Positions 1 to 26,805 of a DNA stretch of 26,805 nt are shown piece by piece. Both the position numbers and the translations under genes were made by a program. This stretch comes from Abditibacteriaceae bacterium (GTDB taxonomy: Bacteria > Armatimonadota > Abditibacteriia > Abditibacteriales > Abditibacteriaceae): the NCBI GenBank assembly GCA_031425655.1, contig JANPJS010000113.1, forward strand, positions 1 to 26,805, given 5' to 3'. Position 1 is the stretch's first letter, and every line of letters begins with the position of its first letter. Below the pieces are notes generated by a model. The model saw only the letters and a program-made list of their open reading frames with translations, searched no databases and was not told where the DNA came from.

Positions 1-44
1 CCGCTCACGGTGCAGTTGGTGGCCGTCAGCGTGCCTCTGGAGAG

Positions 45-1790
45 CTACATGTCGATGAAAATAGAGCAGAGGCGATTGCAGCTCGGGGTGCACATGGTGC
101 CCCGAATCGAGAAGCCGTCGGTGTAGATGCAGCTGCCACTCTTGCCGCTCAGAGTGCAGGTGGTGACCGTCAGCGTGCCGCGGTTGACGATGCCTCTGCT
201 ACCGTAGCTGATGGTCACAGTGCAGTTGGTAGCCGTCAGCGTGCCGCGGTTGACGATGCCGTAGAAATTGCGGCTCAGAGTGCAGTTGGTGGCCGTCAGC
301 GTGCCGTCGTTGTAGATGCCGCTGCCACTATTGCCGCTCAGGGTGCAGTTGGTGACTGTCACCGTGCCGCCGTCGTTGTTGATGCCGGAATCGCCGTTGC
401 TGATGGTCAGGCCGCTCAGAATCGCGGTCACTCCGGTTTCCACCGTGAAAATGTCGAACGCGGTAGGCGACGTGGCTTTGACCGTCAGCAGATTTGCGCC
501 GGGTCCGGTTACGGTGATCGTCGTGCTGAGGTTCGGCAACACGGTATCAAGCGAGATGGTTTGCGCGCTGCCGAAGACCGTCGTGTCGAAAGTGATGATG
601 CTGGTATTGGCATTGGCGTTGGCCACCGGGATCGCTTCGCGCAAGGTGCAGTCGAGCACGCCACAGATGCCGTCGTTGGTGTCGGCTTTGCTGTTGACCA
701 CAAAGTTTGGGCCACTTTGTGACGAGTCCGGGAAACTCGATTCGAAGGCGCCAATGTCCACTGTGCCGTGCTGAATGCGCGGGAAGCCGCTGCCGCGCTG
801 GTCGAAGGTCAGCGGTGTGGTGCCGTCAGCCTCGACGGCGAGCGCATTATCGCCCGCGTTGAACGCCGTGCCGCGTGTCGTCAGCGCAATGGTCAAGGTC
901 GGCCCGCCGTTGTTCTTGAGTCCTGCCGGGTCGAGGCCCGCCGCCGCCGCTGTGCCGCTGGTGATGTTGTTCCCGCCATTGGTGATGGTGCCCAAGGTAT
1001 TGGTCGCGTTGCCGGCGACGAGCGTGTTCTTGAGCGTCATCATCGTGCCGTAGTTGGCGATGCCGGTGCTGTTGCTGCTCAGGGTGCAGTTGGTAGCCGT
1101 CAGCGTGCTGAAGTTCTGGATGCCGGACTCGGTGTTGCCACTCATTGTGCAGTTGGTGACCGTGGTATCGAAGTTGTTGACGATGCCGAAGCTGTTGCTG
1201 CTCAACGTGCAGTCGGTGGCCGTCAGAACGCTTTCGTTGTTGATGCCGGACTGGGTGTTGCCGCTCAGGGTGCAGTTGGTGACCGTGGTCTCGAAGTTGT
1301 TGACGATGCCTGTGATACCGTCGCTGATGGTCAGTCCGCTGAGGGTCACCCTCACGCCATTGGCCACGGTGAAAATATCGAACGCGCCCTGCGCTGTGGC
1401 TTTGACCGTCAACAGGTTAGCGCCGGGCCCGGTGATGGTGATCGGCGTGCTCAGGCTCGGCAACACAGTATCGAGCGAGATGGACTGCGCGGCGGCGAAA
1501 ACCGTCGCGTCGAAAGTGATGGTGTCGGCATCCGTCGCGCCGTTGGCGGCATTGAGAGCGCCGCGCAAGTCGCAATCGTTGGCGGCGGCGGTGCAGGCGC
1601 TCACGTTGGTGTCGCCTGTGCGATCCACCTCGAAGGTCGCGGCGCGGGCGGTGCCACACAGCAGGCAGGACAACAGGCACAGGGCTGGCAGGCGAGTGAG
1701 TAGAAAACCGCCGCGCACCAGCGCCGCAACATAGGACAATGTTGCCGACAACGGCAACCGGCGGCAGGAGGCCGCATCCGAATTCTTCAT
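45..1790 (-). CDS. Secreted CSLREA-domain / parallel beta-helix repeat protein with choice-of-anchor Q domain; 3' end degenerate, true gene probably continues past window edge
   Basis: Signal-peptide-like N-terminus (..CGTARA/ATF). Two CSLREA-type modules (DCDLRGALNAAN; DCTLREAIPVAN). TxTNCTLSGN beta-helix repeats. Choice-of-anchor Q motifs NNGGPTLTIAL...DQRG..PR...VDIGAFE. The repeat resumes in frame after the TAG at 45-47. Confidence 0.8.
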   Translation of the reverse strand: MKNSDAASCRRLPLSATLSYVAALVRGGFLLTRLPALCLLSCLLCGTARAATFEVDRTGDTNVSACTAAANDCDLRGALNAANGATDADTITFDATVFAAAQSISLDTVLPSLSTPITITGPGANLLTVKATAQGAFDIFTVANGVRVTLSGLTISDGITGIVNNFETTVTNCTLSGNTQSGINNESVLTATDCTLSSNSFGIVNNFDTTVTNCTMSGNTESGIQNFSTLTATNCTLSSNSTGIANYGTMMTLKNTLVAGNATNTLGTITNGGNNITSGTAAAAGLDPAGLKNNGGPTLTIALTTRGTAFNAGDNALAVEADGTTPLTFDQRGSGFPRIQHGTVDIGAFESSFPDSSQSGPNFVVNSKADTNDGICGVLDCTLREAIPVANANANTSIITFDTTVFGSAQTISLDTVLPNLSTTITVTGPGANLLTVKATSPTAFDIFTVETGVTAILSGLTISNGDSGINNDGGTVTVTNCTLSGNSGSGIYNDGTLTATNCTLSRNFYGIVNRGTLTATNCTVTISYGSRGIVNRGTLTVTTCTLSGKSGSCIYTDGFSIRGTMCTPSCNRLCSIFIDM

Positions 1791-2191
1791 GATAAATTCC
1801 TCTTTTCACCAACACTATTGGCAGGCAAATATGCCTTCGGCCTGAACGTGATGATGGGCGCTGTCACATGGCAACGCCGCAAGCAGATAATGCGCGCTGA
1901 AGCCGCTTTAAGGCTCCAACGCGACGCGAAACCGCATTAATAAGTTGATAAAGGGAAGAAAAGAAGAGGGAGAGATCACGCGGCTGAATAGCCTCAATGT
2001 GACTTCTACTCCGGCTGCCTTGATCCGGTTATCCTGATTGAATCCGAAATAATTAAGTCCGGTAAAGCGCAGCAACCAGTGAAAAGCGACGGGCCGAGCA
2101 GATTACTGCATTTTTTGACTGCTCGGCGATAACCAATCGCAATTAATTCCATTTTAGCCGCTGGATTTGATTCCAACAAGGTGGTTTTTAA

Positions 2192-2399
2192 GAGTCTGTC
2201 TTCACGCTTTCAAGGAAAGTGTTCCAGAGTGAGGCGAACGCTGATTACGGCAGAAATTCGGCAAAGATAGCAGAAAAATAGAAAGGAAAGTGGGTGCAAA
2301 CAGCGAAATCGTTGAGAGACGAACCGTCCTTCTCCCTCTGCATCGTCCACATTTTTCCTAACGAACACAACGAATTTCTCGCTGCGTGAAGACAGGCTC
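2192..2399. mobile_element. MITE (208 bp) with 16-bp terminal inverted repeats and TAA target duplication, IS5-family-like ends
   Basis: GAGTCTGTCTTCACGC (2192-2207) versus GCGTGAAGACAGGCTC (2384-2399) is a 15/16 inverted match. TAA flanks both sides (2189-2191, 2400-2402). No internal transposase. Confidence 0.7.
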
Positions 2400-2403
2400 T
2401 AAA

Positions 2404-2781
2404 TTAACCCCGCCGTTCATCGGCGCGACGTTCGGCGTTGCGGCGCTCGGCTTCACGGCGTTCTTCGGCGCGGCGGTCGGTGTTGCGCCGTTCGCGGGCG
2501 CCGATGCCGGACGCTTCGATAGTGCGCGCCAAAGCCACGTCTTTTTCGGTCACACCGCCTTCGGAATGCGTGGAAAGCGACAGGCGAACCTGATCGTAAT
2601 TGATGCTGATGTCGGGATGATGCTCGGCATCGTCGGCCATTTCTGCGACGGCGTTGGTGAAAGCAATCGCCTCGCGGAAATTCTCAAACTTCCACTCTTT
2701 CGAGATGGCGTCGTTTTCGAACGACCAACCTTCGAGACCTTTCAACACCGAAGCGACGGTTTCCAAATCAAGTTGCGGCAT
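2404..2781 (-). CDS. phhB: Pterin-4-alpha-carbinolamine dehydratase with Arg/Glu-rich C-terminal tail
   Basis: Motifs FxNFREAIAF..AE..EHHPDI....V.L.LSTHSEGGVTEKD. SD AAAGGAG upstream. Confidence 0.9.
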   Translation of the reverse strand: MPQLDLETVASVLKGLEGWSFENDAISKEWKFENFREAIAFTNAVAEMADDAEHHPDISINYDQVRLSLSTHSEGGVTEKDVALARTIEASGIGARERRNTDRRAEERREAERRNAERRADERRG

Positions 2782-2844
2782 GGCGGCTCCTTTTCAATCG
2801 AACGGCCTTAGTTTCGCAGGAAACGTGCCCAATCCAAAACGCGG

Positions 2845-2853
2845 TGCTAAAAT
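2845..2853 (+). promoter_or_regulatory. Extended -10 element (TGcTAAAAT) for xylB
   Basis: TGn-TAAAAT about 40 nt upstream of ATG 2893; SD GGAGA at 2882-2886. Confidence 0.45.
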
Positions 2854-2892
2854 AAGGCGCAATCTTTTAACGTAAATTTGCGGAGAACACTC

Positions 2893-4413
2893 ATGGCTTA
2901 TTTAATCGGCATTGACATCGGCACCAGCGGCACCAAAGTCTTGGCAATTGACGAATCCGGCAAAGTCGCGGCGACGGCCTCGGCGGAATATCCACTTTCG
3001 ACGCCGCGCCCTTTATGGGCCGAACAGCGCGCCGAGGATTGGTGGGAAGCCACTTGCACCTGCTTGAAACAGGTTTTGCAAATCGTGCCGCCCGAAGACG
3101 TGGCCGGCGTCGGACTTTCGGGGCAAATGCACGGTTTAGTTATGCTCGACAGCGCGCATAACGTGATTCGCCCGGCGATTCTCTGGTGCGATCAGCGCAC
3201 GCAGGCGCAATGCGATTACATCACCGATACCGTCGGGCGCGATTTATTGGTTTCCGAGACCGCCAATCCGGTTTTAACCGGCTTCACGGCACCCAAAATC
3301 ATCTGGGTGCGCGACAACGAACCGCAAAATTATGACCGCGCCAAAATGCACCTTTTGCCCAAAGATTACGTGCGCTTCATGCTGACGGGCGAATTCGCAA
3401 CGGAAGTCTCCGACGCTTCGGGCACCAGCCTTCTTAATGTGCCCGAACGCCGCTGGAGCGACGCGGTTTTGAGCAAATTAGGCATCCCCAAAGAGCATTT
3501 GCCGAAGGTTTACGAAAGTTATGAAATCAGCGGCAAAATCAGCGCGCGTGGCGCACTTGCGACGGGACTGAAAGAAGGCACGCCGGTCGCGGGCGGCGGC
3601 GGTGATCAGGCGGCGGGCGCGGTCGGCAACGGCATCGTGCAAAGCGGCATTATTTCGGTCACAACCGGCACGTCGGGCGTAGTTTTCGCCTTCGCCGACA
3701 AGCCTGCGGTTGATCCACAATTGCGCGTTCACACCTTCTGCCACGCGGTTCCCGGCCAGTGGCACGTTATGGGCGTCATGCTTTCGGCGGGCGGCAGTTT
3801 GCGCTGGTATCGAGACACCTTAGCGCAAACCGAAAAGCAAGTCGCGGGCTTGATGGACATGGATCCGTATGAACTCATCACGCGCGAAGCCGCGACTGTC
3901 CCGCCGGGTGCCGAAGGTCTGCTCTTTTTGCCCTATTTGACCGGCGAACGCACGCCGCATCCCGACCCGCAGGCGCGCGGCGCTTTTGTCGGCCTGACGG
4001 TGCGGCATACCAAAGCGCACTTAGGCCGCGCGGTTTTGGAAGGCGTGGCGTTCGGCCTGCGCGATTCGCTGGAAATCCTCAAAAGCATGGGCGTTTCTAT
4101 CGGAAATGTGCGCGCCAGCGGCGGCGGAGCGCGCAGCGAAGTCTGGCGGCAAATTCAGACCGATATTTTCAATTTGCCGCTTACGACGATCAACATTGAC
4201 GAAGGCCCGGCATTGGGCGTGGCGCTCTTGGCCGGTGTGGGCGCTGGGCTTTACAGCAGCATCGAAGAAGCCTGCTCAACCGTGATTAAAGTTAGCGGCC
4301 AGACGCCGGTCAATGCCGAAGCCGCCGCACAATATGAAAAGTATTACGAGGTTTATCGCGCGCTTTATCCGGCGCTCAAAGACCAATTCGCGGCGATTGG
4401 CGACTTGGTTTAA
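2893..4413 (+). CDS. xylB: Xylulokinase (FGGY carbohydrate kinase)
   Basis: GIDIGTSGTK, GLSGQMHG, PAILWCDQR, LLPKDY, DASGT, GGGDQAAGA, LPYLTGERTP, GGGARS motifs. ATG 2893 follows GGAGA. Confidence 0.92.
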   Translation: MAYLIGIDIGTSGTKVLAIDESGKVAATASAEYPLSTPRPLWAEQRAEDWWEATCTCLKQVLQIVPPEDVAGVGLSGQMHGLVMLDSAHNVIRPAILWCDQRTQAQCDYITDTVGRDLLVSETANPVLTGFTAPKIIWVRDNEPQNYDRAKMHLLPKDYVRFMLTGEFATEVSDASGTSLLNVPERRWSDAVLSKLGIPKEHLPKVYESYEISGKISARGALATGLKEGTPVAGGGGDQAAGAVGNGIVQSGIISVTTGTSGVVFAFADKPAVDPQLRVHTFCHAVPGQWHVMGVMLSAGGSLRWYRDTLAQTEKQVAGLMDMDPYELITREAATVPPGAEGLLFLPYLTGERTPHPDPQARGAFVGLTVRHTKAHLGRAVLEGVAFGLRDSLEILKSMGVSIGNVRASGGGARSEVWRQIQTDIFNLPLTTINIDEGPALGVALLAGVGAGLYSSIEEACSTVIKVSGQTPVNAEAAAQYEKYYEVYRALYPALKDQFAAIGDLV

Positions 4414-4490
4414 CGAACCCGAAGCCTTGCCCAGAGGGCACCCAGCGACGGGCTAAAATTATCGCCCGTCGCTCACGCTCCGGGTTCGTT
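4412..4490. repeat. REP-like palindrome between convergent genes, carrying a 15-nt insertion in the left arm
   Basis: AACGAACCCGAAGC (4412-4425) pairs with GCTCCGGGTTCGTT (4477-4490). AGCGACGGGC (4444-4453) pairs with GCCCGTCGCT (4464-4473). Confidence 0.8.
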
Positions 4491-4503
4491 TTGGTGGCCT
4501 CGT

Positions 4504-5286
4504 TTACACCAAAGTTCCTTTCAGCCATACCACAGTGGTTTCCATCAGTTCTTTTTCCCAATCCAGCCGGTTGAATGTATGGTCAGCGCCCGCAATTATG
4601 TGCAGTTCCGATTGAAGCAGCGCCGCCTGATAATCGTATGCGTGATCGAGAGTCACAGTTGCATCAGCGTCGCCGTGAACCACGAGCGCCGGGTTGAAAT
4701 ACGAATCAAGCTCCTGCAAAGGGTCTACGCGCGCCGCGCTGTCGAAAAACGCCTGACTGACGATATTTCCATACCAATCCACCCAGCCGTGCGCCGCCAA
4801 AAACGCTTCGGCTTCGGGCGAAACGCGCTGTTTGAGCGAACGCATAATCGAAGCCGTCGCCGCCCACAAACACAGCGCCTTAATTTGTTCGCTGCGCCCT
4901 GCCGCGCACGCCGAAACCAAGCCGCCCAAACTCAAACCGATCAGCGCCAATTTGGTGCGATCCACACCCGGCTGCGCGCTTATCCAATGAATCACATTGA
5001 GCGCATCGGCGATTTCAGTTTCCGGCGTCGTATCCGCAAATTCGCCGTCGCTTTCGCCGCTGCCGACGAAATCGAAGCGCGCCACAAGGAAGCCCTCACT
5101 GGCCAAACGTCGCGCGGTTTTCACAAATAAGCGATGCGGCTCGACACGCGAGCCGGTAAAACCATGCCACATCATCACGGCGGGATAGCGGCGACTTGTC
5201 GAAAAGTCAGCGGGCCGATGAATCATGCCGCGCATCGTTTGCCCGCGCGATACGACTTCGGCGTAGATTTCGTTATTTTTGGTCAC
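4504..5286 (-). CDS. Alpha/beta-fold hydrolase (esterase / serine aminopeptidase S33-like)
   Basis: HGFTG oxyanion motif, RFDFVGSGESDG, nucleophile GLSLGG, HGDAD acid, GADH histidine. Confidence 0.9.
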   Translation of the reverse strand: MTKNNEIYAEVVSRGQTMRGMIHRPADFSTSRRYPAVMMWHGFTGSRVEPHRLFVKTARRLASEGFLVARFDFVGSGESDGEFADTTPETEIADALNVIHWISAQPGVDRTKLALIGLSLGGLVSACAAGRSEQIKALCLWAATASIMRSLKQRVSPEAEAFLAAHGWVDWYGNIVSQAFFDSAARVDPLQELDSYFNPALVVHGDADATVTLDHAYDYQAALLQSELHIIAGADHTFNRLDWEKELMETTVVWLKGTLV

Positions 5287-5334
5287 GAGCGAATTTTAAT
5301 CAAAACGCGTGCGATAGGGCTAAAATCCTGCGTT

Positions 5335-5455
5335 TGAATGGGACGCGGAGCTTCGCCACGCGGGTTTCACGCGCAGGTTTTCGCCGATCAATTCAACGAA
5401 CAACAGCGTTAATCTGCGCATGAAATCCGCGTAGCGAAGCTCCGCGTTCTATTCA
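5335..5455. repeat. Long REP/REPIN-like inverted repeat between divergent genes
   Basis: 45-nt arms 5335-5379 and 5411-5455, 39/45 complementary. Each arm has an internal hairpin (CGCGTAGCGAAGCTCCGCG-type). Confidence 0.85.
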
Positions 5456-5473
5456 GAGGCTAAACTGCCGCGC

Positions 5474-5953
5474 ATGAGCAACAAACACGATTGCGGGCGC
5501 GAACTTATCGCGCGCGTAATCTTAATTCACAACGATTGCCTGCTGGTCAATCAAGGCTTCAGCAAAAAGCTGGGGCAAAGTTATTTCGCCCTGCCCGGCG
5601 GCCACGTTGATCCCGGCGAATCGTGCGCGCAGGCCGTTGCGCGCGAATGCTTCGAAGAATTGGAAATCGAAGTCGAAATCGGCGATATTTGCTTCGTTTG
5701 CGAGCAAATTTACGCCGGACGCGGCCAAAACGATAAACAGCGGCACGAACTCACACTGCTTTTTCGCGGCGCCTTGAAAACCGTTCCACAACGAGACGGC
5801 GACAAAATTCTCAGTCCCGAAGCCGATAAAAATTTCCGCTGGCTGCCGCTGACAGAACTTGCCGAAGCGCCGATTTTGCCCCGCGCTATCAAACAGTTTT
5901 TGTTGAACGAAACCACATCTCCGCGCTATGCCTTCCACGATGAAACCCGCTGA
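5474..5953 (+). CDS. NUDIX hydrolase
   Basis: Nudix box LPGGHVDPGESCAQAVARECFEELEI. Confidence 0.9.
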   Translation: MSNKHDCGRELIARVILIHNDCLLVNQGFSKKLGQSYFALPGGHVDPGESCAQAVARECFEELEIEVEIGDICFVCEQIYAGRGQNDKQRHELTLLFRGALKTVPQRDGDKILSPEADKNFRWLPLTELAEAPILPRAIKQFLLNETTSPRYAFHDETR

Positions 5954-6629
5954 CAACGCCGAAAACATGATTTCACTGCGCGGCATTAGCAAAATCTATT
6001 CTGTCGAAGACCGATTGGTGCAGGCTTTAGGCGGCGTGGATTTAGACGTGCCGCGCGGCCAGTTTTTGGCGCTCGTCGGACGCAGCGGCTGTGGCAAATC
6101 CACGCTGCTCAATTTATTGGGCGGGCTGGACAAACCCAGCGACGGCAGTTTGCAAGTCAACGGCGTCGAAGTGCCGACTTTGAGCGAAAATCTGCTGACG
6201 GAATATCGCCGCTCGACCGTCGGCATCGTGTTTCAGTTTTTCAATTTAATGCCGCTGCTCACCGTTTTGGAAAATGCCACGCTGCCGGCGTTGTTGGCCG
6301 GAAAAAACCGCGCCGAAGTCGCAAAACGCGCCGAAGAATTGTTAGACGCTGTTGGATTGGGCGAACGCTTGCATCAGCAAGCCTCGCTGCTATCGGGCGG
6401 CGAAATGCAGCGCGTGGCCGTGGCGCGGGCGCTGATTAACGACCCGCCGCTGATTTTAGCCGACGAGCCGACCGGAAATCTCGATTCCAAAAGCGCCGAA
6501 GTGGTTTTAACAGCCCTGCGCCAACTGACCAAAAGCGGCGAAAAAACCGTGGTCATGGTTACGCACTCGCGCGAAGCCGCCGCCATCGCCGACATTGCGC
6601 GCGAAATGCGCGACGGAAAATTCGTTTAA
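5940..6629 (+). CDS. ABC transporter ATP-binding protein (LolD/MacB-like); start uncertain (5928/5940/5967)
   Basis: Walker A GRSGCGKS, Q-loop IVFQFFNL, signature LSGGEMQRVAVARAL, Walker B ILADEPTGNLD, H-loop VTH. Confidence 0.9.
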   Translation: MKPADNAENMISLRGISKIYSVEDRLVQALGGVDLDVPRGQFLALVGRSGCGKSTLLNLLGGLDKPSDGSLQVNGVEVPTLSENLLTEYRRSTVGIVFQFFNLMPLLTVLENATLPALLAGKNRAEVAKRAEELLDAVGLGERLHQQASLLSGGEMQRVAVARALINDPPLILADEPTGNLDSKSAEVVLTALRQLTKSGEKTVVMVTHSREAAAIADIAREMRDGKFV

Positions 6630-6696
6630 CCACAAAAAGCACAAAAGGCACAAAAAACGGTTTTCTTTGTGCCTTTTGTGCTTTTTGTGGTTAAAC
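6624..6696. repeat. Perfect 31-bp inverted repeat of 9-nt CACAAAA(A/G)G units between convergent genes
   Basis: GTTTAACCACAAAAAGCACAAAAGGCACAAA (6624-6654) and its exact reverse complement (6666-6696). Contains both stop codons. Confidence 0.92.
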
Positions 6697-7830
6697 CGTT
6701 TCGCGCACCATAATCGCGCCGCAACGCGCGCACAGTCCCGCTGGCGTAAGAAACACGCTTTTGTTGCCGCATTTGCCACAGCGCGCTTCCCATTTGCGCG
6801 AGCGACGTGGCGCGCTCGCCACGCGTCGGGCGGGACGATTGGCTTCTTCCGCTTCGCCTCCACCAATGGCCCCGGCGCGACGCAAGCGCGCCACCAATTC
6901 GTCGCCCGGCTCAATGACATCGCGCATTTTCTGACGCAACCTCGCATCGCGGCGAGGCCGGCGTTTGGCGGGTTCGACTTTTTTACGCGGCTTATTTTCG
7001 GCGCTTTCCCCATATTGCAACGCGAAATCCGCCGGCACCCGCTTTCGAGTCGCTTTGACCGAAGCGGCAGGTTGTGCCGTCGCCGCTTTTGAAGATTTTT
7101 CAGCCGCCGGCAAAACTGGTTTTGGCACAGCGCGCGGCAAGGCCGTTTTAATCGAAGCCGGGCGCGTTTTCGTTGCGCGCAAAGGCGCCTTCGCGGCTTG
7201 AGGAACCAGCGTTTTTGAAATTGGCGCCGCCGGTTTCAGCACTTTGGAAACTTCGATTTGAGGAGCTTTGGCTTTGGGCGCTGTCGCAACTTTGCTCAAC
7301 TTGGTGACGGCAGTCGCCGCGCGGCTTGGCGCTTTCTTTTTAATCGCCGCAACCTCGATTTTCGGCGGCGCAGGTGAACGCCGTGATGAAACCGGTTGCT
7401 TAACTTCGACTTTGACAGCCACTTTTGAATGCGCCGCGCGCTGTTTTGCACGCACCGGCGCGACTGCCGGACGCCGCTTTTCAGGCTGAGACGCTTTCGC
7501 AGGCTGAGACGCTTTCGCGGGAGCGACTTTGACCGCTGCTTTCTTTGATTTTGTCGCGGTCTTAAGCTCTCTGTTGCGCGCGGCTGGCGCTTTAACCGGC
7601 GCTTTCAACCGCTTCAGCGCGGTTTTCTTCGGCGCGGCTTGAACAGTTGGCTTTTTCACCGCTTTCGACGCGATTTTCGCCGATGTTTTCGCTGCCGCTT
7701 TCTGCGCCGCTTTAGGCCCCGACGCCGCAGGCGACGGGACATCTACCGAACGGGATTTCGTCGGTGTTTTCGATGCGTTCTGGAGCAATTTCTTGGTTAG
7801 TGGCAGTGGAATTTTCTTCGCTGTCGGCAT
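6691..7830 (-). CDS. Lys/Ala/Pro-rich (histone H1-like) low-complexity protein with C-terminal Zn ribbon
   Basis: About 270 aa of K/A/P-rich sequence, then CGKC-x12-CARC. GAGGATAGG upstream of ATG. 18-bp tandem duplication at 7482-7517 (AKASQP x2). Confidence 0.7.
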   Translation of the reverse strand: MPTAKKIPLPLTKKLLQNASKTPTKSRSVDVPSPAASGPKAAQKAAAKTSAKIASKAVKKPTVQAAPKKTALKRLKAPVKAPAARNRELKTATKSKKAAVKVAPAKASQPAKASQPEKRRPAVAPVRAKQRAAHSKVAVKVEVKQPVSSRRSPAPPKIEVAAIKKKAPSRAATAVTKLSKVATAPKAKAPQIEVSKVLKPAAPISKTLVPQAAKAPLRATKTRPASIKTALPRAVPKPVLPAAEKSSKAATAQPAASVKATRKRVPADFALQYGESAENKPRKKVEPAKRRPRRDARLRQKMRDVIEPGDELVARLRRAGAIGGGEAEEANRPARRVASAPRRSRKWEARCGKCGNKSVFLTPAGLCARCGAIMVRETV

Positions 7831-7965
7831 AACGCACCTATCCTCATCATTTCATTGATACGAGTGATTTCAAGCCCAGTTTAGATTATCCAAGCCATAA
7901 AAACAAGCAATTTCAGTGAAATTTCACGACTTATTAACCCAAGTTGCTACCCAATTTTGCCTTGA

Positions 7966-8078
7966 GTCCCCCCGATTAAAATCGGGGTCTAATGATACAA
8001 AGTCCGCCTGCGCGGACTCAAAAAATAGTCCGCGCAGGCGGACTTCGTAACCATAGCGCCCCATTTCAATGGGGTGCG
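7966..8078. repeat. Composite REP-like element (two inverted double-hairpin units)
   Basis: AAGTCCGCCTGCGCGGACT (8000-8018) and AGTCCGCGCAGGCGGACTT (8027-8045) form a perfect IR. Flanking hairpins CCCCGATTAAAATCGGGG (7970-7987) and CGCCCCATTTCAATGGGGTG (8057-8076). Confidence 0.85.
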
Positions 8079-8166
8079 CGCAGCAGTTTTATAAGACCTG
8101 CGGGCAACCAAGCGATAGCATTTCTTGTCAGATTATTATTCAAATTTTGCATCGAGAATCACGCCC

Positions 8167-10875
8167 ATGAAAATCGCTCGTTTCCTGCCTTGCCTTGTCG
8201 TTTTCACGCTGCTTGGCGCTGCACAGGCGCAAAAGCCCAATGTTCCCAAAAAACCGGCCGCGCCAGCCGTGGAAGAAGTAGAACCGACACCCGAATGGCT
8301 CATTCCCAAAGCTTTGACACCCGAACAAGGCACGGCGCAAATCGAAGCCGTGCGCGGACTGATCACGCGCATGGTGCCGCGCAGCGCGGGCAAATTCGTG
8401 ATCGAAACTCTTGTGCCTGAACCCAAAGACGATACGGCGCGCGACGTTTTCGAGCTGCAAACGCAGGACGGCAAAGTCGTGCTGCGCGGCAACAGCGGCG
8501 TGGCTTTGGCGTCGGCGCTCAATTACTACCTGAAATACTATTGCAATTCGCAGATCAGTTGGGACGGCGTGGATCAAGTCAATCTGCCGGCGCAGTTGCC
8601 GCCGGTCGTGCCGAAGATCAAAGCCGTCAGCCCACACCCGATTCGTTGGGCTTATCAACCGGCCACGTTCGCTTATGCTTCGCCGTATTGGAACTGGACG
8701 AAATGGGAGCGCGAAATTGATTTTCTGGCGCTGAGCGGCATCACGCACGCGCTGGTTTTGCCCGGTCAGGAAGCCATCTGGCAGGCGACATGGAAAGCTT
8801 TTGGTTACAGCGACGACGAGATTCGCAAGTGGCTGGTGATGCCGGCGCACGCGCCGTTTCAAAGCACCGGTAACATGGAAAGCTACGGCGGCCCGGTTCC
8901 GCAAACGGTGATTGACGCGCGCCTCAAATTGGGCCAGCAAATCGCCAAGCGAATGCGCGAATTGGGCATCGAGCCGGTTTTGCCCGGTTATTATGGAATC
9001 GTGCCGTCCGACTGGAAAGCGAAGCACGCGGGCGCCAAAGTTGTGGCGCAGGGCAAATGGCTGGATACGTTTCAACGTCCCGATTTTCTCGACCCCGAAG
9101 ACCCGAAATTCGCCGAAATCTCCGCCAAATACTACGCGGCTTTGAAGCAAAATTTCGGCGAAACGCGCTTTTACCACGGCGACCCGTTTAACGATAACGG
9201 CAAAACCGGCGACATGAATTTAGTGGAAGTCGGTAAGGCGATTTACGCCGAAATGGAGAAAGCCTCGCCCGGTGTGACGTGGGTTTTGATGGCGACTTTA
9301 GAGCAGCCGATTGGCTCGCTGACCTTCGAGGTTGAAAAAAGCAATCTGCTGTTCGTAGACATGAACGCCGACCGCAAAGAACTCTGGAAAGACCGCAAAG
9401 GCTTCGACGACGTGGCGTGGATTTGGGGCGCGCAAAACGCCGACGGCGGGCGTTCGGGGATGACCGGCAATCTCAGTCAGATCGCCAACAACGCGACGTT
9501 CGCCTTGTTCAACGAGGAGTCGGGCAATATGGTGGGCATTGGCGCCACGCCGCACAGCGGCCAAAACAACGCGCCCTTTTGGGATTTGATGCTGGAAAAC
9601 AGTTGGCGCGGCGTGGAAACCAACGCTCCGCAATGGCTGGTGAAATATCCCAAGCGCCGCTACGGCCAAACTGTTCCGGGCGCCGACCGCGCCTGGGGTT
9701 TGCTGCGCGCCGCCGCTTACAGCCGCAGCGAAACTCTGCTGCCGCCGATTGCCTCGGTGCGCCCGTATTTCGTCGGCCCGCAGTTCAAGCCCGACGACGA
9801 ATCGCATCGGCGCGCCGACATGGCGCAGGTTTACGCCGACGCCTGGCGCGGATTGGTGGATTCCTCGCCCCAACTCGACCGCTCATCCGGCGCCGAAACT
9901 TATCGCCACGATTTAGCCGAAGTCGGCGCCAACGCTTTGGATGCGCTGGCCGGGCGCTACCAAGTGGAAATCTGCAAAGCGTATCGCGCGCACGACAAAG
10001 CCACGCTGCAAGCCACAGGCGCGCGGCTTCTGGGCTTAATGCGCGACATGGACGAGCTTCTCGGCACACGCCGCGAGTTTCTTTTCGGCGCGTGGATTGA
10101 CGAAGCGCGCAAATGGGGCACGACGCCCGACGAGAAAATGCTGTGCGAATTGGACGCGAAAACCATTCTCACCACATGGTCGCTGCCGCCCACGCAGCGC
10201 GATTACGCGCGCCGCAACTGGGCCGGATTGATTTCCGGCTATTATCTGCCGCGCTGGAGCGCCTGGCTGACATCGCTGGGCGAATCGCTGGACAAAAAAG
10301 CGCCTTTGGACGACAAAAAACTCCTCGATCAAATCGGCGCTCTGGAAATCGCGTGGCTCAAACAGCCGAGCAAACTCGCGGCTTTTGCCAGCGGCGACAC
10401 CGCGCAACTCTCGAAAAAGCTATTGGACAAATACGCCGCCGACTTCGCGCAGCCGCCTTTAATGGCCGTGAAAACCATTACCGGCACATGGTCGCCGCAG
10501 GAAACCACGACCGACAAAATCGTGTGGATGTGGGACGTTTCGGCATTAATGAAATCGCCCGGCGATTACGAAGCCGAATTCAAATTCAAAAGCGGCGATA
10601 GCGGCCTGCGCCTTTATCGCGTCAGCTTAATTCAGGGCACCAAAGAAATTGCGATAGACGACCACGACGGTTTCGCCAACGCCAGCGTCAACGCCGCCGA
10701 TCTCAAGCGCAATACGATCTACAAGCTCAAAGCCGGCACGCTCAACCCCGACCAGCCCGTGACACTGCGCGCCGAAGTTTCCGGCGATGCAAGCGGCAAC
10801 TCCAACGGCGAAATTGAGCTTCGCAAAGCGCCGCGCAAAGACCCGCGCAAAGACGCTGAAAAATACGGCGAGTGA
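8167..10875 (+). CDS. Secreted GH89 alpha-N-acetylglucosaminidase-like protein (catalytic residues atypical) with extra C-terminal beta domain
   Basis: Signal peptide MKIARF..AAQA. GNSGVALASALNYYLKYYC, WNWTKWEREIDFLALSG, GQEAIW, RMRELGIEPVLPG, FLFGAWIDEARKWG, DYARRNWAGLISGYYLPRW are GH89-type motifs. Confidence 0.88.
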   Translation: MKIARFLPCLVVFTLLGAAQAQKPNVPKKPAAPAVEEVEPTPEWLIPKALTPEQGTAQIEAVRGLITRMVPRSAGKFVIETLVPEPKDDTARDVFELQTQDGKVVLRGNSGVALASALNYYLKYYCNSQISWDGVDQVNLPAQLPPVVPKIKAVSPHPIRWAYQPATFAYASPYWNWTKWEREIDFLALSGITHALVLPGQEAIWQATWKAFGYSDDEIRKWLVMPAHAPFQSTGNMESYGGPVPQTVIDARLKLGQQIAKRMRELGIEPVLPGYYGIVPSDWKAKHAGAKVVAQGKWLDTFQRPDFLDPEDPKFAEISAKYYAALKQNFGETRFYHGDPFNDNGKTGDMNLVEVGKAIYAEMEKASPGVTWVLMATLEQPIGSLTFEVEKSNLLFVDMNADRKELWKDRKGFDDVAWIWGAQNADGGRSGMTGNLSQIANNATFALFNEESGNMVGIGATPHSGQNNAPFWDLMLENSWRGVETNAPQWLVKYPKRRYGQTVPGADRAWGLLRAAAYSRSETLLPPIASVRPYFVGPQFKPDDESHRRADMAQVYADAWRGLVDSSPQLDRSSGAETYRHDLAEVGANALDALAGRYQVEICKAYRAHDKATLQATGARLLGLMRDMDELLGTRREFLFGAWIDEARKWGTTPDEKMLCELDAKTILTTWSLPPTQRDYARRNWAGLISGYYLPRWSAWLTSLGESLDKKAPLDDKKLLDQIGALEIAWLKQPSKLAAFASGDTAQLSKKLLDKYAADFAQPPLMAVKTITGTWSPQETTTDKIVWMWDVSALMKSPGDYEAEFKFKSGDSGLRLYRVSLIQGTKEIAIDDHDGFANASVNAADLKRNTIYKLKAGTLNPDQPVTLRAEVSGDASGNSNGEIELRKAPRKDPRKDAEKYGE

Positions 10876-10885
10876 GCGTTTGAGA

Positions 10886-10997
10886 CTTTCAATGGAACAC
10901 GGGTTTTCACGGAAACGGCACAGATGAACACGGATTTTTTAGAATTGATCCGCGAAATCCGTGGCCGTTTCCGTGAAAACCCGTGTTCCGTTGAAAG
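10886..10997. repeat. Long inverted repeat of ~9-10-nt CACGG(A/G)-type units downstream of GH89
   Basis: Arms 10886-10919 and 10964-10997 are 33/34 complementary. Internal CACAGATGAACACGGAT units. Confidence 0.88.
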
Positions 10998-11475
10998 AGA
11001 ACGCTACAAACAACAAAGGCGCAGAGAGCTTAAAAACTCTCTGCGCCTTTGTGTTTTGGCGGTGAGCTACTTCGTGGGCGAGATTGGCTTCGCGACGGAG
11101 GAAGTTTTCAACAGTAACGCGCGAAACGCCGATGCGACGTGCTAACTCGGTTTGGGTTAGGCCGGTTTCTTCCAGAATGCCGCCCGCGACTTCGCCCGGC
11201 GTCGAAGGCCGCCGCGTCATGTGTTGCAATTGCTCGATTTTTTGCGGTTCCGTTGCCATATTTTTCAGGCCAACAAGCGGCTGGCCGGCGCCTGTCCAAT
11301 GCACCGTGGCGGCATCCGTCCATTTGTCCCCCGACGAGCACACGCTAAAATACGGATCGTGCGTCACGAGCGGCACCGAAGGAATGCGTCCGGTTAACGC
11401 AGCGTTCTGTGCGCTCAGTGGCGCAGCGAAAATCAACGACAAAGTTGTGAGAAGCAGTAGGAAAAGACGTGACAT
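10939..11475 (-). pseudogene. Chimeric remnant: signal peptide + DUF4964-like N-terminus (glutaminase-like/DUF5127 family) fused in frame to a truncated HigA-type HTH antitoxin
   Basis: aa 1-70: signal peptide then PSVPLVTHDPYFSV....DKWTD..T.HWTG. From ATG 11259: RRPSTPGEV...LEETGLTQTELARRIGVSRVTV (HigA-like). The tail is translated repeat DNA. Confidence 0.65.
11001..11067. repeat. Second palindromic element (CACCGC...AAAGGCGCAGAG type)
   Basis: ACAAAGGCGCAGAGAG (11013-11028) and CTCTCTGCGCCTTTGT (11037-11052) form a perfect 16-bp IR. Resembles the half-element at 26718-26748. Confidence 0.75.
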
Positions 11476-11496
11476 TTTTCGCAGATGAGAACGAGG

Positions 11497-12471
11497 TCAA
11501 GCACGCGCGCTGCGGCGATTCTTCAAGAGTTGATCGGCCAAAACGCCCATCAGAATTACCGCTCCGACGATGGCGAATTCCATCGAACTGGGAATGCCCA
11601 GCAGGTTGACCATGTTTTGCAAAACGCGCAGCAACGCTGCTCCGAGCAAAATGCCGACAAGGGAACCCTCGCCGCCGCGCAGACTGCATCCGCCCAAAAC
11701 AGCGGCGGCGATGCCGTAAAGCTCGTAAAAATTGGCGTGGTTGTTGGGCGAAATCGAAGGCGTGTCGAAAACGAACAAAATGCCGGAAATTGCCGCTAAA
11801 ACACCGCAAATAATGTAGGCCGTGGCGATGACGCGGCGCGTGTTGACACCGGCATAGCGCGCGGCTTCTTCGTTGCTGCCGACGGCGAACAAATGCCGTC
11901 CGTAAACCGAGCGATGCAGCACCATCCAGGCAATTGCGGCGATGACCAGCATGAGCCAGAAAGGAATTGGAATCCCCAACCAGACTCCCATAACTTTGGC
12001 TTGCAGCGCGTCAAAATGCGGCACATCACTGAATCCTTTGGTTTCATCGCTGGCAGTCAGGCGCGCGAAACCGCGATAAAGCAGCAGGCCACACAACGTC
12101 ACGATAAAAGGTTGCATCTTCGCTTTGGTAATGAGAAACCCGTGAAAAGTCCCCAGAAACGCGCCCAGCAGCAAAACCGCGCCGAAGCCCAATGCCACAG
12201 GCCAACCCTGCTCGTTCATCAGAATGGACAAGACAACGCCCACCAAAGCCATCGCCGAGCCGACCGATAAATCTATGCCGCCCGTGATGATGACAAAACC
12301 CAGCCCGATGCTGAAAATGCCATACATCCCGATGCGCTTGGCCATGTTGTGCATATTATCGCCGGACAAAAACACCGGCTCGCGCCACGTTGTTACCATG
12401 CACAACACAAACAGCAAGACGAAAAGGCCGAATTCCTTACGGCTGACAAGGTTTTTCAAAGAAGCATTCAT
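11497..12471 (-). CDS. Monosaccharide ABC transporter permease (RbsC/BPD_transp_2 family)
   Basis: IITGGIDLSVGS, PFIVTL, GRHLFAVGSNEEAARYAGV, YELYGIAAAVLGGCSLRGGEG motifs; multiple TM segments. Confidence 0.92.
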   Translation of the reverse strand: MNASLKNLVSRKEFGLFVLLFVLCMVTTWREPVFLSGDNMHNMAKRIGMYGIFSIGLGFVIITGGIDLSVGSAMALVGVVLSILMNEQGWPVALGFGAVLLLGAFLGTFHGFLITKAKMQPFIVTLCGLLLYRGFARLTASDETKGFSDVPHFDALQAKVMGVWLGIPIPFWLMLVIAAIAWMVLHRSVYGRHLFAVGSNEEAARYAGVNTRRVIATAYIICGVLAAISGILFVFDTPSISPNNHANFYELYGIAAAVLGGCSLRGGEGSLVGILLGAALLRVLQNMVNLLGIPSSMEFAIVGAVILMGVLADQLLKNRRSARA

Positions 12472-12482
12472 GGCGAACCTAA

Positions 12483-12515
12483 AAATCGTGCCGCCCTTTT
12501 GAGGCGGCACGATTT
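12483..12515 (-). terminator. Intercistronic stem-loop after binding-protein gene (partial terminator / mRNA stabiliser)
   Basis: AAATCGTGCCGCC / GGCGGCACGATTT 13-bp stem, ending in a T-run on the minus strand. Confidence 0.6.
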
Positions 12516-12525
12516 AATTAACGAC

Positions 12526-13584
12526 TTATTTTCCGGCGCGCAGCTTGGTCATTTCGACTTCAAAGCCGGCGATGTTGGCTTTGGTGATGGCCCGTGTGGG
12601 GACAATCATCTGCTTGTTGGCCGGAATCGCTTTGAGGTCGCCGTGCAGAACCTTGTTCATCAGCTTCAGCGATTCGTAGCCGAATTTATACGGCTGCTGC
12701 ACGATGGTCGCGCTGATGGCGCCGCTTTTCACGCCGGCAACCGTGGCCTTTTCTTCGTCGAAGCACACGATTTTGACTTTGCCGATTTTTCCGGCGTCTT
12801 TAACCGCGTCTAAAATCGCCGGGCCGTTGTAGCTCCACAAGCCCACTAAAGCCGCCACGTCGGGGTATTTTGTGAGCGTATCGGCGGCGTTATCTTTGGC
12901 TTTGCCGTGATCGGTGCCGTCGGTGCGCAAATCTATAATCTCGACTTTCGATCCCTTGAGCGCGTCCTTAATGCCCATATAGCGGTCGTTGGCGTTTTGC
13001 GCGTCCTTGTTGCCGACGAAAACCATGATCTTTCCGCCGTTTGGCAGAGCTTTTTTGATTTCCTCGCCGGCTTGCACGCCCGCGGCGCGGTTATCGGTTC
13101 CCACATAACAGGCACGGTTGCTTTTGGCCGCATCGCTGTCCTGCGTAATAACCAACACTTTGGCCGCCGCACCGTTGAGCAGCGAAGTCTGCCCTGCCGG
13201 ATCAACCGGACTGATGGCGATGCCCTGCACACCCTTGGACAGCAAATCGTCCACGATCTGCGTTTGTTCGGGCGCCGTGCCGCCGGCGGGCATATGAAAT
13301 TCGTAACTCAAATCGTCCATTTCGGCATCGGCCTTGTCGCAGCCTTTGCGGGCTAACGTCCAATAATCCGACGGGTTGTTGGTGATAAACGCGACCTTGA
13401 CTTTTTCGCCGGGCTTGACGGTTTTGAAAGAAGCCGGAGAACTGCCGGTTGAGGACGGCGAACCGCTGGTTGAAGACGGAGCGCCTTCGGGCGACGTGTT
13501 TTGGGCGCTTTCCTGTGGCCCGGAGCATCCGCCAACGGCGAATGCAACGCCGACCACAGACAGCAATGCGGGGATTTGTTTCAT
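12526..13584 (-). CDS. Sugar ABC transporter substrate-binding lipoprotein (RbsB-like)
   Basis: Lipobox AVGGC, Ser-rich linker, GIAISPVD, ITQDSD, YVGTDNRAAG, IVCFD, TIVQQPYKFGY. SD GAGG before ATG 13584; TATAAT at 13624-13629 (minus). Confidence 0.92.
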   Translation of the reverse strand: MKQIPALLSVVGVAFAVGGCSGPQESAQNTSPEGAPSSTSGSPSSTGSSPASFKTVKPGEKVKVAFITNNPSDYWTLARKGCDKADAEMDDLSYEFHMPAGGTAPEQTQIVDDLLSKGVQGIAISPVDPAGQTSLLNGAAAKVLVITQDSDAAKSNRACYVGTDNRAAGVQAGEEIKKALPNGGKIMVFVGNKDAQNANDRYMGIKDALKGSKVEIIDLRTDGTDHGKAKDNAADTLTKYPDVAALVGLWSYNGPAILDAVKDAGKIGKVKIVCFDEEKATVAGVKSGAISATIVQQPYKFGYESLKLMNKVLHGDLKAIPANKQMIVPTRAITKANIAGFEVEMTKLRAGK

Positions 13585-13674
13585 TATTGACCTCTCGAAG
13601 ATGGAATTATTGCGGCACCGCAAATTATAACGCCGCGTTGGGATTGACGCACAAAATAACGGCAATGATAATGC

Positions 13675-13705
13675 AAAAAACGCCCGCCGAAATTTTGGAG
13701 GGCGC
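13675..13705 (-). terminator. Probable intrinsic terminator after SirB1-like gene
   Basis: Minus strand reads GCGCCCTCC-AAAATTTC-GGCGGGCG-TTTTTT immediately after the stop. Confidence 0.55.
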
Positions 13706-13707
13706 TG

Positions 13708-14547
13708 TTACAAACCGGGTTCCTGTTCGCGCAGTTGTTCGAGAAAAAGCAGGGCGCGATGCACTTTGTCGCGCTCGCCGGCAAATTGATAGGCATTGGC
13801 CAGATTGGCCAGCACGCGCGCCGTGATTTCGGCCACGCGCGCCGATTGCGCGGTGTCCGGCGCGGCTCGCGCGATGGAAATCGCTTCGGCACTCGAAAGC
13901 TCGCGCCCGCCGTCGTAGCAATCGAAATACGTATCGCCGTCGCGCGCTAAAAAGTGGCCCGGAAAGGCCGCGCCGTGAATTTTCAGGCCCAAACGGTGCC
14001 CGACCATCATCAAAATAACGACTAAGCTCAGCGGCAGGCCTTCGCCGCTTTCCAAAACGTGCAGCAGATTGCCATTATAAGGATGGTAATAATTTTCCGG
14101 AGCGGCGCCCACGAAGCGATTCTCGCCAAAAAGCCAGTGCGCTAAATGCGCCGTGTCGAATTCATCGTGCGTCAGACGGAAATCTGCCGCCAGTTCGTCC
14201 AACGCAAGGCCAAGAGGCGCGCTTTCATCGGCGCGTCCGTCGAAATCCCATTCAAATTGCACGCGCGCCAGATGATCGAGCGCGTTTTCCAGAACCAGAT
14301 AATGGTCGCCGTTTATGTTCCATTGGCGCCATAACACGCCGAAAGCCGGCGCAGTGCGCGTCAGGCTGGCACGCACGATGGCGTCCAACATCGCCTGCTG
14401 ATCGTCGCTGGGATGCAATCCAGCGGCGGCGATTTCGCGTCCCAGCGCCGGGCCAAATTCGCGCAAAGCACGGCGCACTTTGGCGCGCACAACCGGCGAT
14501 TGGTCGTCGAGAAGCTTGAGTAAGGCCGGGAGGTTTTCTCGTTGCAC
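13708..14547 (-). CDS. SirB1 / transglutaminase-like (Transglut_core2) family protein
   Basis: ALLKLLDD N-terminus, YYHPYN..L.HVLE...GLPLSL..I...VGHRLGL...G..FPGHFL, R.LANL...Y. Confidence 0.82.
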   Translation of the reverse strand: MQRENLPALLKLLDDQSPVVRAKVRRALREFGPALGREIAAAGLHPSDDQQAMLDAIVRASLTRTAPAFGVLWRQWNINGDHYLVLENALDHLARVQFEWDFDGRADESAPLGLALDELAADFRLTHDEFDTAHLAHWLFGENRFVGAAPENYYHPYNGNLLHVLESGEGLPLSLVVILMMVGHRLGLKIHGAAFPGHFLARDGDTYFDCYDGGRELSSAEAISIARAAPDTAQSARVAEITARVLANLANAYQFAGERDKVHRALLFLEQLREQEPGL

Positions 14548-14590
14548 GTTTGAAATTTAGAAGTTATTTGACCAAGACCAATTGCGCCTC

Positions 14591-14635
14591 CGGCGGCCCC
14601 CAAGCCCCCTTGACAAGGGGGTTTGGGAGTCGCCG
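14591..14635. repeat. Palindrome with CCCCCTTGACAAGGGGG core after rhodanese stop
   Basis: Arms 14591-14612 and 14614-14635, 19/22 complementary; no U-tract. Confidence 0.7.
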
Positions 14636-15028
14636 TTAGTGCTGAATCGGCTCGCCTTCCTGCGTAATCGGACGATTGGAATCCGCAATCCATTCGCGCC
14701 AGCCGCCGCGCAGCGACCGCACGTTGGTGTAGCCCATCGTTTGCAGCGCGTCGGCGGCCAAAGCCGAGCGGTTGCCGCCGCGACAATACAGCACGATTTC
14801 CGCGTCGGTGTCCGGCACTTCGTCCGCGATATGATATTCGAGAATGCCGCGTCCGATGCCACGCGCGCCCGGCAAATGTCCGGCGCGAAATTCATCGTTT
14901 TCGCGCACGTCAATTAGCACCATATCCGACGCGGTTTTTAATTTCGCGGCCAACTCGTCGGCGCTAATTTCGTGAATGCGGCTTTTGGCGTCGTCAGCTA
15001 AATCGGCGAAGGTTTTCTTCAATGCCAT
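14636..15028 (-). CDS. Single-domain rhodanese-like sulfurtransferase
   Basis: LIDVRE..EF..GHLPGA, active loop YCRGGNRS, GY.NV.SL.GG...W. Confidence 0.92.
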   Translation of the reverse strand: MALKKTFADLADDAKSRIHEISADELAAKLKTASDMVLIDVRENDEFRAGHLPGARGIGRGILEYHIADEVPDTDAEIVLYCRGGNRSALAADALQTMGYTNVRSLRGGWREWIADSNRPITQEGEPIQH

Positions 15029-15031
15029 GAT

Positions 15032-15415
15032 TTAATTCAAAAAATTGTGCGGCAAGAGCGCGAACGGAGGAATCGTGACCTCAAAGCTTTCGCCGCTGAG
15101 GCGAACCATGTGATACGTCCCGCGCATCGTGCCCCATTCGGTGGGCAGAGGGCAGCCGCTGCTGTAAGCAAACGATTCGCCCGGCTCCAACAATGGCTGC
15201 TGGCGGATCACGCCTTCGCCGCGCACTTCCTCGACGTTGTTCAAAGCGTCTTTTATCAGCCAGTGGCGCGTCAGAAGTTGCGCCGGCTCGCCGCCTTCGT
15301 TGGTAATGCGAATGTGATACGCGAAAAGAAACTCGTTGGCGTCGGGATTGGAAGCGGTGGGCAGATATTCGGCGTTCACGCTCACGCGAATGCCGTGCGT
15401 CGTCTGGATAGGCAT
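15032..15415 (-). CDS. apaG: ApaG (DUF525)
   Basis: FAYHIRITN....AQLLTRHW.I.D....EEVRGEGV..QP.L.PGESF.Y.SGCPL.T.WGTMRGTY. Extended -10 TGcTACAAT at 15463-15471 (minus). Confidence 0.95.
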   Translation of the reverse strand: MPIQTTHGIRVSVNAEYLPTASNPDANEFLFAYHIRITNEGGEPAQLLTRHWLIKDALNNVEEVRGEGVIRQQPLLEPGESFAYSSGCPLPTEWGTMRGTYHMVRLSGESFEVTIPPFALLPHNFLN

Positions 15416-15549
15416 GAATTCCTCGCTGGTTCAGGTTTTGGCAGCACAAAAGCGCCACTGATATTGTAGCACCTGACGAAAACCAACACGCGCCACGCGC
15501 CAAAGGCAAGCATTGCTTTGTCAAACTAAAGCGGAGGTTTTAAGCATTT

Positions 15550-15924
15550 ATGAGCGATCAACCGCCCCTTTTCGACGACTTCGCCGCGCCGCCCAAGCAG
15601 CGCGGCGATGCCGACGCTGCAACGGATGACACCATCATCGCGCAGGTTTACGAAATCGCCCGCGCTATCCCGCCGGGCCGCGTTTTGAGCTACGGCGCCG
15701 TTGGAGCGCGCTGCCAACCGCCAATTAGCGGCTACATTTGCGGGCGCATCATGATTCATTCGCACGACGCCGTGCCGTGGTGGCGCGTCGTCGGCAAAGA
15801 CGGCACGCTGCGTATTTCCAAACGCAATCCCCTGCTCGCCGCCGACCAACGCGCGAAATTAGAAGCCGAAGGCGTCGAATTCGACGAAGCAGGGCGGGTA
15901 AAAATGCAAAGTTTTGAGTTATGA
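15550..15924 (+). CDS. Alkyltransferase-like (ATL) protein, MGMT family
   Basis: IPPGRVLSYG, PWWRVV (Trp in place of the PCHRV Cys), Q...LEAEGV.F. Confidence 0.88.
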   Translation: MSDQPPLFDDFAAPPKQRGDADAATDDTIIAQVYEIARAIPPGRVLSYGAVGARCQPPISGYICGRIMIHSHDAVPWWRVVGKDGTLRISKRNPLLAADQRAKLEAEGVEFDEAGRVKMQSFEL

Positions 15925-15983
15925 ATTTTGAGTTTTGAGTTGCGGATTCTGTTAACTCAAAACTCAAAATTCATAACTCAAAA
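15912..15983. repeat. Perfect 30-bp inverted repeat of TTTTGAG-type heptamers between convergent genes
   Basis: TTTTGAGTTATGAATTTTGAGTTTTGAGTT (15912-15941) and its exact reverse complement (15954-15983). Confidence 0.92.
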
Positions 15984-15989
15984 TTCGCA

Positions 15990-18098
15990 TCAATGCGCTT
16001 TTAAAGCCGCAGCGAGCACACCGTAAGCGACCATTAAGGCGCTGAGCCACGCCGCGCAGATGTGCAGCAGACGCGGCGAGAAAACATCAACGCGACGGCG
16101 AAACGTGCCGTAGGCGGCGCCAACGATGCAGCCAAGAAAAAGCCAGGCTCCCGCCGCGAATTCGCGGGCAAGCGGCGCGAAAAGCGGATGCAGAACTTCA
16201 TCGCCGGTCACGAGAATCGTGTTGCCCCACACTGCCGCCGCCACACCGCACAAAAGAGACAGCGCCGTGCCTCCGAATATCAGGCCGCAACTGCGCCGCC
16301 TTTGCGCTTCGGCGGCCACCAAAAAAAATAATATAAGCGTCAACGCGAAGCCGAAAAGCGGCGCGGTGGGCAGCCAGCGCAAGCCGTCGCGTTGTTGCAG
16401 CCAGCCCCAGCCGGCGCCGTGCGTTTGCATCGGCCAAACGCGCAAAAACTGCCCCGCTGCCATGCCCAGCATCGCCCAACTCAGCACCGTCAGAAACGGC
16501 GCCAGAGTTTGCTTTAAGCGCACGCGCGCCGAAAACGGCACGCGTAGCTCGCCCGCCGAGCAATCTATGACCAGTTCGCCCTGCTGCTTGCCCAACGACC
16601 CGCCGCGTCCCTGCCGGGCGTGAAACGCAATCGGCACCACGCTTTCGCCGTCGAAAGCCGCATCGAATTCCAGCGCGGGATGCACGGCGCGCACCAGACC
16701 AAAAAGGTGGCCGCGTCCGGGGTTGGAAAGGCGCAATTTGATCGTGCTGCGCTGGCCCGGCTCCAAAGTGCCGAAGTCGAGATGCGCCGGCTCGACGCGC
16801 AATCGCGGCACTTCGACCACGCTGGTCGTCTGCAAAAAGCCTTCGAGCGCCTGCGCCGGGCGGCTGGCGAACTCGGCGCGCATTTGTCGCGCGCGGGCGC
16901 TCATCTCGAAGTGTCCGGCTCGGTCGAGCCACGCCGCGAGCGTGCCTGCCATCAGCATCTCGCGCGCCTCGGAGGGAAATTGGTCGGCCAACAGCGCGAA
17001 CGATTGCAAATCCAGCGCACGAGCGCCATTGCGAAACTTCAAAGCGTCTTCGCCCGGCGCGGCGGTGGTTTGCGGCTCACCCGTCGGCGTGCCGGCAACC
17101 GGCGACGGTGCGTTCAGCGCATCCAAAGCGGCGACGAAAGAGGTGCCGTCCTGCGGGCGCCGCGACGGATCGAGGTGAATCGCGCGCAAAATCAAGGCAT
17201 CCAGCGCGGGCGGAATTGTGCTGTTGAAATAAGACGGCTTATGGCCGCGCATCAAAGCCAAATCCTGCGGCTCGGTCGGGTCGCGTCCGCATAAAACGGC
17301 ATAAAGCGTCATGCCCAGCGCGTGAATATCGCTGCGCGCGTCGGGCAGGCGGCGTTCGTTGAACGATTCCGGCGCGTAGCCCGGCGTGCCTCCGCCCTGC
17401 GTGTGACGATGAACGCGCGTCGAATAGCCCTCCTGCGTCCCGCTTTCGCCCGCGATGCCGAAATCGAGCAAAACCGCTTGGTCGCCGCGTGTTCGCAAAC
17501 GAATGTTTTCCGGTTTCACGTCCCGATGAATCCAACCGCGCTCATGAATAATGGCCAAAGCGCCCGCGATGTCGCGCGCGATACGCAACGCCCGCGCTAC
17601 GGGCAAGGCGCCGCCCGCAAGACGCGCGGCTTCACTCAAATTCGGGCCGTCCACGTATTCCATCATCAAATAATGGCGCGACGACAACGAAATCAGCGGC
17701 TTTATATGCTGAGGACAGCGATCTTCAAAATCCAGTCCGCACTGAGGGCAGATGTTCCACTGGCCGTGATGCGGCTGATAATGGCCCGAAACGATGTGAG
17801 GATGGCGCAGATGCGATAAATGCGTGGCTTCAAGGCGAAATTGGCGCAGCGCCGGCTCGCGTTCGGGCGTAGTCGTTGCCGCGTCGTCTAAAACGTGAAG
17901 CTCTTTTACTGCCACATGAACATTGAGTTCGCGGTCGCAGCACAGATAAACGGTGCCGAACGCGCCGGCGCCCAACGGTCGCTCGACTTCGTAACGGCCT
18001 TGAATTTTATCCCCGATGCGATGCTGCAAAAAAGCGATCATGGGCAACGTAAGGCAGTGTGGACACTGGCCGTAATCAGCGCAAGTCATGGCTACCAA
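15990..18098 (-). CDS. Hanks-type Ser/Thr protein kinase with Ig-like domain and C-terminal multi-TM region; start uncertain
   Basis: GAGAFG, VAVKE, HRDVKPEN, DFG, GTPGYAPE, SDIHALG. PRLRVEPAHLDFG..LSNPGRGHL.G Ig-like segment. About 5 hydrophobic helices at the C-terminus. Confidence 0.88.
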   Translation of the reverse strand: MVAMTCADYGQCPHCLTLPMIAFLQHRIGDKIQGRYEVERPLGAGAFGTVYLCCDRELNVHVAVKELHVLDDAATTTPEREPALRQFRLEATHLSHLRHPHIVSGHYQPHHGQWNICPQCGLDFEDRCPQHIKPLISLSSRHYLMMEYVDGPNLSEAARLAGGALPVARALRIARDIAGALAIIHERGWIHRDVKPENIRLRTRGDQAVLLDFGIAGESGTQEGYSTRVHRHTQGGGTPGYAPESFNERRLPDARSDIHALGMTLYAVLCGRDPTEPQDLALMRGHKPSYFNSTIPPALDALILRAIHLDPSRRPQDGTSFVAALDALNAPSPVAGTPTGEPQTTAAPGEDALKFRNGARALDLQSFALLADQFPSEAREMLMAGTLAAWLDRAGHFEMSARARQMRAEFASRPAQALEGFLQTTSVVEVPRLRVEPAHLDFGTLEPGQRSTIKLRLSNPGRGHLFGLVRAVHPALEFDAAFDGESVVPIAFHARQGRGGSLGKQQGELVIDCSAGELRVPFSARVRLKQTLAPFLTVLSWAMLGMAAGQFLRVWPMQTHGAGWGWLQQRDGLRWLPTAPLFGFALTLILFFLVAAEAQRRRSCGLIFGGTALSLLCGVAAAVWGNTILVTGDEVLHPLFAPLAREFAAGAWLFLGCIVGAAYGTFRRRVDVFSPRLLHICAAWLSALMVAYGVLAAALKAH

Positions 18099-18116
18099 AT
18101 TCCGCCACGCCGCAAT

Positions 18117-18156
18117 GAGAAAGCGGACGGGGCCACTTGGCCGCGCCCGCTTTCTC
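18117..18156. terminator. Stem-loop between gmd and kinase genes
   Basis: GAGAAAGCGG...GGCCA / TGGCC...CCGCTTTCTC. Confidence 0.45.
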
Positions 18157-18192
18157 TTTAAAACCGTAATGACCGTCTTCGCTCAAATCGCC

Positions 18193-19224
18193 TTACGACT
18201 TGTAGGGGAAGTCTTTTTCGCGCTGCGCGAGTTCGAGATCATGCTCAACCATTTCGCGCACCAAATCGGCAAAGCTGGTGCGCGGCTGCCATTTCAAATG
18301 CTCTTTGGTGTGGGCGATGTCTCCCAGCAGATAATCCACTTCCGCCGGACGGAAAAAGCGCGGATCAACCACCACGAAGTCGTTGTAATCCAGTTGCACA
18401 GACGAAAAAGCGATGTCGGCAAACTCGCGGACGCTGTGCGCTTCGCCGGTCGCCACGACGTAATCGCCCGGCGTTTCTTGTTGCAGCATCAGCCACATCG
18501 CTTCGACGTAATCGCGCGCATGGCCCCAGTCGCGCAAAGCATCCAAGTTGCCCAAATGCAGCTTATCTTGCAAACCCATTTTGATGCGCCCGACGGCGCG
18601 CGTGATTTTGCGCGTCACGAAAGTTTCGCCGCGACGCGGGCCTTCGTGGTTGAACAATAGGCCGTTGCAATTGAACATTCCATACGACTCGCGGTGATTG
18701 ACCGTGTGCCAGAACGCCTGCGTTTTGGCGACGGCGTAAGGGCTGCGCGGATGAAACGGCGTGTTGATGGATTGCGGCGGCTTGGCGGCGCCGAACATTT
18801 CGCTGCTGCTGGCCTGATAAAAACGAATCTTTTCGCCGGTGCGGTCGCTCAGTCCGCGAATCGCTTCCAGCAAGCGCAAAACGCCCAAACCCGTCACATC
18901 GGCGGTGTATTCGGGCTGCTCGAACGACACCTGAACGTGCGACTGCGCCCCCAGATTGTAAACCTCGTGAGGCTGAACCGTTTCGACAATGCGGCGCAAT
19001 CCCGAAGCATCGGCCAAATCGCCGTGATGCAAAACCGGGCGCGATGCTTCGTCGAGCCGCGCGTCGAGCAAATGGTCAATGCGCTGTGTCGCGGTCGTTG
19101 TCGAAGAACGGCGCACCATGCCATGCACTTCATAATTCTTTTCCAACAGCAATTCGGCAAGATAACTTCCGTCTTGCCCTGTAATTCCCGTAATTAACGC
19201 CCGTTTTTTCAAAATTGCCTCCAC
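18193..19224 (-). CDS. gmd: GDP-mannose 4,6-dehydratase
   Basis: [91 protein letters not shown] start just after the upstream stop (TTG 19212 is an alternative). Confidence 0.93.
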
Positions 19225-19226
19225 TT

Positions 19227-20189
19227 TTAAATTTCGCCCGCTGCCACGCGGCGTAAATCGGCCTCGACCATCATCGCAAGCAACGCCTCGAATTGCACCT
19301 GCGCCCGCCAATCCAACTGCGATGTGGCTTTGCTCACGTCGGCGGAAACGGTTCCCGCGTCCGTAGGCCGCACGAAAGCTGGATCAACCGTGACGAATTC
19401 GCGGCTGTCGAGACCGGCACTTGTGAAAGCGCAATCTACCCAATCGCGCAAACGCCGCACTTTGCCGGTTGCGATGATGTAATCGGCGGGCTGCGCTTGC
19501 TGCAACATCAGCCACATCGCTTGAACGTAATCGCCGGCAAAGCCCCAATCGCGCTCGACTTCCAAGTTGCCCAATCGCAATTCGCGCTGTTGCCCGTGCT
19601 TGATTTTGGCGACGGCCAGAGTGATTTTGCGCGTCACGAAATGCGCGGCGCGCAATGGCGATTCGTGGTTGAACAAAATGCCGTTGCCGGCGTGCAGGCC
19701 AAAAGCCTCGCGGTAAACCGTCGTCATGCTGTGCGCGTAGGCTTTGGCGCAGCCGTAAGGATTGCACGGACGCAGCGCCGATTCTTCGCTCAAAACGCCG
19801 GATTGTGCGCCGAAAATCTCCGCTGAAGAAGCTTGGAAAAATCGGGCGTCCGGCTTGACTTCGCGCAATGCTTGCAGCAACCGCGCCACGAACAAGCCGT
19901 TAACCTGCCCCGTTTCAACCGGAACTTTAAACGATGCGGCGACCGAACTTTGCGCCGCCAAATTGTAAACCTCATCGGGCGCGGCGAGGCCGAGAATTTC
20001 TTCGACACTGCCGCCAACGAAATCGAAAGGCAACAATTGCACGCTTTCGGCGCCGATGGAGTGCAAATTGGCCGCGTCACAGTCACCGGCGCGATGCACG
20101 CCGAAAACACGATAGTTTTTATCGAGCAAAAGCCGGGCTAAATAAGCTCCGTCCTGCCCGGTGATGCCGAAAATAAGCGCGGTTGGCAT
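19227..20189 (-). CDS. Second, more divergent GDP-mannose 4,6-dehydratase-family SDR
   Basis: [56 protein letters not shown]...RDWG. Confidence 0.88.
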
Positions 20190-20292
20190 AGAAAATCAGT
20201 TGCGGCTCGTGCCGGAGCCTGCCAAAAGGAAACACGAAAAACCGGCTTTCGTCAACGAAAATTTCAACGTGTCCGAAGCCGCTTTTGCTGCG

Positions 20293-20328
20293 AAAAAAGG
20301 CGCGCCTGAGTTTTCAGGCGCGCCTTTT
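20293..20328 (-). terminator. Intrinsic terminator of lemA (bidirectional-capable)
   Basis: AAAAGGCGCGCCTGA / TCAGGCGCGCCTTTT perfect stem with T6 on the minus strand, 15 nt after the stop. Confidence 0.85.
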
Positions 20329-20343
20329 CAATTCAGCAGGATT

Positions 20344-20904
20344 TTAAAACTTCACCGCGACCGGGCCACGCGCGGCGGGTTCTTCGATTTCAAAGTATTC
20401 GGCGCTTTTGAAGCCACCCATGCCTGCGATAATGCTGGACGGAAACATTTCGACAGCCGTATTCAATTCGCGCACGTTGGCGTTGTAAAAGCGCCGCGCC
20501 TGCGAAATGCGCGTTTCGGTTTCGCCAAGCTCGACTTGCAATTGATTGAAATTCGAGTTCGCCTTCAAATCGGGATAGCTTTCAGTCAAGGCGAAAAGCT
20601 GGCGCAGCGTGCCGCTGAGAGCGTCTTCGGTTTGCGCCTGCTGGGCCGGCGTGCCCTGATTGGTGGACGCAGCATTGCGCGCCGCAATCACGGCTTCGAG
20701 CGTGCCGCGCTCGTGCGTGGCGTAGCCTTTGACGGTTTCCACAAGGTTGGGAATCAAGTCGTAGCGACGGCGCAATTCGGTATCAATGGCCGACCAGCTT
20801 TCCTTCACGTTCTGGCGCAGACGCACCAGCTTGTTATACATCCCGATGAAAACGAACGCCAGCAAAACGCCGACAACGACAATAATGAGAAATGTTGGAC
20901 TCAC
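20344..20904 (-). CDS. lemA: LemA family protein
   Basis: N-terminal TM, YNKLV.LR..V..SWS.ID..L.RRYDLIPNLVETVKGYA.HE, ESYPDLKAN.NF, ARRFYN..V. GTG 20904 with GGAGG SD and TGaTACAAT at 20924-20932. Confidence 0.95.
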   Translation of the reverse strand: MSPTFLIIVVVGVLLAFVFIGMYNKLVRLRQNVKESWSAIDTELRRRYDLIPNLVETVKGYATHERGTLEAVIAARNAASTNQGTPAQQAQTEDALSGTLRQLFALTESYPDLKANSNFNQLQVELGETETRISQARRFYNANVRELNTAVEMFPSSIIAGMGGFKSAEYFEIEEPAARGPVAVKF

Positions 20905-20968
20905 AATTAAGCCTCCGACCTCCATTGTATCACAAGAAGCGCGCCGTTCTTCGGGCTATAATAACCGC

Positions 20969-22693
20969 GTGAACATCACGATTCGTCGTTTTTTCCCATT
21001 AATTTTGCTGCTGTGTCTTGCGCCGGCCCGCGCCGAAGTCATTCGCTCGTTCGACACGGCCATTCGCCTCAACCGCGACACCTCGTTAGACGTGCAGGAA
21101 ACGATTTCTTACGATTTTGAAGGGGCGCAGCGCCACGGCATCAAACGCATTATTCCGATTCGCTACGACCGCAACGGCGGCACTTACACGGTTTATCTCG
21201 ATTTACAAAGCGTAACCGACGAAAAAGGCATCGCGCAGCCCTATTCGACCTCGAAGCAAGGCCGCGATCTCAACATCAAAATCGGCGATGCCGACACGCT
21301 GATTAGCGGCTTGCACACTTACGTTTTGCGCTATCATTTGCGCCGCGCCGTGAACTTTTATGAAGACGCGCCGGAGGTTTACTGGAATGCCACCGGCAAC
21401 GAATGGCCTTGCCCGATACAGCAAGCATCGGCGCGCTTTTTCCCGCCGCCGGGCGTGACTGCGGAGCAAATCCGCACCAAATGCTTTATCGGCCCGCCCG
21501 GCTCGCAGGCGCCGGGGCAGGTTCAAGTGCAGGCCGACAACGTCACTTTTTACACCGGCTCACTTCCGCCGGGTTCGGGCCTGACTTTCGTGGCCGGACT
21601 GCCGAAAAACAGCGTGGTGCCACCTTCATCGCTGCAAAACCTCGTGTGGATTTTGGCCGACTGGTGGCCGGCGTTTCTGATTCCGCTTTTGGCCCTGACT
21701 TCGATTTTAGCGATGTGGAGCGCGACGGGCCGCGACGTGGACGGCAATCAGGCCGTCGCCGTCGAATGGAATCCGCCCAAGGAGCTTTCGCCCGCCGAAG
21801 TCGGCACCCTTGTGGACGAACGCTGCGACATGGCCGATATGGTTTCCACGCTGATTGACCTTGCGGCGCGCGGTTATTTGGTCATCGAAGAAATGGAAAC
21901 CGAAAAATTCCTCTTTCTTTCGAGTCGCGATTATCGCTTCATCAAGCAGCCGCGCGAATACGACCCAACCGGCGACGGACTGGCGCCGCACGAGCGCGAA
22001 TTCATGCGCGGCCTGTTTTCGGGCCGCGAGCAAGTCACGCTTTCAAGCCTCAAAAACAACTTTTACACGCATTTGCCGGGCATTCAGAACGCGATTTACG
22101 CATCTTTAGTCGCCAAAAGACTGTTCAACCAGAACCCGGATTCGGTGCGCTCTTCTTACGTGGGAATCGGCTTCGTGTTGATCGTTTTCGGCATCATTGC
22201 GGGCGTCATCGGCGCTAACTCAGGCAATCTGGCGTGGGGCATCGGTCTGGCGCTTTCGGGCCTGATCGTGCTGCTTTCGGCCCGCGCCATGCCCGCAAAA
22301 ACCGCCAAAGGCTCCCGATTGCACCGCGAATCGCTCGGTTTCGCGCGCTTTATCAAACTGGCCGAAAAAGACCGCATTCGCGTTTTGGCGCAGGACGACC
22401 CGACGATTTTCGGACGCCTTTTGCCTTACGCGATGGTTTTGGGCGTGGCCGACGATTGGGCCGACAAATTCGCCGGTTTGCTGACTGAACCGCCCGACTG
22501 GTATTCGAGCCGCACGCCGTATTCCACTTTCAACCCGCATTTCTTTGTGCGCGATTTAGGCAGCGGCATGAACACGATGGGCAACACCTTTTCCTCGCAG
22601 CCGCAATCTACCGGCGGCAGTGGCGGCAGCGGTTTTTCGGGCGGCGGCGGCAGCGGCGGTGGTTTCGGCGGCGGCGGCGGCAGCTCTTGGTAA
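20969..22693 (+). CDS. DUF2207 family membrane protein
   Basis: Signal peptide, E.IRSFD..I.L..D..L.V.ETI.YDF....RHGI.R, YWNATG..W, PP..LSPAE.G.L.D, LIDLAARGYL.I, LLPYAMVLGV, C-terminal GGGFGGGGGSSW. Confidence 0.9.
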   Translation: MNITIRRFFPLILLLCLAPARAEVIRSFDTAIRLNRDTSLDVQETISYDFEGAQRHGIKRIIPIRYDRNGGTYTVYLDLQSVTDEKGIAQPYSTSKQGRDLNIKIGDADTLISGLHTYVLRYHLRRAVNFYEDAPEVYWNATGNEWPCPIQQASARFFPPPGVTAEQIRTKCFIGPPGSQAPGQVQVQADNVTFYTGSLPPGSGLTFVAGLPKNSVVPPSSLQNLVWILADWWPAFLIPLLALTSILAMWSATGRDVDGNQAVAVEWNPPKELSPAEVGTLVDERCDMADMVSTLIDLAARGYLVIEEMETEKFLFLSSRDYRFIKQPREYDPTGDGLAPHEREFMRGLFSGREQVTLSSLKNNFYTHLPGIQNAIYASLVAKRLFNQNPDSVRSSYVGIGFVLIVFGIIAGVIGANSGNLAWGIGLALSGLIVLLSARAMPAKTAKGSRLHRESLGFARFIKLAEKDRIRVLAQDDPTIFGRLLPYAMVLGVADDWADKFAGLLTEPPDWYSSRTPYSTFNPHFFVRDLGSGMNTMGNTFSSQPQSTGGSGGSGFSGGGGSGGGFGGGGGSSW

Positions 22694-22699
22694 ATTAAC

Positions 22700-22790
22700 A
22701 GTTTTGAGTTTTGAGTTTTGAATTTTGAGTTAAATTTGCTCAATTCAAAACTCAAAACTCCGGGTGCCCTTTGGGCGGATTCAAAACTCA
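22700..22790. repeat. TTTTGAG-heptamer inverted repeat (same family as 15912-15983), interrupted by a 15-nt insertion
   Basis: Left arm (TTTTGA[G/A])x4 at 22700-22731. Right arm AATTCAAAACTCAAAACTC-[CGGGTGCCCTTTGGGCGG]-ATTCAAAACTCA. Confidence 0.85.
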
Positions 22791-22791
22791 T

Positions 22792-23679
22792 ATGCTTAAT
22801 CCCAATAATTTTTGGCCGCCGCGCAACTTCGGCGCGGTAGATCACGAACTGGCCGGCTTTGAAACGGCGCGCTTCGTCGTGATTCCCGTGCCTTACGATT
22901 CGACGACGACGTGGCGCGGCGGCACGCGCGAAGGCCCGCTCGCCATCATTGACGCTTCGATGAACATGGAGCTGTTCGACCGCGAATTGGGCCGCGAAAT
23001 CTGCGAAGTGGGAATTCACACGACGGACGATGTGGAGCCGGTGATGTCCGGGCCGGAGAAAATGGCCGTGCGCGTCACCGAAGTCATCGGAGAAGTCATG
23101 TTTTCCGGCAAAATCCCGGTTATGCTCGGCGGCGAGCATTCGCTGACTTTCGGCGCCGTCTGCGCGGCTTTGAAACTCGATCTCCCCGGAAAATTATCGG
23201 TTTTGCAATTGGACGCGCACACCGATTTGCGCGACAGCTACGGCGGCACCAAGTTCGGCCACGGCTGCGTGGCGCGCCGCATGAGCGAACTGCCCGGAGT
23301 CGAAATCGTGCAAGTTGGGCTGCGTTCGACTTCACAGGATGAATTCAACAGCGTGCCACCGAATGTGAAGCAATTCTGGGCCGAAGATGTGCTGGGCGAC
23401 TTTTCCGGGGCGCTTCAGCAGATTCTCGATAGCCTGGGCGACGATGTTTACATCACTTTCGACGTAGATTCCTGCGACCCGTCGTGGATGCCCGATACGG
23501 GCACGCCCGAACCCGGCGGGCTGAGCTTTTATCAAGTGCGCGACATTTTGCGCGCCGTGTGCCACGCCAAGCGCGTGCGCGGCGTGGATTGCGTGGAGCT
23601 TATTGGCGGCCATCCGGCCAGCGCTTTTGCGGTCGCGCGCCTGCTTTATAAAACGATGGGCTATTTAAGCGAACGGTAA
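22792..23679 (+). CDS. speB: Agmatinase (ureohydrolase family)
   Basis: PVPYDSTTTWRGGTREGP, LGGEHS, LDAHTDLRD, GHGC, ITFDVD..DP..MP.TGTPEPGG, D.VEL. Confidence 0.9.
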   Translation: MLNPNNFWPPRNFGAVDHELAGFETARFVVIPVPYDSTTTWRGGTREGPLAIIDASMNMELFDRELGREICEVGIHTTDDVEPVMSGPEKMAVRVTEVIGEVMFSGKIPVMLGGEHSLTFGAVCAALKLDLPGKLSVLQLDAHTDLRDSYGGTKFGHGCVARRMSELPGVEIVQVGLRSTSQDEFNSVPPNVKQFWAEDVLGDFSGALQQILDSLGDDVYITFDVDSCDPSWMPDTGTPEPGGLSFYQVRDILRAVCHAKRVRGVDCVELIGGHPASAFAVARLLYKTMGYLSER

Positions 23680-23702
23680 ACTCAAGTCAAAGGAGAACGC
23701 AC

Positions 23703-24302
23703 ATGGCTACGACATTATCCCCCGAAATTCTCAAATATTTGCCCGCGCAGCGCGGCTGGACGCGCGCCGAATTTGAGCGCATAGCCGAACTCGGCCTGTT
23801 CGCCGACGAGAAGCTGGAGTTAATCGAAGGAGTGATCGTCGAGAAAATGACGCAAAACGAACCACACGCTCTGATCATTTATCACGCCCCACGCGTTTTG
23901 GAGAAAGGTTTCGATGAAGCCCGTTACATGGTGCGCGTGCAATTGCCGATTGCTCTGGGCGAAAGTTTGCCGGAGCCGGACATTGCAGTCATCGCGGGCA
24001 ACTGGCGACAACTACGTGGAGTTCGTCCGACAAGTGCAATTTTAATCATTGAGGTTTCCGACAGCACGCTCGATACCGACCGCACCATCAAAGCCTCGCT
24101 CTATGCGCGGGCCGGCATCGCCGATTACTGGATCATCAATTTGCCGGAGCGCGTTGTCGAAATTCACCGCGAACCGGCGGAAATGGCTGACAAGCCGCTC
24201 GGCTTCGGCTATCGCAGCGCGCAAGTTTTCAACGACACGCAAAGCGTCGCGCCGCTGGCCGCGTCCGAATTTTCTATCGCCGTCGCCGATTTGCTGCCCT
24301 GA
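23703..24302 (+). CDS. Uma2 family PD-(D/E)xK endonuclease-like protein
   Basis: WT.AEF.R.AE.G.F....LELIEG.I, PEPDIAV, LIIEVSDSTL..DR..K..LYARAGI.DYWIINL. SD AAAGGAG. Confidence 0.9.
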   Translation: MATTLSPEILKYLPAQRGWTRAEFERIAELGLFADEKLELIEGVIVEKMTQNEPHALIIYHAPRVLEKGFDEARYMVRVQLPIALGESLPEPDIAVIAGNWRQLRGVRPTSAILIIEVSDSTLDTDRTIKASLYARAGIADYWIINLPERVVEIHREPAEMADKPLGFGYRSAQVFNDTQSVAPLAASEFSIAVADLLP

Positions 24303-24492
24303 TGAAGGATCACACCGTTTTCTGGGACAATGCGCGGTTCATGGAATAGCTGTTTAACGCCGCCACGAACCGCTTTCAATTCAATTGCAAGCGCCGTTTC
24401 CCGCATTTTGAAAGATTAAAGTCCTCGTGATGTTTAGGCGCAGCACTACATAACGATGCAACGCGCCACAGGGCTAATTGCAAAGAAAAATC

Positions 24493-25194
24493 ATGGCCGT
24501 TCCCATATTGGTGCCCACAAGCGTGCGCGATGAAACTTTCGGCGGCGTGCGCTACCACATCGAAGGCGAATTAGTGCCCGTTCTGCAAGTGGAACTGGCG
24601 CAGATGCCGATTTATTTCGAGCACCATATTCTGCTGTGGAAAGACCCAACCGTGGAAATCGGCCAGAAGACTCTGGGCAGCTCTTTCAAGCGAATGCTGG
24701 CTGGAATGCCGGTTTTTATGACCGAAACGCGCGGCACGGGCCGCATCGGTCTCAGCCGTGACGGCGCCGGGCAGGTTTTGCCGATTCACCTGCATCCCGG
24801 CCAGACCATTGATGTGCGCGAGCATCAATTCTTAGCGGCCACCGACGCCGTGGATTACACCGTTACCGGCACGAAAGGCGCGGCGAAGGTTCTCGTTGGC
24901 GGGACGGGATTTTTCATTGACACCTTCTCGTGTCCCCGGCAGGAAGGCGTTGTCTGGCTGCACGGCTTCGGCAACGTCTTCGAGGCCACTTTGCAGCCCG
25001 GCGAGCAGATAGACATCGAGCCGGGCGGCTGGCTTTACAAAGATCGTTCCGTGCAAATGGAGAGGATTTCCCAGCCTATTGACTCCAGCTTTTTCGCCAG
25101 TGCCGGCAACCTGTTCTGGCATCGTTTTACAGGGCCGGGGCGCGTCGGCTTGCAATCCATGGTTTATCCTCCGCAGGTAGCCGGCAATTCTTAA
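24493..25194 (+). CDS. AIM24 family (DUF124) protein
   Basis: Y.IEGELVPVL, VREHQFLAA, GTGFFIDTF...EG.VWLHG.GNVFE..L.PGE.ID.EPG, FTGPGRVGLQSM. Confidence 0.85.
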   Translation: MAVPILVPTSVRDETFGGVRYHIEGELVPVLQVELAQMPIYFEHHILLWKDPTVEIGQKTLGSSFKRMLAGMPVFMTETRGTGRIGLSRDGAGQVLPIHLHPGQTIDVREHQFLAATDAVDYTVTGTKGAAKVLVGGTGFFIDTFSCPRQEGVVWLHGFGNVFEATLQPGEQIDIEPGGWLYKDRSVQMERISQPIDSSFFASAGNLFWHRFTGPGRVGLQSMVYPPQVAGNS

Positions 25195-25201
25195 TTTTCA
25201 G

Positions 25202-25232
25202 CGCGGCGCCGATTCAATCGGCGCCGCGTTTT
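25202..25232 (+). terminator. Intrinsic terminator after AIM24 gene
   Basis: CGCGGCGCCGATT / AATCGGCGCCGCG followed by TTTT. Confidence 0.75.
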
Positions 25233-25247
25233 GGTTTAATATCTGGC

Positions 25248-26714
25248 ATGGCTACCGAATCTTTTCCTAAAATTGGACATTTTCAGGATGTCGCGGCTTT
25301 TCGCGCGCGGCTGGACGAATTGAACATCGAATTGCCGCTCGACGACGAGTTACAAACCGCGCCGGCATCGCCTTTAGCGCAAACCGTTAACGTCAGCGGT
25401 TTTGAAGTCGGCAACCGCTGGGCGATTCATCCGATGGAAGGCTGGGACGGGACGGACGACGGGCATCCGACGCCGGAAATGGAGCGGCGCTGGCGGCGTT
25501 TCGGGCAAAGCGGCGCGAAAATCATCTGGGGCGGCGAAGCCGTTTCGGTGCGCCGCGATGGGCGCGCCAACCCGAATCAGCTTTATTTTCAGCCGAATAT
25601 CGAAAGCAGTCTGGCAGGCTTGCGCGAAGGCTTAGTCGAAGAACACGCGGCGCTTTACGGCAATACCGACGACTTGCTCGTCGGCCTGCAATTGACGCAT
25701 TCCGGGCGCTTTTCGCGGCCCAACGACAAGAAAAAACTGGAATCGCGCATCGTTTATCGCCATCCGATTTTGGATCGCAAATTCGGCATTGATTCCGACG
25801 ACGCGATCTTCAGCGACGACGAAATCAAGCAACTTATCGAGGATTATCACGCGGCGGCGAAGCAGGCTCAGGCCGCCGGTTTCGGCTTCGTGGACATCAA
25901 ACACTGCCACGGCTATTTAGGCCACGAGTTTTTGTCGGCGTTCACGCGACCCGGCGATTACGGCGGCTCATTTGAGAATCGCACGCGCTTTTTACGCGAA
26001 ATCGTGGCCGGAATCCGCGCCGAGTGCCCGAATCTGATTATCGGCGTGCGTCTTTCAGCTTTTGATTGGGTGCCTTTCAAACCCGACCCCGAAAAAGGCA
26101 CGCCGAAGCAGCTTGGCCCCGGCATTCCCGAAGATTTTAGCGGCGCCCTGCCCTATCGCTACGCTTTCAGCACCAATCCCGAAAATCCGGTCGAATACGA
26201 TTTGAGCGAGACGTTTCAGTTTTTCGAGCATCTGCGCGAATTAGGCATCACGTTCGTCAACCTCAGCGCCGGTTCGCCGTATTACAATCCGCACATTCAG
26301 CGCCCGGCGATTTATCCGCCCAGCGACGGCTACACGCCACCCGAAGACCCGTTAGTCGGCTGTGCGCGGCAAATCGGCGCGGTTGCAGAGATCAAGGCTC
26401 GGTTTCCCGACTTCGTTTTGGTCGGCTCGGCTTATACGTATTTGCAGGAATTTTTGCCGAATGTGGCGCAGGCGGCGGTGCGCGAAGGTTGGGTGGACGT
26501 GGTCGGATTGGGCCGCATGGTGCTGAGTTACCCCGAATTGCCCGCCGATATTCTGCGCGACGGGCAAATGAAACCGAAAGTTATTTGCCGCACCTTCAGC
26601 GATTGCACCACCGCGCCGCGCAACGGCCTGATTTCCGGCTGCTTTCCGTTGGACGATTATTACAAAAAGCATCCAGCGCGCTTGGAACTCAATCGCATTA
26701 AACGAGGGAAGTAA
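25248..26714 (+). CDS. NADH:flavin oxidoreductase, Old Yellow Enzyme-like TIM barrel
   Basis: NR.AIHPMEGWD, GLQLTHSGR, AGF..VDIKHCHGYLGHEFLS..TRPG.YGGSFENRTRF, GVRLS, GLGRM.LSYP. Confidence 0.9.
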   Translation: MATESFPKIGHFQDVAAFRARLDELNIELPLDDELQTAPASPLAQTVNVSGFEVGNRWAIHPMEGWDGTDDGHPTPEMERRWRRFGQSGAKIIWGGEAVSVRRDGRANPNQLYFQPNIESSLAGLREGLVEEHAALYGNTDDLLVGLQLTHSGRFSRPNDKKKLESRIVYRHPILDRKFGIDSDDAIFSDDEIKQLIEDYHAAAKQAQAAGFGFVDIKHCHGYLGHEFLSAFTRPGDYGGSFENRTRFLREIVAGIRAECPNLIIGVRLSAFDWVPFKPDPEKGTPKQLGPGIPEDFSGALPYRYAFSTNPENPVEYDLSETFQFFEHLRELGITFVNLSAGSPYYNPHIQRPAIYPPSDGYTPPEDPLVGCARQIGAVAEIKARFPDFVLVGSAYTYLQEFLPNVAQAAVREGWVDVVGLGRMVLSYPELPADILRDGQMKPKVICRTFSDCTTAPRNGLISGCFPLDDYYKKHPARLELNRIKRGK

Positions 26715-26717
26715 GAT

Positions 26718-26790
26718 TCACCGCAGAGGACGCCGAGGGCGCAGAGAATCCAGACACGGAGACAGGGAGACAAGGAGACAATGTAGGACA
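26718..26790 (+). repeat. Short tandem-repeat arms (CACCGCAGAGGACGCCGAGGGCGCAGAG; GGAGACAR octamers), probably left halves of further palindromes cut by the window edge
   Basis: 9-nt CGC(A/C)GAG periodicity at 26718-26748, then GACACGGA-GACAGGGA-GACAAGGA-GACAATG 8-nt periodicity. Confidence 0.55.
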
Positions 26791-26805
26791 GGTATAAGCT
26801 TCGTG

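Follow-up and report, generated by a model that had tools for sequence, protein, structure and literature searches.

A micro-element of about 20 nucleotides, apparently inserted many times into hairpin repeats of Abditibacteriaceae genomes

The genome of an Abditibacteriaceae bacterium (G000: 5.98 Mb, 327 contigs, 97% complete) carries a short hairpin, here called the micro-element, which is almost certainly a genuine unit inserted repeatedly into other sequences and which likely ranks among the smallest mobile DNA units. Its genome-wide copies follow the consensus CGGGYGCCC-TYT-GGGC(A)GG plus one variable base, a length of 19–20 nt; 277 exact cores are found in G000 when C or T is allowed at core position 4, and 378 copies with a broader pattern. 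The stretch of this genome that was analyzed, referred to here as the window, comprises 26,805 nt of contig JANPJS010000113.1 and holds two micro-element matches against 0.12 expected from shuffles. Movement was inferred from junction comparison of genomes, which agrees with the original prediction that a tiny hairpin had been placed repeatedly into unrelated hairpin repeats without target duplication.

The unit and its two copies in the window

The commonest 15-mer, GGGTGCCCTCTGGGC, occurs 101 times in G000 against 0.021 expected under an order-5 Markov model, an over-representation in keeping with the original prediction, and its TTT variant occurs 26 times against 0.028 expected under the same model. 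Around 273 copies of the 15-mer the preceding base is C in 257, and the following bases are A (239), G (265), and G (230), before a mixed position; these conserved flanking bases show the unit to be longer than the 15 nt first proposed, a size that fits neither window copy (20 and 19 nt).

A search for CGGG-spacer-hairpin-GG recovered variants at the same sites and with the same geometry, namely an ACCC/GGGT stem, a GCTTGC loop, and spacers of T, C, A, or GC, so that variant lengths span 19–24 nt. The outer stem pair is G-C in 247 of 282 copies, A-T in 29, G-T in 2, and unpaired in 4, covariation being confined to this one pair, and each of the two loops, TYT and GCTTGC, occurs at the same sites in combination with any of the three end types. 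What is conserved is the pair of ends (CGGG … GG) and the 4-bp stem, whereas the loop is swappable; stem covariation and loop swaps fit a recognition of ends and fold in DNA copies. The isolated hairpin folds modestly (z −1.2 to −2.1). The core of the 24-nt variant was found in 62 metagenome stretches with 52 distinct contexts, the next base being mostly C or G. It should be noted that this variant (L289–L350) is widespread in metagenomes, including sequences that by eye resemble group II intron and IS genes, and that its junction rule there is seemingly different.

Copy 1 lies on the minus strand at 4425–4444 (20 nt), with boundaries set by its partner arm and by host-family copies with empty alleles. 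The letters on which the original prediction was built are borne out: 4426–4443 reads CTTGCCCAGAGGGCACCC, the partner arm has CAC at 4474–4476, and the core at 4429–4443 is the commonest 15-mer on the minus strand. Its mini-hairpin, TGCCC-TCT-GGGCA (4428–4440, minus strand), is preceded by the 5' tail and followed by the 3' tail and the terminal variable base G; copy 1 deviates from the consensus in its first base (T for C) and in its tail (AAG for AGG). The empty allele in the partner arm is the pentamer TCACG (4473–4477, plus strand), which ends in G and is replaced by the element in the other arm. Three other members of this host family have TTACG or TCACG in both arms, and one other is occupied at the same site. 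The host palindrome is a REP-like doublet at 4412–4490 (fold z = −5.1), across which an FGGY kinase gene (2878–4413, plus strand) and an alpha/beta-hydrolase gene (4504–5286, minus strand), both assigned by Pfam, converge. Its repeat family flanks Y1/RAYT genes in two relatives (L252, L247), and in G002 and G003 the orthologous kinase gene is not followed by the palindrome.

Copy 2, the second copy of the original prediction (14/15 identical at 22762–22776), is confirmed and extends over 22761–22779 on the plus strand as a 19-nt haplotype with a GCCC-TTT-GGGC hairpin, the tail GG, and a terminal A. It sits in the 3' arm of a TTTTGAG-heptamer hairpin (22700–22789; fold z = −6.1), downstream of a DUF2207 gene (Pfam; 20786–22693, plus strand). 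Beyond the palindrome lies an arginase-family gene (Pfam), which the ORF list calls from a TTG at 22771 inside the element; its true start is likely the ATG at 22792.

Logan contigs of the probable source run, which are not independent data, match 3900–4452 and 4425–5000 with 0 differences, and three other sequencing runs scarcely cover the site. A search of the window against Rfam matched no family. Elsewhere in the window, six further intergenic palindromic repeats of different families are free of the element (5330–5460, 6624–6696, 7971–8074, 10886–10997, 11007–11058, and 15899–16003), and an ORF at 45–1790 (minus strand), with 60–66-nt internal repeats and a 283-nt internal duplication that is 75% identical, probably encodes a repeat-rich surface protein.

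Junctions, hosts, and distribution

To recover empty alleles, the flanks of each copy were used as probes. Exact flanks gave an empty allele for 134 of 321 copies, and allowing one mismatch per flank gave one for 235 of 322, so that the empty alleles which the original prediction called for do exist. The net gain of +15 that it proposed holds for 94 of the 134; 17 show +14, and copies are therefore not always frame-preserving. Strict frame preservation fails both on these many +14 copies and on the transposase genes broken by insertion. The one-mismatch pass, which had no preference for 5-nt/G solutions, gave 87 distinct junction types with 5-nt empty alleles, and every one of them ends in G. 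A broader pass yielded empty alleles for 252 of 344 copies, with a deleted length of 5 in 213, 4 in 16, 6 in 20, and 7 in 3; here G is the last base in 49 of 50 site clusters, compared with a G content of 32% in the flanks, with ambiguous ends settled in favor of 5-nt/G and with related host sub-families still contained in the 50 clusters. The junction data thus describe the event as the replacement of NNNNG by a 19- or 20-nt unit without duplication; an equivalent reading of the same data in G000 is that 4 nt are removed, the target G is retained, and one base is added behind it. Beyond the invariant G, the target shows a weak G at −3 (32/50 vs. 35%), and no requirement for left-flank homology was seen in the junction comparison. 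Copy 1 obeys the rule. Copy 2 does not: its host most often has the 4-nt AAAA as empty allele (47 times), and no listed allele ends in G.

The terminal base is A in 56 of the 87 junction types, G in 15, T in 15, and C in 1. Of 16 site events with terminal T in G000, 15 have a purine next (Fisher p = 2e-5 for T), and of 15 with terminal G, 13 have a pyrimidine. Each of the four common haplotypes is seen with several terminal bases, which indicates that this base is not simply inherited, and we infer that it is set at insertion. Copying of the terminal base from the partner arm was rejected, as perfect palindromes still give A. Type IA topoisomerases follow a −4 C rule; this rule was considered and dropped, being off by one base. 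Outside G000, T precedes a purine in 13 of 13 junctions, whereas the pattern of G before a pyrimidine was not replicated (5/12), and 22 of 32 empty alleles end in G in what is a small, noisy library with ambiguous tails counted twice. Two Chloroflexota genomes have looser tails, including AG, AGC, and AGT, which partly follow the target base, and four copies nested within the element itself, where they replace CCCTY; three targets end in C. The weaker G outside G000 and these Chloroflexota targets point to a lineage-specific G rule. A Thermomicrobia genome also has the element nested in its own stem-loop, so that its 5' and 3' ends are repeated in runs, with tails unlike those of G000 (L269–L288; G043, G045).

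Most copies reside in other repeats: flanks repeated at least 10 times surround 296 of the 378 copies, whereas 1770 of 16520 random G sites have such flanks. Palindromic repeats of many unrelated families serve as hosts, and the element mostly occupies their 3' arm. Among 250 copies the partner arm lies upstream in 78, downstream in 21, on both sides in 1, and was not found in 150; the corresponding figures for 181 distinct junctions are 53, 20, 2, and 106 (p = 1e-4). Occupancy of both arms is common, with 4 to 20 partner arms showing element spacing. Transposase genes form another group of hosts, confirmed by Pfam in 10 of 12 tested (IS3-type integrase core or HTH, or DDE_Tnp_1), and identical conserved transposase codons are occupied in different genomes; by eye, families such as ISAs1, IS1, and IS256 seem to be concerned. 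Genes for tRNA in arrays are likewise hosts. In the arrays L110 (G000:C61:85-845) and L001:2885-4618 the element is on the noncoding strand of the tRNA genes, and the latter array adjoins a gene that by eye resembles the slipin family.

Insertions of five residues in frame, as the original prediction anticipated, are seen in tyrosyl-tRNA synthetase (TyrRS) and in two Calx-beta repeats. The TyrRS copy (L104:98-1369, G000:C139) reads LDGAAQGAPGGLF, where orthologues have LDGTGGLF, LDGENGWF, and LDGKAGLF; the five-residue gain comes from a decayed copy and is missing in 3/3 orthologues. The Calx-beta repeats show their gain relative to paralogues. Among gene hosts, orientation relative to transcription is not consistent.

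The core was found in 23 of 27 Abditibacteriaceae genomes, that is, in 22 of 26 besides G000, one of them a single-contig genome; after the 277 exact cores of G000 the richest are G001 (146) and G002 (51), and G008 has 4. Records named as Abditibacteriaceae carry the same element in the same hosts, and a stricter pattern found it in 0/16 sampled relatives outside the family. Three Chloroflexota genomes hold 64, 45, and 65 copies among the matches listed, letter for letter and including the C/T variants, and the two phyla share the same four haplotypes. Two Opitutales have 1 and 4 copies among the matches listed, some of the single matches being due to chance. The low-copy relatives have the element chiefly within a single amplified host, transposase genes, or tRNA arrays; one or two amplified hosts account for most of the copies inspected in G012, G014, and G023. 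G008 has a dispersed family of 26-bp perfect palindromes (L003–L007), of which 5/5 fetched copies carry the element in the 3' arm. Exact element sequences also occur in Bacillota (L126, L186, L171, L173), in structured regions resembling mobile-element ends, and may be chance matches or true copies.

In favor of an artefact of library, adapter, or assembly, 83 of 326 copies lie within 300 nt of a contig end, as is expected for repeats. Such an origin is nevertheless close to inconceivable given the presence of the core in 22 other family genomes, including the single-contig one, the lineage-specific haplotypes, the covarying stems, the in-frame protein insertion, and an IS110 with matching predicted guides; the agreement of the (not independent) Logan contigs points the same way.

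A nested IS110, the search for a mover, and candidate mechanisms

A multicopy IS110 is nested in the micro-element. In G000, 9/9 left ends and 10/11 right ends abut the element at a CT core, and several host families are involved; one further left-end copy is a 31-nt remnant. Because the G000 copies (L044, L050, L055, L059, L062) break at contig ends, full-length copies were read in relatives (L053, L046), where they encode a 331–332-aa protein with DEDD_Tnp_IS110 and Transposase_20 domains; copies within the micro-element were found in G016 (5/5 inspected, of 10), G006 (1), G018 (2), and G003 (1). When eight left ends are aligned, two stretches, GGGTGCCC and CCCAGAG, are seen to match one half of the target each, and in a sister IS of G005 (L058, L061) both stretches change together with its different target, another repeat. 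These predicted guides would covary with the target in the bridge-RNA logic set out in the available sections of PMC11208160. The left end has no Rfam match for a bridge RNA, and its predicted RNA folds with z = −1.5. In G003 (C15), a second left-end copy is split by another IS-like element of ~1.3 kb (L051/L056).

The 15-nt core equals the IS110 target site, and with nearly all ends at the CT core and predicted guides that match both core halves, the micro-element could be read as a product or footprint of this IS110. We regard this as extremely improbable. The left end is present in only 6 of 27 family genomes, one of the six with other guides and another target; a close transposase (E <= 1e-40; search made with no positive control) was found in none of five element-rich genomes, namely G011, G009, and the three Chloroflexota; and the variants with an ACCC/GGGT stem are not matched by the guides. 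These observations make the IS110 a parasite of the element rather than its source. Moreover, the guides vary while the micro-element is constant, and excision of IS110 is scarless and requires a pre-existing target, according to the accessible part of PMC11208160.

None of the families searched (RT, IS110, Y1/RAYT, and four repeat-partner families) tracks the micro-element. RVT_1 has no match in G000, G001, and G002, the genomes richest in cores (277, 146, and 51), is found in 21 of 27 family genomes, and is present in the element-free G004, G007, and G041, which speaks against the reverse transcriptase that the original prediction named among possible movers. An RT ORF of ~500 aa was observed in most family genomes and not in G000, G001, and G002. 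The HUH/RAYT-like nuclease that it also named may be the mover, and none was found: Y1_Tnp is present in 25 of 27 genomes, including the element-free G004, and undetected in G008 with its 4 cores, and the 26 loci inspected around Y1 matches (part of all matches) have their own repeats or IS ends on either side, and the micro-element flanks none of them. One RAYT-like gene among these loci is itself interrupted. DEDD_Tnp_IS110, present in 13 of 27 genomes (E <= 1e-12), does not track the element. The repeat-partner families DUF559, PDDEXK_3, 23S_rRNA_IVP, and GIY-YIG were each searched in five genomes, and none was both present in the two with the element and absent from the three without.

No master or template locus was found among 40 low-copy loci from G005, G006, G008, G012, G013, G014, G023, and G024, and no long autonomous element with the same ends, the sole recurrent long sequence being the IS110. 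No recurring gene was apparent by eye in 20 pairs of copies 250–1500 nt apart, and among viral contigs there were 9 loci with one match each. Strand counts were ~17 leading versus 18 lagging in G011 (by hand, with noisy replichores) and 68 versus 60 in G000, showing no replication-strand bias, although amplification of the hosts would blur one.

Our preferred reading, plausible though held at slightly less than even confidence, is a nonautonomous mobile element moved by a trans-acting, HUH/Y1-like enzyme that cuts and joins single strands. New copies would arise from existing DNA copies: the enzyme would bind a folded single strand of the element, an exposed target strand would be cut after the G and again five bases upstream, and the element would be joined in place of the excised pentamer. 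Since the donor would retain its other strand, copies would increase in number. A mismatch opposite the target's C would be repaired or bypassed, which would set the terminal base, mostly as A, sometimes as G or T, and rarely as C; host repeats would then amplify occupied sites, and arm-to-arm conversion would fill both arms. This choice rests on the sharp 5' boundary, on hosts that are likely single-stranded, and on an anatomy (tetranucleotide, short spacer, small stem) like that of the TnpA-REP substrates of PMC8266576. The portion of that paper available describes how TnpA-REP cuts single-stranded DNA hairpins and reseals them, a tetranucleotide on the 5' side of the stem serving as guide even where the stem has only 5 bp; applied to CGGG, the same guide rule would select CC rather than G, which counts against an HUH/Y1-like enzyme, as do the Y1_Tnp distribution, the lack of strand bias, the weaker G rule outside G000, and the copy 2 exception. 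Both the 5-nt loss and the G are unlike known Y1 rules, and template switching and conversion-only spread are therefore real rivals. Y1 insertions are not known to delete target bases.

Nick-primed template switching, rather unlikely in our estimate, would start from a target nicked by a nuclease or transposase and trimmed by ~5 bases, where a host or repair polymerase copies the folded element and adds an untemplated base before rejoining. The order of terminal bases (A > G = T >> C; 56, 15, 15, and 1 of 87) resembles untemplated or abasic-site addition. The deleted length does vary from 4 to 7, the looser Chloroflexota tails depend in part on the target base, and the host DNAs, namely transposase genes and repeats next to RAYT genes, are cut by enzymes of their own. 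Yet the 5' boundary is sharp (C in 257/273) with no left-flank homology requirement seen, a 5-nt mode in 213/252 copies is tight for exonucleolytic trimming, and the same sequence with four haplotypes in two phyla suggests specific recognition. It is also conceivable, if improbable, that there is no dedicated mover and that a few ancient insertions spread by gene conversion and short-homology annealing between repeats, and across species on IS elements and REP cassettes. Common both-arm occupancy, the copies of G012, G014, and G023 in one or two amplified hosts, and the same conserved transposase codons occupied across genomes would all follow; against this stand the 50 G000 clusters (not all of them independent), which share the 5-nt/G geometry in many unrelated hosts with no shared flanks, and the occupied single-copy TyrRS and tRNA-array sites. 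A stepping-stone test by flank similarity was discarded, since related host sub-families confounded it.

A reverse transcriptase that writes the element from a master RNA template would account for the constant short sequence and the adenine-like variable position, and the sister variant occurs in metagenome sequences that resemble group II introns by eye; we nonetheless consider this mechanism very improbable, given that G000 (97% complete), G001, and G002 lack RVT_1 and the element-free G004, G007, and G041 have it, that no conserved template locus was seen in the low-copy genomes inspected, and that there is no consistent orientation to transcription.

Beyond the preferred cut-and-join reading, a bolder proposal is doubtful though worth stating: an undescribed enzyme class may perform an overwriting insertion, exchanging a 5-base single-stranded segment for a 19- to 24-base hairpin at nearly any exposed G, with the micro-element as a cross-phylum hyperparasite. 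If true, this hyperparasite would disable IS elements, REP cassettes, and tRNA arrays and add five-residue loops to proteins, and it would have become so abundant and stable that an RNA-guided IS110 could redirect its guides to this target.

Relation to known mobile repeats

How very short bacterial repeats move has been an open question since the cyanobacterial small dispersed repeats (SDRs). The junction rules described here (~50 sites in one genome, 5-nt loss, G, and a target-dependent last base) are sharp enough to be used as oligonucleotide substrates with a sequencing readout, and a replacement reaction this small and free of duplication would be novel chemistry for DNA and might serve as a tool. 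The element also affects its genomes: transposase genes are disrupted by it, an essential synthetase has gained five residues, and an IS110 finds in it a landing site.

MITEs are marked by terminal inverted repeats and target-site duplication; unlike them, the micro-element shows no duplication, and target bases are lost. IS200/IS605 elements insert 3' of a fixed tetra- or pentanucleotide with no target loss; unlike derivatives of these, the micro-element has a target with one invariant base and a weak G at −3, and 5 nt are lost. It differs from retrons, DGRs, and other RT-templated systems in that the element-rich G000 has no RVT_1 and that no template locus was seen among the low-copy loci inspected. 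The palindromic elements of Rickettsia are ~100–150 nt long. According to the available text of PMC3733652, they place palindromic DNA in frame within conserved proteins. The micro-element, by contrast, adds five residues, and most of its gene insertions break transposase genes. One of its host families resembles SRM-type repeats. Ssn nucleases act in a sequence- and structure-specific manner on single-stranded SRM/NTS hairpins, and in the accessible part of PMC11893778 this action is cutting only; small GIY-YIG genes also occur in element-free genomes, and the micro-element alone was not seen flanking such a gene.

The likeness to REP/REPIN sequences, as far as the available parts of PMC8266576, PMC3733652, and PMC3116915 describe them, lies in a short stem-loop with a conserved tetranucleotide 1–2 nt 5' of the stem, in high copy number, in a mostly intergenic position with some in-frame copies, and in serving as an IS110 target. 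Unlike those sequences, the micro-element has the tag CGGG instead of GTAG or CGTC, flanks no cognate TnpA-REP gene (0/26 Y1 loci), and is nested inside REPs; its junction, inferred from the comparison of alleles, falls after G (49/50 sites) with target bases lost, unlike the REP/RAYT cleavage at CT/CA reported there. Bridge recombinases of the IS621-type IS110 group target REPs, and the nested IS110 shares with them, in what PMC11208160 offers in its accessible sections, the DEDD_Tnp_IS110 and Transposase_20 domains, the CT core, a noncoding left end, and predicted left and right guides. In contrast to these, its target is a 19- to 20-nt unit that itself lies within other repeats, giving three layers of repeat, micro-element, and IS110.

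Our literature search, which had subscription papers mostly outside its scope, found no description of this micro-element. The small dispersed repeats SDR1–8 of Nostocaceae were reportedly described by Elhai et al. in 2008, in Genome Res 18:1484, and their hairpins are said to be supported by compensatory changes. Very small mobile hairpin repeats being known from Nostocaceae, the class of the micro-element is not itself undescribed, and the broad sense in which the original prediction spoke of an undescribed system does not stand. In the portions available of the papers that cite this work (PMC2884548, PMC4390886, PMC5861425, PMC3116915), SDRs are ~20 bp, dispersed, and thought to be mobile by means of an unknown mover, and SDR5 is precisely inserted into HIP1. 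Like these, the micro-element is small (19–24 nt with its variants), dispersed, and present in high copy (277 exact cores), is precisely inserted in other repeats with empty alleles and no duplication, and has a hairpin with a compensatory change, in one pair (outer pair G-C 247 and A-T 29 of 282). Unlike the SDRs of Nostocaceae, it occurs in Armatimonadota and Chloroflexota, and its 5-nt/G replacement, target-dependent terminal base, and IS110 parasite do not appear in the SDR descriptions within the accessible parts of these citing papers. Compared by description rather than by sequence, the cyanobacterial SDRs would be the closest known kind.
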